This document shows positions 1 to 64,000 of a stretch of 64,000 bases of DNA, in pieces. The DNA is from a virus, in the IMG/VR virus record IMGVR_UViG_3300047322_000252, positions 1 through 64,000 of that record. The stretch is one strand, 5' to 3'. Made by a program: the position numbers and the translations under genes. Under the pieces are notes generated by a model. That model was not told where the DNA came from. It worked only from the letters and a program-made list of their open reading frames with translations, and did no database searches. The stretch's first letter is position 1. Each line of letters opens with the position of its first letter.

Positions 1-23
1 TCTTCTCGGACCCGAACTGGCGA

Positions 24-641
24 TTGCCGGACTATGCGCAGCCATCGGCGCTGCCTTCATTCGACTCACTCATCGACGTGCCAACCCCTGACAAGGAAGA
101 TCCCCATGCCCTCTGGAAGCCTCCCCCTCCCTCCCGCCCTGCCCAAGTGGATGACCCGCAGCCCCAAGAGCCAGCCGAACCGTGGCCTGGCCTTGGCTGG
201 CGCCGTGGGCGCCCTGGTGGTCACCCTCGTAGCACGGTCATTCAGGTGACCGGGCACCAGTACCCACCGCCCCCGCCTGCTCCTGAGGCACCACCGGAGA
301 CGATGCACATCAACGACCTGACCCTGTCCGAGCAGTTGGACCACGTCCCCTGGTTCCACATCTACGTGCCCGATGACTACTTGGAGACGTCCGGCATCTA
401 CATGCTGACCAAGCGCCAGGCCCGTAAGCGGGACAAGGCCAAGGCCAAGGCCCGCAAGCTGCGCAACCCTCGCCTCGCACGTCGCCGCAACCGGCGTCAG
501 ATCATCACCTTCGTGATCTTCTTCATCGTCGTCCTTGGAGTCATCTTCAAGCTGCCCGAGGACCCGTTCAACAAGCACCCGGCGCCACCTTCCGGTCCCG
601 CCATCACGCAGCCCGCTACTGTGACAACAGTCACACCATAG
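24..641 (+). CDS. Pro-rich hypothetical membrane protein (start uncertain)
   Basis: Basic stretch followed by one hydrophobic helix (IITFVIFFIVVLGVIF). Confidence 0.55.
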   Translation: MPDYAQPSALPSFDSLIDVPTPDKEDPHALWKPPPPSRPAQVDDPQPQEPAEPWPGLGWRRGRPGGHPRSTVIQVTGHQYPPPPPAPEAPPETMHINDLTLSEQLDHVPWFHIYVPDDYLETSGIYMLTKRQARKRDKAKAKARKLRNPRLARRRNRRQIITFVIFFIVVLGVIFKLPEDPFNKHPAPPSGPAITQPATVTTVTP

Positions 642-653
642 GGGGCCTTGGAG

Positions 654-1120
654 ATGACCGAACTGCACCGCTACCACGAGGTCTGGATCAACGTGGCCCG
701 AGCCACCAGGGCCGAGCGAGGCAACCGTCCGTCCCAGGTCACGCTCACCTTCGACAATGACCTGGCCGTGGCTGAGTTCCTAGAGAGCATCTGCACCGGC
801 CACGAGCTTGTGGGCGGTGGAGTGCGCCACCAGGAAGGGCTGCACTGCCCTGTACACCCATGAGGGTGGACCGTGATGGCCTGGGCCTGGGCGTGTTCGC
901 CACGCTCGCCTGCGGTGGCCTGTATGTGTGCTACGACGCTGCCGGTCGAGTGGACAGGCCCACGGCGCTGGTAGCCATGGGCGTGTTCCTGGTGATGGCG
1001 GTGCTGGCCTGTCACTTCCTGCTCAACCTCATGGACCGCTTCGACAAGTGGCGTGAGCAGGCCATTGACACTGACAGCGAAGATGAGTCGAAAGACCTAG
1101 AAGATGCGGTTGTGTTCTAA
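654..1120 (+). CDS. Two small hypothetical genes (654-863; 860-1120, two predicted TM helices)
   Basis: GGAG before ATG654; ATGA overlap at 860; hydrophobic segments. Confidence 0.6.
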
Positions 1121-1146
1121 CAACACACTCGCTACTATTCATACTC
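1087..1146 (+). promoter_or_regulatory. Composite early promoter P1 (leaderless)
   Basis: CGAA..CCTA at 1089, box GTTCTAACAAC 1114-1124, -10 TACTAT 1133-1138, ATG at 1147. Confidence 0.75.
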
Positions 1147-1728
1147 ATGAGCACCGACTACGAGTACACCCTCCCCCGAGAGGTCGCTGTCCCTGAGTGG
1201 CCTGAGCGGGTCAAGAACGTCACCATGACCGTCGTCTACCCCAAGGTGACCGGCCGACTGGAACTGTGCGCCATGGACACCGATGACGTGTTCGTGGAAG
1301 GCGACCTGACCTACCGGGGGCACGGCTACCGGATCAAGTTCATCCACACCAACGACCAGGGCCAGCCCAAGGGCTACTGGTACGCCCGCAATGAGGCCGA
1401 GCGTGCCGCCAAGGGCGACAGCAACAGCCAGGTCTACGGCGTGATCCCCCAGGACGGCACCGTGGACTTCGAGCTTGCCCGGGCCATGGGCGATGCCCCC
1501 AAGACCTTCGTGCGTCCCCTGCTGGACGCCGTGGCCGACACGGTGCTGCGGTACCTGTGCTACGAGCCGACCAAGACCCACGCCGCCGAGGCCCGCAAGG
1601 CCAGTCTCGTCCAGAACCTCAACCGCAAGGCCGAGGCGTACAACCGTCTCGCCAAGGGTGCCGAGGCTGCCCTGGCCGAGTACGAGGCGGCGCTGGCCGC
1701 TGTCGAGAGCATCGAGGGGGTGAAATGA
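1147..1728 (+). CDS. Hypothetical protein with C-terminal coiled coil
   Basis: 193-aa ORF with typical codon usage directly after P1. Confidence 0.8.
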   Translation: MSTDYEYTLPREVAVPEWPERVKNVTMTVVYPKVTGRLELCAMDTDDVFVEGDLTYRGHGYRIKFIHTNDQGQPKGYWYARNEAERAAKGDSNSQVYGVIPQDGTVDFELARAMGDAPKTFVRPLLDAVADTVLRYLCYEPTKTHAAEARKASLVQNLNRKAEAYNRLAKGAEAALAEYEAALAAVESIEGVK

Positions 1729-1922
1729 CAGACCTCCCTCCCCCCGCACCCAAGTGGTACGAGAAGCACGAGAACATCGTGATCCTCGCCACGTGGATGG
1801 CCGACCAGGGCAACACCGCTCACACCGTGGTGGACGCCATCGAGACGCCGTGGAGCTACGAGGACGAGTTCAACCTCGCCCTCGCTGCCCTGGCCGAGCA
1901 GGAACCGGCCGAGCAGGCCTGA
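1725..1922 (+). CDS. Hypothetical protein
   Basis: GAGGGG RBS, ATGA overlap, MTDLPPPAPKWYEKH... Confidence 0.7.
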   Translation: MTDLPPPAPKWYEKHENIVILATWMADQGNTAHTVVDAIETPWSYEDEFNLALAALAEQEPAEQA

Positions 1923-1983
1923 TGTGACAACAGTCACTGCTGCCTGACGTTGTGAGAACACAACGATCCGGTACCATTGACAT

Positions 1984-2139
1984 TGACAGCGGGGTGGTGC
2001 GAAAGTAAGCCTCCCCAAGGCAGTACCCCATCGACCCGGTTGTGGCCGGGCTACGAGAGGGGAGTGGAGCGGTCCGACGTATCGCCTGGCTCATCCCAGG
2101 CAGAGTAGGCAAGGTCGGCACACTGCCCCGCTGTCACCA
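1984..2139 (+). ncRNA. Candidate structured RNA 1 (about 155 nt)
   Basis: 16-bp closing stem 1984-1999/2121-2136 with 2 G-U pairs; internal stems CTCCCC/GGGGAG, CCCGGT/GCCGGG, CCGAC/GTCGG, GCCTGG/CCAGGC; -10 TACCAT at 1972; ends ACCA. Confidence 0.7.
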
Positions 2140-2165
2140 ACACCCCTGACCGAGAAAGGCCCACC

Positions 2166-2786
2166 GTGGCACAGACCCAGCACATCAAGAGCGCCCGCAA
2201 GACCAAGGACGGCGACCGGCCCACGTGTCACACGTGCCACAAGCCCATCGAGGTCGGCCAGGGCTACTACAAGAACAGCCCGAGCCGGTTCTCTGCCACG
2301 TACTCCTGGCACGAGGGCTGCCCCGGACCCAGGGCCAGCACCCTGGAATCCAACGAGAAGCGTGGCGCTGCCTACGCTGCCTGCGAGGACGCCGACGACG
2401 CCGTGGAGGCCATCGATGGCGTCCTGGACATTCGAGATGGCGGCGAGCCGGTCGAGGTCACCATCGAGGCCCGAGTCAAGTACGTGATGGAGTGCCTGGG
2501 CGATGCGTTCACCGTCCTGGGCGACGGCATCCAAGAGGCCGCTGAGATGTGGCGTGAGAGCGCCAGCAACATCGAGGAAGGCTTCGGTCACGAGACTGAG
2601 CGCTCCCAGGAGATGAACGACCACGCCGACGTCTACGACGACGCCGCCAGCGAGGCCAGTGACAACCTGCTGGACCAGATCACCGAGTGGGACCCCGACG
2701 CCGAGATGGACTTCGATGAGTGGCTGGACCAGGCCAAGGCCGAGGCCCACGACGCCATCGATGGCGTGTACGGGATGATCGACTGA
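2166..2786 (+). CDS. Hypothetical protein, N-terminal Zn-binding motif and acidic helical C-terminus
   Basis: GAAAGG RBS; CHTC...HEGC; 206 aa. Confidence 0.8.
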   Translation: MAQTQHIKSARKTKDGDRPTCHTCHKPIEVGQGYYKNSPSRFSATYSWHEGCPGPRASTLESNEKRGAAYAACEDADDAVEAIDGVLDIRDGGEPVEVTIEARVKYVMECLGDAFTVLGDGIQEAAEMWRESASNIEEGFGHETERSQEMNDHADVYDDAASEASDNLLDQITEWDPDAEMDFDEWLDQAKAEAHDAIDGVYGMID

Positions 2787-2787
2787 C

Positions 2788-3661
2788 ATGAGCACCACCT
2801 ACCCCTGCCTCTTGCCCACCGTGCCCGCCAGCCGCTGGTACTTCAACATCACCCGCATCACCGGCACGGCCACCAAGGTCAACGAGATGAACGAGCCGGT
2901 GATCTACTGCTCAGTCGAGGCCGACAGCGTCGAGGGAGCCGAGCGTCACGCCCTGGCCTGCCTGCACCACGACTACGAGGACAACCTGGAAGGTGCCCAA
3001 GCCAGCGCCTCCCAGGCCGGTGGTGGCTACTTCGTCACCGTTCGGTTGAGGCCGTACCTGTGATGGGCGCTCCCGATCGTCGTGACCCACGCAACAACCC
3101 CGAGGACGCCTACCAGGCGTTCATGAACATGCCCAACAGCGAGTGGAACGGGCTGATCGCCAGTCTGTTCCACGGTGGCGTGCTCACCCCGGCCGAGCAG
3201 GAGGGCTTCGACCGTGCGATCAAGAACCGTGCGGCGCTGAATGGGCCGAACGGCCTAGACCCTGACGTGGTTGTTGTCAGAACGTCTGATACACTGTTGT
3301 CAGAACAACAGCGAGAGGACACCCCTGACATGGACGAGGAAGCAACCTGGATCGTCTCCATCGAGCGTCCGGACGGCACCACGTTCGTCTGGCAGGTGCA
3401 GGACATGGACCTATACGCCAGCATCGTCGGCGCCATCATCGACCTGACCGGCCACACGGCCGACGTGGTGGGTGCGTGATGGACGACACCACCGATCCCC
3501 GCTCACCTGGTGAGCGCCCCCGCAAGAACCAGTGCCAGATCAACGGCCTGGACGTGCGTGACATGGGCGACCGCCAGCTACTGCGTGAGCTACGCAAGCC
3601 CTGGGGACCCAACCTCATGGACATGATCCGAGCCGAGGCCCGGTGGCGCAACCTGGTGTGA
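2788..3661 (+). CDS. Small hypothetical genes (2788-3063; 3060-3479 with probable internal start at 3330; 3476-3661)
   Basis: Overlapping start/stop codons; internal promoter at 3247-3295 and GAGAGG RBS before ATG3330. Confidence 0.6.
3245..3306 (+). promoter_or_regulatory. Composite early promoter inside ORF 3060-3479
   Basis: CGAA..CCTA at 3247, GTTGTCAGAAC at 3273, -10 TACACT at 3290, second GTTGTCAGAAC at 3296. Confidence 0.65.
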
Positions 3662-3757
3662 ACGCTCACACCATTGACACTGACAGGCCGAATGGCCTAT
3701 GTCACTCCTGGTGGTGGCGTTGTACCCTCATGACTGAACCCTAAGAAAGGGGACTGC

Positions 3758-4381
3758 ATGAGACGACGCACCACCGTTGGGGCGATCATGTTGGTGGCGG
3801 GCTTTGGCCTCGTTGGTGGTGCTGCGTTCATGGGCACCGCTGGTGCTACTGGCAACGTGGAGCACTGCACCGATGGCAATGGGCAGGACGGGGTCAACAA
3901 CCCGCACTGCACCACGGACGACAGCACCCCGCCGTCGTCCACGCCGGACAGCACCCCACCGTCGAGCACCGTGGACAGCAGCGTGCCGGACAGCACGCCG
4001 CCCTCGTCCACGCCTCCACCCTCCGACAGTGTCCCCCCGCCCGACTCGTCGGTGCCGCCGCCTGACAGCAGCGTGCCACCGCCTGACTCATCGGTCCCGC
4101 CCACCACGCCGCCTTCGGTGGTGGACACCACGGTGCCCCCCAGCATCGTGACGACCGTGCCCCCGAGCGTGGTGACCACGCCAGCGCCTACCCCCACCAC
4201 GGCGCCAGCACCGGACACCACGCCCGCCCCGGCTGCCCCAACGACCCCGCCCGGATCGTTGCCCAGCACCGGCTCCACCACCCTCCCCCTCCTGCTTGGC
4301 TCCCTTGGCGCCCTGTTGGCCGGTGGTGGACTGATCGTCCTGACCAGGCGGAATGAGGTCGGGACAGCGCTCGCAGCGTAG
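3758..4381 (+). CDS. Secreted Pro/Ser/Thr-rich protein with LPXTG-type sorting signal
   Basis: N-terminal signal peptide; PDS(S/T)(V/T)PP repeats; LPSTG, hydrophobic helix and RR tail. Confidence 0.85.
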   Translation: MRRRTTVGAIMLVAGFGLVGGAAFMGTAGATGNVEHCTDGNGQDGVNNPHCTTDDSTPPSSTPDSTPPSSTVDSSVPDSTPPSSTPPPSDSVPPPDSSVPPPDSSVPPPDSSVPPTTPPSVVDTTVPPSIVTTVPPSVVTTPAPTPTTAPAPDTTPAPAAPTTPPGSLPSTGSTTLPLLLGSLGALLAGGGLIVLTRRNEVGTALAA

Positions 4382-4407
4382 GCGGATCGCTCTGCGAGCA
4401 ACACACG

Positions 4408-4441
4408 GCGCCCCTGGTCACAGCGACCAGGGGCGCTTTGT
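4408..4441 (+). terminator. Intrinsic terminator
   Basis: 12-bp stem GCGCCCCTGGTC/GACCAGGGGCGC followed by TTTGT. Confidence 0.8.
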
Positions 4442-4447
4442 AATATA

Positions 4448-4499
4448 GTCCGAATGACCTACGAAATCCGGTTGTGTTCTGACAACAGTTCGCTATACT
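4448..4499 (+). promoter_or_regulatory. Composite early promoter P2
   Basis: CGAA..CCTA at 4451, GTTCTGACAAC at 4476, -10 TATACT at 4494. Confidence 0.8.
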
Positions 4500-4526
4500 G
4501 ATCCTTGTAAGCAACGCAGCACCTTG

Positions 4527-4774
4527 ACAACTGAGCCGGGACCCACGAAGCACCATGCAAGTACCCCGATGAAAGCGCCCTGACGGTTAACGACCACGTC
4601 TGGCCCATGCGAATCAGCGCTACGGCCAGCGATCCCTGAACGAAGGCGTGTGGAGGGCGAAATCCGCCGTGAGAGAAGTGGGAGAACAGCCCGAACGAAA
4701 GCCGAGAGTATCCCCGGAGTGCGCACGATGGGGGGAGGGTAGGTGGACAAGTAGGACTGGCCCGGCTCAGTTGT
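4527..4774 (+). ncRNA. Candidate structured RNA 2 (about 250 nt, raiA-motif-like words)
   Basis: Perfect 14-bp closing stem ACAACTGAGCCGGG/CCCGGCTCAGTTGT; internal stems CTGGCC/GGCCAG and CGCCCT/AGGGCG; purine-rich linkers; no credible ORF; directly after P2. Confidence 0.75.
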
Positions 4775-4809
4775 GAGAGTGTTGTGAGAACCTGAAAGGA
4801 CCCTGACCC

Positions 4810-5556
4810 ATGAGCAATCCCAAGAACCTGCAAGAACTGGCCGACAGCCTGGCCGAGCAAGCCCGCACCATTCGCCAGTCTGGTCCTGGCACCTACGCCG
4901 ACAGCTTCCAGCGGGCGGGCTATGCCGATGCCCTGTTGGACACGAGGGCCACGGTCCTCGCCATGATCGCTGAGCAGCGGCCCAAGGGTCTGCACAAGGC
5001 CAGCCCTGATCCCGACTACGCCCACCTGTGCATCCATTGCATGCTGAACATCAAGCACCTGCCTGCGGGCCAGGGCTGGGTCCACGAGGGCACCGGCATG
5101 GTGGTCGGTGACGGTCCTGCTGACGTGTGCCCCGAGTGTGACTGCCCGATTGACGACCATCACGAGGCCTGTTCACGCCTCATCGGTGGCGACGAGGTCA
5201 ACAACGCCAGCCCTGCCGTGGTGGCTGCCATGAACGAGGCCCTGGTGCGCTACCAGTACCAGGTGCTGGTCGATGGCACGCCCATGCAGCACGGCCCGTT
5301 CGACCCCACGAGTGCCCACCACCCACGCAGCGCTGCTGCTACGTACCAGGAAATCAACCCCGAGGCCACGGTGGTCATCCAGTACCGGGACAACGAGGGC
5401 GATGGCGTGTGGACCACCAATGAGCCGAAAGGCTCAGTTCTGATGCACTGCCACGATCCTCGTCACGATGAGCCGTGCCCCTTGCCTTGTGCTGCGTGCG
5501 AGGACGAGTGCGACCCGGCCTTCGCACGCAATGAGCCGAATGGCCTACCGGCCTGA
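4810..5556 (+). CDS. Hypothetical multi-module Cys/His-rich protein
   Basis: GAAAGGA RBS; several CxxC/H motifs. Confidence 0.75.
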   Translation: MSNPKNLQELADSLAEQARTIRQSGPGTYADSFQRAGYADALLDTRATVLAMIAEQRPKGLHKASPDPDYAHLCIHCMLNIKHLPAGQGWVHEGTGMVVGDGPADVCPECDCPIDDHHEACSRLIGGDEVNNASPAVVAAMNEALVRYQYQVLVDGTPMQHGPFDPTSAHHPRSAAATYQEINPEATVVIQYRDNEGDGVWTTNEPKGSVLMHCHDPRHDEPCPLPCAACEDECDPAFARNEPNGLPA

Positions 5557-5593
5557 CGTGTGTTGTGACAACACATCAGGTACACTGACTCCC
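5535..5593 (+). promoter_or_regulatory. Composite early promoter P3 (leaderless)
   Basis: CGAA..CCTA at 5537, GTTGTGACAAC at 5562, -10 TACACT at 5581, ATG at 5594. Confidence 0.78.
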
Positions 5594-6991
5594 ATGAGCA
5601 GATACACCACCCCTGGCCCCTGGTCCTGCATCAAGCGGACCAACATCACCGGCTTCTACGGCTCCCGCATCGGCGCCGTCCAGATCGAGACAGGCCCCCT
5701 CGTGGATGGTCGCAACGGCCAGCGCTACGAGGATGGCGCCCACAAGGTCACCGTCACCAAGAGGCCCGAGGCCTGCACTGGTGGCTGGCCCCGAGGCAAG
5801 ACGTTCAAGGGCGAGACGGCCTGGTCCAGCGCTGAGCGCTACCGGGACGACTGCGTCCACATGATGGAGAAGTACGCACGAGAGGAAGGCCTGTGATGGC
5901 CCGCACACCCCGCCATAGCCCCTACGACCCGCAGTTCGCTGACAAGCCCGACCACGTGAGCGACAACACCTTCGACCTGGTCGGCAACATCATCGCCTTC
6001 GAGAATGGCGAACTGGACGAGGACGAGTGCATCGCTTTCTTCCAGCACCTGGTCAACACTGGCCTGGCCTGGTCCCTGCAAGGCACCTACGGCCGCACGG
6101 CCATGGCCCTGATCGAGGCCGGGCTGGTGACACGATGACCACGCCCTGGCAAGACGATCGCACGGTCGGCACCATCAACATCGGCCATGTCAATGTCAGT
6201 GACCTGCTGAGCAAGCTGGTCGAGTTCTCGCTGCGCTACGGCGCCGACCTGGACCTGTACATCGATGGCAACAACCTGGTCATCTTCGCCCCCCGGGGCG
6301 CCGCCACTCAGCCCCTCCCTTTGGAGGAACGCCGAGAGGTCGGCATGCACTGGCTGGCTGACATTCTTGGAAGGATCACACGATGAGCACCTTGGAGGTC
6401 CACCACGACGAGGAAGTGGGCACCGTGCTGGTGGTCCAGCGCTACCAGCGTGCCCGAGTCGCATACCAGTGTGATGCGTGCATCACAGGCGGTCCCATCG
6501 TCAAGGGTGAGGTCTACCGCTACGTTTGGAGCATGTTGGAGGGCGACAGCCTGGTCCAGCGGTTCCACGCCGGGTGCGTCTAGTGCCCCGCCTGCGCCTC
6601 TTGGAGCCTCTTGGAGCGCCTTTGGAGCTATCGGCGCCCCGGAGGCCCAAGCTGGCCCAGGTGGCCGCTCAGTGCCCCTTCTGCCGTGGTGCTGGCTACC
6701 TGTACGGCCGAGTGCTGTGCCCCACGTGCGAGGGCGCTGGTGTCGCCTAAGACGTCCAGCGGGTGGTTCGGCCTGGCGTGCTTCAACGCCCTGAGCCACG
6801 AGCAGCAGCGCATGCTGATCGAGGACGGCGTGCTGCCGTTCGGCCGCAAGTGGCCCGAGGGCGCCGGGTGCGAGCGTGGTGCGAGCGTGGCGATCGAGGT
6901 CGAGGGCGACGAGGCACCAGGGCCACGCTTCTACTGCGTGCCGTGCGGCATCGAGTACCTGCGCACCGTCACCATTGACACTGACACGTGA
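5594..6991 (+). CDS. Operon of six small genes (5594-5896, 5893-6138, 6135-6386, 6383-6583, 6583-6750 with CxxCxGxG Zn finger, 6740-6991)
   Basis: Chain of overlapping ORFs; 5893-6138 carries a common phage motif (ENGEL..LVNTGLAWSLQGTYGR). Confidence 0.7.
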
Positions 6992-7040
6992 CCGTTGTCA
7001 CAACACGCTCCGTGGTCGATACCTCACACCGTTGTGAATG

Positions 7041-7100
7041 GTCCGAAATACCTACGAGTATGACGACTGTTCTGACAACAACGGGACTAGACTCGCTGGT
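7041..7100 (+). promoter_or_regulatory. Composite early promoter P4 (leaderless)
   Basis: CGAA..CCTA at 7044, GTTCTGACAAC at 7069, -10 TAGACT at 7088, ATG at 7101. Confidence 0.78.
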
Positions 7101-7871
7101 ATGACCAGCAAGCCCGCCTCCGAGAGGCAGTACGCCTACCTGACCACCCTGCTGAACGAGCGTGACCCGGCCGTGACCGGCGTCCCCGACGTCGCAGCCT
7201 TCATCCAGTCCCTGCGGGACAACGGCGCCACCAGCGCCCAGGTGTCGGCCATCATCAAGGCCGTCCTGGCCCTGCCTAAGGCCGCTGCGCCTGCCGGTGC
7301 TGCCCCTGCGGGCCGGACCAACAACTACGGCGCCAAGTGCGTCAAGTGCGGCGTCTACGTGCCTGCCGGTGCTGGCGTCATCACCAAGAACAGCGCTGGC
7401 AAGTGGGACACCACCCACGTCCAGCCCTGCCCCGAGGTCGAGGCCAAGCTGCCCACGCCTGACGTGAGCACCCTGACCGAGGGTGTCTACGTGGACGAGG
7501 ACGGCACCGTGTGGAAGGTCTACACCGGCCGTCAGTCGGGGCGCCTGCAAGCTGCCACGCTCACCAACCACGGCGACCACGGCACCTTCGAGTTCGTGCG
7601 TGGTGGCCTGCGCATGGTGGCCGATGCCCTCGTGGCCCGGACCATGCGCCTGCTCACCCAGGACGAGGCCGCTGCGTTCGGGCGCCTGAACGGCTTCTGC
7701 TGCAACTGCGGCCTGGCGATCGAGGACGATCGCAGCGTGGCTGCCGGGTACGGACCCAAGTGCGCCACCAACCTGGGCTGGTGGTACCCCACCTACGAGG
7801 AAGCCGCCGCCATCCTGGGGCGCCCTGTCACCAAGCCTTCCGGCGTGGTGGTCCAGCCCCCCGCTGCGTGA
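7101..7871 (+). CDS. Zn-finger protein with C-terminal DUF6011-like domain
   Basis: CCNCGLAIEDDRSVAAGYGPKCA fits the recalled CxxCG..L.D..S...G.GP.C pattern; second CVKC motif. Confidence 0.75.
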   Translation: MTSKPASERQYAYLTTLLNERDPAVTGVPDVAAFIQSLRDNGATSAQVSAIIKAVLALPKAAAPAGAAPAGRTNNYGAKCVKCGVYVPAGAGVITKNSAGKWDTTHVQPCPEVEAKLPTPDVSTLTEGVYVDEDGTVWKVYTGRQSGRLQAATLTNHGDHGTFEFVRGGLRMVADALVARTMRLLTQDEAAAFGRLNGFCCNCGLAIEDDRSVAAGYGPKCATNLGWWYPTYEEAAAILGRPVTKPSGVVVQPPAA

Positions 7872-7883
7872 CCGTTGTCACAA

Positions 7884-7944
7884 CAGGGATAGGGCCGAAA
7901 GGCCCATCCCTGAGTGTGTGTTCTGACAACACGCCCGATAGACT
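7884..7944 (+). promoter_or_regulatory. Hairpin overlapping composite early promoter P5
   Basis: CAGGGAT-A-GGGCC GAAA GGCCC-ATCCCTG hairpin; CGAA at 7896, GTTCTGACAAC at 7920, -10 TAGACT at 7939. Confidence 0.7.
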
Positions 7945-7982
7945 GACGCTTGCCAGTCACCCACCGAGAGGAACCCCTGACC

Positions 7983-9206
7983 ATGCCCACGCACCGCACG
8001 CCCCCCACGCCCATCCGGCGCCACCTGAGCCGCCAGCACACGAACACCGTGGCTGCCAACGCCGTCATCTCGCAGGCGTTCTTCCCCGGCATGGGCTGGT
8101 CGAACCTGACCCACCTGCCCCTGCCCACCCGTAGCGCCATCTGCGTGCTGCGTGACCGGGGCGCCACCATGCTCGCCGTGAGCTACGCCAAGCCTCACAC
8201 CCGTAACCGGGTGACGGCTGACTTCACCGTGGCCGAGTGCCTGGTGGCGTCATGAGCACCGTCCGGCACCCCAACCACGTGGTGATGGCGACCGGCTCCG
8301 AGGTCATCCACGCCGCCTCTGACGTGGCCCTGGCCCAGCGCCGCCACGTCCTGGCCTGCAACGGTCGAGCCATCCAAGGCGGTGCCTGGGATGACGTTGT
8401 GACCAAGGTCACCTGCAAGGCCTGCCTCCGGGCGCTCGCCTCCGGGCGGGCCGTGTGGATCGGGCGTGCGTCATGATCCACGCCCTTTCCGCCGATGCCA
8501 CCTTCCCCGCCATGGTGGTGACCGTCACCTGTGAGGACGGCGCCATCAGGCACGCACCCTTCGCCAGCATGGCCGAGGCCCGCACCTGGGCCGAGTGGGG
8601 TCACTGCTGCACCAACCGCCACCGCTTCACGAGTCACCAGGAGAACCCGTCATGACCACCACCAACAACTGCCCCGTCTGCGGGACCGAGGTCACCGTGT
8701 GGGCCGACCTGTCGGGCGGGATCACCGTCAACTTCCGGTGCCCGAACGAGGCCTGCCCGGCAGGCAAGGCACCGTGGGACACGCCCGAGCCGGGCGTGGA
8801 CTACGAGCCATCGGTCTGCATGAACTGCGGCGAGGACGAGCACACGGCCGAGGAACTGGCCGAGTGCATCGACTCAGTGACCAATCCCTGGCCCGGCATC
8901 GAGCGCAACGTGCCGGTCACCCCGGCCCTGCGGCGCCGGTTCGTCTCCCGTAACTGGTGCTTCGGCTACAACGGCCACAGCATCTACCAGCTTGGCACCC
9001 TGCCTGCGGACCTGTACGCCGTGACCTGGGACCGGGATCACAACCCGGTGATCACCGGCCGCATCAAGGGCGCCAGCACACAGAGCACCGCCGACCTGAT
9101 CGCTTTCCTCTCCGAGTGGGAAGGCTGAGCGATGACGGACGAGCAGCGGGCCGCTGTGTACTTCCTCGTGATCAACCGGGGCGAGGAAGGGGACGACGAC
9201 GAGTAG
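7983..9206 (+). CDS. Operon of small genes (7983-8255, 8252-8476, 8473-8655, 8652-9128, 9132-9206)
   Basis: GAGAGGA RBS; ATGA overlaps; Cys motifs. Confidence 0.7.
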
Positions 9207-9207
9207 C

Positions 9208-9463
9208 TGACCAGGCCACGGTGCGCCGCAAGCACCGACACGACTGGTCAATCAGTTCTCGCCCGCAAGGGCGAGGGCTGGTGAGAGTGCATCGCCCCCG
9301 GGTGGTGCGTTGTCACCAGCCCCATGGGCCACGGTGCGCACTGCCCCGGCAAGGGTGCTGCGCAGCGGCTGGCATGGCCCAGCACCAGGACAAGCACACA
9401 CGGCGCATTGCCGTGCGACGTCTGTGCCCCTGTGTGTCGTCCGTTCGAGTCGGGCATGGGGTA
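9208..9463 (+). ncRNA. Candidate structured RNA 3 with tRNA-like acceptor/T-arm module
   Basis: Consecutive hairpins with GCAA loops; acceptor-like GCCCCAT 9319-9325/ATGGGGT 9456-9462; T-arm GTCCG TTCGAGT CGGGC 9439-9455. Confidence 0.65.
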
Positions 9464-9549
9464 TTACGTGTGTGAATCTCGTCACACTAGGCCACAATAC
9501 CTAGTGTTCTGACAACAGAAAGGGCCTCTGACCAGCTATTATGTCTCTC

Positions 9550-11100
9550 ATGAGCAACGCACCCATCACCCCTGACAGCCCCCTGGCGGGCCTGTTCGCC
9601 CAGGTCGTCGGCACCGCTGCCGTCGTCGCCGCCACCAACAACCTGGCCCCGGTCCTGTCGTTCGACACCCTGGCCCTCCCCCTCATGGCCCACCAGGTCG
9701 AGGCCGTCCAGCGCATCCACCACGACGTCGCCACCTACGGCGGGAGCTACGTGGGCGATGACATGGGCCTTGGCAAGACGTTTGAGGCCCTAGCGGCTGT
9801 TGCCCTGGCCCCGAACAGCTACCCGGCCCTGATCATCTGCCCGCCCTCTGTCACGCTGAACTGGCGCAACGAGGCCCGCCGCCTGATCCCCGGCGTCCGG
9901 GTCGAGGTGCTGAGTGGCACCAAGCCGGTGCTGCCTGCGCCCGCCGACATCTACGTCATGGGCGACAGTGTGCTCGCCGCATGGGCTGGCCTGGCGGTCG
10001 AGAACTACGTGGACAACCGGGACGTGCCCCGCAAGCGTGACGTCGTCCGGGGCGTGCTCACCGCCATGGGCATCCGGGCGCTGGTGGTGGACGAGGCCCA
10101 CCGCTTCAAGTCCTACAAGGCCCAGCGGGCACGTGCGGCCATGGCGTTCGCCGCCACCCTGCCCCGGGGCGCCCAGCGCATCCTGCTGAGCGGCACCGCC
10201 GTGGACAACCGCTCCGAGGAACTGGCGACGCAGATCCGCATCGCTGGCGTGGATCACGTGTTCGGCGGCTGGTTCAACTTCCTGGAAACGTACGCACCCA
10301 AGCAGGGCTATGCCCGGGTGAGCCGTCACAGTGACGAGCTTCACGCCAAGCTGGTGAGCACCTTCTACCTGCGCCGCCTGCGCACCGAGGTCCTGAGCCT
10401 GCCCGGCAAGGGGCGCAAGCTGGTGGCTGCGGCCATGGCCGGTAAGGCTGCCAGTGACTACCTCGCCGCCCAGGACGATCTCATCGCCTACGTGCGGGGG
10501 ACCAAGGGCCGCAAGGCTGCCGAGGTCGCCAGTCGGGCCGAGGCCCTGGTCCTGCTGACCACCCTGCGCCGCCTGGTCGGTGAGGCCAAGGTGGCTGCCG
10601 TGGTCGCCTACGTCCAGGACCTGGTGGACGACGGGGAGCAGGTGTTCGTGGCTGCCTGGCATGCGCCCATGGTCAAGGCCCTGACTGACGCCTTCGGCGC
10701 CGTGAACGTGGTCGGCGGTATGAAGGTCGAGGACAAGCAGGCGGCGGTCGAGGCGTTCCAGAACGGCACCGCCCGGGTGCTGGTGGGCAACATCGTGGCC
10801 GCTGGTGTGGGCATCACGCTCACCGCTGCCCGCCACGTAGTGGTGGCAGAACTGCCGTGGACGCCGGGAGCGCTGGCCCAGGTCGAGGACCGGCTGGACC
10901 GTATCGGCCAGACACGTGAGGTCGTCTCCCACATCATGCTGGGGACGAACGGCATCCCCACGGTGGACGAGCGCATCATGGCGATCCTCAACGAGAAGGC
11001 GGCAGTCACCGGCATGATCATGGACGGCAAGGCTGCCAGCATCATCGATGACGACACGATCAGCGCCGCCCTGCTGGACAGCTACCGGGACGCCGCCTAG
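9550..11100 (+). CDS. SNF2-family (SF2) DNA helicase/translocase
   Basis: DDMGLGKT, DEAH, LSGT, GVGITL, QVEDRLDRIGQ motifs; -10 TATTAT before a leaderless ATG. Confidence 0.93.
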   Translation: MSNAPITPDSPLAGLFAQVVGTAAVVAATNNLAPVLSFDTLALPLMAHQVEAVQRIHHDVATYGGSYVGDDMGLGKTFEALAAVALAPNSYPALIICPPSVTLNWRNEARRLIPGVRVEVLSGTKPVLPAPADIYVMGDSVLAAWAGLAVENYVDNRDVPRKRDVVRGVLTAMGIRALVVDEAHRFKSYKAQRARAAMAFAATLPRGAQRILLSGTAVDNRSEELATQIRIAGVDHVFGGWFNFLETYAPKQGYARVSRHSDELHAKLVSTFYLRRLRTEVLSLPGKGRKLVAAAMAGKAASDYLAAQDDLIAYVRGTKGRKAAEVASRAEALVLLTTLRRLVGEAKVAAVVAYVQDLVDDGEQVFVAAWHAPMVKALTDAFGAVNVVGGMKVEDKQAAVEAFQNGTARVLVGNIVAAGVGITLTAARHVVVAELPWTPGALAQVEDRLDRIGQTREVVSHIMLGTNGIPTVDERIMAILNEKAAVTGMIMDGKAASIIDDDTISAALLDSYRDAA

Positions 11101-11174
11101 TGGCCTCATCCCTACAGCGTGCATGAGCACGCCACCCCATTGACACTGACACACTCTCACCCCACTACCCCCAC

Positions 11175-11210
11175 GAGCACCCGCCCCCACCAGGGCGGGT
11201 GCTCTCTGTT
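11175..11210 (+). terminator. Intrinsic terminator closing the early region
   Basis: 12-bp stem GAGCACCCGCCC/GGGCGGGTGCTC followed by TCTGTT. Confidence 0.75.
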
Positions 11211-11739
11211 GTGACACCAGGCGAGCCTAATCGGCGCCCATGGGATGCCCACGGCATGAGGCAGAGTGATCAAGTGCATGCCCTGTCTCACCGTCACCCC
11301 CTCCCCTACTGCCTAGCTATGTCAGGCAGTGACACATGCCACACCCCTCCCACCCTAGTGAGCGTGGCGTAGCCACTCTCCCCTCTGCCTGTCGTGCCTG
11401 CTCATGCCCCTATGGGCATGACCTAGATCAACCCTGGCCCCGGTTGTCAAGGCAGTTGTGACAACAGCCTGCCTTGACATACGCCCTCACCTGTGAAACA
11501 CCAGGTCACAGACCTGTTGTGATAACTGTCACACCACATGTGCCTCATGGCACATGTGTTGACAACATGCCCTGACCTGCGGCTACGCCGCCTGTCAAGG
11601 GCTGTGAATCATGTCACACCCCTGTGACATTAATCACCCTGACCGGGCTGCGCCCGGGCTAGGACTCCCATGTGCAAGGGGGGTTTCCCGGGGGACTCGT
11701 GTAGTGGTATATGCACTCGTGTGTGGTACAATGTGGTGC
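11211..11739. other. Long palindrome-rich non-coding control region
   Basis: No credible ORF; inverted repeats at 11445-11479, 11535-11558, 11611-11630; clustered GTTGTGACAAC-type boxes. Confidence 0.65.
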
Positions 11740-12057
11740 ATGAGCGTGAACACCTCCATACGCCTGCCTCTGGACTTGAAGGAGCGGCTACAGGCTGCTG
11801 CTGACGAAGAGGGCAGGAGCCTGAACAACTACATGATCCGCATCCTCCAAGAAGCCTCGAACCTCAGGGAGGGCCATTCGACCCTTGGCAGTTCCCCTGC
11901 CCCCGATAGTATGAAGGGTATGTCCCGAGCGGTGCCGTCGAAGAGAGCGTCCAAGAGGGCCACGGCCCATCAACGGCTGGTGCAGGAGCGGGATGAAGCC
12001 GCTCGCCAGGAGATCAAGAACCGGGTCCTGGGCCAGAGAGAGGGAGGGCCGTCATGA
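11740..12057 (+). CDS. Arc/HicB-like ribbon-helix-helix DNA-binding protein
   Basis: TSIRLPLDLKERLQAAADEEGRSLNNYMIRIL; -10 TACAAT, leaderless. Confidence 0.85.
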   Translation: MSVNTSIRLPLDLKERLQAAADEEGRSLNNYMIRILQEASNLREGHSTLGSSPAPDSMKGMSRAVPSKRASKRATAHQRLVQERDEAARQEIKNRVLGQREGGPS

Positions 12058-12914
12058 CCTTGACCGCTGACGGAGATCCGAAGCTCCTGGCCATCCGGAA
12101 GCTCTACGCCGCAGGGGAGGCCCTGCTGGAAGCCCAGACTGCTCTGGTGAGTGCTGGGATGGCTGACGTCGTGGCCCTCCAGGAGTGTCGCATCAACATC
12201 CGAGTGATGCTGGTCGAGATGGCCTTTCAGGGAGAGGGGCGGGTCGAATGAGGCGGACCGGGGCACCAGTGCCCAAACCCGGTGAGGACCCGCTGGACTT
12301 CATCGAGCGGGTCATCCAGTACCTGACGGTGCCTGATAGGCGCCGGATGGGCGAGCGCACGGCCGGTTACATGCGCCAGGCCATCAAACGGGTCCGACAC
12401 ACGCCGATGAAGCCATGAAGACCCGGGACTACGTCTACGAGGTCACCCTGCGGGTGGTCCACCACGAGCCGCCCAATCCGGACGAGCCGAGCCTCAACGC
12501 CAACACCCTGGCCGAGGCGATGGCGGCGGCTGCCCAGGACCTGACGCCCGAGATCACCGTGACGGTGGCTGCGGTGCTGTTCCGAGGGGAGCAGCCCCGA
12601 TGAACCGGATCAGGATCAACCCCACCACCTACACCGTCTGCGGTCTGCCCGAGTCGGACGTCAACGCCCAGGTGTGGCGCATCACCATCGAGTGGCGTGG
12701 CCCGCTGGACTCCTGGGCCATTTGTCACATCGGGCGCTGTCTGAGCAGTAGGGGGCGCTGGGATCACGAGCCGCTGCCTTCCAGCCGCACCGAGGCCTTC
12801 ATCCGCTCGCATCGTTTCACGCTGGCCGAGGCCAAGCAGAAGGCCATCCAGGCCTACCCGAAGCTGGAGATCAACGGCCTGCGGGTCGAGGACGGGAAAC
12901 TGGTACCGGCGTGA
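12054..12914 (+). CDS. Four small hypothetical genes (12054-12251, 12248-12418, 12415-12603, 12600-12914)
   Basis: ATGA overlaps and RBSs. Confidence 0.65.
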
Positions 12915-13348
12915 CCACCCTGGCTGACGCCGTACACGACGCTCAGCCCACGTGGACGGACTCGGAGCTATCCAGGCGCACCGGCCTGAGCACCAGGACC
13001 GTCAGGGAGCTTCTGCGGCCCTGGACGGGTCAGGTGCGCCAGTTTCGGCGCTACACGCTGGCCAAGCTGGACGGGCCGCTGGGATGGGAGCCGGGAGTGG
13101 CTTGGCGGCTGTACACCGGCCAACCTCTTCATCCTGACTGGGTGAAGGGCATTGACACTGACATTGTTGAGACAACAGGAGGGCGGGAGATGAAGATCCT
13201 GGTGGGGTGGTGGAACCCCAAGACGACCGAACTGGTGGACATCCCGGGTTTCGACCTGGTCCACGACACGGCCGGGTGGCTGCCAGCGGTGGTGGACGTG
13301 CCCCCGCATCTGGCTCACACCCTGCGCATGGGGCTGAGTCAGCGATGA
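12911..13348 (+). CDS. XRE-like helix-turn-helix protein (possible internal start at 13190)
   Basis: WTDSELSRRTGLSTRTVRELL...TLAKLDGPLGW. Confidence 0.7.
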   Translation: MTTLADAVHDAQPTWTDSELSRRTGLSTRTVRELLRPWTGQVRQFRRYTLAKLDGPLGWEPGVAWRLYTGQPLHPDWVKGIDTDIVETTGGREMKILVGWWNPKTTELVDIPGFDLVHDTAGWLPAVVDVPPHLAHTLRMGLSQR

Positions 13349-13611
13349 CGCCGTGCCAGGAGCCTGGTGCTCCGTCTGTGTGGCCCGAGGATTGGGGCAT
13401 CGGCCTCCAGGGTCGGGCCAAGCGCTCGCAGGCCTTGGCCATGTGTCGCACCTGCTCCGAGAAGCGTGACTGTGCCCTGTTGGCCCTGAGAGCGCTGGAG
13501 GCGGGTCAGCCGCCGTACGGCATCTGGGGCGGGATCGCCTTTGTTGACGTAACACGCCAAGAGGAGAAGATCGAGCGTCTTCGGGCGGTAGCGGAGATGG
13601 TGGCGGCATGA
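13345..13611 (+). CDS. whiB: Divergent WhiB-like transcription factor
   Basis: C...CxxC.....C with YGIWGG turn. Confidence 0.75.
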   Translation: MTPCQEPGAPSVWPEDWGIGLQGRAKRSQALAMCRTCSEKRDCALLALRALEAGQPPYGIWGGIAFVDVTRQEEKIERLRAVAEMVAA

Positions 13612-16164
13612 TCGCCTACTACGCCGTCATCGGCGCTCTGGTGGGCGTGGCCGTGGGTTTCGCCATCGTCAAGTGGGTGTGGCACCCCAATCCCAAGATC
13701 GGCGTCAAGACGGCCGACATCGACCTGAACGACCCCCGCTACGTCATCGATGACGTCAGTGCCCGAGCCGGGTTCGTGTGCAAGAACCTCGACGGCATGG
13801 GCTGGTACGAGAAGGGCCACATCGAGCTACCACCCGAGAACCACCGCTGCTGGACGCAGACCTGGGCTGAGATGACGGACTTCACCTTCGTGCGCCGCTG
13901 CCCCTGTGGCGCCATCAGTATGAACGACCCCAGCAACAACGACGTCTACTGGATGGACCGCAACGAGACGAGGAAGAGCCGATGAGCGATCACCAGTTGG
14001 CCATGACCGTGGCTGAGCTACGGGAGTTCCTGGTCGCCCTCAACATCAAGGGCGTGGTCCTCACCGAGGCCCTGGGCGCCGCCTGGCAGTTGTACGGCAC
14101 CGATCTGCGGCCCCAGGACTGGAATGGGCCGGTGGAGCGCCCTCTGGTGGACGACCTGGCCGGTGTTCTGTCAGCAACGGTGGTCGGCTGGGAAGCGGTG
14201 ACCGGGCATGACCTGAGTGAGGCTCCGGAAGTGAAGCGAGTACTGGCCCGCTATCACCAAGAGCATCGGTGACGATCACTCGCCAGGAGGGCTTCTACCG
14301 TCTGGCCCGGGAGTACGTCGCCATGCAGGGCGCTCCCCGCACCCCGGGCGTGTTCTCGGAGTTGTACATCCGGGGCTTCGAGGCTGCCGTGGAGACGGCC
14401 TTGGACCGTCAGGAGGAGGGCCGCACCATCTCTTGGGTCCGGCTGGCCTACGACCGGGTGGTGGATGACGTGCTGTGGATGGAGGAGGGGGCCGGGTTCG
14501 TCACTCAGGGGCGGATTGCGACAATAGTCACACTGCTCCAGTTCGAGTGGGGCCTCCACGGTCAGGGCCAGTGGGTCGAGCGGGACTTCGGGGACGACGA
14601 CATGAACATGCCCGAGTGGATGCACGTCTGCCGCTTGGGCGACATCATCGGTCACAAGGAGAACGACGTGCTGGAGATCTGGCGCTTATGGCCTAGTGGC
14701 TGGGAGAAGTGGGTCGTCTAGTATGAACCGTATGAGCGAGTGGCCGAGGCCCCTGGTGGCCTGTATAGGATTCGGAATGATGATCGCCTACTGGGGCGGC
14801 GTCCAGGCACGGAAGCGAGGCTGGGTCCATGGCTGAGTTCGTCATCGAAGACGAGGGGCTGTTGGAGCGCCTGGAGTTGTACCGGCGCCAACGCTTCGCC
14901 CCGACCCTGGACGAGGCCCTGCGGCGCCTCCTGGACAAGAACCTGCCCGAGTTGCACCAACTCAACGAGACGGAGCACGCCAAGGTCATGGAGCGCCTGG
15001 CCCTGCGCCAGCGCCGGGAGGCAGCAGCCATCGCCAACCGGGCCAAGTGCGTAGGCCTCCAAGGTGACTGAACCCACTGACATTGACATCCGTGACCTGT
15101 TATGGCGTCTCCGTGGTTACGACATGGGCATCTGTGATGAGGCTGCCCACGCCATCCAGGTGCTAGAGGCCCGGTTGGCGTTCAGCAGCGTCGAGCGGAG
15201 TTTGGGTCAGCGAGCGGCCCGTCTGGTGGCCGACATGCTCCAGCAGGCAGGCAGGTACCTGACCCATGGCTACGGCGAGATCAACGAGGTGCTGCTGGAG
15301 GCCCGTCAGCGGGGCTGGCTGGAGCCGATCGAGTGAGCGTCGTGCGTGAGCGCAAGGCCTGGGAGCCGTACATCGTCAGTGGCTGCATCACGTTGGTGAC
15401 GCTCGTGCTGACCGTGTGCGCCATCATCCTCATCATCTACAGCGCCATGTTCGCCGTCGCCACCATGAAGGCGCACTGGCCATGAACTGGCCCCTGTTCG
15501 TCATCCTGGTGTGCTGGGTGTTGGTCGTGTTCTCGGGCGTCCGCTACGTCTGCGTCCGCTGGGGCCACCAGCGCTGGAGTGACTGGCCATGAGCGGCATG
15601 GGAGGCGACAACCACTCCGCTGACGGCGTGCTCAACAGCGGTGGGCCGCTGGTGGCTCTGTGCAAGATGGCCGCTGCCTACATGCTGACCGTGGGTGGGT
15701 ACTACGTATTCAAGACGGCGATCCGAGCGATCCGGGTGATGTGGGACGATGACCAACCGTCACGGTAAGAACCGCAACGCCAAGCGGCGCATGGGCCATA
15801 AGCGCCCCGCACCCAGCGATCGCCTGCCTGAGGGAGTCCACGAGACGAACCTGGCTCCATGGGAGCAGCCCTACGCCGTCCAGGTGCCGTCGATCACCTG
15901 CCCGGTGTGCGGTATGACGAGCTACAACCCCACCGACGTGGCCGAGGGCTACTGCGGCAACTGCCACGACTGGACCAGCCGATGAAGCTCAGACGACCGA
16001 AGGATGGTGTCCATTACTCCTGGTACGACCGGGGGTACGGTACGGAGAATCCCTTTCTGGAAGCGGGCATGTTGGTGGGCATGGGGACGTTCTTCCTGGC
16101 CCTCGCTGGGTTCTCACATCTCGTGGGCCTCTACGAGAAGCTGCGCTATCGGCGGGCGAAGTAG
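13608..16164 (+). CDS. Run of small hypothetical and membrane genes (13608-13985, 13982-14272, 14269-14721, 14829-15071, 15064-15336, short TM ORFs 15333-15752, 15749-15985, 15982-16164)
   Basis: Overlapping ORFs with phage codon usage; 15749-15985 has a CPVC..CGNC Zn ribbon. Confidence 0.6.
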
Positions 16165-16190
16165 GCAATGTCAATGGTATGCTTCGTCAT

Positions 16191-16394
16191 ATGACTGTCC
16201 GAACCACCATCTCCATGCCTGACGATCTGTGGGAGCAGATCGAGCGTCAGCAGAAGGACACCGGAGCCAGCACCAGCGAGATCGTGCGGCGAGCGCTAGT
16301 GGCCTTCTTCCCCGCCCCCACCAAGACCAACGGTCGCAAGGCCACCAAGACGGTGACCAAGGCCCCGGCCCGCAAGCGGGTGGTGCGGAAGTGA
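16191..16394 (+). CDS. CopG-like ribbon-helix-helix protein with Lys-rich tail
   Basis: RTTISMPDDLWEQIE...STSEIVRRAL; -10 TATGCT at 16178, leaderless. Confidence 0.85.
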   Translation: MTVRTTISMPDDLWEQIERQQKDTGASTSEIVRRALVAFFPAPTKTNGRKATKTVTKAPARKRVVRK

Positions 16395-16396
16395 CC

Positions 16397-16606
16397 ATGG
16401 ACCCGGAGGAGCTAGCCATCCGGTTCACCTACCACCCGCCCACTCCTGAGCAGGTCCCTCTGTATGCAGAGACTCGGGTGCGGGCGAAGGAACTGGCCGA
16501 GTACATCGACACGACGGCGCCGGACGGTCGAGAGAAGAGCCTGGCCCTCACGCATCTGGACGAGGTCGTGTTCTGGACCAATGCAGCGATCGCCAGGCGC
16601 TCGTGA
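16397..16606 (+). CDS. Acb2/Tad1-like helical hairpin protein (putative immune-signal sponge)
   Basis: RFTYHPP...REKSLALTHLDEVVFWTNAAIAR resembles the Tad1/Acb2 C-terminal hairpin as recalled. Confidence 0.65.
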   Translation: MDPEELAIRFTYHPPTPEQVPLYAETRVRAKELAEYIDTTAPDGREKSLALTHLDEVVFWTNAAIARRS

Positions 16607-16847
16607 CGGCGGGCGAGCTTCGGACCCTCCTGGCTGACTACCCGGATGATGCTGTGGTGGTGGTCGTCTACCACGAGGCCGAGAGTGAGGACGTCACGGT
16701 GGAGCGGGACGAGAACGACGGCCTCGTGTACTGCGTGATCGACGGGTCGTGACTGACCGGATCACCTTCCCCCACTTCAAGCCGGTGGGGTGGTACGGGC
16801 CTGATGGTGTGCTCCACTACTTCAAGGGTGTGTTAGGGTCCCGGACC

Positions 16848-17126
16848 ATGAACAAAGCTGTGGCATTGAAGATCACGTACAACATCCCCATCGGCCGCTA
16901 CGAGCAGGCCATCGAAGAGTTGGGCATGGCGGAAGGCGTCCACGACGCTGGCGGCGCCATCAGCCATTGGGTCGAGGAGACGCCCCAGGGCTTCATCGTC
17001 CACGACGTGTGGGAGCGCCGGGAGGACTTCGACCGCTTCGTGGAGGAGCGCCTGTCGAAGATCGACATGCCCCCGCCCGACGAGGTCCAGGAGACGCCGG
17101 TCTACAACTACCTGGTCGGAACATGA
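16848..17126 (+). CDS. ABM-like dimeric alpha-beta barrel protein
   Basis: GFIVHDVWERREDFDRF motif; -10 TAGGGT before ATG. Confidence 0.6.
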   Translation: MNKAVALKITYNIPIGRYEQAIEELGMAEGVHDAGGAISHWVEETPQGFIVHDVWERREDFDRFVEERLSKIDMPPPDEVQETPVYNYLVGT

Positions 17127-17440
17127 GAAGGCTCATCGCAGCAGCAGTCATCACGGTGGCCTCCGTCTCTCTGGCCGCTCCCGCTTTCGCAGGGGAGATC
17201 AACGGGCAGGGTCTGCCGGTCGGTGGTGAGGGCCTGGGCGCTGCTCACGCTCACTCGATCTGCGCCTTCTCCGGGCTACAGGACGGCGACGGGCTGGGCT
17301 TCCCCGGTCCTGGTGGGGCACCGCCTCAGAACTGGGGTCACATCCCCAAGGACCAGCGGGGCGTCGGTGAGAACGTGCCGCCCGGTACGTCCTGCAACGG
17401 CCACACCGGCTTCCTCGCCCAGGGTGGGCCAACGCCGTGA
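17123..17440 (+). CDS. Small secreted Gly/Pro-rich protein
   Basis: Signal peptide MRRLIAAAVITVASVSLAAPAFA; two Cys. Confidence 0.75.
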   Translation: MRRLIAAAVITVASVSLAAPAFAGEINGQGLPVGGEGLGAAHAHSICAFSGLQDGDGLGFPGPGGAPPQNWGHIPKDQRGVGENVPPGTSCNGHTGFLAQGGPTP

Positions 17441-17820
17441 GGCGGGCGCTGGCAGTAGCAGGGGCGGTAGCCCTCGGAGCGGCGGTCCTGAGTCAGGTGC
17501 CTGCGAGCGCCGCCCCGCTCAACACGCAGAAGGGCATCGTGTTCCCGTTCGTGACCTGCACGCCCTTGCAGCCCGGACTGGGCATCATCCACACCATCTT
17601 CACGGTGGCGGGCAACGGGAGCGGTCCGGCGTTCTTGCAGGACGGCTCCAAGTTCCAGCCCTACTCGCTCCAGATCTTCTTCAACGGCCAGCAGGTGGAC
17701 GGGTTCTTCAAGGCGCCTCTGGTGCCCTCGGCCACCTACGAGTGCTCCGGCACCGTGAAGCAAGGTCCGGTCGATGATCCGGTGGTGACCAGCTTCGTCG
17801 CCAGGGGCATATTCAAGTAA
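17437..17820 (+). CDS. Small secreted protein
   Basis: Signal peptide ending ASA-A; two Cys. Confidence 0.75.
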   Translation: MRRALAVAGAVALGAAVLSQVPASAAPLNTQKGIVFPFVTCTPLQPGLGIIHTIFTVAGNGSGPAFLQDGSKFQPYSLQIFFNGQQVDGFFKAPLVPSATYECSGTVKQGPVDDPVVTSFVARGIFK

Positions 17821-17843
17821 CCCCTGACCTGCATTGACATTGA

Positions 17844-17871
17844 CAGAGGCCCCCCTTCCGGGGGGCCTCTG
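17844..17871. terminator. Terminator hairpin between convergent gene blocks
   Basis: 12-bp stem CAGAGGCCCCCC/GGGGGGCCTCTG. Confidence 0.8.
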
Positions 17872-17890
17872 CTGTACCAGCGGTGGGACT

Positions 17891-20800
17891 CTAGCTCGCC
17901 TGCGCTTGGAAGGCCGACGCTTTATCGCACCGGCCGCAGACCTTGAAGGTCAACTCGGCGCCATCGGCTTCCCGGAAGGTGCGGGTCCGGCCGTTGTCAA
18001 GCGCTGAGCGGTAGTGGATGTTGCACCGGGGCACCCACACGCCATCTCGTTCGATCGAGCGGTGCAGGATCTTCCGCTTCGCCCTCGATCCGAACATGAT
18101 CAGCAGCGGTCCCTCCGGTGGCAGGCTCATACTCGTAGGATACCGAATCGGGGTCGATCAGGCCTGCAAGTCGGAAGGCCTCGACCGCTATCTCTCGGGG
18201 CCTCATGGCCGGAACACGGCGGGCGGTAGGTAGCCGGTCTGGCACAGGGCGCCGAGGGCGGCGGGTACCACCGGCCCCCAGAAGGTCATCACGCCACCAG
18301 CATGGTGGAACTGGACTCCATCGGCGCCGTGGTGGGTGTGCATGATCTCCGAGAAGAGCAGGATGCGGGTGCTGTGCTGCCCCAGGAAGACGAAACGGTC
18401 GCCCTGTACCTGGAAGGTGCCCCAGTCGTGGAATGAGCCGTGGAAGGGCACAGGGAGGGCGCCGAACAGGCTGCCGGACTCGGCGCCGACGAACGCTTGA
18501 CGCTCCCGAGGCTCCTCCAGGGTCACCCGGCACTCGAAGCCGAAGGGGTTGGCGAACCAGTACCGCTCAGCGGCGATCGTGTCGGCGTCAGGGGTGGCGG
18601 GCTGGGTACCGCCGAAGAGTGCTGTGAGGAACTTGCCCATGAGCACAATCATACTCGTATGCGCTCTTATCCGACATGGGCCGTATGCCTCACCAGTGCG
18701 ACGGCCTGATCATGCCCGGCGAGCGCAGCGGCCTCGGTGGGGTAGCGCTCCTGGTACTGATCGTGCTTGCCGCCGAAGATCATCGTCTCGTAGACCAGAG
18801 GCGGGACACCGTAGAAGCCGTAGCCCATGTCGATGCCGAACCACCGGGTGCTGATCCGGACCTCGCCCTCGTCAGTGTCAATGACGTCCTGTTGGACGAC
18901 CGTGTCCAGGTGGTTCTCGATCAGCATCGCCCACAGGCTCAGAGGGATCGGCTTGCCTACCCGGTCGAAGTGGATCGGCGTCCAGATCCGGCCAAGGTGC
19001 CCAGGCGTCGTCCAGTCCGAGCACTCCTGGCAGTACCCCTCGAACTGATCCATCTCGTTGCGGATCGGGTTGTGACACCGGGCGCAGAGCAACACGCACC
19101 TCCTGGGTACGCAGAGTACGCAGGTACCTGACGCAGCACCACGTGATTAGGCGGTAGTCCTCGATCATGGACTCGCCGCACCAGCAGGGGAAGCGGTGCT
19201 TCAAGGCCCAGCGTGTCCCGACGTAGTTCTTGGGGCCGCTGATCAGATGGTTCCGGTGGGTGTCAGAGCGGGGCATCGGCCACGAAGTTGTAGGTGTCCA
19301 CCAGGGCCTCGATGGCGTCGTCGCCGGGCCACACGTTGTCAGGGGGCCAGTTGCCCAGCGCCTGTTGCGTGTGGATGTAGCAGTTGACCCGCTCCACGTC
19401 AGTCACCTGATCAGGGCGTTCAGGCGGTCGATCTCAGCTTGCTGGGCCTCCACCAGGTTGAGGGTTTCCGTCACGCCATTCCGAAGCTGCCACACGGCGA
19501 AGGCCAGGGCTAGGAGGGCGAGGACGAGTAGAGCTATGACAACAGACATCAGGTCATTCTATCCGAGTCTGTCAATGTCAATGCCTCGGTATCCGAAGAC
19601 GGCTCCCATGTCCCCAGGGCTTCCACAGCCACCTGTGCATAAGGCAGGCACCAGGCCGGGTGGTAGCCGGAGAACGGGGGCAGTGTTGACAACGCTCCGG
19701 CGACGTATCGCTCCAGTTCGGTGTAGGCGGCAGGGTCGGGGAATGAGATCGAGTCCGACCAGGGTGGGACATCAGGTGGCATTGGCTTCCTTCGGATGGT
19801 GGACGTCGGTGGGCGGTGGCCTGCTGGCCACCTCTCGGTAGTGGTCTTGCTCGTGGAACCAGGCATCGGCTGGTGTGGCCAGCCAGCCCAGGTGGTGTTT
19901 CCACCCGCACCGGCACCTCAGCCATACGCCGTCTTCCTGCGGGTCTGGCCAGCGGTACGTCAGCCAGACGTGGTGCTCGAACGGTCCGCTATCCAAAGCA
20001 GCGCTCGCACGCATACTCGGCCTTGTCCGAGATCACCTCGAACGGGCCTCCCTGCCACTCGCTCTGAGCGTTGAGATCGACCCCGCACACGGTCACCCCG
20101 TTGCCGTGGCCGAGTGCTGGCAGGTGCAGCACCCGGTCGTCGTTGCCCATGAGGGCGACCGGGAACTCAATCGTCACGGTTCCAACCCAGCAGGCTGTTG
20201 GCCTCGTCCCAGAACGGCGCTGCGTAGTCGGTGGTCGTCTGCTCCGTGCCGTGGATGCACTGGACGGCCATGAGCACGAGGGCGTCGATCTGGGTGTGGA
20301 AGAGGGCGTCGGTCTGGTAGCGCCGGTAAGCCTCTACGTCGCCTACGCCGTTGTGGTCTGCCGCCATGTGCAGCAGTGCCTCGGTGAATCGTCTGGTGAA
20401 TCCCTGGGTGTCGAGCATCAGGACACGATAGGAGCGTCGTTGTTGCCCCTGGTCACCGCAGTAGCGGCGGTCGCCATCAACCTCGTGAGGCTGTGGTCCC
20501 GCCACTCCTGGTCAATGCCCTCACGCTTGCACGTCAGGATGTACTCAGGCACCCAGTGGCTGCTGGTCTGAACCGGCCCACCTCGGCGCAGAACGATCTC
20601 CGAGCACTCGTACGCCTCCAGGAGATCCATCACCGACTCAATCTGCTTTGGAAGCATCGCCTGACTGTACATGGTTCTGACCCATGAACAAGGGCCTTAG
20701 CTTGTCGAGCGGCCAGTCGTAGTCACCGCAGTCAGGGCAGGTTGCGACCCCACGCCTCAGGGAAAGGTTGGGCATCCGGGCGGCTGTCGAGCGGTCCACC

Positions 20801-21660
20801 AGCAGGGTGATTCCGCACGCTGTCACCAAGACCTGGTTCCCCTGATAGCAGACTCGATGTGACGTCCTGGACGGGGAGGGTGATGCCGTCGTCATCCTCG
20901 TCGTCCACCCACTCGTTGAAGACGACAACCTCGCTGTCCACCAGCCGCCACGTCTCTTTGATGACTCGGCACTCGTCGGACTCCTCGAAGAACTCGGTGT
21001 CGGTCACCCAGGCGTACTCACCGTAGATGTCGCTGCCGTCCTCCATGCGGTAGGTCACCCACTGCTTGCCCTCCATGAGGCGCTTGTTCTCGGCGTAGAG
21101 GGCACGAAGCTCCTCCCAGGCCCGAGCTAGCTGGTCGGCCAGGTGTGGGTCGGTGCGCTGGTTCTCCATGAGGCGCTGGAGATCACTGGCGATCTCCAGC
21201 ATCTCGTAGCTGTTCCAAATGGGGCGCTCGCCCTCCCGGTACTCGATCAGGCGCTCGCACTCCAACCGGGTGTGGTCCAGGTTCATGCGGCGTCGTCCGG
21301 TACACGGTTGGCGGGCCACTTCGGCCAGCGGGAGGGAGGCTCGCCCAGCACCTCACGGACTAGCTCCGGGTTGGTCTGGCGCCGGAAGGCCAGTTCCTCG
21401 GGGAACAGTTCAAGCTGGCGCTTGAAGCCTTCTCGGTATAGCTCGTCCACGGTGGTGGACGTCTTCGACATGAAGAAGGCCGTGCCGCCGAGGGTGAAAC
21501 GGTGGTCCCAGGGATCGCTACCCAGGCAGTGCCACATGTGCTGCTTGCCATCCACGGCGGGGAGCCAGCACAGGTCGTCCGGGCAGAGCGGGTTCACCAG
21601 AAGGCACCCGTTCCACTTCTCGGGTACCTCGATCTTGGGTACGCCCCACTTCTCCTTCAT
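17891..21660 (-). CDS. Block of small - strand hypothetical genes (e.g. 17891-18130, 18203-18640 PH-like, 18667-19095, 19549-19790, 19772-20014, 19989-20177, 20167-20430, 20418-20658, 20732-21286, 21283-21660; some starts approximate)
   Basis: Overlapping - strand ORFs with phage codon usage; several leaderless -10 boxes (TATCCT, TATGAT, TACAGT, TAGGAT). Confidence 0.6.
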
Positions 21661-21674
21661 ACTCAGAATCCTAA

Positions 21675-21702
21675 CAGGAAGAGGGGGGCCGAAGCCCCCC
21701 TC
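21675..21702 (-). terminator. Intrinsic terminator
   Basis: GAGGGGGGC TTCG GCCCCCCTC followed by TTCCTGTT on the - strand. Confidence 0.75.
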
Positions 21703-21758
21703 TCACCGCATGCCCCAACTCACCCCGAGGCCTCCAGGAGGAGACAGGGGGCACAGTA

Positions 21759-22037
21759 CTACGGATTCAGAACCTCGTACACCCCGTATCGGGCGACCCG
21801 GAGCTTCATGATGATCTCGGCCTCGTCCACGCCCAGGTTCCGCAGCACCATGCGGGCCTCCGCTGAACCGGGCACGGTCACGTTCTGGATGAGTTCACCT
21901 TGCAGCAGGGTCGTGGCCAGAGTGACCGAGCGGGTCCACACGCAGGTGAAGGGCGGGGTCCCGATGTGAAGGCGGGGCGTCACGCTCGTGTAGCCCTTCT
22001 CCAGGTCGGCGGCGATGAAGTCGTCAGGCGTTTGCAT
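21759..22037 (-). CDS. Hypothetical protein (leaderless)
   Basis: -10 TATCAT just before ATG; MQTPDDFIAAD... Confidence 0.65.
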   Translation of the reverse strand: MQTPDDFIAADLEKGYTSVTPRLHIGTPPFTCVWTRSVTLATTLLQGELIQNVTVPGSAEARMVLRNLGVDEAEIIMKLRVARYGVYEVLNP

Positions 22038-22054
22038 ACTGGTATGATAGCGGA

Positions 22055-22171
22055 TGACGGAGGGGCCGATACACCAAACCATGGCGGGGGAGGGGAGCGG
22101 CCCCTCCGTCAGTTCTGGGGCGTTCCCTCAGGAGAGGGCTGATCAGGCGGGTTCGATTCCCGTACGCTCCG
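22055..22171 (+). ncRNA. Candidate RNA 4: 14-bp hairpin plus anticodon-less tRNA-like module
   Basis: TG-G-TATGAT extended -10 at 22040; stem 22055-22068/22098-22111; acceptor GGGGCGT/ACGCTCC; CCCTC/GAGGG arm; T-arm GCGGG TTCGATT CCCGT. Confidence 0.72.
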
Positions 22172-22198
22172 CTGAACCTCCCCCCAATCGGGGAGAAG

Positions 22199-22654
22199 TT
22201 ACTGCGCCCGGCCCCAACCGCCCTTGACCCGGATGCCGGTGAACTGGCGCCCTTCCAGGAGCGCCGCCGTGGCCCGGTGGTGGCCGCTGAGCAGCATGTG
22301 CGTCTCCGGGCAGCCCTCGCACTCCGAGCGGCTGTAGACGACGGGGAAGCGGTTCCCAGGCTCGTGCTCGTTGGCGAAGAGCTTGCCCGATGACTGGTTC
22401 TCGGGGTTCATGTAGTGGGCCACGCCCTCCCGGGTCACCCACGACTGCGTCGAGTGGACCTCTCGGGGGTCGATCTGCTCCGTCTCGGGCGTGCCCCGGA
22501 GGGCCTTGTGGACCAGGTCCTCGTCGTAGGGCATCTGGCGCTTCGAGCGCCCCGCAGCGGGGAAGGGCGGCGTGGTCTTGCCTGCCGACCCCTCGGGGAA
22601 CAGCGAGGACATGCCGCCGCCGTAGAACTTCCCGAACTGATCAGGCTGGAGCAT
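22199..22654 (-). CDS. ParB/Srx N-terminal-like domain protein
   Basis: STQ..V...PVV...LLSGHHRATAA pattern. Confidence 0.7.
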   Translation of the reverse strand: MLQPDQFGKFYGGGMSSLFPEGSAGKTTPPFPAAGRSKRQMPYDEDLVHKALRGTPETEQIDPREVHSTQSWVTREGVAHYMNPENQSSGKLFANEHEPGNRFPVVYSRSECEGCPETHMLLSGHHRATAALLEGRQFTGIRVKGGWGRAQ

Positions 22655-22655
22655 G

Positions 22656-23708
22656 TCAGTCCTTCCAGATCTTCACCGTGGTCTTCTCAGTGGTGTCCAA
22701 GGGTAGACCTTCTGGCCCCTTGATGTGGGGTGCTATGTAAACAGGGCGCCGGAACTGCCTGCCCTCGCCTACGGCCTGTTGGCGCCAGTGGCCCTTGACG
22801 ATCCACCGCTTGGTCCACTCGACGGTCCTGGGCTGGCCTGTTGGGGGCCGGTGGCGGGCGTGGATGTTGACCAGGCGCACGTTGTGGTTCAGCGGGATCG
22901 AGATCTTCTTGCGGTCGATCCTCTTCTGCACCGGCCGGATGGGGCCAGCGGTGGTCGTGCTGACCAGGTTCTCCTGTTGTGACAGCAGGAAGAAGGCGGC
23001 GAGGATGCGCCGGTCCTCTTCCAGCGTGGCCTTCTGGTGCTCCGTGGCCCCCTTGGGGGCGAACTGGCCGCTCGTGTCGAACCCGAAAGGCCAGTCGGTG
23101 CGGCCCAGGGGTTGCCACACCTCCCACTTGCGCCAGAACGCCACCGACACGCCATTGCCCCGGAGACGAAACTCATCGCCTTCCTGGGCGTCGGCAATGA
23201 GCTTCTTCACCTCGTCCGAGAACTGGTCGTTGGTCAGCATGTCCTTGGTATCGACCCATCCGCCCCGCAGGCGCAGGGGGTCGTCCTGTGGGGTCATCTT
23301 GACGGCGCCATCGACTCGTGTCTCTGTTGACACATCAAACTGGCACGGCCCCCACTGCATGGCCTGGAGATCGATCTGGTGGTCCTCCACTCGGGAGTCC
23401 ATGCCCCACAGGGGCTTGGCGAAGAACACCATCCCCGCCCGGGACGGCACCATCTCGTCGGTGAGGGTGGTGGGCGGCAGGTTCTGGTACGCCGCCTGGA
23501 GCAGGTCGCACATGTCCTCGCTGACCCACCACAGTTCGGCCTCGGCCAGTTCCTCGAACATCCACTGGAGCGACTTCAACTGGTAGTCGGGGTTGGCTTC
23601 ATACTGCGGAGCCTGGCCGGTGGAGTACAACCGAGCCATCCGGCTCAGGTTCTCCATCATCTCGATCCGGACTTCCGGGACCATGACGGGGCGCACGATC
23701 AGTGCCAT
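22656..23708 (-). CDS. Conserved phage protein with C-terminal WxVxGHWRxQ motif
   Basis: RWIVKGHWRQQAVG...YIAPHIKGP. Confidence 0.8.
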   Translation of the reverse strand: MALIVRPVMVPEVRIEMMENLSRMARLYSTGQAPQYEANPDYQLKSLQWMFEELAEAELWWVSEDMCDLLQAAYQNLPPTTLTDEMVPSRAGMVFFAKPLWGMDSRVEDHQIDLQAMQWGPCQFDVSTETRVDGAVKMTPQDDPLRLRGGWVDTKDMLTNDQFSDEVKKLIADAQEGDEFRLRGNGVSVAFWRKWEVWQPLGRTDWPFGFDTSGQFAPKGATEHQKATLEEDRRILAAFFLLSQQENLVSTTTAGPIRPVQKRIDRKKISIPLNHNVRLVNIHARHRPPTGQPRTVEWTKRWIVKGHWRQQAVGEGRQFRRPVYIAPHIKGPEGLPLDTTEKTTVKIWKD

Positions 23709-23977
23709 TCGATGACCTCCATGGCCTCGGCTAGACGGAGTGGGAAGCATTGGCGTAGCTCGTAGAAGCCGTGGCACACCGGCTCGACGGCCTCGCCCAG
23801 GTGGTGGTGGCAGGGGATGACGCCCTCGCCCTTGGCGCAGATGGCGATCATCTCTTCCCGGCGCTCGACGGACACCGGGCTGTTGCCCCCGAAGATGCAG
23901 GTGTCACAACGGCGCTTGCGGATGTGGACCTTGTTGTCCACGAAGACCTTGTGCGTGCGGAACCGGCGCTCACCCAT
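23699..23977 (-). CDS. Small Cys/His metal-binding protein
   Basis: CDTC..CHHH..CHGF. Confidence 0.65.
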   Translation of the reverse strand: MGERRFRTHKVFVDNKVHIRKRRCDTCIFGGNSPVSVERREEMIAICAKGEGVIPCHHHLGEAVEPVCHGFYELRQCFPLRLAEAMEVIEWH

Positions 23978-24338
23978 CTCCCACCTTGATCCCCATGTCG
24001 GCCACCAGCTTCGGGCAGCCCACGTTGACCAGGTGCATGGCCTGGGCCAGCAGGTAGGGGTTGGCGCCGAGGGTGTTGACCAGGGCCTGGATCTTCCCCG
24101 GCCCCTTGCAGGACTCCTTGACGATCTGGAGCAGTGCTGCCAGGTCCTCTTGGGCGATAGGCCCGCCGTTGGGCGCCACAAGCTGTCGGTCGGCCACCAT
24201 GGCGGCTGCCGTGTGGGTCACAGCGTCCTCGTTGTAGGGAGGGATGCTGGAGACGGCGTTGTCACCACCGCAGGAGACGCAGAGCAGTGCCGACAAGGCA
24301 ATAGCGGCGGCGATGCACAGGGCGAGGAGGCTTCTCAT
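23970..24338 (-). CDS. Putative lipoprotein
   Basis: MRSLLALCIAAAIALSALLCVS-CGG lipobox-like; -10 TACCAT upstream. Confidence 0.6.
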   Translation of the reverse strand: MRSLLALCIAAAIALSALLCVSCGGDNAVSSIPPYNEDAVTHTAAAMVADRQLVAPNGGPIAQEDLAALLQIVKESCKGPGKIQALVNTLGANPYLLAQAMHLVNVGCPKLVADMGIKVGDG

Positions 24339-24361
24339 GTCAGTGTCAATGGTACTGCACC

Positions 24362-24718
24362 CTAAGACTCCGGGGATGGGTCTTTCGGCGCATACTTGTT
24401 GCCGAAGTCCTTGATGGCCTCGGCCAGCTTGTCCCGGTCGGCGTCGTTCTCCATGTTGCACTCGATGATCAGGTCGGCCACTCGGACCAGGCGCTCTGGC
24501 ACCTTGGTACCGGGCCGCACCACGGCCAGGATGGGCTTGTTCAGCATGATGCACATGCCCAACTCGACGCAGAACTTGATGTCCGGGTCACCATCGGGCA
24601 CGAGGCTCAGCGTGATGACCGAGTCCTTGATCATGCCAGGCAGCGTCTCAGCGGTGTGGGCCACCCAGGCCTTGGCGTCCGGGTCGTTCCAGGGGTCCTG
24701 CGAGCGGCGCTTAGCCAT
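24362..24718 (-). CDS. Small nucleoside-deoxyribosyltransferase/TIR-like Rossmann fragment
   Basis: VELGMCIMLNKPILAV resembles the ELG.A..L.KP motif. Confidence 0.5.
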   Translation of the reverse strand: MAKRRSQDPWNDPDAKAWVAHTAETLPGMIKDSVITLSLVPDGDPDIKFCVELGMCIMLNKPILAVVRPGTKVPERLVRVADLIIECNMENDADRDKLAEAIKDFGNKYAPKDPSPES

Positions 24719-25607
24719 TGAGGCCTTCTCTCTTGTCCAGGTCGTAGAGAAGCGAGTCAAGCTCCTCGATGGCGTCTTGCATGTCCATCTTGTCGTTGGC
24801 CCTGTCCCATGCTCTGACAACACGCTCGCATAGGTCGATCAGTTCCTTGCGGCTGCGCACCACCTCGGCCTTGGCTGCCTCCGGGCTGAACAGGTTCATC
24901 ATCTGCCCGATCACCTGGAGGAAGAGCCGGGCCATCTTGGACGTGCGCTCATGCCCGCCACGCTGGATGAAGTTCTCCCACAGCGGCCCGATGCCGGGTA
25001 CCCGCATAGCGAGGGCCATGGCCTCCTGGTCGATCCGGGCCAGTTCGATGCTCTCCCGGCGAGCCATCTCCTCGGCCACCTTCTTCTGGCTGTCGAAGAA
25101 ACCGTGAGGGATGTGCTGGTCCAGGGGGTTCTGCTGCGGGAGGCCGTGGGAGTGGCCGTACTGACGGGTGTCCGGGAAGCGTTGCCCGTACTGCTCGTAC
25201 ATCTCCAGCATCCGCCGCTCGATCTCGGCGTAGTCCAGCTTGTCGATGCCGGTCAGTTCGCCTTTCAGGCAGTTGACCTTGGTGACGAAGTTGACCGAGT
25301 CAGAGGGCAGGTTGGTAGCGATGACGGGGCAGACAGTGCAGCCCTTGCAGGCGACATCCTTGATCGTGCCCATTCATCATCCCCGGTGCCCGATGTGGGG
25401 GGCACGCTCCATGTGGTCGGCCAGGATGGTGGCCACCAAGGCGATGTCAGCACCAAGCTCCATGAGGCGCTGCTCCAGATGTGCGTTGGTGTTGGCGAGG
25501 CGGTTGGGGTAGCTGTCGTAGTCCTGGAGGACCCGGGCTTCTAGTTCACCCGCCTTGGCCCGCAGCACTCGCACCGCACGATCTACGGGAAGTCGTTCGT
25601 CAGGCAT
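24711..25607 (-). CDS. Two hypothetical genes (24711-25373; 25377-25607)
   Basis: ORFs with RBS; helical/coiled-coil composition. Confidence 0.65.
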
Positions 25608-25767
25608 TGTGCTCCTCCAGCCATAGCTCCATCACGTGTTCTATCAACCAGGTGCGACTGACCACCCGGGATTCGGCCTCGGTGTCGATGCGTTCCAGCA
25701 GGTCAGGGTCGATTCGCAGGGTGACGTAGGAGCGGCCATCTCGGGCCTTCACAGATCGTCCGGGCAT
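25600..25767 (-). CDS. Ribbon-helix-helix DNA-binding protein
   Basis: VTLRIDPDLLERIDTEAESRVVSRTWLIE; AGGAG RBS. Confidence 0.8.
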   Translation of the reverse strand: MPGRSVKARDGRSYVTLRIDPDLLERIDTEAESRVVSRTWLIEHVMELWLEEHNA

Positions 25768-25774
25768 GGCTCTC

Positions 25775-26137
25775 CTATCCGAGCAGGTAGACGAAGAAGG
25801 CCCTCGTCTGGTCCACCCAGGCGTTGTAGTAGGGGATGGCAGCGATGGGGATACTGCCATTGGGGGCCATCGCTTCCAGGGCAGCCGAGCACACGTCGTC
25901 GGCTGACAGCATGGGTCGGGCCTTGGGCGGTCGGCCCATGCGCTTGCCGCTCGTTCCGCCACTCGTCCGAGGCGTGCCATCGGGCCTGCGGGACGTCCCC
26001 TTGATGCCGTGGTTGTGGTACATGTGCAGGCCCATGTGCTGGGGGTGCTTCCAACCGGGCCGATCCTCGCAGCCCGGTTCCTTGCAGTGGAACAGGCCGT
26101 CGTCGTCTCGCTGGTACTTGGCCTGGGTTTGGGTCAT
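25775..26137 (-). CDS. C2H2 Zn-finger protein with AT-hook-like motif
   Basis: CKEPGC...HMYHNH; KRMGRPPK. Confidence 0.65.
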   Translation of the reverse strand: MTQTQAKYQRDDDGLFHCKEPGCEDRPGWKHPQHMGLHMYHNHGIKGTSRRPDGTPRTSGGTSGKRMGRPPKARPMLSADDVCSAALEAMAPNGSIPIAAIPYYNAWVDQTRAFFVYLLG

Positions 26138-26523
26138 CCGGCCCTCTTCGCAGTGCCGTTCCTCGGCTTCCGGTTCCTGATCGCCAGCAGGGCCAGACGA
26201 AACTCGTCCTTGGTGGGGAAGTTGCCGCCCCACTCCTGGAGGTAGCCCTCGGGGTAGATGTAGGTCCGGTAGTTGAGGAAGCCGGTGCTGTCCCACATCT
26301 CTCGCCGCTCTGATCCGCACCGCTCGCAGCGCAGGGTCATCGGCGTACCGGAGACGCCATCGGCAGCCCAATCGGAGTCAGCCTCAAACCAGGCGTGTCC
26401 GATGGTTCTGCACCGGGTGTAATCGACTGTCAGGTCCTCGATGGGCAAGGCCGCTCCTCTCGCTGTGTAAATGGTACCGTACCCGTTGAAAGTATGCCAC
26501 CACTTTGCTACACTTCCCCCCAC
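26134..26523 (-). CDS. Zn-ribbon hypothetical protein (start uncertain)
   Basis: CRTIGHAW...CERC. Confidence 0.6.
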   Translation of the reverse strand: MGGSVAKWWHTFNGYGTIYTARGAALPIEDLTVDYTRCRTIGHAWFEADSDWAADGVSGTPMTLRCERCGSERREMWDSTGFLNYRTYIYPEGYLQEWGGNFPTKDEFRLALLAIRNRKPRNGTAKRAG

Positions 26524-26543
26524 CCTGACGCAAGGAAGTTTCC

Positions 26544-27419
26544 GTGGACACCGATGACGTGCTGGATTACCGGCGCCTGATCAGCCAAACCAACATCGGT
26601 ACGGTGCCTGAGCCGACCGTCTACGCCACCAATGAGTGGTTGGACACGGTGTATGCGATGGCCTTGGACATTCCGGCCGATGATGAAGGTCTGATCTTCC
26701 CGTCGCAGGCTGACTGTGGTTGGTCCTGGACCGAGACGGGCCTCTTGGTGCTCTTCGAGCGCCCTCTGGAGATGGTCCACATCATCACGTCGGAGACGGA
26801 CCCGCACACCCGCCAGAAGCACTCCATCGAACCGGAACTGGAGCACATGATGGTCGAGGCCGTGCTCTTCACGGCCGAGTTTCTGGCGCCGGTCCAGCGG
26901 ACGGGCGAGGACGGTTGGGTGGTGGGTGAGGACGGCGGCGGGCCGTTCGATCCTCGCATGATGGCCACCGGGGTGTTGTGGATCGCTCCTCTCGACAAGA
27001 ACTTCACGCACATCCCGCTGTCCAGCGCCTACGTGTGCTTCGAGTGGAAGGTGTTCGCCAACCCGGAGTTGGGCATGTCTCAGAGCACCCGCTTCCTGTA
27101 CTCGATGCTGTGGGCGCTGAGCCACCGCATGACCACGTCCACGCCGATGAGTTATGCCAACAATCACCAGCGCAAGCGGTTCGTGCGCTCTGGCCTCCCG
27201 CCTGTCCGCATGCTGGAACTGACGGCGCCTACCGCCTCACAGACGAACGGCACCCAGGTGGTCAACTGGAAGCGGTCGTGGAAGGTGCGCACCCACTGGC
27301 GCAACCAGGCCTGCGGCCCCAAGATGAGACAACACAAGCGCATACTCATCCACGAGTACTGGAAGCAGCCCGACCTGCCGCCTGATCTGCGGCCTACCGT
27401 CTGGAAGACTGAGGCATGA
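26544..27419 (+). CDS. Second phage protein with WxVxxHWRxQ motif
   Basis: SWKVRTHWRNQACG...LIHEYWK; AAGGA RBS; -10 TACACT at 26509. Confidence 0.8.
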   Translation: MDTDDVLDYRRLISQTNIGTVPEPTVYATNEWLDTVYAMALDIPADDEGLIFPSQADCGWSWTETGLLVLFERPLEMVHIITSETDPHTRQKHSIEPELEHMMVEAVLFTAEFLAPVQRTGEDGWVVGEDGGGPFDPRMMATGVLWIAPLDKNFTHIPLSSAYVCFEWKVFANPELGMSQSTRFLYSMLWALSHRMTTSTPMSYANNHQRKRFVRSGLPPVRMLELTAPTASQTNGTQVVNWKRSWKVRTHWRNQACGPKMRQHKRILIHEYWKQPDLPPDLRPTVWKTEA

Positions 27420-27794
27420 CGTTCTTCGCTGGATTCGCTGTCGGGGGTGGCCTCGTCGGCCTCTGGTCCTGGGCGGTGTGGCGTCGCATCCAGGCCGAGC
27501 AGATCCCCAACTTCATACGGAGGGTCGATGAAGCACCTACTCACCGAGCAAACCCCGAAGGGCGTCACTGTCAAGTGCGGCGTCAAGACGTCTGCACCCG
27601 GGAAACCCCTCAGGAGAGATGACGTCACCATCTGGTGGAGCGAGGTGGACTGCCCCAAGTGCAGGCCTTACCGCTTCATGCCGGTGCCTGCTGACGACCC
27701 GATCGGTGGTATGAAGATGGTGTACGTGGGGACAGGAGAAGAGCCGCCTGTTGTGAAACCACGGCGACGCATCATTCGGACACCCCGAGCTTGA
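27416..27794 (+). CDS. Two small genes (27416-27622 membrane; 27528-27794 Cys-containing with basic tail)
   Basis: ATGA overlap; GGAGG RBS before 27528. Confidence 0.55.
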
Positions 27795-27871
27795 TTAGGA
27801 TTCCGTTTCCTGTACTGTGATTGCAGTTGCGTAACCATAGCGCAACCTGACAGACACATGGAGAGAGACGA

Positions 27872-28597
27872 GTGCGCACACGCCTCATCGCTCCCCTGGC
27901 CATCGTTCTCCTCGTAGCAGCAGTTCTCGTTGCGGGGTTGGCCACTGGGGGCGACGGAGGAGTCAGGGTGCAAGCCGGTGATCTGCTTTCGGGCACGACC
28001 ACGACCCAGACCCCCGTCACCACGTCCGAAGCGACATCCACCGTGCCCATTATGGCCCCGATCCCCGTTGTGACAACTGTGGCCACGACGGTGCCCGTAA
28101 CCGAACCAACAACGGTGGCGCCGCCGCCCGAGCCAACAGCGGCACCACCAGCGGAGAACGTAGCTGCGGCTGAGGTCCCGGCTGCGGCTCCTGTCCCTGA
28201 GGCAGTCGTGCCGGACGCCACCCAGCCAGCGGTGCGCACCGGCACTGTCTGCACCACCGACCCGGACTACTGCAATCCACCGGCCACCGCAGCGGTACCG
28301 GGGTGGGCGCAGTGCCCGGAGTACTACCAGATGGCGCTCGACGTCGGCTGGCCCGAGAGTCAGATGCGTACGGTGATGTACGTGATGAACCGGGAGTCGA
28401 GATGCAACCCCGGCGCCACCGGGAGCAACGTCCACGGCAAGCACGCCCAGGGCCTCATGCAGTTGTTGGGCTGGTCGTGTCCACCGAACGGGTGCTACGA
28501 CCCCTGGAGCAACCTGTCCAAGGCGCTCGATCTGTGGCAGTCCTCGGGGTGGCGCCCCTGGTGCTTACGGGGCGACCGGGTCACCGGCTCCTGTTAG
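27872..28597 (+). CDS. Secreted lytic transglycosylase (SLT/Rpf-like) with Pro/Thr linker
   Basis: Signal/anchor helix; RESRCNPGA, GLMQL, GWRPW motifs. Confidence 0.85.
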   Translation: MRTRLIAPLAIVLLVAAVLVAGLATGGDGGVRVQAGDLLSGTTTTQTPVTTSEATSTVPIMAPIPVVTTVATTVPVTEPTTVAPPPEPTAAPPAENVAAAEVPAAAPVPEAVVPDATQPAVRTGTVCTTDPDYCNPPATAAVPGWAQCPEYYQMALDVGWPESQMRTVMYVMNRESRCNPGATGSNVHGKHAQGLMQLLGWSCPPNGCYDPWSNLSKALDLWQSSGWRPWCLRGDRVTGSC

Positions 28598-28607
28598 CTT
28601 CCGAACC

Positions 28608-28916
28608 ATGGACGTCCCCGAAGACTTCATCGCCAAGGTGGTTGGTTGCGGCATCGGTATCTCGTTCTTCGAGGGCGAGCTAGAGCCGGTGATCACGATC
28701 TCGTGGCAGCCGATCGAGGGGAACCCCATCCAGATCGCCATCTCGCCCGAGCACCTGGAGGGCATGCTCCCCGAGTTCATCGGGGCCTGCATCCGGGCCA
28801 GGACCGTGGCCGAGATGACGACGACGTACCCTGAGAAGCGGGACGAGATCATCCAGAACCTCATGTTCCGCTGGACAGGCACGATCGTGGAGGACACGAA
28901 TGGCGAAGGGACGTAG
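28608..28916 (+). CDS. Hypothetical protein
   Basis: 102-aa ORF with typical codon usage. Confidence 0.65.
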   Translation: MDVPEDFIAKVVGCGIGISFFEGELEPVITISWQPIEGNPIQIAISPEHLEGMLPEFIGACIRARTVAEMTTTYPEKRDEIIQNLMFRWTGTIVEDTNGEGT

Positions 28917-29334
28917 GGAGTCACCAGGCCAGCAGTCGCTCTTCCCGGCCCCGGCCAACACCAAGGGGCGGCGCCGTCATGGCGCCACCGCCAAGTCCTC
29001 GGACATGGGCGGGGCCGCAGGCGACCTGGACACCACCAGTGCCCGGCGCAGGGTCCACGAGGCCGTCACCACGTTCGAGGACCCGCTGGAGGACTGGGAG
29101 TACCACTCCTTCGGCTCCAGTCGTGTGAACGCCGCCCGCTACAGCGCCTCCCGGCGCCAGTTGCTGGTCGATTGGGCCAACGCCCCTGGTGGGACCCCCT
29201 ATCCGCCCTACATCTACGACGCCGTGCCCCCGGCCGTCTGGACCGGCTTCCGGACGGCTGGGTCGGCGGGCAGCTACGTCAACTCGACGCTCAACACCTT
29301 CCCCTACCGCCCGGCGCCCGGCGAGTACGTCTGA
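28900..29334 (+). CDS. KTSC domain protein
   Basis: SSRVNAARY...YIYDAVPPAVW.GF..AGSAGSYVN. Confidence 0.8.
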   Translation: MAKGRRESPGQQSLFPAPANTKGRRRHGATAKSSDMGGAAGDLDTTSARRRVHEAVTTFEDPLEDWEYHSFGSSRVNAARYSASRRQLLVDWANAPGGTPYPPYIYDAVPPAVWTGFRTAGSAGSYVNSTLNTFPYRPAPGEYV

Positions 29335-29826
29335 TGATGCGGATCAAGGGCGTCGGCCCTGTGTACGTGGGGTATGAGCGCTGGACCGAGGAGCGGCAGC
29401 GCATCTCCCGGCCCTGGTTCCGGGAACTGACACCTCCCTGGCGCATGAGCAAGCGGGGCTGGCGGCTCCGGATCGGCCACCGGGCCTTCCAGATCGGGTG
29501 GTGCGAGAAGCGGCCACTTGCGGAGGAGCCTTCGGCGTTGTCACAGTTGGGGGGATATGACCTGGATGTGACCCCCGACCAGATCGGAGCGTGGGGCCGT
29601 GACGCTTCGCCGCCAGAGGGACCGACAGCCGCCTGACCCTGTCAGTGTCAATGCTCGTCTTGTTCGGGTACCGACTGCGGATCTGCACGAGATAGCCGAG
29701 ACGCAGATCATGATGGCGGGGCAGTACCTGTCCCAGTGGGCCAACGGGGAACCCCTGGCGATCGAACAGGCGATCGATCAGGTGGAGCAGGCGCTGGAAG
29801 TGCTACGTGCTCTCCGAACCCGTTAA
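29334..29826 (+). CDS. Two hypothetical genes (29334-29636; 29599-29826)
   Basis: Overlapping ORFs. Confidence 0.6.
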
Positions 29827-30061
29827 GTGGTGGGACTTCGCCAGTTGCCGTGGCCTCGACCCCGAACTCTTCTACCCCGAGCCGTACACCGACCCGAAGG
29901 AGGCCAAGGAGGTGTGCAGAGCGTGTCCCGTCCAGGTCGTGTGTCTGGAGTGGGCGTTGTCGCATCGGGAGAAGCACGGCGTGTGGGGCGGTGAGTCAGA
30001 GGCTGGGCGAAGACGCATCCTGCGCCGCCGAGGCACTGACACTGACAACGGTTCCGAATGA
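29807..30061 (+). CDS. whiB: WhiB-family transcription factor
   Basis: ASCRGLDPELFYP...AKEVCRACPVQVVCLEWAL...GVWGGESE.RR. Confidence 0.95.
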   Translation: MLSEPVKWWDFASCRGLDPELFYPEPYTDPKEAKEVCRACPVQVVCLEWALSHREKHGVWGGESEAGRRRILRRRGTDTDNGSE

Positions 30062-30073
30062 TAAGTTCCGGCC

Positions 30074-30379
30074 ATGAGGCCAAACGGGAAGACCCTGCAC
30101 GAGGTCGCTGATGCGATCAACGCTCTGTTCGATCGGTACGGGCTTGACCATCCCGTCGTCGCTGTGAAGGAGACGCTGCCGATCCGTCTCGATGTGCGAG
30201 AGAACGAGCCGGACCCGATGAAGTGGCGGGCTGCCGAGCGGGCCATGCCCGCCGACTGCATCGTGTTGGAGAACTGCGATGACGTCCCGGCCATGGAGTT
30301 ACTGCTGACCACGCTCACGTACATCTTCGACGTCTACTTCGAGGTGCAGCCGCCGTCCGAGCAGCGTCGCCTCTTCTGA
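30074..30379 (+). CDS. Hypothetical protein
   Basis: 101-aa ORF. Confidence 0.65.
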   Translation: MRPNGKTLHEVADAINALFDRYGLDHPVVAVKETLPIRLDVRENEPDPMKWRAAERAMPADCIVLENCDDVPAMELLLTTLTYIFDVYFEVQPPSEQRRLF

Positions 30380-30425
30380 TCCCGTTCCTGTTATCATCAC
30401 ACCGCCCCTGAGCCATAACGAAAGG

Positions 30426-30869
30426 ATGACGGTGGCCCAGACGAAGGACCCCATCAAGAAGCTCCAACAGGACATGGGGGCGTTGCGAACTCGTGTCGAG
30501 ACGCTGGAGAGCGAGAGGCCGGGGCGCAAGCCCAAGCCGTTGCTGGCGATCAAGCAGCGAGACGTGTGCGCCATCGACCCCGACAGCGACTCCTCGGTGT
30601 GCCCCTGGTCCAGCATCTACCGCTACCAGTCCGGCTGCTGGGGCACGCTGTGCCGGGCCAAGCAGCATGAAGCGTATGAACGTCGCAAGACGGCACGCTC
30701 CAACGGCAAGGTCAAGGCGGTCGCTGTGAAGGTGCGACCAGTGCGACCAACGTCGTCAACGGCGAAGAAGATCGTGGCGGCGGCACCCGTCAAGAAGATC
30801 GTGAAGAAGACGCCCGCCAAGGCCACCAAGGCCCCGGCGAAGCGCACCGTGAAACGCATGGCCTCGTAG
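30426..30869 (+). CDS. Coiled-coil/Cys protein with histone-like Lys/Ala tail
   Basis: GAAAGG RBS; four Cys; KKIVKKTPAKATKAPAKR. Confidence 0.75.
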   Translation: MTVAQTKDPIKKLQQDMGALRTRVETLESERPGRKPKPLLAIKQRDVCAIDPDSDSSVCPWSSIYRYQSGCWGTLCRAKQHEAYERRKTARSNGKVKAVAVKVRPVRPTSSTAKKIVAAAPVKKIVKKTPAKATKAPAKRTVKRMAS

Positions 30870-31177
30870 TGCTACCGATCGGTGGGTCTGGGCCACCATC
30901 GATCCCAGTGGGCACAGGGAAGCATCACCTGGAGCAAATCGAGCCGTTCCGCCTGGTCAACCTGGACGCCGCAGCGTTCGACTGGTTGTGGCGGATGACC
31001 GAGCAGAAGGCTCGCCAGCATCAGCAGGAGGCCAAGGAGCGGGGCGGCATCCACGAGCTACAGGCGCAGGTCAGTCTGCATGCGGTCCTCGCCTTCCGGG
31101 AGGCGGCGGGGACCCTGAACAACACGCCGCCACCAGGAACGAAGGTCATCCGAAGGCGGGTTGTAAAGAAGTCCTAG
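30869..31177 (+). CDS. Hypothetical protein with basic tail
   Basis: ORF ends KVIRRRVVKKS. Confidence 0.6.
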   Translation: MLPIGGSGPPSIPVGTGKHHLEQIEPFRLVNLDAAAFDWLWRMTEQKARQHQQEAKERGGIHELQAQVSLHAVLAFREAAGTLNNTPPPGTKVIRRRVVKKS

Positions 31178-31336
31178 GTCCGGTAACATGTACACAGCAG
31201 CAGACGGGTCTGTCAGGGGTCCCCTGCTCAGGTTCGAGAGGGCGCCACTCCACTGCGGGGGGCGCCCTCTCCTCGTTGTAGGGTGCGGCCCGAGTCGGGG
31301 GGTCGTCCGGGTCACAGCGGTGGTCCCCCTTCTCGC

Positions 31337-31410
31337 CGGGGTGTAGATCAGTTGGTTAGATCGCAGGTCTGGGGGACCTGAGGGCGTGGGTTCGAGTCCC
31401 ACCACCCCGA
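31337..31410 (+). tRNA. tRNA-Pro(GGG), CCA not encoded
   Basis: Full cloverleaf: CGGGGTG/CACCCCG, GATC/GATC, CAGGT-CTGGGGG-ACCTG, GTGGG-TTCGAGT-CCCAC. Confidence 0.93.
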
Positions 31411-31431
31411 CTAAGGTTCCGAATCAGGTAC

Positions 31432-31505
31432 GGGGCCATAGCTCAGCCAGGTAGAGCGCCGCCATGGCATGGCGGATGTCAGGGGTTCAACTCCCCTTGG
31501 CTCCA
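31432..31505 (+). tRNA. tRNA-Ala(GGC), CCA not encoded
   Basis: Full cloverleaf: GGGGCCA/TGGCTCC with G3-U70, GCTC/GAGC, CCGCC-ATGGCAT-GGCGG, AGGGG-TTCAACT-CCCCT. Confidence 0.95.
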
Positions 31506-31507
31506 CG

Positions 31508-31846
31508 ATGAACGAGATCGCAGTAGACGACGTGATCGCCATGGCCCTGCCTGTCGGTGTCCGCATGGACGACAAGCACATCAATCGCAACGCCACCGCC
31601 GTGGCGCAGAAGACGGTGTGGGACCAGTGGCCCGAGGGCCAGGGTCCGGCCATGATCCAGTTCGATCCCATCGAGTGGAAGCTCACCCGGGACCCGGCCG
31701 AGGTGGAGGCCTTCCAGCCTGCACACGATTGTGAACAGTGTCGGGAGGGCAACGAGAAGGCCAAGCGCTTCTTGGAGGAGTATCCGGATCGCTGGGTACT
31801 GCTGGGCAACATCCACTACGTGGAGATGTGGCCCGATCCGAACTAA
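31508..31846 (+). CDS. Hypothetical protein
   Basis: ORF directly after tRNA-Ala; HDCEQC. Confidence 0.6.
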   Translation: MNEIAVDDVIAMALPVGVRMDDKHINRNATAVAQKTVWDQWPEGQGPAMIQFDPIEWKLTRDPAEVEAFQPAHDCEQCREGNEKAKRFLEEYPDRWVLLGNIHYVEMWPDPN

Positions 31847-31895
31847 CAGGAGAGGGGCGCTGGACGGCACCGTCAAGGCACCACGCCCCCGAGCG

Positions 31896-32150
31896 TTACG
31901 CCTTCACGAAGCGCCACCAGCGCCCGTGGGCTGACTGGTTGGCCTCGCTGACGACGCTCGTCGCCCTCTCGATCTGCCTGCCGTACGAGTCGGTCTTGGT
32001 GCTGTCACCGCTCACGTAGATCAGGTTGATCGAAGGCATCGCATTGGCGGGGCCGTGTACTGCGGTCACCAGACCGAGGTACGGACGGCCGTACTCATCG
32101 AAGTACTCGATGGAGTCGCCAACGCTGATCTCCTGCTGTTGTGTGCTCAT
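31896..32150 (-). CDS. Small SH3-like hypothetical protein
   Basis: AAGGAGGT RBS; VGD.I.Y...GLVTAVH pattern. Confidence 0.7.
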   Translation of the reverse strand: MSTQQQEISVGDSIEYFDEYGRPYLGLVTAVHGPANAMPSINLIYVSGDSTKTDSYGRQIERATSVVSEANQSAHGRWWRFVKA

Positions 32151-32189
32151 GTTCACCTCCTTCCGTGGTCGCTCGCTACTGTAGGTGTT

Positions 32190-33791
32190 GTGACGACCCT
32201 CTACGAGGAACTGCCCCCGGAGCTACAGGCTCCAGCGGAGGACGACTTCCTCGATGAGGACGAGGACCAGCCGTTCGACCCGGACCCCTTGGAGGAAGAG
32301 GAGCTAGACGAGTCCACCAAGGAGTTCGTGGACAAGCTCGTCAAGCGCTGCATCCTCTTCGTGGAGGAGTTCAACCAGGTCGAGTTCTACCCGTACCAGC
32401 GGGAGTTGTCATATCGCATCATCCAGAGCCTGGTCCTCCACGACGCTGAGGAGATCACCGGCCTCGTGTCCCGCCAGGCGGGGAAGACCGAGACGCTGGC
32501 CAACACCTTCGCCGGGTGCATGGTGCTGTTCCCCAAGCTGGCCCTCTCCTTCGAGTTGCTGGCTCGCTTCAAGAAGGGCTTATGGGTCGGGTGCTTCGCT
32601 CCCACCGAGGACCAGTCCGAGACGCTGCACGGCCGCATCGTGGAGCGCTTGACCAGCGACGCCGCCACCGAGTTCATGATGGACCCGGAGATCGATGACG
32701 AGGTCAAGGGCAAGGGCAAGCTCATCCGGTTGAAGAACGGCTCGATCGCCCGGCGCCAGACCTGTAACCCGAAGGCGAAGATCGAGGGCAAGACCTACCA
32801 CGTGATCGTCATAGACGAAGCCCAGGACGCCAGCGAGGACGTGGTGCGCAAGTCGGTCCATCCCATGATGGCCGCTACCGCTGGCTCCATGGTGAAGATC
32901 GGCACGCCCTCCTACATCAAGGGCGACTTCTACCGGGCCATCCAGTTGAACAAGCGGCGCATGGCGGGACGGGGTCGTCGGCAGAACCACTTTGAGTACA
33001 ACTACAAGATCGTCAGCAAGTACAACCCGGACTACGCCCGCTACATCGTCCAGGAGAAGCTGCGGCTGGGTGAGGACTCCGACGAGTTCCAGATGAGTTA
33101 TAACATCAAGTGGTTGTTAGAACAGGGCCAGTTCGTCACCGACGAGGTGATGGACGGCCTGATGGACCCCAGCATGCCGCTGGTGCGCTCCTGGTTCCGC
33201 AGCCCGGTGGTGGTGGGCATCGACCCGGCCCGCATCAAGGACTCCACGGTGGTGACGGTGTGCTGGGTGGATTGGGACTTCCCCGACGCCTTCGGCTTCC
33301 GTGAGCATCGCATCCTCAACTGGCTCGAACTGCACAACATGCCGTGGGAGGAGCAGTACTTCCAGATCGCTGACTTCCTGGACAACTACCGGCTGAGCTA
33401 CATCGCCGTGGACGCTCAGGCGATGGGCAGCGCCGTGGCCGAGCGCTTGCAGGTGCTGTTCGGTTCTCGGGCCGAGGTGATCCCGATGGGGTCTGACACC
33501 AAGGCCCAGGGCATCCGCTGGAAGAACCTCCAGACCCTGCTCGACAGGCGTCTGCTGGTGTATCCGGGCCACTCCAAGGCCCGCCGTACTCGTGTCTGGA
33601 AGAGGTTCCGGCGCCAGATGGCTGACGTCATCAAGGTGTTCCGAGCAGGGCAAATGCTGGTTGAGGCGCCCAACGAGGCCGAGGCCCACGACGACTACGT
33701 GGACTCGATCGCACTGGCCTGTGCGGCCTCCATGATTGAGGCCACACCAGAGGTCGAGGTGATCGAGTCACCCTTCTACAGCAGGAGGTAA
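32190..33791 (+). CDS. terL: Terminase large subunit
   Basis: SRQAGKT Walker A, VIVIDEAQD Walker B, GIDPAR and HDDYVDS nuclease motifs. Confidence 0.95.
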   Translation: MTTLYEELPPELQAPAEDDFLDEDEDQPFDPDPLEEEELDESTKEFVDKLVKRCILFVEEFNQVEFYPYQRELSYRIIQSLVLHDAEEITGLVSRQAGKTETLANTFAGCMVLFPKLALSFELLARFKKGLWVGCFAPTEDQSETLHGRIVERLTSDAATEFMMDPEIDDEVKGKGKLIRLKNGSIARRQTCNPKAKIEGKTYHVIVIDEAQDASEDVVRKSVHPMMAATAGSMVKIGTPSYIKGDFYRAIQLNKRRMAGRGRRQNHFEYNYKIVSKYNPDYARYIVQEKLRLGEDSDEFQMSYNIKWLLEQGQFVTDEVMDGLMDPSMPLVRSWFRSPVVVGIDPARIKDSTVVTVCWVDWDFPDAFGFREHRILNWLELHNMPWEEQYFQIADFLDNYRLSYIAVDAQAMGSAVAERLQVLFGSRAEVIPMGSDTKAQGIRWKNLQTLLDRRLLVYPGHSKARRTRVWKRFRRQMADVIKVFRAGQMLVEAPNEAEAHDDYVDSIALACAASMIEATPEVEVIESPFYSRR

Positions 33792-33851
33792 CCCATCTTG
33801 CTGCGACAACGTGCTTAACATGGCGCCGACCGCCACCCCTTGGAGGTAGCT

Positions 33852-34531
33852 ATGGGCCTTGCCCCCGTTCCCCCGCTGGGACCCGAGAAGTTCCGGGGCG
33901 CCCAGTACGAGACAGATGTCGCTCAGAACGACCGGCGCCGTGGGCCGCTCCGCTTCGAGGAGGGCATCGCCACCGACACCGACGTGCCCCAGGACTTCCG
34001 GCGTGGTGCGTACGCCGACTGCGCCAACGAGCGGCCCGTCACCTGTGTCAAGGGTGCGGGCGAGACGCAGCGTGAGCGGGTCCACATGGGGTCGTCCACG
34101 TGGATCGAGGCGCCTGCCCTTCTGAGCGAGTTCGCCCATGGTGCCCAGATGTTCGGGCACGGCTTCGAGAGGGAGATGGGCGCCAACGCCATCCAGCGCC
34201 GCCCGAACCGGGCTGTCGTCACGGACTGATGCCGTACAGCCAGCCGTCCTCCCGCATGCGGGTCCTCGGGACTCAACTGCCGACCTCGCAGACGGTCCAT
34301 GACCGTGTGTACGGCCCGGCTCCGAGGGGACGGCCGGTTGTCATAGCACCGAAGAGCCTGGCGTTGAAGAAGGACGCCAGCCGCCCGCAGAACTTCCGTC
34401 TGCTCTGGCAGAAGATGAAGCCCGACGTCCTCCAGCGTGCTGAGGGGCTGATGGGCACCCACATGCCCCCGGCGTTGGAACCCGCTGCCCTGCGGGCCTA
34501 CAACACCAAGAAGCATCGGCTGGAGCACTGA
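33852..34531 (+). CDS. Two head-region hypothetical genes (33852-34229; 34229-34531)
   Basis: GGAGG RBS; TGATG overlap; lie between terminase and portal. Confidence 0.75.
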
Positions 34532-36102
34532 TGGTTGCTCGCAAGAAGCCACCTCCGGACAGCCGGGTCACCCCGCCGCCCGGTCGAGCACTGCGTACCG
34601 AGGATCTGACGCCCCAGGGGCGCAACAAGCTGGACCAGCGCATGTCCCGCCTGGGCAACGCCAAGACGGGCCAGCGCACCATCATGCGGCGCTTGGCCAA
34701 GCAGGCGGTGGACCCGAACGCCTCGGAGGAGACTCGGGACCAGTCGGCTCGTCGTCTGGTGACGCACAAGGCCATGAAGGCAGCCGGGGCCTTCGTGGAC
34801 CGTGACATCACCATGGAGAACGCTGTCGAGTCGCAGACGGGCTACGTCAACCGGGGCCGGGAGCGGGGGCATCGGGACTTCGAGTCTGGCCTGCCCGGTA
34901 TGCACACCGACCGCCGTCCCACTGACCGGCCGGTGATGGGCCTGAGTGATCTGGGCGCTGACTGGTACTTCGAGCACCACGGCAAGCTCGCTGGTGTCTC
35001 CAAGGAGACGGGCATCGACAAGGAGCGGGTGATCACCGGCTCCACGGTGATGTCACCACAGAACAACCCTGTGCAGGAACTGGCAGCGGTGCATGCGCTG
35101 GCTCGTGCTCACGCCGACCCCACGGCCCGGGTCAAGGTGTCACCGCAGGCGGTGGAGGAGTCTGAGGACAAGTCGATCGCTGACTGGACAGGCCGATCGG
35201 TCCACCCCGGCGAGATGCAGTCGCACCAGTTCGCTGCGTTGAAGGCGCCCAAGGTGCGGGGCCACGTCCAGACCGAGGGTGACGTGAACCTGGCTCCCAT
35301 GGCCAAGGGTGGCACCACCGAGAACGTCACCAAGTCGATCGACGTCCTGCGGGGCAACACGGCGCCCGAGGACGCCATCGATCCCCATGGGTCGCCCAAG
35401 GTCCACAGCTACCGAGAGGCCATCCGCTCTAGCGACCCCTCCGAGCAGCACGTCCACGAGGAGTTCCTGGGGCGCATGGACAACGTGCTGCGCCAGCTTC
35501 CAGGCCAGCAGCGCATGGACACCTTCGGCTTGAAATCCTCTACCGAGGGCATCCTGGACCCGCACCACCCCATCGCCAACGACACCTGGATGCAGGCGGC
35601 GCAGTCAGGCCAGCGGCCCGAGGTGGTGGACACCGGGCGGTCAGGCAAGGCTCGTTGGCAGTCTCCGGCCAAGTTCGGCGTAGGGGAAGCGGGGTCTGCC
35701 AACGAGAAGAAGCTCACCTCTGGTGGCATCGTCAAGGGTGGTTCGCCCGCCATGATCCGTCACGCCTGGGGCCAGGAGTCGGTGGAGCGCACCGGGGCTG
35801 AACTGGGCAAACGCAACGACGAGATCGTGCCCTCGGTGGGTGTCCAGGGCGTGGTGTGGACCGAGATTCGTCGTCAGGCCGGTGGGGGCAAGGACGCTGA
35901 GTACGAAGGTCGAGTGGCGGCACATCAGGCCAGCCAGCGGTCCCCGCTGCGTCCTGGCCGGGGCCAGAAGTCTCAGACCATGTTCCATGCTGGTGAAGGC
36001 GGTACCGAGACGGTCAATCCGGCTGCGGTGTTGTCACAGTCCCGGCAACTAGCCCTGCGGAAGACGGCTGCTCGTGGTGTGCAGGGAGAGTTGTTCGGGT
36101 GA
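34531..36102 (+). CDS. Alpha-helical DNA-glycosylase-like (HhH-GPD-related, DUF7178-type) protein
   Basis: WY...MSPQN...KVHSY...DTWM...VQGVVW motif order, recalled from that family. Confidence 0.5.
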   Translation: MVARKKPPPDSRVTPPPGRALRTEDLTPQGRNKLDQRMSRLGNAKTGQRTIMRRLAKQAVDPNASEETRDQSARRLVTHKAMKAAGAFVDRDITMENAVESQTGYVNRGRERGHRDFESGLPGMHTDRRPTDRPVMGLSDLGADWYFEHHGKLAGVSKETGIDKERVITGSTVMSPQNNPVQELAAVHALARAHADPTARVKVSPQAVEESEDKSIADWTGRSVHPGEMQSHQFAALKAPKVRGHVQTEGDVNLAPMAKGGTTENVTKSIDVLRGNTAPEDAIDPHGSPKVHSYREAIRSSDPSEQHVHEEFLGRMDNVLRQLPGQQRMDTFGLKSSTEGILDPHHPIANDTWMQAAQSGQRPEVVDTGRSGKARWQSPAKFGVGEAGSANEKKLTSGGIVKGGSPAMIRHAWGQESVERTGAELGKRNDEIVPSVGVQGVVWTEIRRQAGGGKDAEYEGRVAAHQASQRSPLRPGRGQKSQTMFHAGEGGTETVNPAAVLSQSRQLALRKTAARGVQGELFG

Positions 36103-37754
36103 GCATCAACTTCAACCCTCCGACCTACCGAGCCGCAGTCAGTGACCTGGCTATCGCTGTGTCCCCGCTGGGCCTGGTGGAGTTGGCCGATGAGGAGTTC
36201 GAGGTCCATGGCCCTCGGATGAACCGCTACGCCAGCAACTGGGCGTGGTACCTGGGTCATCACTGGGCCTACCGGCGTGAACTGGGCGAGCCGCAACTCA
36301 CCTTCAACTTCGTCAAGGCGTTCAGTGATTACATAACAAACTGGACCTTCGGCCGAGGCATCGAGTTCCATGCCCCCGAGGCCACCGGCCTGATCATCCC
36401 CCCGCTCATGAAGCGGGTGTGGGAGATCGACAACAACAAGAGCCGCCTGCTGTGGGAGATCGGCCAGCTTGGCTCCGTCAGTGGCGACGTGTTCGTGAAG
36501 GTGGCCTACGAAGAGGCCTACGTGGACCCGGCTGGCCGTGTTCACAACGGGCGGGTGCGCATCCTGCCACTGAACCCGGCGTTCTGCTTCCCGGAGTTCC
36601 ACCCGCACGACAAGAACAAGATGATCCGGTTTCGCTTGAAATATAAGTTCTGGGGGACTGCCCAGGACGGGACCCGTCAGGTCTACACGTACGTCGAGCT
36701 TCTGACCGATCAGATGATCGAGGAGTACGTCAACGACGAACTCATCGATCGCCGTGAGAATCCGCTGGGCACCATCCCCATCACGCACGCTGCCAACCTG
36801 CCGGTGGCGTCGTCGCCGTGGGGCCTCGGTGACATCAACGACATCATCACGCTGAATCGTGAGTACAACGAGAAGGCCACCGAAATCTCGGACATCATCA
36901 ACTACCATTCGGCGCCGGTCACCGTGATCATCGGGGCCAAGGCGGCGGGGCTAGAGAAAGGCCCCAAGAAGATCTGGGCCATCGGCAACAAGGACGCCTC
37001 GGTCACCAACCTGGAGTTGGAGACGAACTTCGCCGGGCCGCTGGGCTACATGGAACTGTTGAAGCAAAGTATGCACGAGATGATGGGCATTCCCATGGGT
37101 GCGCTGGGCCAGGTACAGCCCATCTCGAACACCTCGGGCGTGGCGCTCCAGATGCAGTACCAGAGCATGATGCCCCGGTACCACCAGAAGAAGGTGCAGT
37201 ACACGCCCTTCTTCAAGCAGATCAACGAGCACATCATGCTGCACCTGGCAGTCTTCGAGCCGCAGGCGCTCCAGTACAACCCCTACCTGTCGAGCGTGCG
37301 GCCCGAGCCGGACCAGGCGTTGGCGCTTGATCCCTCCGACCCGCTGACCTACCGCACCGAGATCTTCTGGCCCGATCCCATGCCGATGGACCGGCTGTTG
37401 AAGATCAACGAGATCCAGGCCCTGATGGCGATGAGCCTGGAGTCCCGCAAGGGTGCGCTCAGGGACCTGGGCGAGCAGTTCCCCGATCAGAAGCTGCGGG
37501 AGATCTTCGAGGAGATGTTGGAGGACATCAAGGAGCAAGGCGCTCTCGATCTCATCCGCATGCAGGCCGCTCAGTTCCAGATGGCGACTACGGGTATGAC
37601 GCCGGACGGACAACCCATCCTGACACCAGAGGGCGGCGCAGTGCCGTCCGCACCCATCGATCCTGCACTCGCTCAGGAGATCATGGAGCGTGCGTTCCAA
37701 GAGATGCCGCCCCAGACGATGGACTACGACACCACCGACACTTCGAGCGAGTAG
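36099..37754 (+). CDS. Portal protein (SPP1 gp6-like)
   Basis: 551 aa between terminase and scaffold; SGVAL motif. Confidence 0.9.
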   Translation: MSINFNPPTYRAAVSDLAIAVSPLGLVELADEEFEVHGPRMNRYASNWAWYLGHHWAYRRELGEPQLTFNFVKAFSDYITNWTFGRGIEFHAPEATGLIIPPLMKRVWEIDNNKSRLLWEIGQLGSVSGDVFVKVAYEEAYVDPAGRVHNGRVRILPLNPAFCFPEFHPHDKNKMIRFRLKYKFWGTAQDGTRQVYTYVELLTDQMIEEYVNDELIDRRENPLGTIPITHAANLPVASSPWGLGDINDIITLNREYNEKATEISDIINYHSAPVTVIIGAKAAGLEKGPKKIWAIGNKDASVTNLELETNFAGPLGYMELLKQSMHEMMGIPMGALGQVQPISNTSGVALQMQYQSMMPRYHQKKVQYTPFFKQINEHIMLHLAVFEPQALQYNPYLSSVRPEPDQALALDPSDPLTYRTEIFWPDPMPMDRLLKINEIQALMAMSLESRKGALRDLGEQFPDQKLREIFEEMLEDIKEQGALDLIRMQAAQFQMATTGMTPDGQPILTPEGGAVPSAPIDPALAQEIMERAFQEMPPQTMDYDTTDTSSE

Positions 37755-37787
37755 TGTCACAACTGGGCCTGAAAGAGGTATGACAAC

Positions 37788-38609
37788 ATGAGCCAACTGG
37801 ATACCGGGAGTGGGTTCATCCAGGGACAGGGCGTCGAGCCTGCGCAGCCTCGTACGGCTGCTGACGTGCAGGCGCCGCCCCCGCAGCCTGGACAGAACGG
37901 TCCTCTCGTGATCGTGCAGGGTGGGCAGACGGGACCGGGGCCGACACCGCAGAACGGTCGCTTCTACTCGGAAGAGGACGTCGCCCGCATGCGGGAAGAG
38001 ACGGACGGCCGTCTGGCCGAGATGCAGGCGCAGCTACAGCAACTCACCACCGACCGGGAAGAGCGGGAGGCCGCTGCGCAGGCTGAGCGTGATCGTCTGG
38101 CGCAGGAGGCCCGTCAGGCGTCCGAGGCCGAGATGGATGTGCGCACCCTGCTGGAGACTCGGGACAAGGAGTGGAACCAGCGCATCGAGGCGATCGAAGA
38201 GCAGCGCCAGCGGGACCAGGCCATCTTCGAGCGGGAGCGGGAGTGGAACGAACTCCAGAACTACCGCCGTGCCCGCATCGAGCAGGAGGAGCAGTTCCTG
38301 CTGCCCGACCTGCGTGATCTCATCCAAGGCAACACCGTGGGCGAGATCGACCAGGCCATCGAGGACATGAAGCAGCGCACCCAGACCATCGCTGCCAACT
38401 TCCGAGAGGCCATGACGGATGCTCGTCCTCTCGCTCGTGGAGCGGCCCTCACCGGCCAACCGTCCATGGGTGGTCCGATGGAGCAGCAGCCTGGTGTTGA
38501 GCAGATCAGCATCCAGGACATCAAGGGCATGGACAACAAGACGTACGGCCAGTACCGGGACCGCCTGATGCGCTATGCGACTCAGAGCGGCCAAGCACCA
38601 CCGCAGTAG
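37788..38609 (+). CDS. Capsid scaffolding protein
   Basis: E/Q/R-rich coiled coil directly before the capsid gene. Confidence 0.85.
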   Translation: MSQLDTGSGFIQGQGVEPAQPRTAADVQAPPPQPGQNGPLVIVQGGQTGPGPTPQNGRFYSEEDVARMREETDGRLAEMQAQLQQLTTDREEREAAAQAERDRLAQEARQASEAEMDVRTLLETRDKEWNQRIEAIEEQRQRDQAIFEREREWNELQNYRRARIEQEEQFLLPDLRDLIQGNTVGEIDQAIEDMKQRTQTIAANFREAMTDARPLARGAALTGQPSMGGPMEQQPGVEQISIQDIKGMDNKTYGQYRDRLMRYATQSGQAPPQ

Positions 38610-38630
38610 TCACAACAAGAGAGGATTCTC

Positions 38631-39983
38631 ATGGCAGATACCGCCCTCGGCTCCCCGTTCCCATCGGGTTCCGCCGTCACTGGGACCGAGCAGGTCGCCG
38701 GTGGCGGTCCCGCCAGCGTCTACACCAGCGCTGTCGGCTACTACGGCCCGACCGGCCCCAACAACAACCCCAACACCGGCTATGGCGTCGCTCCCACCAC
38801 TGGCACCACCATGATGGGTCCGGCCATCCAGGTGATCTGGAGCAAGGAGATCTTGTTTCAGGCCATGCCGGTCCTGCGCTTCGAGCAGTTCGCCATCAAG
38901 AAGACCGAACTCGGGGTGATGCCCGGACTGACCGTGAACTTCATGCGTTATAACAACTTGCCGATCCCGTCGGGACCGCTGGTTGAGGGCGTCCGCATGC
39001 GGACCTACGCCCTGTCGGCGCAGCAGTACCAGATCAAGGTCGCTGAGCAAGGCTTCGGCGTCGCCGTGACGGAACTGCTCCTGAACGCATCGTTCGATGA
39101 CGTCATGGCCTCGGCCTCTCGTCTCCTCGGTCGCAACATGGCGCTGTACATCGACACGCAGGCCCGCACCTCGCTCCAGCGCTCCACGTCGGAGGTCTAC
39201 GGCTACGCCAAGCCCACGGCCATCAACACCGGCTACGGCGTCTACGAGCCGGGCACGGTGGCCCCGAGCTACGCCGCTGTGACGGCGGGCGGCGGCGGCT
39301 ACTTCCTCACGATGCACACGATCAAGGACGCCGTCGAGGTCCTGGCGTCCAAGAACATCCCCCGCATGGGCGAGACGTACGTGTGCTTCGTGCATCCCCA
39401 CCAGAGCCGCCGTCTGCGTGACACCCCGGAGTTCATCGAGGTGACCAAGTACGCATCGCCCGGGAACTTCATGCTGGGCGAGATCGGGCGTCTGAACGAC
39501 GTCGTCTTCATCGAGACGACCCAGATCGGTGCCCCGTTCAACAAGACGGTGTGGCCTGCCACGCTGGCCGACGACCCCTCGGTCGCCCAGGCCTACTGGC
39601 GGCAGGACACCCTGGGTGTGGCTTCTCCGGCCACGCCGGACGTGTCGATCGACCAGCCGCAGCCCGCAGGCTCCGGTGTCGGCCCGCCCAACCTCGGTGG
39701 TGCTGGTGTGGACACCAACCTGGAGTACGCCTACGTCGGCCCCGGCGCTGTCGCCACCCCCGGGTGGGGTCAGTACTGGCCTGGCGGTGGCCCTGCGGGT
39801 CTTCCGACCTACGAGGGCCTCATGGTCGGGGACAACGCCTTCGGGCACGCCATCAGCCTCCCCGTCGAGCTTCGTGACGGCGGCGTTCTCGACTTCGGTC
39901 GTGAGCACGCCCTGGCGTGGTACGGCATCTGGGGCTTCGGCACCATCACCGACTCGGCGGTCGTTCGCCTCGTCACCAACTGA
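38631..39983 (+). CDS. Major capsid protein (N4-gp56-like, HK97 fold)
   Basis: YVCFVHPHQ, GEIGRL..V.FIET, DFGREH..AWY motifs. Confidence 0.93.
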   Translation: MADTALGSPFPSGSAVTGTEQVAGGGPASVYTSAVGYYGPTGPNNNPNTGYGVAPTTGTTMMGPAIQVIWSKEILFQAMPVLRFEQFAIKKTELGVMPGLTVNFMRYNNLPIPSGPLVEGVRMRTYALSAQQYQIKVAEQGFGVAVTELLLNASFDDVMASASRLLGRNMALYIDTQARTSLQRSTSEVYGYAKPTAINTGYGVYEPGTVAPSYAAVTAGGGGYFLTMHTIKDAVEVLASKNIPRMGETYVCFVHPHQSRRLRDTPEFIEVTKYASPGNFMLGEIGRLNDVVFIETTQIGAPFNKTVWPATLADDPSVAQAYWRQDTLGVASPATPDVSIDQPQPAGSGVGPPNLGGAGVDTNLEYAYVGPGAVATPGWGQYWPGGGPAGLPTYEGLMVGDNAFGHAISLPVELRDGGVLDFGREHALAWYGIWGFGTITDSAVVRLVTN

Positions 39984-39999
39984 GCACACTCGTATGCAC

Positions 40000-40035
40000 A
40001 GAGGGGGGCGGCTTCGGCCGTCCCCCTCTTGCCTT
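40000..40035 (+). terminator. Terminator after the capsid gene
   Basis: AGAGGGGGGCGGC TTCG GCCGTCCCCCTCT hairpin. Confidence 0.8.
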
Positions 40036-40049
40036 GAACAGGAGCAACC

Positions 40050-40973
40050 ATGGCATCAGCCCGCCAGCCCGCAGGAACGCCAGAGACAGTCGATCCCTCC
40101 GTCGAGGGGGGTGAGGTCACGCCCGGCATGACCACCATGGCCGAGATGTTCGGCACGCCCCAGGTCGTGGACGAGGTGCAGGAGCTACCCATCCAGCAGC
40201 CGCTGGGTGAGGCCGTCTGGGTCGTGCGGCCCAACGCCGACATCGAGGAGATGACGGTGGGCCTCCCCGACAACCACTTCAACATGAAGGCGGGCACGAG
40301 GTACAGGGTTCCCGAGCGAGTGGCTCAGATCCTGTATGAAAGGGATCAGTTGATGGAGATGCCCATCCGGTACGACGAAGCCCTACAGCGGAGGTAACCC
40401 ATGAGCCTGGTCACTGTCCACGGCCCCAACACGATGTACACCACCGAAGGCGGGGGAGCGTCAATCCCGTCGTCCGGGGGCGGCATTGCCCAGGCCACCA
40501 AGAGTCCCACCAACGGCCTCCAGTTCTCCTTCTCGGTGCCCAACCCCGGCGCCCGCCCGGCTGCCGACTTCGACTGGACCTTCACCGGCCCTGGCAGCCC
40601 CGCAGCGCAGCCCGACAAGTTCAGCGGCACGGTGCTCTTCACCGGGGCCGGTGCGGTCAGCATCATCTGCACGGTGGCGGCGGGTGCTGGCCCGCCTGCT
40701 GGTGGCACCTACACCGTCAACGCCACGGCGACGGCGGGCACGCCTCGCATGGTCGAGCGGAGCGCTGAGCCGGACATGAGCAAGCCAGCGTTGAAGCCCG
40801 AGGAGTCAACGCCCGAGGTGGAGGTGGGCTACGACCCCGCCGCTCACACCGTGGACGAGGTGATCGAGTACGCCGAGGAGCATCCGGACCAGGTCCCCGA
40901 CATCTACGCCGCCGAGCAAGCGGGCAAGCAGCGCTCCACGCTGTTGTCACATCTGGAGCACATGCAGGCGTAG
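40050..40973 (+). CDS. Two head accessory/decoration genes (40050-40397; 40401-40973, Ig/PKD-like plus small helical C-domain)
   Basis: Strong RBSs; position after capsid; DP..HTVDEV..Y...E..GK.RSTL domain. Confidence 0.7.
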
Positions 40974-41003
40974 GGACCCATTGACATTGACGTAGGAGCA
41001 CAC

Positions 41004-42551
41004 ATGGTCAACAGGGCCGGTTTCATCGTCCAGAACGCCGTCACGGCCGGGGCCAACCTGGACCTGGCTGAGCCTGACGCTCTCGACTTCAACATGCTGG
41101 GCAACATCCGCCACGGTGTGCTTGGTTCGGACCCGAACGCCTGCAAGGTCAGTGTCAATGGATCGAGCTACACGATCACCGTGGCGCCGGGTGTCGCCGT
41201 GGTGGACGGGGCACTCGTGCGGACGGGTGGGACGGTCCCCCTGCCCGGACCCTCCCAGTCACCACGGTTCGATCTGATCACGGTGGATGGGGGCGGGACT
41301 GCCGGTGCCATCGTCGGCACTCCCGACCCGAACCCGGTCTTCCCCGACTACGACGACACGGTGACGGTGCTCGCCGCCATCATGATCCGGCCAGGTGGCA
41401 ACTACCCGCAGGCCGGGGACGTGACCGACAAGCGGCTCATGCTGATGCAGCGGTTCGTGACGGCGGTCAGTGCCGGGTCGCTGCTCCACAACGGCAACCC
41501 GGCCAACCTGGCCCCGCTGTTCGACATTGACTTCAACGGGCGCATGGTGTGGGACGGCGACGGCACGGCGTTGGAGCGCACCAGCACCAAGACCTTGCGG
41601 GTCGGGGACAACCTGGTCGTGGCGGGCACGCTCTCTGCTGCCGCTATCGCAGCGGTCGGGGACCTGAACGTCAGTGGCGACATCATCGCCACCAACTTCC
41701 TCCAGGGCGCTGGTCCCCCTTCGGGCACGGCCACCCTCGGGGACCTCTACAAGAACCTGACTGACGGGTCAATCTGGGCCTACCAGACCACCGGCTGGGT
41801 GCAGCTTTCGACGGTGCCCATCCCTGCCGGTATGACGATGATGGGCTTCATGACCACCGCTCCAGCGGGATGGCTGTTGGTCAACGGCCAGACCATCTCC
41901 AAGGCGGCGTCAGGAGGCCTGTGGGACGCCCGGCCCGACTGGCAGCTTCCTGGTGGCACCCAGATGAAGCTCCCCGACGCCCGGGACTGCTTCTATGGCT
42001 GGGGCGCTCCCGGTGTGAGGTTCGGCAACGTGGCACCCCAGGTGCAGTTGACCGTGGCCAACCTGCCCCCGCACAAGCATCTGGTCAGTCCCACGACGGA
42101 CGCAGGAGGGGCGCACGGCCACACGGTGAGCCAGACCCCGGCTGGGGCGCACAGCCACACCACCGTGCAGCCCAGTGGCGCCCACAACCACTCCATCTAC
42201 GACCCGGGGCACTCGCATCCGCCGCCCCCGGACGCCGACGCCTACGTGACCCGCACCATCGGTGGTGGCCCGAAGCGGCTGCTGGATGGCCCCTGGGACG
42301 TGGGCTTCGATCCGGGTACGGGTGTGAACGTCGATGTGTACCAGCACGGCACCACCGGCATCCAGACCACGACAGCGGGGTCCAACCACGACCACCCCAC
42401 CGACGTTCAGGGCAACCACACCCACGGCTTCGCCATCGATTCCGGGGGCGCAGCGCACTCGCACCCCATCAGCGAGAACACCATCGGCTCTGGGATTCCG
42501 ATCGACATCCGCCCGCCCGCCATGGGCATGTACCTGTTCGTGAAGATCTGA
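41004..42551 (+). CDS. Tail fibre with collar domain and HxH repeats
   Basis: IPAG...APAGWLLVNGQ collar, LT.ANLPPHKH, repeated GAHxH. Confidence 0.85.
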   Translation: MVNRAGFIVQNAVTAGANLDLAEPDALDFNMLGNIRHGVLGSDPNACKVSVNGSSYTITVAPGVAVVDGALVRTGGTVPLPGPSQSPRFDLITVDGGGTAGAIVGTPDPNPVFPDYDDTVTVLAAIMIRPGGNYPQAGDVTDKRLMLMQRFVTAVSAGSLLHNGNPANLAPLFDIDFNGRMVWDGDGTALERTSTKTLRVGDNLVVAGTLSAAAIAAVGDLNVSGDIIATNFLQGAGPPSGTATLGDLYKNLTDGSIWAYQTTGWVQLSTVPIPAGMTMMGFMTTAPAGWLLVNGQTISKAASGGLWDARPDWQLPGGTQMKLPDARDCFYGWGAPGVRFGNVAPQVQLTVANLPPHKHLVSPTTDAGGAHGHTVSQTPAGAHSHTTVQPSGAHNHSIYDPGHSHPPPPDADAYVTRTIGGGPKRLLDGPWDVGFDPGTGVNVDVYQHGTTGIQTTTAGSNHDHPTDVQGNHTHGFAIDSGGAAHSHPISENTIGSGIPIDIRPPAMGMYLFVKI

Positions 42552-43539
42552 TGCCCTACCGCAAGCCCGACGAGGGCATCATCCAGCAAGCGGTGGAGCT
42601 TTCCTCCGAGGGGCTGGAGGAGATCCCCTACGCCTCGGAGATCGTGGACAAGGGGCCAGGCGGTCCAGGCCTGGACCCGGAGTGGGAGCCAGCATGACCG
42701 ACATCGTCGCCCCTGCGGAGTGGTTCGTGCCGCCGTACCCGAAGGCCCTGGTGCCCGACTACTCGGGCTACGCCCCGGGTGCCGTCAGCGGCGCAAGTGG
42801 TGGGACAGGAGCCGCTGACGGCGGGGCATCTTCGCAGGTCCCTACGAGCTACGACCTCTCGTGGGTGGCTGGAGACACCGTCGAGTTCAAGTTCTTCTTC
42901 CCGAACGTGTGCTGGGTGGAGGTTGATCCCGGCTCCACGCAGGCGCTGTGGGAGTACACCACCTGGCGCTCCCAGGTCCGCACGTCACACTATTACTACT
43001 ATGGCTACTGGTGGCCTCCCACTTTCCCGATGGGTGCTCGCATCATGGAGTTCGTCTGCACCGCTGAGTATGTGGAGGACGATCCGGACAAGGGCACTGG
43101 CACCTGGGTCACCCTTCGGGGCGGCACGTCGTGGCCTGGCGACTTCAAGTGGGATCTCCAGTCCGAGGCCCACACCAGCACCCTCGATCCGTACTTCTAC
43201 GAGGCCCACACCTGGTACCAGGGCAACGTCAAGGTGCTGCCCCAATACACCTCACCCACGCTGTACCCGCCGAGCAACTGGCCGGTCTACTCCTTCGACT
43301 CGAACCCCTGGCCGCATCAGGGGCCGTATCTCTACCCGTGAGGTGAGGAGGTGGACATGCAGGTCAGGGTCGATGTCACCGAAGACGAAGGCGTGCGTGT
43401 TACGACAACCTACGGGCCGGTCCTGTTGTCCGTAGTCTTCGACCTGGCCGACGAGGAGGCAGTCATCGACGTCATTCGCCAGGGCTTCGCAGATGCCCGC
43501 AAGCTCCATGAGGAGAAGGTCCATGTGCTCCCCGGCTGA
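42551..43539 (+). CDS. Three virion-region genes (42551-42697; 42694-43341; 43357-43539)
   Basis: Overlapping ORFs; 42694-43341 is Trp/Tyr/Pro-rich and beta-sandwich-like. Confidence 0.65.
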
Positions 43540-44326
43540 GATCGCTCAGAAGGTGCGCTACAAGCTGAGGGACTTCGGGCACTACTTCGAGGTGCCCTAC
43601 ACAGCGGCGCCCATCTACACCATGCGGCTGCCTCACCCCCTGGTGGACAAGGACAAGATCACCGTCTGGCAGCCCGACTCCACGGAGATCCCGTCTGGCC
43701 CAGACACCTGGGAACTGGACCAGCGCAACGGCATCATCAAGTTCCGGGACCCCAACACCATCGCTGACGGCGTGGGCGTCTCGGGCTATTACTACGAGTG
43801 GTTCCTGGACGAGGACCTGGAGTACGCCGCTGGCATCATGACCAACCAGCACCTCTACGACTCCGACAAGGCTGACAACGGCAGCGACTTCTCGCCCGTC
43901 GAGTGTGATGTGCTGGCGACCGGCGCTGCGGCTCAGGCGTACTACGCCCTCATGGCCGAACTGTCCCTCGACGTTGATGTCTCAACACCAGAGGGCATCA
44001 GCATCCCCGCTACGCAGCGCTTTCGCCAGGCGACGGAGATGGCGGGGCACCTCGCCCAGGTCTACACCGACGAGGCAGCCATGCTGGGTGTGGGCCTCAA
44101 CAAGGTGGAGCAGTTCTGGTTGCGCCGGGTGGCCTACCTCACCAACCGCCTCGTGCCCATCCTGCGGGAGCGGGAAGTGGATGATCCCCATCCTCCGCTG
44201 CGACTGCTGCCGCCCATCCCTGCGGGCCTCCAGGACGGCGAGGGCGACGCCGTCTACATGCCTGAGCCGCCTGGTGGCATCGGCTACGGCGGCTGGACCA
44301 CTCTCGGTACGAGTGGGTTGCCATGA
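43523..44326 (+). CDS. Head-tail adaptor/neck protein
   Basis: Position; DVSTPEG.SIP..QRF motif typical of actinophage myovirus neck proteins. Confidence 0.65.
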   Translation: MCSPAEIAQKVRYKLRDFGHYFEVPYTAAPIYTMRLPHPLVDKDKITVWQPDSTEIPSGPDTWELDQRNGIIKFRDPNTIADGVGVSGYYYEWFLDEDLEYAAGIMTNQHLYDSDKADNGSDFSPVECDVLATGAAAQAYYALMAELSLDVDVSTPEGISIPATQRFRQATEMAGHLAQVYTDEAAMLGVGLNKVEQFWLRRVAYLTNRLVPILREREVDDPHPPLRLLPPIPAGLQDGEGDAVYMPEPPGGIGYGGWTTLGTSGLP

Positions 44327-44862
44327 TCGACACCCGCCGAGAGGCCGCTCACATCGCCAGGGAGATGGCTCGTTATCACAACGAGATCGGTGAGGCCGTC
44401 ATCTGGTTCAAGTTCGACACCGAGAACAGCCACTATGACCGGGTCTACAACGAGGGGGGCAAGGCCTGGAGGCGGGGCCTGAGCGTAGCCACGCTGTGGA
44501 TCGACCAGGGCGAGGCTCCGGAGCAGTACCTCCCCGAGGGGCGCCGTCCCTACGTGACGCTGCGCTTCGCCGTGTCGGCGGTGGCCCTCATGGAGTCGGG
44601 CGTCGGCCAGCAAGAGGCCCACGGCCATCGGGTCTGGGACCAGGGCCTGCTCCAGGACTTCTGGATGGACGACCGGAACAACGACGTCGTGTACTACGAC
44701 GGGCGATACTGGGAGGTGTCCAACTTCCAGATCCGGGGCCGCATCCAGGTGGACACCGTGGTCGGGGTGACCTGCACCGAGACGTACCCCGAGGATGAGT
44801 ACACCTTCGACTTCCCGCCCAACACTCGACCTCCGGTGCTCAACCCTCTGAGGGAGGACTGA
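44323..44862 (+). CDS. Head closure/neck protein
   Basis: Position; D.VYYDGRYWEV beta-rich motif. Confidence 0.6.
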   Translation: MIDTRREAAHIAREMARYHNEIGEAVIWFKFDTENSHYDRVYNEGGKAWRRGLSVATLWIDQGEAPEQYLPEGRRPYVTLRFAVSAVALMESGVGQQEAHGHRVWDQGLLQDFWMDDRNNDVVYYDGRYWEVSNFQIRGRIQVDTVVGVTCTETYPEDEYTFDFPPNTRPPVLNPLRED

Positions 44863-46033
44863 TGGCTGCCCCCGGCTCCGCTACCGCAACGGTCTGGCCC
44901 GACTGGGCCAACGGCTTCGACAACTGGCGTGAGCAGGACGCCGAATGGCTGCGCAACCGCATCGTCAGCCCCTTCCCTGATGTCGCAACACGTGACACCA
45001 TCATGAACCCGGTGGCCAAGAGCTTCGGCATGATGTCGATCCTCCAGGCGGGGTCGGTGGCCGGGGCGCCGGACTTCTGGAACGGGGCGGCGTGGGAGTC
45101 CATTCGGTACCCCAACCTGAACGTCACCTCGGACGCCACCAGCGTCACGTTGAAGCGCCAGGGAGCGGGGTCCGGCATCCAGTTGATGAACGACGGCTCC
45201 GTGAACACGGTGAAGAACGTCGTCGGCACAGGTGGCATCGGCTACGTGGGGGACACCACCGGCATCTCCATGAAGATCGGCGCCAAGACGGTCAAGTTGG
45301 CCACCGATGCCACCCAGTTGACCATCGACTCCCCCGTCTCGATCGCTGGGGGACTGACACTGACAGGCGCCCTTAGCGTAAATAGCGTAAATGTGACGGC
45401 GGGGCTGACCGTGGGGGGCACCCTCGGCGCTCAGGCCATCACGGCGACCACGCTCACGGCCAGCGGCCTGGTGGCGGGTGGCAGTGTCAATGGTGGAGAT
45501 GCACAGTTGGCGACGGTGGGCATCTTCGGTGTGCTGCGTCATCGCAGTGGCGGCACCGGGGTGGTGAGCGTGGGGTCGGACTCCACGTTGAAGATCGATG
45601 GGGCGAGCCTCGCCGTCAACCCGCCGACCACTTTCGCTGGCACGATCACGGCCAATGGGGTGACCAACTTCGTGGGGCAGCCCAACTTGGCCATCACAGG
45701 CAAGACGTCGGTCATGGTGGCGGGCATCGTCGCCGTGGCGGGCAACACGCCACCAGGGTCGCTGAACGCCCCTGACGGAACCTTGTACGTCACCTACTAG
45801 GAGGACCCATGAGCGACAAGATCTACTTCCCGCCCGAAGGCACCGACAACCCGCCCGACCCCGAGACTGGTCGGGTCATGGCGGCGCTGGACGCCATCGA
45901 GGCTCGCCTCATCCAGGAGGTCGAAGGCCTCTTCGTCCAACTCGGCGCCAAGGCCGAGGGCGTCAAGGCCCGGCTCGATGCCATCATGGCCAACGTCGAT
46001 GCCAAGATTGACGAGATCGCCGCTCGTCGCTGA
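44862..46033 (+). CDS. Fibre-like Gly/Thr-rich protein (44862-45800) and small coiled-coil protein (45809-46033)
   Basis: Beta-repeat composition; C-terminal DGTLYV; GGAGG RBSs. Confidence 0.7.
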
Positions 46034-47757
46034 TGACCGTCTCGGTCCGCAACGCCGCAGCGTGGCAGACGTCACCGGCTGGGCGCCTGCTGTACATCCG
46101 GGTCAACGGGGCCTGGCGGATGTGCCTCGACGCCTGGATCAGGGGCACGCCCACGCCGGGGGCTGTAGCGCTGCCTGTGGGGACCTTCCTCGACCCGTTC
46201 GACAACGTGTCGGCTTGGAGCGCAGGTGCCAGCGTGGCCGGGGGTCGCACCGGCAACGGCTACCAGGGCACCAGTCTCTCGATCGGTAACGGTGGTGGCA
46301 CGCATGCCATCCCTGCTGGCCAGCAGGGCGACACCATCACGGTGGGCTTCGCCGCCAAGTTCACCACGCTCGCCGCCGACAACAACGTGCTCTGCTTCTA
46401 CGGCGATGCTGGGGCCACGCTGCATGTCGCTGTGCAGTTGGGCAATGCCCGGGACATCTTCGTGTGGCGGGGCGCCAGCGCTGCTCTTCTGGGCAACACG
46501 AGCAGTGGCACCGCCTACCCGGCTGCGGGCACCTGGTTCTACTGCGAGGTGCAGGTCAAGGTCCATGACACACAGGGCACGGTCGTCGTTCGGATCAACG
46601 GCACTGTGGTGCTGAACCTCATCAATCAGGACACGAAGAACGCTGGGACCGGCACCGTCATCGACACCGTGCGGCTGACCAGCGGGCACTCGGCCAACGG
46701 CGGCATCATCGATGACTTCTACCTGGCTCCAGGGGCTGCCTTCCTGGGTGACATCAACGCCAGCAGCCCGCCGAGCAATCCGCCGACGTCAGCAGACAGC
46801 ATCTGGCACAAGGTGGCCGACTACAGCGCTCCGGGTATGACGGCGCCCACCAACCTGCGGATGTACCCGGATGCGCCCTCGAACTACGGCGCTCACTCCA
46901 GTTTCCAGGTGGCGTGGGACTGGACGCTGCCCACCAATGGGCTGAACGTGGGTGACTTCCAAGTTGTGTTAACAGACTCGGCGGGGAACTGGTACCCCGG
47001 CTACCCCGTCTCGGTGGCTGCCGGGAGTCGCACCTACAACTTCACCGGGCTGAACCAGAACACGCAGTACCAGGCGTACGTGAAGGCCCGCTATGCCAGC
47101 GGTGGCCGGGCTGACTCGGCGTGGGCGGGACCGCTGCGGTGGAAGACCGGCGCTGACAGCTACGTCGTCTATGACATCCCGGTCTACGACTGGCGCAACG
47201 AGTTCGAGTACACGCCGCCCTACTACTACACCTACACGTCGGCGGCGCTGGGCGACGGCAGCACGTGGGGCTTCGGCAAGGCCATCGACGGTAACTTCTC
47301 CAGTTACTGGAACTCCGACGTCGTCACCGAACCGCTGGGGTCCACCCAAGGTGAGGGCTGGATGGTGCAGGCCCCCAGCGTTGATGGCAACGGCAACAGC
47401 TACCTCTTCACCGGCATCCGTGCGTGGACCATCAACCCGCACACGTGGTGGATCGGCATCTACTACAACAACGCCTGGCAGGGCGGGAACACCGTCTACA
47501 ACGGCAAGTACACCTCATTCCGTGTCCCTTACGCCGTGGGTGTCGATCAGGGGGCGGCGGGGACGAATCCCACCATCCGGCCCGGCAACTACCAGACCAA
47601 CTCGGGCATCTTCGTCGCTGGCCTCATGCAGGTCCCCGGGTATGACGGGTACAACTGGCGCATGGAGATGATCGAGCTTCGGCTATTACTCATGCAATGG
47701 ACACTGGTGGCGTACAACCCTCGGACGGTGGCGGCGGTCAACTCGGGGCCGTGGTAG
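46033..47757 (+). CDS. Fibre/receptor-binding protein with lectin-like and FN3 domains
   Basis: W.Y.EV...G...VRING..V lectin-like segment; YNFTGLNQNTQYQAYVKA FN3 motif. Confidence 0.75.
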   Translation: MTVSVRNAAAWQTSPAGRLLYIRVNGAWRMCLDAWIRGTPTPGAVALPVGTFLDPFDNVSAWSAGASVAGGRTGNGYQGTSLSIGNGGGTHAIPAGQQGDTITVGFAAKFTTLAADNNVLCFYGDAGATLHVAVQLGNARDIFVWRGASAALLGNTSSGTAYPAAGTWFYCEVQVKVHDTQGTVVVRINGTVVLNLINQDTKNAGTGTVIDTVRLTSGHSANGGIIDDFYLAPGAAFLGDINASSPPSNPPTSADSIWHKVADYSAPGMTAPTNLRMYPDAPSNYGAHSSFQVAWDWTLPTNGLNVGDFQVVLTDSAGNWYPGYPVSVAAGSRTYNFTGLNQNTQYQAYVKARYASGGRADSAWAGPLRWKTGADSYVVYDIPVYDWRNEFEYTPPYYYTYTSAALGDGSTWGFGKAIDGNFSSYWNSDVVTEPLGSTQGEGWMVQAPSVDGNGNSYLFTGIRAWTINPHTWWIGIYYNNAWQGGNTVYNGKYTSFRVPYAVGVDQGAAGTNPTIRPGNYQTNSGIFVAGLMQVPGYDGYNWRMEMIELRLLLMQWTLVAYNPRTVAAVNSGPW

Positions 47758-48032
47758 CCCCTCCAGAGTCGATCGAGCAGGTGGTGATCCGGCACCTCGG
47801 TGTCTCGCTGGCGCAGACTCAGGTGGACCTGGCCTTCGCTCTGGGCCGGAACGCTCTGGCCAAGGAGATGGTCAAGCGGTTCATGGACATAGCGCACGAC
47901 GACCCGGACGGCTCCGTGCTCGTGTCCCTCCCCATGCTGGGTACCCTCTACGGCGCTCTGGGCTGAGCTACGCTCCCGGCGTCGGCACCCACGCTGGGTC
48001 CGGCCCACTTGCCCAGAACAGGAGAGCCGCCC

Positions 48033-48416
48033 ATGGTGGTGCCCTCGAACCACGTCTACGTGAAGGGTGGCGGCGAACTTGTTGACGCTCTCCTGGATGT
48101 GGTGGAACGGGCAGCGACTGTTGTCACACAGTCGGCCCAAGAGGCGATCGAGGACCAGCACTCCCGGATGCAGGCGGCAGCGGCGCAGGACCCCCGGTGG
48201 GCCACCATGGCCCCGGACATCCAGTACTGGGCTGACGAGGACGGGGACCTGGCCTATGGCGTGCCCTGGCACAACCGCAGCTACGAGCAGGCGGTGCGGG
48301 TCGAGTACGGCGACACCGTGGACGCTCCCATCCCGCTCATCCGCATGGGCGTGCTCAACGGGGTGACCCAGATGGGCTGGTCCATGCGCCAGGCGTTCAT
48401 GGAGAACGGGTTCTGA
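48033..48416 (+). CDS. Putative tail completion protein
   Basis: Position; VEYG motif. Confidence 0.55.
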   Translation: MVVPSNHVYVKGGGELVDALLDVVERAATVVTQSAQEAIEDQHSRMQAAAAQDPRWATMAPDIQYWADEDGDLAYGVPWHNRSYEQAVRVEYGDTVDAPIPLIRMGVLNGVTQMGWSMRQAFMENGF

Positions 48417-49213
48417 TGGCTTCGGCTCGCACCCCCGCCCGCCCTCGCAAGGCACCCCCGCCGCCGCCCATCTACCCCGAGCACGTCGGGTTCCTCCTGG
48501 CTGAGGAAGACGCCTTGAAGGAGATGCTGGAGGCCACGGTGAGGTTGCCGGACGGCCGGGGCACCGAGAAGCCGGTGCGCACCTGGTTCCGCTTCCCCGA
48601 CTCGGCCACGCAGATCACCTACCCGTACATCACCATCGACCTCATCGGGATCGAACCGGCCTACGACCTGTGGCACTCGGAGTACGCCCTCTACCGGGAC
48701 TCCGAGGTGGAGGAGGACTCGAACACCGGGGAGGTGTCCGGCCACCGGCTGTACGACCCCTCCACGTCGCCCAACATCGGGCTGACCGATCAGGACCCGC
48801 CCGACTTCTTCTTGCGGCGCAACTATCTCCAGTACCGCCTCTTCTTCCAACTGGGCCTGTGGTGTGACAACGTCGCCCACGACCGCATCCTGACGGCCCG
48901 CATGTTCAGGGACATCGTCATGCCCCACCCCTCGTGGCTGCACTGCCCGGCCGATGGGGTGTGGAAGCGCATGGAGACGATCTCGTGGACCCCGGCCGAC
49001 ATCCCCTCGCAGGAGGGTGCCTCCAAGCGCATCTTCCGCAAGATCTACACCATCTCGGTGCAGACCGACATCCCGCAGGATCGGCTCGAACACCTGACGC
49101 TCCAGCCTCGCATCAAGAAGCTGCTGCTGCGGATGACGGACCAGCGAACAGGCGCTCAGGTACTACCCGAGGACACTGCCCAGCAATGGGAAACACTGCA
49201 TGACTGGACCTAG
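48416..49213 (+). CDS. Tail terminator-like protein
   Basis: YPYITIDL...RIFRKIYTISV; directly before the sheath gene. Confidence 0.7.
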   Translation: MASARTPARPRKAPPPPPIYPEHVGFLLAEEDALKEMLEATVRLPDGRGTEKPVRTWFRFPDSATQITYPYITIDLIGIEPAYDLWHSEYALYRDSEVEEDSNTGEVSGHRLYDPSTSPNIGLTDQDPPDFFLRRNYLQYRLFFQLGLWCDNVAHDRILTARMFRDIVMPHPSWLHCPADGVWKRMETISWTPADIPSQEGASKRIFRKIYTISVQTDIPQDRLEHLTLQPRIKKLLLRMTDQRTGAQVLPEDTAQQWETLHDWT

Positions 49214-49222
49214 GAGGTCAAC

Positions 49223-50839
49223 GTGAGTGACTACCGCCGACCGGGGGTGTACCTGGAGGAAGTCCTCCAGACCTCTCCGAACCAGACAGGTACGGCCAAC
49301 GCCGTTGCTGTCTTCGCAGGGGTGGCCCCCAAGGGACCAGCCAACGTCGCTACCAGGGTGGACTCCTGGGCCGACTATGCCCAGCAGTTCGGGGGCTTCG
49401 ACACGGTGACGGTCACGGACGGGACTGCTCCTGCCGTGGATTCGACGCTGTTGTCATATCTCCCCTACGCCGTCTTCTCGTATTACCAGAACGGGGGCCG
49501 GGTCGCCTACATCGTGCGGGTGCTGCCCACCGCTGGCGGGTCCGGGGGCACGATCGCCAAGAACCCGGTGATGGACGCTGCCACCCCCACGCCCAAGGAG
49601 GTGTTCACCGTCCAGGCCAACGGTGTGGGCAACTGGGCCGAGGACCTGCAAGTGGTTCTCGCCACCACGGTTGCGGCCTCGGCTGCCACAGGCAACCACT
49701 CGATCTTCTCCCTCCAGGTGCGCCGTATCTCGACCGGCCAGGTCTTGGAGACGTTCACCAACCTTTCGATGACCGGGGTGGCGGGTACCCGACCTGCGCT
49801 GGCAGCGATCAACGATCCGCTGGCCGGGTCGGCGTACATCACAGCGGTGGCGCCTGCGGTCGCCAATCCCACAGGCGACCCCGCTCCAGCGACGGTTCCG
49901 TTGCTGAACGGGAGCGACCCAGGCACCCCACTGGCTGCCGACCTCGTGGCCACGCCCGTCACGGACGCCATGCGGACGATCGACGCTCCTCTGCTGGTGT
50001 CGTTCCAGCCCTTCCGCAAGGCCGATGGCACCTACGTGGTGCCCCCGGCGCAGAACGTCTCGACGGCGCTCAACCAGGGCCGGGTGAACTGCTTCGTCAT
50101 CTGGGACGGCGAGGCGGCGAGTACGGGCTACGTCGCCAAGGTGACCGCCCGAGCGCAGTCGATCTCCAACAGCGACTCGTACAACGCCATCTACTGCCCC
50201 TGGATCACGGTGCCGGACCCTGCTCGTGCCGGGGGCACCATCAACATCCCGCCGTCTGGCTCTGTGCAGGGTGTGATGGCCCGCATGGACGCCACGGTCG
50301 GACCCTGGCGGTCGGCAGCCGGTCTTCCGGCTGGGTTGGCGACAGCGGTAGCGACCGAGGTGAAGTTCTCCGACACCGACCTGGGGTCGCTGAACAACGC
50401 CAACATCAACGTGATCCGGGCGGTGCAGGGCCAGGGCATCTGCATCATGGGTGCCCGCACCCGCAAGATGTACGGCCCGGATCGGTTCGTGGGTGACCGG
50501 CGCACCCTCATCTTCATCGAGGACAGCTTGAAGTTGTCAACACAGTATGCGGTCTTTGAGAATAACGACCAGCGACTGTGGACGGCGCTGAGGAACACCG
50601 CTCAGCAGATCCTCCAGCCCGTCTGGGAGCGGGGTGGCCTGGCTGGGAGCACTGCTGCCGAGGCCTACTACATCACCTGCGACAAGACGCTCAACAACCC
50701 GCAGGTCGTCCAGTCCGGAGAGGTGCGCATGGAAGTCGGCGTGGCCCTCCAGTACCCCGCCGAGTTCGTGGTCATCCGGGTCAGCCAGTTCGACTCCGGG
50801 GCCTCGGTCGCCGCTGAGTTCGCCACCCAAGCCGCATAG
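49223..50839 (+). CDS. Tail sheath protein
   Basis: RPGVYLEE N-terminus; PPSG...G; VFENND..LW; PAEFVVIR. Confidence 0.96.
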   Translation: MSDYRRPGVYLEEVLQTSPNQTGTANAVAVFAGVAPKGPANVATRVDSWADYAQQFGGFDTVTVTDGTAPAVDSTLLSYLPYAVFSYYQNGGRVAYIVRVLPTAGGSGGTIAKNPVMDAATPTPKEVFTVQANGVGNWAEDLQVVLATTVAASAATGNHSIFSLQVRRISTGQVLETFTNLSMTGVAGTRPALAAINDPLAGSAYITAVAPAVANPTGDPAPATVPLLNGSDPGTPLAADLVATPVTDAMRTIDAPLLVSFQPFRKADGTYVVPPAQNVSTALNQGRVNCFVIWDGEAASTGYVAKVTARAQSISNSDSYNAIYCPWITVPDPARAGGTINIPPSGSVQGVMARMDATVGPWRSAAGLPAGLATAVATEVKFSDTDLGSLNNANINVIRAVQGQGICIMGARTRKMYGPDRFVGDRRTLIFIEDSLKLSTQYAVFENNDQRLWTALRNTAQQILQPVWERGGLAGSTAAEAYYITCDKTLNNPQVVQSGEVRMEVGVALQYPAEFVVIRVSQFDSGASVAAEFATQAA

Positions 50840-50847
50840 GAGGAGAC

Positions 50848-51411
50848 ATGCCCTACGACGTGCGGTCCCGCACCGACCCGATGAGGAACTTCAAGTTCCA
50901 GGTGCAGATCATCCATCCCACCCTGCAATCCGCCGTCGCCAACATGGGCTTCACCAACGTGGCCGGTCTGAACATGACCACAGAGGCGATTCCCTACCGA
51001 GAAGGCGGGTGGAACACCAACCCGCACAAGCTGCCGGGGCAGACGGACTTCGGTCCGCTCACGCTCATCCAGGGGGTGATGTACACCACGCCGGGCATGT
51101 GGTTGCTGGCGAAGAACATCTTCGCCGTGCAGTGGGGTGGTGGCACGCTCGCTGCCGACACCCAGTTCCGGTTCACCACCGTCATACGGGTGCTTGATCA
51201 CCCGATCACGGTGGGGGCGGCGTCAGGCTCGCCTGCGGCGTCCTACCCACCGGACGGCGCCCGGCTGGCGTTCGTGGCGTACAACTGCTGGGTGGGGTCG
51301 GTCGCTTACAACGACCTCGACGCCATGGGCAACGCCGTGCTCATCAGCCAGATGACCATGCACCACGAGGGCTTCGACACCCTCTTCGGCCAGGATGCGA
51401 TCGCCGCCTGA
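50848..51411 (+). CDS. Tail tube protein (T4 gp19-like)
   Basis: DPMRNFKF, YREGG, KLPGQT.F..LTL..G, HEG. Confidence 0.93.
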   Translation: MPYDVRSRTDPMRNFKFQVQIIHPTLQSAVANMGFTNVAGLNMTTEAIPYREGGWNTNPHKLPGQTDFGPLTLIQGVMYTTPGMWLLAKNIFAVQWGGGTLAADTQFRFTTVIRVLDHPITVGAASGSPAASYPPDGARLAFVAYNCWVGSVAYNDLDAMGNAVLISQMTMHHEGFDTLFGQDAIAA

Positions 51412-52250
51412 TGACCGACGTCTCCTCCGATTGGCTCCAGGGCCTGCCTATCGAGCAGCAGGTCCTGGAGGTGGGCAAGATCCAGAGCGCTGTTCACGGC
51501 GAAGAGCCGTTGATGAGCGAGGCTCCCGACACCAACGTCACCCTGTTCCGGGGTGTCTTCGTCGGGAAGGACTGGGACCAGAAGGCGGCGGTCAGGGAGT
51601 TGACCGGCTCCGACGAGGAGTACATCGCCCGCATGATGGGTGGCTCCAACCCGACGCTGTACCTCAACGCCGTGCTCACCTACGGCACCGAGGTGCTGGG
51701 TCCCCACGAGCTATCCGGCCTGACCGTGCCCGAGCGCATGGCCCTCATCGACAGCCTCCTGGTGGGCGAGAAGGAACTGCTGTTCCTGAACATCCTCCGG
51801 GTGACCTACGGCGACCAGCGCACGGTGCCGGTGAAGTGCCCCACCTGTGACGCCATCAACGATGTCTCCTTCTCGATCAAGGAGGACGTCCCCATCCGGA
51901 CCATGGACGATCCCTTCGCCATGGACTACGAGTTCACCTGCCGCAACGGGGACAACATCCGGTACCGCCTGGTGAACGGTGCTGACCAGGCGGCGTCCGC
52001 ACAGAACCCTCGGGCCACCCTGCCCGAGCAGAACACCGTCCTGCTCAGCCGTGTTATCAACACAGTCAACGGCAAGCCGCTGGTGGACCCCATGCACTAC
52101 TCCCGGGACCTCGGCGCTCTCGATCGGCGCAACCTGCTGGACGCCCTGCTGACCAAGCAGCCGGGGCCGTACTTCGAGGAGGTGAAGCTGCCCTGTGCGA
52201 CGTGTGGCGCCGAAAGTCTGTTCACGCCGACCTGGGCCGACCTTCTATAG
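51411..52250 (+). CDS. T4 gp26-like baseplate hub / tail assembly chaperone
   Basis: VRELTG.DEE, two CxxC pairs; between tube and tape measure. Confidence 0.8.
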   Translation: MTDVSSDWLQGLPIEQQVLEVGKIQSAVHGEEPLMSEAPDTNVTLFRGVFVGKDWDQKAAVRELTGSDEEYIARMMGGSNPTLYLNAVLTYGTEVLGPHELSGLTVPERMALIDSLLVGEKELLFLNILRVTYGDQRTVPVKCPTCDAINDVSFSIKEDVPIRTMDDPFAMDYEFTCRNGDNIRYRLVNGADQAASAQNPRATLPEQNTVLLSRVINTVNGKPLVDPMHYSRDLGALDRRNLLDALLTKQPGPYFEEVKLPCATCGAESLFTPTWADLL

Positions 52251-52263
52251 CCCCAACCTGGCG

Positions 52264-52398
52264 ATGTTGTACGTCCACTACGACGGGATCGCCAAGCACT
52301 ACCCGGGGTGGAACCTGACCGAGATCAAGCGGATGCCCGCCAGGGAGCGAGAGTTCTGGGTCGCTCTGATCAAGTGGAGGATTGACCGGAATGGCTGA
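52264..52398 (+). CDS. Small tail assembly protein (possible frameshift extension of the upstream gene)
   Basis: GWNLTEIKRMP.RER..W motif. Confidence 0.7.
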   Translation: MLYVHYDGIAKHYPGWNLTEIKRMPAREREFWVALIKWRIDRNG

Positions 52399-55003
52399 CG
52401 GCAGCGAGCCGTACGGAGGGGGGACATTCGACTTCAACTCCGGCCGTGGCGGCGGCGGTGGGGGTCGGTTCTCTCGTGCCCTCCGTGCCTTCGGTGGCGG
52501 CTCCGCTCAGGCCTCGTTGAAGTTCGACATCCCGGGCCTCCAGCAGTTCCGGCGTGAGATCGGTGACATCACAACAGGGCTGGGCAGGCTCCGTGAGGAG
52601 TTCAACCGGCTGTCCACAGCGCCCAAGAAGTTCGCTGACGAACTAGCTCGCATCAACCGTGAGTTGGTCGCCATGAAGACCAACCTGGGCAACGCCAAGG
52701 GGGCGGGCTTCGGCACCCCGGCCACCAGCCTCATGCCCGCCTCGTCGTCCGTCTCCACCATGTCCCCGATGGCCCAGACGCCCACCACGGGCGGCATGGC
52801 AGGCAGCTTCGTCCAGGGCTTCATGGGTGGCGGCGGTATGAAGGGTGGCCTCTCTGCGCTGAGCGGCGGTGGCGGTAGCCCGCTCGCTGCCATCACCAAC
52901 ATCATCGGCAGCGCCATCCAGCAGGGCACGCAGTTGGCCATGGGGCGCTTCACCGGCAACATGGCCACGACCGGCGCCTTCGACACCTCGGGCAGCATGA
53001 TCGCCCTGTCGAGTGGTGTGTCTTCCCGGAACCAGATGGGAGCGATCTCCCGCAACGCCCCCTTCTACGGGGATCTGCCCGGCATCGGCCAGACGTTGTT
53101 ACAACAAGCTCAGATCGGTAACGTTTACGGCGGCACCGGCCTGGCTGGTGCCCGAGGCCAGCAGGCAGCAGCGAACATCCAGGGCCTCCAGGCTCTCAAC
53201 CCCGGCATGTCAGCCCAGCAGGCCGGTGGGATGCTCACGGCTCAGTCCCGGAACGTGCAGGGCATCAACCAGGCCCGGATGGTCTTCGGCAATGCCCTCA
53301 CTCCCACTGGTCCAGGTGGAGCGCCGAGGGCGCAGAAGGACATCTTCAAGGCCCTGCTGGACTCCATCGTGCGCCAGGCCCACAACGGGGTGCCCTACAA
53401 CAAGGACCAGATCATCGCCCAGCGGATGCCTGGCTCGAATCTCTACTCCTGGTTGGCCCAGACCGGCTGGGCCGACGACATGATCCAGGTGTGGTTCGAC
53501 TGGGCCATCGGCCAGGCCACCTACGACGTCACCGGCAAGAAGACCTTCGATCCCGCCCGAGACATCAACCAGGTCCGGCCCGGGGGCAAGAGCCTCGCTA
53601 CGAGTATGCAGGAGACGGAGACGAGGAACGCCCAGAAGGAAGCCAATATGGGCAACGCCCAGTACCAGTCGTACATGGACTTCCAGAGCGCTGCCAGGGG
53701 CCTCATCACCGCCCTGGAGAAGCTGGATGACACCATGAACGGCGTCTACAAGGGCATCGGCAAGGCTGGCCCTTTGGCGGGCAACGCCGGTAACGCCCTC
53801 GGCGGGGCGGTGAAGGGCGCTGGCATCGGCGCCACCATCGGCACGCTCATCGAGCCAGGCGGCGGCACGGTCATCGGTGGAGCCATCGGAGGCCTCGTCG
53901 GCGGGGCGGCGGGCTTCTTCGGCATCGGTGATCCGGGCGACAACGGCACGTCCCAGATGAACCCGGACGTGCGCAAGCGGGTCAACACCATGATGGCGGC
54001 GAACCCGGCTCTGCGGGTCAACTCGGGCTATCGCACGAGTATGCAGCAGAAGCGGCTCTACGAGTCCGGGAACCCCAACGTGGCCCGCCCTGGCCGGGGT
54101 CAGCACACCAAGGGCAACGCTGCCGACATCGGCCCGGCCTCGCAGTACGGGTGGCTGGCCAAGAACGCCAAGCGCTTCGGCCTTGACACCGCTGGGCACC
54201 TGGGTGAGCCGTGGCACGTGCAGGTGGCGGGCACCCTGAGCGGAGTCGGAGACGCTGAGTCTTTCCAGCAGTGGTCAGCCGAGACATCAGCCCAGCACAA
54301 CGCTTTCCTGGTGGCCTCGGCGTCAGCAAAGCAGGGTGCAGGTGGCTCCAGTGCGGCTGCTGTCACAGCACCGTCCATGGCCGCTGCTGCCGGTGGCTCT
54401 CCGGATGCTGTGGGCCTCGACGTGGTGGGCAAGGCCCTGTACTCCGCAGGCTTCCGGGGTGACGACCTGGTCAACATGATGGCCATCCCCTCCCGGGAGT
54501 CCAGCTACGTCCCTGGTGCGCACAACCTGAACCCCAACACTGGAGACGACTCCTGGGGCCTGTGGCAGATCAACGTGGCCCCCGGCGCCAACGGGGCCAC
54601 CTTGAAGGCGGTCACCGGCTCTGACGACCCCAACCAGTTGACCGATCCCGCCACCGCCGCCCGAGTCGCTTTCGAGATGTACAAGCGCTCCGGTAACACG
54701 CTGCGGCCGTGGGGCGGGTACAAGGGCATGTCGAACACGTACAACGTGAGCGACGATGCCATCGGCGCCGCCCGTTCGATGGCTCAGAGCCTCTGGCCCA
54801 GTGGCTACGGCGATCCCTCGGGCGGCGCTAGTGGCAATGGCGGTTCCACCAGCGTGACGCACTCGCCGGTCGTCTTCAATGCCACCTTCAACATCTCGGC
54901 TTCGGGCGGTGGCGGCGGGGCCATGGACCTTGACGGCCTGGCCCGGCAACTAGCACCCAAGATCGAGTCCGTAGTCCGTCGAGCAGTAGGGGCCACACGA
55001 TGA
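52391..55003 (+). CDS. Tape measure protein with M15 peptidase and lytic transglycosylase domains
   Basis: Gly/Ala-rich helical body; SGYR..H..G.AAD..EPWH; RES..GDDSWGLWQIN. Confidence 0.9.
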   Translation: MADGSEPYGGGTFDFNSGRGGGGGGRFSRALRAFGGGSAQASLKFDIPGLQQFRREIGDITTGLGRLREEFNRLSTAPKKFADELARINRELVAMKTNLGNAKGAGFGTPATSLMPASSSVSTMSPMAQTPTTGGMAGSFVQGFMGGGGMKGGLSALSGGGGSPLAAITNIIGSAIQQGTQLAMGRFTGNMATTGAFDTSGSMIALSSGVSSRNQMGAISRNAPFYGDLPGIGQTLLQQAQIGNVYGGTGLAGARGQQAAANIQGLQALNPGMSAQQAGGMLTAQSRNVQGINQARMVFGNALTPTGPGGAPRAQKDIFKALLDSIVRQAHNGVPYNKDQIIAQRMPGSNLYSWLAQTGWADDMIQVWFDWAIGQATYDVTGKKTFDPARDINQVRPGGKSLATSMQETETRNAQKEANMGNAQYQSYMDFQSAARGLITALEKLDDTMNGVYKGIGKAGPLAGNAGNALGGAVKGAGIGATIGTLIEPGGGTVIGGAIGGLVGGAAGFFGIGDPGDNGTSQMNPDVRKRVNTMMAANPALRVNSGYRTSMQQKRLYESGNPNVARPGRGQHTKGNAADIGPASQYGWLAKNAKRFGLDTAGHLGEPWHVQVAGTLSGVGDAESFQQWSAETSAQHNAFLVASASAKQGAGGSSAAAVTAPSMAAAAGGSPDAVGLDVVGKALYSAGFRGDDLVNMMAIPSRESSYVPGAHNLNPNTGDDSWGLWQINVAPGANGATLKAVTGSDDPNQLTDPATAARVAFEMYKRSGNTLRPWGGYKGMSNTYNVSDDAIGAARSMAQSLWPSGYGDPSGGASGNGGSTSVTHSPVVFNATFNISASGGGGGAMDLDGLARQLAPKIESVVRRAVGATR

Positions 55004-56694
55004 GCGTTGATTCCGACATCGGTTCGGGGAGTGATCGCAGCCCGAGCTACAACATCGGAGGGGCACCGCCCTACGGCTGGACGGGTACCCCGGGCTACAA
55101 CCCCTTCCAGGCTCCCAGTGAGAAGGAGACGTTCGGGGAGGTGGCGCTCTACGAGCGCATGGACTGGACAGGTGGTGTCACTGCCGACGCAGCCCAGAAG
55201 GAGTTGCAGAACCCGCCCTTCATCGGCGTGGGGAGCACCAGCGCCCGGGTTCCGGGGCACATGGCCAACAGCAGCAACCCGGCCATCCCGCACCGCATCC
55301 TGCGGGGCTACATGCGCCGCTTCGACACCAACCCGGCGAGTACTGACAACGCCTCGGACCCGTCGAAGAGCTACAAGGCCCGGCTCTTCTTCATGTGGAA
55401 CCCCCAGTTCATCGAGCGCACGTACGCAGCGCTGGAGGACATCCAGCAGTTCCTCAACCTCACCAACCAGGCCAACGGGCCGGTGAACAATGAGGACACG
55501 CAGCCGTACTTGAAGACGGAGGTGGGCTTCTCTCTGGTCTTCGACCGGCAGGAGGAGGTGAACCGCTTCCCGAACCACCCTGGCTGTCTGGTGGACCTGG
55601 CGGTGTTCGACCTGCTGTCGAGAGGTGGCTCCCCAGCCGGACAGATGACCAAGGAGGCGTTGAAGGCGCTGGACGACGCTGGTGGGACGGTGGCGGGAGG
55701 CCCGTCCAGCAAGAGCCTGATCTTCAACCCCGGCATCAAGATCGCCGTCATCTTCTCGCCCTACATCGTCTACTTCGGCAACATCATCGACGTGCGGGCC
55801 ACCTTCGAGAAGTTCTCGCACCGCATGACGCCTACTCGTATGACGCTGGACTTGAAGATGCGGCTCTACGCCTTCGGCAGCCTGAACCAGTTGAAGGCCT
55901 CGGACCAGGCAGCGGTGTCCTCTTCAGCTTCAGCAGCGGCATACCAGGCGGGGCCTCTGGGAGCAGTGGACCCCACGACGGTGACGGCCAAGAGCCAGGA
56001 CGAGAAGGACCGGCTCAACATCCAGGGGGCCAGGGACGCCATGTCCTGGGGTGAGCACTGGATCGGCAAGGTCAACTACGAGGCCGGGGCGACCCGGTGT
56101 GCGAACGCTGGAGCGGACAGCTACGACAAGCCGGACTCCAACATCCCGCTGGCCTTCGACTGCTCCAGCTTCGTGGCCCGGTGTTTCTGCGTGATCGGGT
56201 GGGGTCCCACACTGGGCATCGACCCTTGTTCTGACACCAACGGGTTCGAGACAGCGATCAAGAACAACCCCAGCGCCTGGTACGTGTACTGGTTCAGCAA
56301 CGAGATGATGCGTGCTCAGAACAACGGAAGCTCCACCAGCGCTGTGTTCACCGTGCTGACCAGTCAGATCCGGCCCGGGGACTGCATCCTGCGCTCCGGT
56401 ACCGGCCCCAACGGACACATCGCTTTCATCCATGCGGTCATCGAGGCAGGTAAGACCTACGAGATCTTGCATACCAACACCTCGAAGCCGCCCAACAACA
56501 AGGTCCACCTGGACACCTACACCCTGGACCACATCGTCAACGGCGACGGCAACAGCATGAAGCCGTACACGCACCTCATCCGGGCGCAGCCCATCCCGCT
56601 GGTGAAGCCAGCCGAGCAGAAGGCTGCCCCGAGCAACCCGGCGCCGCAGATGGTGATGGCCCGGTCCACGATCTCTCTGGCTGGGCGGTTCTGA
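55000..56694 (+). CDS. Baseplate/tube-initiator protein fused to an NlpC/P60 domain
   Basis: F.WNP...L.FDR N-domain; FDCSSFV...GHIAF. Confidence 0.75.
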   Translation: MSVDSDIGSGSDRSPSYNIGGAPPYGWTGTPGYNPFQAPSEKETFGEVALYERMDWTGGVTADAAQKELQNPPFIGVGSTSARVPGHMANSSNPAIPHRILRGYMRRFDTNPASTDNASDPSKSYKARLFFMWNPQFIERTYAALEDIQQFLNLTNQANGPVNNEDTQPYLKTEVGFSLVFDRQEEVNRFPNHPGCLVDLAVFDLLSRGGSPAGQMTKEALKALDDAGGTVAGGPSSKSLIFNPGIKIAVIFSPYIVYFGNIIDVRATFEKFSHRMTPTRMTLDLKMRLYAFGSLNQLKASDQAAVSSSASAAAYQAGPLGAVDPTTVTAKSQDEKDRLNIQGARDAMSWGEHWIGKVNYEAGATRCANAGADSYDKPDSNIPLAFDCSSFVARCFCVIGWGPTLGIDPCSDTNGFETAIKNNPSAWYVYWFSNEMMRAQNNGSSTSAVFTVLTSQIRPGDCILRSGTGPNGHIAFIHAVIEAGKTYEILHTNTSKPPNNKVHLDTYTLDHIVNGDGNSMKPYTHLIRAQPIPLVKPAEQKAAPSNPAPQMVMARSTISLAGRF

Positions 56695-56978
56695 TGATCA
56701 CCGCTGCCTCCCGCTACACCCAGGGCGAGGCCTTGTGGGTCACCACCAAGGACCCTGACGTGGGCCGGGGCAACAAGCTCACGGTGTTCCTCAACACCGT
56801 CACCTACCTCACCAGCCCCTACTCCGTGGCGCTGGTGAAGGAGACGGACGACATGAGCCTGTTCGCTTTCACCGCCTACGCCGACCCTCGGCGGTGGTGG
56901 GTGATCGCTGATGCCAACCCGCAGGTGTTCCACCCTTGGGACGCCCGCCCTGGCCAGTCCGTGCGGGTGCCGTCGTGA
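56694..56978 (+). CDS. LysM-like baseplate protein (gp53/tail X)
   Basis: YADPRRWWVIADANP...PGQSVRVP. Confidence 0.85.
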   Translation: MITAASRYTQGEALWVTTKDPDVGRGNKLTVFLNTVTYLTSPYSVALVKETDDMSLFAFTAYADPRRWWVIADANPQVFHPWDARPGQSVRVPS

Positions 56979-58192
56979 CTACCTCCCCCTCGCTGGTCCA
57001 GCCTGCTCGCAGCCCGACCACCGTCATCGGGGACATCCGGGTGAACGAGCGTTCCATCCTGGTCACTCCCACGCACGGCACGCTCACCCGCAAGGAGGAT
57101 GAGCACGACACCGCCAGCATCTTCGTGGTCACCGGCACTCGTGCCACGGACTTCGATCAGCTACCGAACCAGCGCATCGAGTTCGCCTACGGCACTCCCG
57201 GCAACAAGAGCACCTTCCAGGGTTATGTCAACAGCGTGATGCCGCAGAAGCGGTTGGTGGGTAACCAGACTGTCACCGTGCAGGAGATCTTCTGCTACGG
57301 GGCCTCGATGGTGTTGAAGGGCAACGTCCCCCGCTTCTTCACGTCATTGACATTGACGCAGATGATGCAGCGCATCGTGAGCGAGGCCAACCTGGGCTTC
57401 TCCGACGAGTTCCGCAACGACACGATGGTGTGGCGCTCTCTGGCCCAGACCTCGGAGTCGGACTGGGAGATGTTGCTGGCCATGGCGAACCGCCTGGCTG
57501 CTCGCATCCTCTACGACCAGGGTGTCGTGCGCCTCATCGACTACCGGGACATCGCCTACCGCATGCTCCCGGTGCGCAAGCTCCTGAGCGGGAGCATGGA
57601 CCCGGACTTCTCGGCCTCCGAGACGGGCAACTTCGGGTCGGGCGCCGTGGTCGAGTACGTGCCCATCAGCGTCGGTGTCCAGGACCCGGCCTACCGCACG
57701 CCCACCACCGCCTACCTGGCCGGGAAGTCGGCCGTGGTGCTGACCCCGCCGCTGGCCAGGCTCACGGCTCAGCCCTCGGTCATGAAGAACACCTGGGGGT
57801 CGGCACTGGTGGGCCGCTTCGCCACCGACATGCCTGCGTCATCACAACAAGAGGCCGAGATCATCCAGCAGGGCTTCTACAACCCACCGTGGCCCCAGCA
57901 GGCCGAGGTTCGCATCGAGGGGGACGCCACCGCCTCTCCTGGCACCGTGGTGCAGATCTCCTCGAAGCGGGGGCAAACCATGTCCCCGACCTACGACGGT
58001 CTGTGGTACGTCAGTGGGGTGCAGCACGACATCGGCCTCAACAAGCGCTTCTACACCGTGCTGACCGTGGGTCGGCAGGCTGAGCGGGGCATGAACTGGT
58101 ATCAGTACCGGCCGTTCTGGCTGAGTGACAAGCGTGGCCCGCCCACTCTGCGCTCGTCGGGCGCTGGACAGTGGATCTCGAACTGGAGGTGA
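56975..58192 (+). CDS. Baseplate hub protein (gp27/gpD-like)
   Basis: FQGYV, Q..ESDW..L..MA, G.WYV..V.H. Confidence 0.85.
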   Translation: MTTSPSLVQPARSPTTVIGDIRVNERSILVTPTHGTLTRKEDEHDTASIFVVTGTRATDFDQLPNQRIEFAYGTPGNKSTFQGYVNSVMPQKRLVGNQTVTVQEIFCYGASMVLKGNVPRFFTSLTLTQMMQRIVSEANLGFSDEFRNDTMVWRSLAQTSESDWEMLLAMANRLAARILYDQGVVRLIDYRDIAYRMLPVRKLLSGSMDPDFSASETGNFGSGAVVEYVPISVGVQDPAYRTPTTAYLAGKSAVVLTPPLARLTAQPSVMKNTWGSALVGRFATDMPASSQQEAEIIQQGFYNPPWPQQAEVRIEGDATASPGTVVQISSKRGQTMSPTYDGLWYVSGVQHDIGLNKRFYTVLTVGRQAERGMNWYQYRPFWLSDKRGPPTLRSSGAGQWISNWR

Positions 58193-58193
58193 C

Positions 58194-58586
58194 ATGCAGG
58201 CGCTCAGATTCCCCTTCCAGATCGACATCTACGGGCACGTCTCTGTTGTAACAACGTACCCGGAGGTCATCCGTGGGCAGTTGATCGACGTGCTGATGAC
58301 CAACGAGAACGAGCGGGTCATGCACCCCACCTACGGCGCCAACATGGAAGCGGCCCTCTTCGATCCCACTGACGTGTTGGTGCAGGCTGATGCAGCCCAG
58401 CAAGTGTCTGAGCGGATCACCACCTTCGCTCCCCGGGTGAACCTGCGGGACGTCAGGTTCTCTGCGGACCCTCTCCAGCCAGGCAGGCTCTTCGTGGACG
58501 TCAGTTACTCGGCCGGGGCCTTCGATGAGGCTCGCTCTCTGCGCATCCCGGTCGCCAACTTCCTGAGCGAGGAGTCCTCGGTATGA
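58194..58586 (+). CDS. Baseplate wedge protein gp25/gpW
   Basis: L.T...ERVMHPTYG. Confidence 0.9.
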   Translation: MQALRFPFQIDIYGHVSVVTTYPEVIRGQLIDVLMTNENERVMHPTYGANMEAALFDPTDVLVQADAAQQVSERITTFAPRVNLRDVRFSADPLQPGRLFVDVSYSAGAFDEARSLRIPVANFLSEESSV

Positions 58587-60076
58587 CCGCACCCATCGAG
58601 ATGGACTACACGAACAGGGACTACGACTCTCTCGTCTCCTTCCTGGTGAGCGCCGCCCGGGGGTTCATGCCCGAGTGGGTCACCGTGGGCGAGACAACCG
58701 ACTTCGGAACTTTGTTGTTAGAACTGTTTGCTTACGTCGGAGACGTGACCAACTACTACATCGACCGGGTCGCTGCCGAGCCGTTCCTGGCCACTGCCCA
58801 GCGTCGTCAGAGCGTCCTCGGCATAGCCGACATGCTGGGGTACACCCCCATCGCCCAGCAGGCTGCCTCGGGCATCGTCACCTTCACCCTGGACGACACC
58901 GCCTACCTGAACAGCACCACCACCATCCCGTCAGGGACCGTGGTGCAGACGGGCCAGAGCGAGGGCCAGGGGGCCGTCTTCTTCGAGACGACCACCAACG
59001 CCTACCTGGGCCAGTCGGTGCGCACCGCTGACATCGGTGTGAACGAGGGCCGCACCATCGCCACCGAGTACGTGGCGATCTCCAACGGCGCCCCCATGCA
59101 GGAGTACGTGCTGATGAACGCCGGGGTGATCCACCGCAGCACCCGGCTTTACGTGCAGGAGACGGACACCTCCGTCATCGAGTGGAGCTACGTGGACAAC
59201 CTGGTGGTGGCCGACCCCGACGCCTCGGTGTGGACCACCTACCTGGACGACCAGCAGTTCCTGCACATCGTCTTCGGAGACAACGTGGCCGGGCGCATCC
59301 CGCCCAACGGCGCTCAGGTCACCTGCTCCTACCGCTACGGCGCCGGGGCACGAGGCAACGTGGCCGGGGGCACCATCACCCAGATCACACCACCGATCGC
59401 TGGCGTGAGCGTGGTCAACGCCGCCGACAGCCCCTGCAACGGCGGCGCTGACAACGAGTCGATCGACCAGATGCGCTACTCGATCCCCCGAGCGGCCAAG
59501 CTCCGGGACCGGGCCATCACCCTCCAGGACTTCGCAGACCTGGCCCACCAGGTACCCGGTGTGGCAAAGGCCACAGCAACGGGCCAGTTCTACACGAACA
59601 TCAAGGTGTACATCGCCCCGGTGGGCGGGGGCTACCCCTCGGTTGACCTGCGGGCAGCGGTGGACACCTACCTCACCGAGCGGGCCTTGGTGGGCACCGC
59701 TGTCGATGTCCACCCGCTGAGCACTTCCGAGCAGTTGTATCAACAGATCCACCTGGCGCTCGACGTCCACGTCCGCAAGGAGTTCGGCCAGTTGACCGTG
59801 GCCAATGGCGTGCGGGACGCCATGACCGCCCTCTTCGCCTTCGACTCCTCGGACTTCGGCAAGTTCTACTCCCAGGGCGACGTGTACCACGCTGCGCTGG
59901 CCGTCACCGGGGTGGACTACATCGTCTTGAAGGCCATGCAGTTCTACGCCGCCGACAACAGCACCCTTGTGGCTCCCGCCATCGGTGACCTCACGGCCAG
60001 CCCGATCCTCATCCCGCTGCTCGACACCACCGACACGATCAAGTTCGTGCTCACCCCCATCGGGGGCCTGACGTGA
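58583..60076 (+). CDS. Baseplate J/gp6-like protein
   Basis: DYTNRDYDS, FGD...GRIP, RAITLQDF. Confidence 0.93.
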   Translation: MTAPIEMDYTNRDYDSLVSFLVSAARGFMPEWVTVGETTDFGTLLLELFAYVGDVTNYYIDRVAAEPFLATAQRRQSVLGIADMLGYTPIAQQAASGIVTFTLDDTAYLNSTTTIPSGTVVQTGQSEGQGAVFFETTTNAYLGQSVRTADIGVNEGRTIATEYVAISNGAPMQEYVLMNAGVIHRSTRLYVQETDTSVIEWSYVDNLVVADPDASVWTTYLDDQQFLHIVFGDNVAGRIPPNGAQVTCSYRYGAGARGNVAGGTITQITPPIAGVSVVNAADSPCNGGADNESIDQMRYSIPRAAKLRDRAITLQDFADLAHQVPGVAKATATGQFYTNIKVYIAPVGGGYPSVDLRAAVDTYLTERALVGTAVDVHPLSTSEQLYQQIHLALDVHVRKEFGQLTVANGVRDAMTALFAFDSSDFGKFYSQGDVYHAALAVTGVDYIVLKAMQFYAADNSTLVAPAIGDLTASPILIPLLDTTDTIKFVLTPIGGLT

Positions 60077-61656
60077 CGGACTTCCGCCCCTTCACCATCC
60101 GGCGCACCATCGGCGGCGACGTCGTCCGCTCGACCGCTGGATGGCACGGAGCGCTGCGGTACGGCCCCGTCCAGGTCCCGTTCGACATCGTGGACGGGAC
60201 CACTCTCGACGGCATGCCCATCGGGTATGACACTGGCCTCGTCACGGTGCGGATTCCCCCCACCGTGCCGTGGGTTGAGGCGGTACTGGTGCGGGGTGCC
60301 TTCGGGCCTCCCACCACACCGCTGGACGGGGTGCCGGTCTGGTACGAGGAGGGCCACGATCCTCACGACCCGGACCAGTTCAGCCAGATGGTCATGGACA
60401 CGCCGCTCACCGGGGGCTACTGGTATTACTACACGCTCTTCCTGTACTTCGGCTCGCCCCCCACCTGGCTGGCTGCGGCCACCGTGGCGCTGCTGGTGCC
60501 CCGCAACTACGGCACCGCCGAGAAGCTGTTCAGCCTGATCCCGCAGTTCTACCAGTCCACCGACGATCAGCAGGCGGCTGACGGGCGCAACGGACCGCTG
60601 CGGAAGTTCACGGCCATCCTGGGTTATGACAACGACTACGAGCGCACGCTCCTCGACGGCGTGCTCAACGTCTACGACCCGGACCGGGCGCCCTTGAAGT
60701 TCGTCCAGCTACTGGGCACCAACCTGGGCCTTCCCATCGAGCAGGCCCTCGGCGGCGCTCGCTACCGCACCCTGGTGGGTGGCCTCACCCAGCTAGAGGA
60801 CCTGCGGGGTACCTCCATCGGCCTGGAGGCGTTCATCTACGCCGCCAGCAACTACCGCTGTGATGTGACAACGGGAGGAAACTCCCTGCTCACGCCGGAC
60901 GACGCCGAGTTCGTGAATGGAGTGGGGCACTGGCAGAAGTTCCTCAACTCTGCTATCACAACATTCCAGAACGCCATCTCCCACGCCACGCCTGCGGTGC
61001 CTGGGGACCAGTGGGCCAACCTGGTCCTGCGCAAGTACACCGGCAACGCCAGCCCGCCCATCCCTCCGGTGCCCAGCGCCGGGCAGGGGATCATGGAGAT
61101 CATCGATCTGGCGACCACGCACCTCTACACCGACTTCGTCATCGTCTGTGGCCTCAGCCCGACCGGATCTACTGGGGGCCTGCCGGACGCCATCCAGTTC
61201 GGCATCCCGGTGCGAGGCGGGGAACTGTGGGAGTTCAGCTTCAACATGGTCAAGCCCACCGCTGGCCCGACTGCTCAGGTGGTCGCCTCGTGGGTCGCCT
61301 ACGACACCAACGGCGTCTTGAAGGGCGTCTACCAGGACGCCACAACCTACGCCCCCAACGGCTACCTGTCCGACACCGGGGCCTGGACCAAGTACCGGAT
61401 GCAGCACATCATCGCCTCGGGCGGCGACGGCCTCGTCACCGACCCAGCGGGCGGCATCTGCGGCTACATCATCCCCTGCATCTGGTGGCATGCACCGACA
61501 GCCATGACTGCCCGGTACATCATGGGGGCCATGCTGACCAGCATCAAGGGCGTGGGTGGGGCCATCGTGCCGCTGCCGCCTGACGTGTACCTGACCCTCG
61601 GGTCCACCAAGCTGCTCAATAGCCCACAATCGATACTGGGGCCAGATCCGGCATGA
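60073..61656 (+). CDS. Baseplate wedge / tail protein I-like
   Basis: L...IP.FY..D...L.KF...RGT..GLE. Confidence 0.75.
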   Translation: MTDFRPFTIRRTIGGDVVRSTAGWHGALRYGPVQVPFDIVDGTTLDGMPIGYDTGLVTVRIPPTVPWVEAVLVRGAFGPPTTPLDGVPVWYEEGHDPHDPDQFSQMVMDTPLTGGYWYYYTLFLYFGSPPTWLAAATVALLVPRNYGTAEKLFSLIPQFYQSTDDQQAADGRNGPLRKFTAILGYDNDYERTLLDGVLNVYDPDRAPLKFVQLLGTNLGLPIEQALGGARYRTLVGGLTQLEDLRGTSIGLEAFIYAASNYRCDVTTGGNSLLTPDDAEFVNGVGHWQKFLNSAITTFQNAISHATPAVPGDQWANLVLRKYTGNASPPIPPVPSAGQGIMEIIDLATTHLYTDFVIVCGLSPTGSTGGLPDAIQFGIPVRGGELWEFSFNMVKPTAGPTAQVVASWVAYDTNGVLKGVYQDATTYAPNGYLSDTGAWTKYRMQHIIASGGDGLVTDPAGGICGYIIPCIWWHAPTAMTARYIMGAMLTSIKGVGGAIVPLPPDVYLTLGSTKLLNSPQSILGPDPA

Positions 61657-62885
61657 CCACCTACGTGAACCAGCATCTGTTGTCACATCTGGCGGACGGC
61701 TCGCTCAACTTCAACGGGACAAACCTAGGTTTAGCCTTGGTTTACAGCTACGCCGTGCCGACTGACACCAGCCCCGACTCCTTCGACCAACTGCTGCTGT
61801 CGGGTGGCTTCCAGGAGCTTGACGCCGCCACCGGCTATACCCGCATCACTCGGACCGCCAACACCCAGGTGACGGCGCCGCTCACCAAGGTGGCGATCGG
61901 GGCCGACTACGCATTGACACTGACGAAGCCCACCTTCGTGGCTGCTGGTGTCTGGTACCTGGCGGGCAGCCAGGCGGGATTCACCAACCCCTGGCTCTTC
62001 GTCACCGACAGCATGTTCGGCAATGTTGTGTCACCAGGGGCCATCGTCGGCATCGCCGCCACCCCTAAGGTGCTGTTCTCCTACGTGACGCATGGGACCA
62101 CAGCGGACGTAGCCGGGGGCACGGTGGTGCAGTCTCCTGGCCCCACCACGTGGGAGTCGGCCCGCATCCAGCACGTCTACCTCTATCCGCAGCGGGTCAA
62201 CTTGATTCCGAACCCGAGCTACGAAGATGTCGGCGGCTTCGGGTGGCGCTCAGATGCTGCCATCGCCAGGGTTCTGGGTGGTGTGGACAAGCCTGCGTCC
62301 AACTACTTCGGCCGGGCGGCGGGCAAGGTGGTGCAGTCTCTCTCCATCCCGACCCAGGGCCGCATGCGGTTCTCGGCCTACGTGCGCAAGGGCACCGGCA
62401 CCAAGATCACCCTGAGTCTCGTGTGTCTGGACGAGACATACAGCGTGCTCACCACCGTCCAGGGGCATCAGCGGACGTTGTACAGCGACTGGGCACGGTA
62501 TGACGACCTCCTGGCGCCCTCCGACGACTGTGTGGCCGTGATCCCCCAGATCATCTCGGACGGGTCCTTCGACTTCGACCTGTGCCTGCTGGAGGCCACC
62601 GACCCCCTCCACGACTACTTCGCCGGGGACTCCGACACCGGGGCGCCCTACGACTTCTCGTGGCAGGGCCAGGCCCACCAGTCCTACTCTTGTTATTACA
62701 ACAACCGCCATGTGACGGCAGCACGCCTGTTCGGGGGCTATTTCAACGGCCAGATGACCTTGCCTGGCCTCGTGCAGGACTGGATTCCCACTGGCACGGC
62801 AGTGTACACCCACTGGGATGTGCTGAGTATGACGGATACTGGGCACCCCTTGAAGGACTGGTCACCCAAGATCTTCGTGCCGTAG
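61653..62885 (+). CDS. Tail/baseplate protein with carbohydrate-binding-like module
   Basis: RVNLIPNPSYE, YFAGD, W.G..H.S motifs. Confidence 0.7.
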   Translation: MTTYVNQHLLSHLADGSLNFNGTNLGLALVYSYAVPTDTSPDSFDQLLLSGGFQELDAATGYTRITRTANTQVTAPLTKVAIGADYALTLTKPTFVAAGVWYLAGSQAGFTNPWLFVTDSMFGNVVSPGAIVGIAATPKVLFSYVTHGTTADVAGGTVVQSPGPTTWESARIQHVYLYPQRVNLIPNPSYEDVGGFGWRSDAAIARVLGGVDKPASNYFGRAAGKVVQSLSIPTQGRMRFSAYVRKGTGTKITLSLVCLDETYSVLTTVQGHQRTLYSDWARYDDLLAPSDDCVAVIPQIISDGSFDFDLCLLEATDPLHDYFAGDSDTGAPYDFSWQGQAHQSYSCYYNNRHVTAARLFGGYFNGQMTLPGLVQDWIPTGTAVYTHWDVLSMTDTGHPLKDWSPKIFVP

Positions 62886-62895
62886 GGTTCCGAAC

Positions 62896-63153
62896 ATGGT
62901 GTTCGTCCTGGTGGGGCTAGGTGTGTTCATGGTTGTACGGGTCGCCACCGAGGGCATCACCGCTCCTGCCTGGTTCTACATGGCCCTGTCGATCGCCCTG
63001 GCCTGCGGTGGACTGGCTCTCACCAGCGAAAGTCCCTGGTGGGGACCGGCCGTGGCCGGGATCGCCTTCGGGTTCTACCGAGGCGACCAGGTGATCGTGG
63101 CCCTGCGGGACTGGATTAGAGTCCGTGTTCTTCGGGGTCCGTCCCGAAGGTAA
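62896..63153 (+). CDS. Small membrane protein (holin-like)
   Basis: Three hydrophobic segments and a basic tail, at the end of the tail module. Confidence 0.5.
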   Translation: MVFVLVGLGVFMVVRVATEGITAPAWFYMALSIALACGGLALTSESPWWGPAVAGIAFGFYRGDQVIVALRDWIRVRVLRGPSRR

Positions 63154-63184
63154 CTGGGCTTCTACCTGCACGAATGGAGAGCAC

Positions 63185-64000
63185 ATGCTCTATGCCATTG
63201 CCGGAAACGGCGTAGGCCCCAACGCCGAGATCACCAAGGCTCTCGCAGATCTCAAAGCGAAGGCCACGGCTGACGGGGTTGACTTCTGGCTCCTGCTGGA
63301 AGCGAAGGACGAACCCACCAAGGCTGACACCGTCATCTATGAGTGGGCCAACAAGACCGAGACGTGGTTCGAGACGATCACGGCCACTGACGCTGCCGTC
63401 GAGGGCGCTCAGACGGCTGAGCAGAACGAAGACCCTCACGGACGGATGTTGGAGCGCATCCTGGAGATCCGTGGGGCCGCTGAACCGGAGGACGGCTCCG
63501 TCCTGGTTCTTCTTCCCCCCGATGACGCCGACGACGATGAGCCGCTGATGGCCCTCATCGAGAACGCCATCGACTCCGACGTCGAGGTCTTCCAGTTGAA
63601 CGGGGCCATGAGCAAGCTGAGCCTCGGGGAGGCCGAGGAGGAAGGGGATGCCGAACCAGTGGCTGCTGAGCCGGTGAAAGGTGCCACCAAGAAGGCAGGG
63701 GCGGCGAAGAAGGCGGCGGCTCCTGCTGCTGCCCCCACCAAGAAGGCAGCCGCCAAGAGGGCTGCGGCCCCCACCGCCGAAGATGTCGTAGCTGCGGTCG
63801 AGGAGCTACCTGAGGCTGTTGTGTACACAGAGGACGAACTGAAAAAAATGGGCGTCCCCGAACTCACCGGCATCGCACGAGGTCAGGGCATAGATACGAA
63901 GGGCCTCGGCAAGCGGGACCTGATCACGGCCATCATGAACCTCACCGAGGGCGAGCCGGAGGCCGTCGCTGCTGTTGTGTCAGCAGTCATGACCAATGGC
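63185..64000 (+). CDS. Acidic protein with Lys/Ala linker and Rho-N/HeH-like domain (truncated by window edge)
   Basis: GGAGAG RBS; open to the end; ELKKMGVPELTGIARGQGI...KRDLITAI. Confidence 0.75.
   Translation, partial: MLYAIAGNGVGPNAEITKALADLKAKATADGVDFWLLLEAKDEPTKADTVIYEWANKTETWFETITATDAAVEGAQTAEQNEDPHGRMLERILEIRGAAEPEDGSVLVLLPPDDADDDEPLMALIENAIDSDVEVFQLNGAMSKLSLGEAEEEGDAEPVAAEPVKGATKKAGAAKKAAAPAAAPTKKAAAKRAAAPTAEDVVAAVEELPEAVVYTEDELKKMGVPELTGIARGQGIDTKGLGKRDLITAIMNLTEGEPEAVAAVVSAVMTNG

What the first reader, a model, noticed from the sequence alone, without database searches (positions are those of the whole stretch)
22035..22200. RNA 4: 55-nt anticodon-less mini-tRNA behind a 14-bp hairpin, from a back-to-back promoter
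Seen: 22117-22171 has a 7-bp acceptor GGGGCGT/ACGCTCC with a G3-U pair, a 5-bp arm, only CTGATCAG where the anticodon arm should be, and a good T-arm. It is the only + strand unit I see in a - strand block. Its -10 (TATGAT) overlaps the opposite-strand -10 (TATCAT) of gene 21759-22037. Established: G3-U70 is the alanyl-tRNA synthetase identity element also used by tmRNA, though the discriminator here is G rather than A. Inference: a possibly chargeable tRNA mimic that cannot decode and offers no anticodon loop to nucleases.
Basis: partly seen in the sequence, partly recalled or inferred. Interest (0 to 1): 0.78.

Follow-up and report, generated by a model that had tools for sequence, protein, structure and literature searches.

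The report
Anticodon-less alanine-type mini-tRNA in phage
A 118-kb soil phage carries a 55-base tRNA-derived element that keeps the amino-acid-accepting top half of an alanine tRNA but has no anticodon arm, so it cannot read codons; it is probably a small tRNA mimic, but nothing yet shows that it is made or needed.

Summary
Bases 22117-22171 (+) fold into a 7-bp acceptor stem with G3-U70, U8, a 5-bp hairpin with an AGGA loop, an 8-nt linker, a canonical T arm and G73. A perfect 14-bp hairpin and a promoter-like site lie upstream. ARAGORN and Rfam do not call the element.

It is clearly tRNA-derived, and its two G-U pairs fit only the + strand. It is not a tmRNA tRNA-like domain. The known phage precedent, the TLD-only tmRNA of phage DS6A, scores 34.7 bits on Rfam tmRNA, while this element gets no tmRNA match.

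Three look-alikes share the same unusual build, two in unrelated viral contigs and one in a bacterial MAG. Their hairpins differ from this one by compensatory changes, which argues for a small functional family.

Against function:
- The closest reachable relatives have the two flanking genes adjacent, without the element.
- Homologues of one flanking gene often sit in tRNA arrays, so a decayed tRNA remains possible.
- No RNA data exist.

My best reading is a stand-alone, probably alanine-chargeable tRNA top-half mimic acting in trans (confidence 0.4). This scan has noted similar anticodon-less mini-tRNAs in other phages.

The parts
22021..22048 (+). Promoter-like site for the + strand unit: TCGTCA, 16-nt spacer, TG-extended TATGAT
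   Evidence: 9 of 12 consensus matches; 1 site found against 0.1 expected in shuffles of 21600-22700.
22044..22049 (-). TATCAT on the - strand, overlapping the + strand -10 and lying 6 nt before the ATG (22037) of gene 21759-22037. This spacing would fit a leaderless mRNA.
   Evidence: Read from the sequence. The scan tool did not flag it. Inference only.
22055..22111 (+). Leader hairpin: 14 perfect base pairs with a 29-nt G-rich loop
   Evidence: The 80 nt upstream of the mini-tRNA fold with z = -3.6. The three look-alike loci have no such hairpin.
22117..22171 (+). The 55-nt anticodon-arm-less tRNA-like element: acceptor 22117-22123/22164-22170 with G3-U70; U8 at 22124; mini D-arm-like hairpin 22125-22138 (loop AGGA); linker 22139-22146; T arm 22147-22163; G73 at 22171
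   Evidence: 81.4 bits on model R1, by construction. Best Rfam match is tRNA-Sec, 19.7 bits, E = 0.22.
22178..22195 (.). 6-bp hairpin (CTCCCC/GGGGAG) between the element and the stop codon of gene 22199-22654. It may act as a two-way terminator, but it has no T run.
   Evidence: The terminator scan did not flag it.
21759..22037 (-). Flanking gene P0001 (92 aa), no known family
   Evidence: Homologues lie directly after P0002 homologues in L065, L101 and L102.
22199..22654 (-). Flanking gene P0002 (151 aa), a ParB/sulfiredoxin-fold protein whose homologues often sit in phage tRNA arrays
   Evidence: model pLDDT 87.5; best PDB matches are sulfiredoxin, Foldseek prob 1.00, E about 7e-3. tRNA neighbours.

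Best explanation
This is a stand-alone gene for a tRNA top-half mimic.

Proposed steps (all inferred, none shown):
1. Transcription starts about 22055 from the promoter-like site at 22021-22048.
2. Host RNase P cuts before G22117, removing the 14-bp leader hairpin.
3. The 3' end is trimmed after G22171 and CCA is added.
4. The result is a 55-58-nt RNA with the full acceptor/T-arm helix and a miniature D arm. U8 and the loop AGGA could rebuild the tRNA elbow against the TTCGA T loop.

Because the acceptor carries G2-C71, G3-U70 and G4-C69, host AlaRS probably charges it with alanine, less efficiently because position 73 is G and not A. With no anticodon arm it cannot decode.

I think it most likely acts in trans, occupying a host factor that reads only the tRNA top half. 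One candidate is the SmpB/tmRNA rescue pathway, as proposed for the DS6A TLD-only RNA. Another is a defence enzyme that attacks tRNA acceptor ends.

What is shown is the anatomy, the strand, the promoter-like site and the existence of look-alikes. Everything about processing, charging and target is inference.
For: - All 17 base pairs and the T-loop motif are intact.
- The two G-T pairs (3-70 and the first T-stem pair) would be C-A mismatches on the - strand. The + strand is therefore the RNA strand, although all neighbouring genes are on the - strand.
- A promoter-like site with an extended -10 lies upstream.
- Three of the four acceptor-branch alanine determinants in PMC9976931 Table 1 are present.
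- Look-alikes exist. A viral-contig pattern fixing only GGGGC, the T loop and GCTCC gave 62 loci. Of these, 22 lie inside ordinary tRNAs and 40 are free. Two of the 40, L054 and L040, also resemble this element in the part the pattern left free. Their alignment scores are 5 and 6, against -2 for the next best and a median of -7. Only 4 and 9 of 5000 shuffles reach those scores.
- A fourth look-alike, L190, is in a bacterial MAG (50.9 bits).
- All four have U8, a 4-5-bp hairpin whose 3-4-nt loop contains GG, and an 8-10-nt linker.
- On six aligned sequences, 4 of the 5 hairpin pairs show changes on both sides. The covariation score is 0.50 against 0.175 in shuffles, 0 of 500 as high.
- The loci share no proteins with each other or with this phage. 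The RNA therefore recurs on unrelated backgrounds.
- Precedent: a TLD-like molecule strongly inhibits tmRNA, perhaps by titrating SmpB (PMC4131195 passage citing Mao 2009).
Against: - There is no expression evidence. All 24 listed runs that hold the region are DNA.
- The closest relatives I could reach lack the element. In L065 (P0002 60% identical) the P0002 and P0001 homologues are 11 nt apart. L101 and L102 are likewise adjacent.
- Model R1 found no mini-tRNA in the 70 loci carrying P0002 homologues (312,892 bases; the weak short hits were inspected). It found none in five whole related viral records.
- P0002 homologues sit beside ordinary tRNA genes in L065, L066, L088 and L125. A relic of such an array is therefore plausible.
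- G73 replaces the A73 determinant, and no CCA is encoded.
- Fold stability is not exceptional for this GC content (z = -1.68).
- The family is tiny. Stricter patterns found only L040 or L054 again, and one found none in genome contigs.
- The look-alikes were found with patterns that force the alanine-type acceptor, so conservation of alanine identity is not shown.
- Only 7 of the 40 free pattern hits have full tRNA geometry, about what chance pairing at positions 6-7 gives.
- The covariation alignment was fitted to the model, which favours the structure.
- The phage encodes no SmpB, CCA-adding enzyme, peptidyl-tRNA hydrolase, RtcB or Ro. No partner points to a pathway.
Confidence: 0.4

Rival explanations
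1. A decaying tRNA gene. It would be the remnant of the tRNA array that accompanies the P0002 gene in related phages, having lost its anticodon arm and part of its D loop. It would have no function of its own.
For: - P0002 homologues lie next to ordinary tRNA genes in L065 (Pro, Ile, Ala), L066 (Pro), L125 (Ser, Cys, Asp) and L088 (22 tRNAs).
- The element's last 31 nt are 93.5% identical to the 3' part of a Streptomyces-phage tRNA with anticodon GTC.
- A tRNA-Cys beside the L125 homologue has almost the same acceptor stem.
- The element is absent from this position in L065, L101 and L102.
- The discriminator is G and no CCA is encoded.
Against: - All 17 pairs and the T loop are intact.
- The element is on the opposite strand to P0002, whereas the relatives' tRNAs are on the same strand as P0002.
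- It has its own promoter-like site.
- Making it from a normal tRNA needs at least two separate deletions that leave closed stems.
- The same odd build recurs in unrelated contigs with compensatory hairpin changes. A private pseudogene would not do that.
Confidence: 0.27
2. A cis-acting processing signal, like plant-mitochondrial t-elements or the mascRNA behind MALAT1. The tRNA-like fold would recruit RNase P and RNase Z to cut the + strand transcript. The cut would define the 3' end of the upstream 57-nt hairpin RNA, which would be the real product, or stabilise the transcript.
For: - The element directly follows a very stable 14-bp hairpin in the same predicted transcript.
- There is a weak structural match to Rfam mascRNA-menRNA (14.9 bits, E = 3.2).
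- A second tRNA-like module at 9319-9462 also sits at the 3' end of a run of hairpins and lacks the alanine G3-U70 pair. A shared role would therefore not need charging.
- Earlier agents of this scan proposed this role for other phage mini-tRNAs (unchecked leads).
Against: - The look-alikes L054, L040 and L190 have no comparable upstream hairpin.
- The mascRNA score is far below its 42.5-bit gathering score.
- No + strand gene lies on either side whose message would need cutting.
- Retention of three alanine determinants is not needed for processing, although the search patterns forced them in the look-alikes.
Confidence: 0.2
3. A true member of the tmRNA family: a TLD-only (tag-less) tmRNA like that of mycobacteriophage DS6A.
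For: It has a G3-U70 acceptor, a T arm, no anticodon and no tag frame. The host range is likely similar (high-GC phage). The DS6A element (JN698994 28478-28556) was located.
Against: - There is no Rfam tmRNA, permuted-tmRNA or mt-tmRNA match at E<=10, whereas DS6A scores 34.7 bits, E = 1.4e-12.
- DS6A has about 13 unpaired nt between the acceptor and its helix and 2 nt before the T arm. This element has 1 nt and 8 nt, the reverse arrangement.
- Position 73 is G.
Confidence: 0.05
4. A DNA-level element such as an attachment site copied from a host tRNA gene, or a small protein-coding gene (the 57-codon + strand ORF 22054-22227).
For: Phage attP sites often copy tRNA 3' halves; the T-arm part matches D29-type attP regions at 25 nt. 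An open frame spans the region.
Against: - An att copy would not include a matching 5' acceptor strand and a hairpin.
- The record is a complete 118-kb genome with terminal repeats.
- The ORF's translation has no candidate homologue, not even a called copy of itself.
Confidence: 0.03

Closest known systems
TLD-only (CDS-less) tmRNA of Mycobacterium phage DS6A (tmRNA Website tmID 11587; PMC4131195, PMC11915505, both citing Mao et al. 2009, which I could not read)
   Same: Both are phage-encoded and intergenic, with an alanine-type G3-U70 acceptor, a T arm, no anticodon, no tag frame and no encoded CCA. The proposed mode of action (titrating SmpB, inhibiting trans-translation) is the best available model for this element.
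   Different: DS6A is 79 nt and matches Rfam tmRNA (34.7 bits). It has a long unpaired D-loop analogue and a helix-2 hairpin next to the T arm, and A73. This element is 55 nt with no tmRNA match. It has 1 nt before a 5-bp hairpin, 8 nt after it, and G73.
CDS-less tmRNAs of jakobid mitochondria and some plastids (Rfam RF02544; discussed in PMC11915505)
   Same: They are reduced to little more than a tRNA-like domain (the plastid genes only about 65 bp, per the PMC11915505 passage), with no reading frame.
   Different: They are organellar, usually have a permuted gene, and co-occur with SmpB. This element has no RF02544 match at E<=10.
Alanine minihelix and microhelix substrates of AlaRS (reviewed in PMC9976931, alanine identity section)
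   Same: The acceptor/T-arm helix with G3-U70 is sufficient for recognition by AlaRS. This is the basis for predicting that the element can be charged.
   Different: Those are laboratory constructs with A73. This is a natural gene with G73 plus a D-arm-like hairpin.
mascRNA (Rfam RF01684) and plant-mitochondrial t-elements
   Same: They are small tRNA-like folds with an acceptor stem and T arm that host tRNA-processing enzymes cut out of a longer transcript.
   Different: They are eukaryotic or organellar. The Rfam score here is 14.9 bits against a 42.5-bit threshold. No flanking + strand gene needs processing.
Canonical phage tRNA-Ala (this phage's own at 31432-31506)
   Same: The first five acceptor pairs are the same, including G3-U70. 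It also has a T arm and no encoded CCA.
   Different: The canonical gene is 73-75 nt with a full D arm and a GGC anticodon arm. It scores only 21.7 bits on model R1, against 81.4 for the element.

Membership tests
tmRNA tRNA-like domain (TLD-only form, DS6A type) | Alanine-type acceptor stem with G3-U70 | tested here: met
tmRNA tRNA-like domain (TLD-only form, DS6A type) | Recognised by the tmRNA covariance models (RF00023, permuted, mt-tmRNA) | tested here: not met
   No such match at E<=10 in 21900-22350. The DS6A positive control scores 34.7 bits, E = 1.4e-12.
tmRNA tRNA-like domain (TLD-only form, DS6A type) | Long unpaired D-loop analogue between the acceptor and helix 2; helix 2 next to the T arm | tested here: not met
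   Here there is 1 nt before the hairpin and 8 nt after it. DS6A has about 13 nt before and 2 nt after.
tmRNA tRNA-like domain (TLD-only form, DS6A type) | Binds SmpB and enters stalled ribosomes or inhibits trans-translation | not testable with these tools
   The phage has no SmpB gene. The host factor could not be examined.
Canonical tRNA (RF00005) | Cloverleaf with an anticodon arm | tested here: not met
   No ARAGORN call. No RF00005 match even at E<=10. Only 8 nt lie where position 26, the anticodon arm and the variable loop should be.
Canonical tRNA (RF00005) | 7-bp acceptor stem abutting a 5-bp T stem with a TTCRA T loop | tested here: met
Bacterial tRNA-Ala identity set (PMC9976931 Table 1: A73, G2-C71, G3-U70, G4-C69, G20) | G2-C71, G3-U70, G4-C69 | tested here: met
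   Sequence; identity set from the paper's Table 1.
Bacterial tRNA-Ala identity set (PMC9976931 Table 1: A73, G2-C71, G3-U70, G4-C69, G20) | A73 discriminator | tested here: not met
   G at 22171. The look-alikes L054, L040 and L190 have A.
Bacterial tRNA-Ala identity set (PMC9976931 Table 1: A73, G2-C71, G3-U70, G4-C69, G20) | Actual aminoacylation by AlaRS | not testable with these tools
   Needs an enzyme assay.
mascRNA / t-element type processing signals | Match to the family model, and position directly behind a functional transcript on the same strand | tested here: inconclusive
   mascRNA-menRNA scores 14.9 bits against a 42.5-bit gathering score. Only a hairpin lies upstream on the + strand.
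Bacterial Y RNA (YrlA) with Ro protein | Ro/TROVE gene in the genome; RNA ends forming the Ro-binding stem | tested here: not met
   No TROVE match in the 118-kb genome. The ends here form a tRNA acceptor stem.

The most novel reading that the evidence does not exclude
This element and its look-alikes (L054, L040, L190) form a mobile, phage-spread class of alanine-chargeable tRNAs stripped of the anticodon arm and keeping only a four-base D loop. Once charged, they engage the host's ribosome-rescue or acceptor-end-targeting defence machinery. That would make them a protein-free counter-measure distinct from tmRNA-derived TLDs.
Probability: 0.18. Interest if true: 0.8.

Novelty: new variant of a known kind. 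Interest (0 to 1): 0.5.

Why it matters
Phages are known to carry tRNAs, and a few carry tmRNAs. One phage, DS6A, carries a tag-less tmRNA thought to block ribosome rescue. A second, structurally different route to an anticodon-less, alanine-type tRNA mimic would mean phages repeatedly evolve RNAs that exploit the tRNA top half, the part read by RNase P, the CCA enzyme, AlaRS, EF-Tu, SmpB and several toxins.

The 55-nt RNA is small and easy to make. Charging, SmpB or EF-Tu binding, and decoy activity can all be tested directly. If it is only a relic, it still shows how tRNA arrays around the ParB/Srx-fold gene decay.

Tried and rejected
- Exact 25-mer of the T arm and acceptor in viral contigs: 0 hits.
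- Single-protein locus searches with P0002, P0001 and P0003 in viral contigs: no relatives.
- Profile search with alignment A1 gave 33 viral and 37 metagenome loci, best 60% identity. None carries the element.
- Five whole related viral records searched with model R1: only ordinary tRNAs or weak partial hits.
- Stricter family patterns re-found only L040 or only L054. One found none in genome contigs.
- The broader genome contigs pattern gave 74 loci. Of 76 pattern matches in them, 48 lie inside tRNA-Sec genes.
- blastn of 22110-22180 against 50,697 phage records matched 505 records. None covers 80% of the query; the matches are T-arm matches to tRNAs and attP regions.
- Sequencing runs: no RNA holder listed, 24 DNA holders.
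- Contigs of four runs laid on 21700-22700 were identical to the window. They gave no variation to test and no evidence on expression.
- Order-level search around the MAG that holds L190: 1 of 121 genomes has the mini-tRNA; two other hits are 72-nt tRNAs. Its neighbours are ordinary peptidase genes, so prophage origin is not shown.
- No shared neighbour protein among the look-alike loci. An earlier agent's mini-tRNA plus small cysteine-rich protein pairing was not seen here.
- No common promoter word upstream of the four structured RNAs of this window.
- The 57-codon ORF has no homologue candidates.
- Literature: five full-text searches turned up no description of a phage anticodon-arm-less mini-tRNA other than the DS6A TLD-only tmRNA. 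The one hit for 'anticodon-less' (PMC13434031) concerns cleavage products of a defence nuclease.
- Mao et al. 2009 is not held. Paper supplements were not consulted.

Full report
What is there. The window is the first 64 kb of a complete 118,220-bp virus record with direct terminal repeats and about 65% G+C. The runs that hold it are soil and rhizosphere metagenomes.

Between two - strand genes, 21759-22037 (P0001) and 22199-22654 (P0002), lies a 161-nt gap. On its + strand the gap holds, in order:
- a promoter-like site, TCGTCA-16 nt-TATGAT with a TG extension, at 22021-22048 (1 found against 0.1 expected)
- a hairpin of 14 perfect pairs at 22055-22111
- five bases
- the 55-nt element at 22117-22171
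- a 6-bp hairpin at 22178-22195, ending three bases from the P0002 stop codon

It has a 7-bp acceptor stem with a G-U third pair, U8, a 5-bp hairpin with loop AGGA, the linker CTGATCAG, a 5-bp T stem with loop TTCGATT, and G at position 73. No CCA is encoded. The phage's own two tRNA genes do not encode CCA either.

Is it more than chance? Thermodynamic stability is unremarkable for this GC content (z = -1.68). The arrangement is tRNA-specific, however. A structural scan of both strands of the genome found the two real tRNAs, this element, one 144-nt tRNA-like element at 9319-9462, two re-uses of those same T arms, and one other hit. The G-U pairs at 3-70 and at the first T-stem pair would be C-A mismatches on the opposite strand. 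The + strand is therefore the meaningful one, although every neighbouring gene is on the - strand. ARAGORN and Rfam at gathering score do not call it. At a relaxed threshold the best Rfam matches are tRNA-Sec (19.7 bits, E = 0.22) and mascRNA (14.9 bits).

What it derives from. The last 31 nt (end of linker, T arm, start of the 3' acceptor strand, G73) are 93.5% identical to the 3' part of a GTC-anticodon tRNA of Streptomyces phages TunaTartare and Sham. The linker reads like position 26 plus a variable loop. The hairpin looks like a D arm reduced to a four-base loop. From general tRNA knowledge (recalled, not tested), U8, A14, G18, G19 and A21 are the conserved residues that build the elbow with the T loop, and U8 plus AGGA could supply exactly these. 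So the element is a tRNA minus its anticodon arm and most of its D loop. This is not a single clean deletion.

Comparison with the known precedent. Passages of PMC11915505 and PMC4131195 describe a TLD-only tmRNA in mycobacteriophage DS6A. They cite Mao et al. 2009 (not held) for the finding that such a molecule strongly inhibits tmRNA, perhaps by titrating SmpB. I located the DS6A element at JN698994 28478-28556. It scores 34.7 bits (E = 1.4e-12) on Rfam tmRNA. The present element gives no tmRNA-family match at E<=10. Its topology is also reversed, with 1 nt before the hairpin and 8 nt after, against about 13 and 2 in DS6A. It is therefore not a member of the tmRNA family, though it may work in a similar way.

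The phage has no SmpB, CCA-adding enzyme, peptidyl-tRNA hydrolase, RtcB or Ro gene. Of the bacterial alanine identity set in PMC9976931 Table 1 (A73, G2-C71, G3-U70, G4-C69, G20), the three stem pairs are present and A73 is not.

Relatives. P0002 has 39 homologues at E<=0.001. A profile search reached 70 loci with at most 60% identity. In L065, L101 and L102 the P0001 homologue follows the P0002 homologue directly, with an 11-nt gap in L065. The 161-nt block is therefore absent there. L065 also carries copies of two of this phage's dispersed DNA words, which supports its kinship.

Model R1 found no mini-tRNA in the 70 loci or in five whole related records. P0002 homologues do sit beside ordinary tRNA genes in L065, L066, L088 and L125, on the same strand as the gene. 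This is the main support for the relic reading. Contigs from four runs were identical to the window, so they offered no variation to examine.

Look-alikes elsewhere. A pattern fixing only GGGGC, the T loop and GCTCC at mini-tRNA spacing gave 62 viral loci. Of these, 22 are internal parts of ordinary tRNAs and 40 are free. Only 7 of the 40 have full tRNA geometry, about the chance rate. As a set, then, these hits are not a family.

Two of them, L054 and L040, stand out. In the part the pattern left free they score 5 and 6 against this element, while the next best scores -2 and the median is -7. Only 4 and 9 of 5000 shuffles reach these values. A fourth sequence of the same build, L190, came from a bacterial MAG. 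It scores 50.9 bits on R1 and occurs in 1 of 121 genomes of its order.

All four have U8, a 4-5-bp hairpin whose short loop contains GG, and an 8-10-nt linker. On six aligned sequences (A5, the four plus L035 and L042), 4 of the 5 hairpin pairs change on both sides. Overall, 95.1% of cells pair against 79.1% in shuffles. Two caveats apply: the alignment was fitted to the model, and acceptor pairs 1-7 were selected for. The loci share no proteins with each other or with this phage. Only this phage has the strong upstream hairpin.

Verdict. The element is certainly tRNA-derived and + strand-specific. The recurrence of the same unusual build on unrelated backgrounds, with compensatory changes, tips me towards a functional small RNA. 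I put about two chances in three on some function. That splits into a trans-acting, probably alanine-chargeable top-half mimic (0.4) and a cis processing signal (0.2). A decayed tRNA is at 0.27. Nothing shows expression, charging or a target.

The published precedent is the DS6A TLD-only tmRNA, from which this element differs in architecture and in failing the tmRNA model. Five full-text searches found no description of this build. Earlier agents of this scan reported other anticodon-less mini-tRNA families in other phages. I treat those reports as leads only.

Noticed in passing
window 9319-9462 (+), inside the structured region 9208-9463: A second tRNA-like module. A 7-bp terminal stem (first pair G-T, no G3-U70) abuts a 5-bp T arm with loop TTCGAGT, and two long hairpins sit where the D and anticodon arms would be. 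Three further hairpins precede it.
   Followed up: partly
window 1984-2139 (+): A 156-nt region folds into a 16-bp terminal stem and ends in ACCA (MFE -75.9 kcal/mol). It starts inside a copy of the phage's dispersed TGACA-type word.
   Followed up: no
window 22199-22654 (-), protein P0002; loci L065, L066, L088, L125: P0002 has no Pfam or PHROG match and carries an invariant LSGHHRATAA motif. Its model (pLDDT 87.5) best matches sulfiredoxin, then ParB N-domains (Foldseek prob 1.00, E about 7e-3). In four relatives its homologues sit inside or beside phage tRNA gene arrays.
   Followed up: partly
L164:2277-2327, L194:977-1029, L217:4367-4415 (+), L218:6526-6574 (-): Four bacterial MAG contigs, two labelled Acidimicrobiia/Acidimicrobiaceae, carry a 49-53-nt anticodon-less mini-tRNA. 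It has a G3-U70 acceptor, a short hairpin, a T arm and A73. The flanks are conserved, with a terminator upstream and a conserved stretch downstream. In the two loci examined it lies in a noncoding gap (about 0.8 kb in L217), next to a large beta-helix protein gene on one side and, in L217, an MDMPI-family gene on the other. No Rfam family reaches gathering score.
   Followed up: partly
L138:1884-1945 (Streptomyces phage Sham, ON645339.1 68289-68350): A 62-nt feature annotated tRNA-Ser(cga) lies between the tRNA array and a Ro-like RNA-binding protein gene. It may be a short tRNA-like or Y-RNA-type element rather than a tRNA.
   Followed up: no
L031:2335-2392 and upstream; L013:820-878: These viral-contig hits look like further TLD-only tmRNA-type elements. 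They have a long unpaired stretch after the acceptor or before a G-rich helix, then a T arm and ACCA or ACTG. They are more like DS6A than like the present element.
   Followed up: no
L065:2490-2530 and 2646-2658: The 4.9-kb relative carries copies of this phage's two dispersed DNA words (a TGTTGT...ACAACA-type palindrome and CATTGACATTGAC) just upstream of its P0002 homologue.
   Followed up: no
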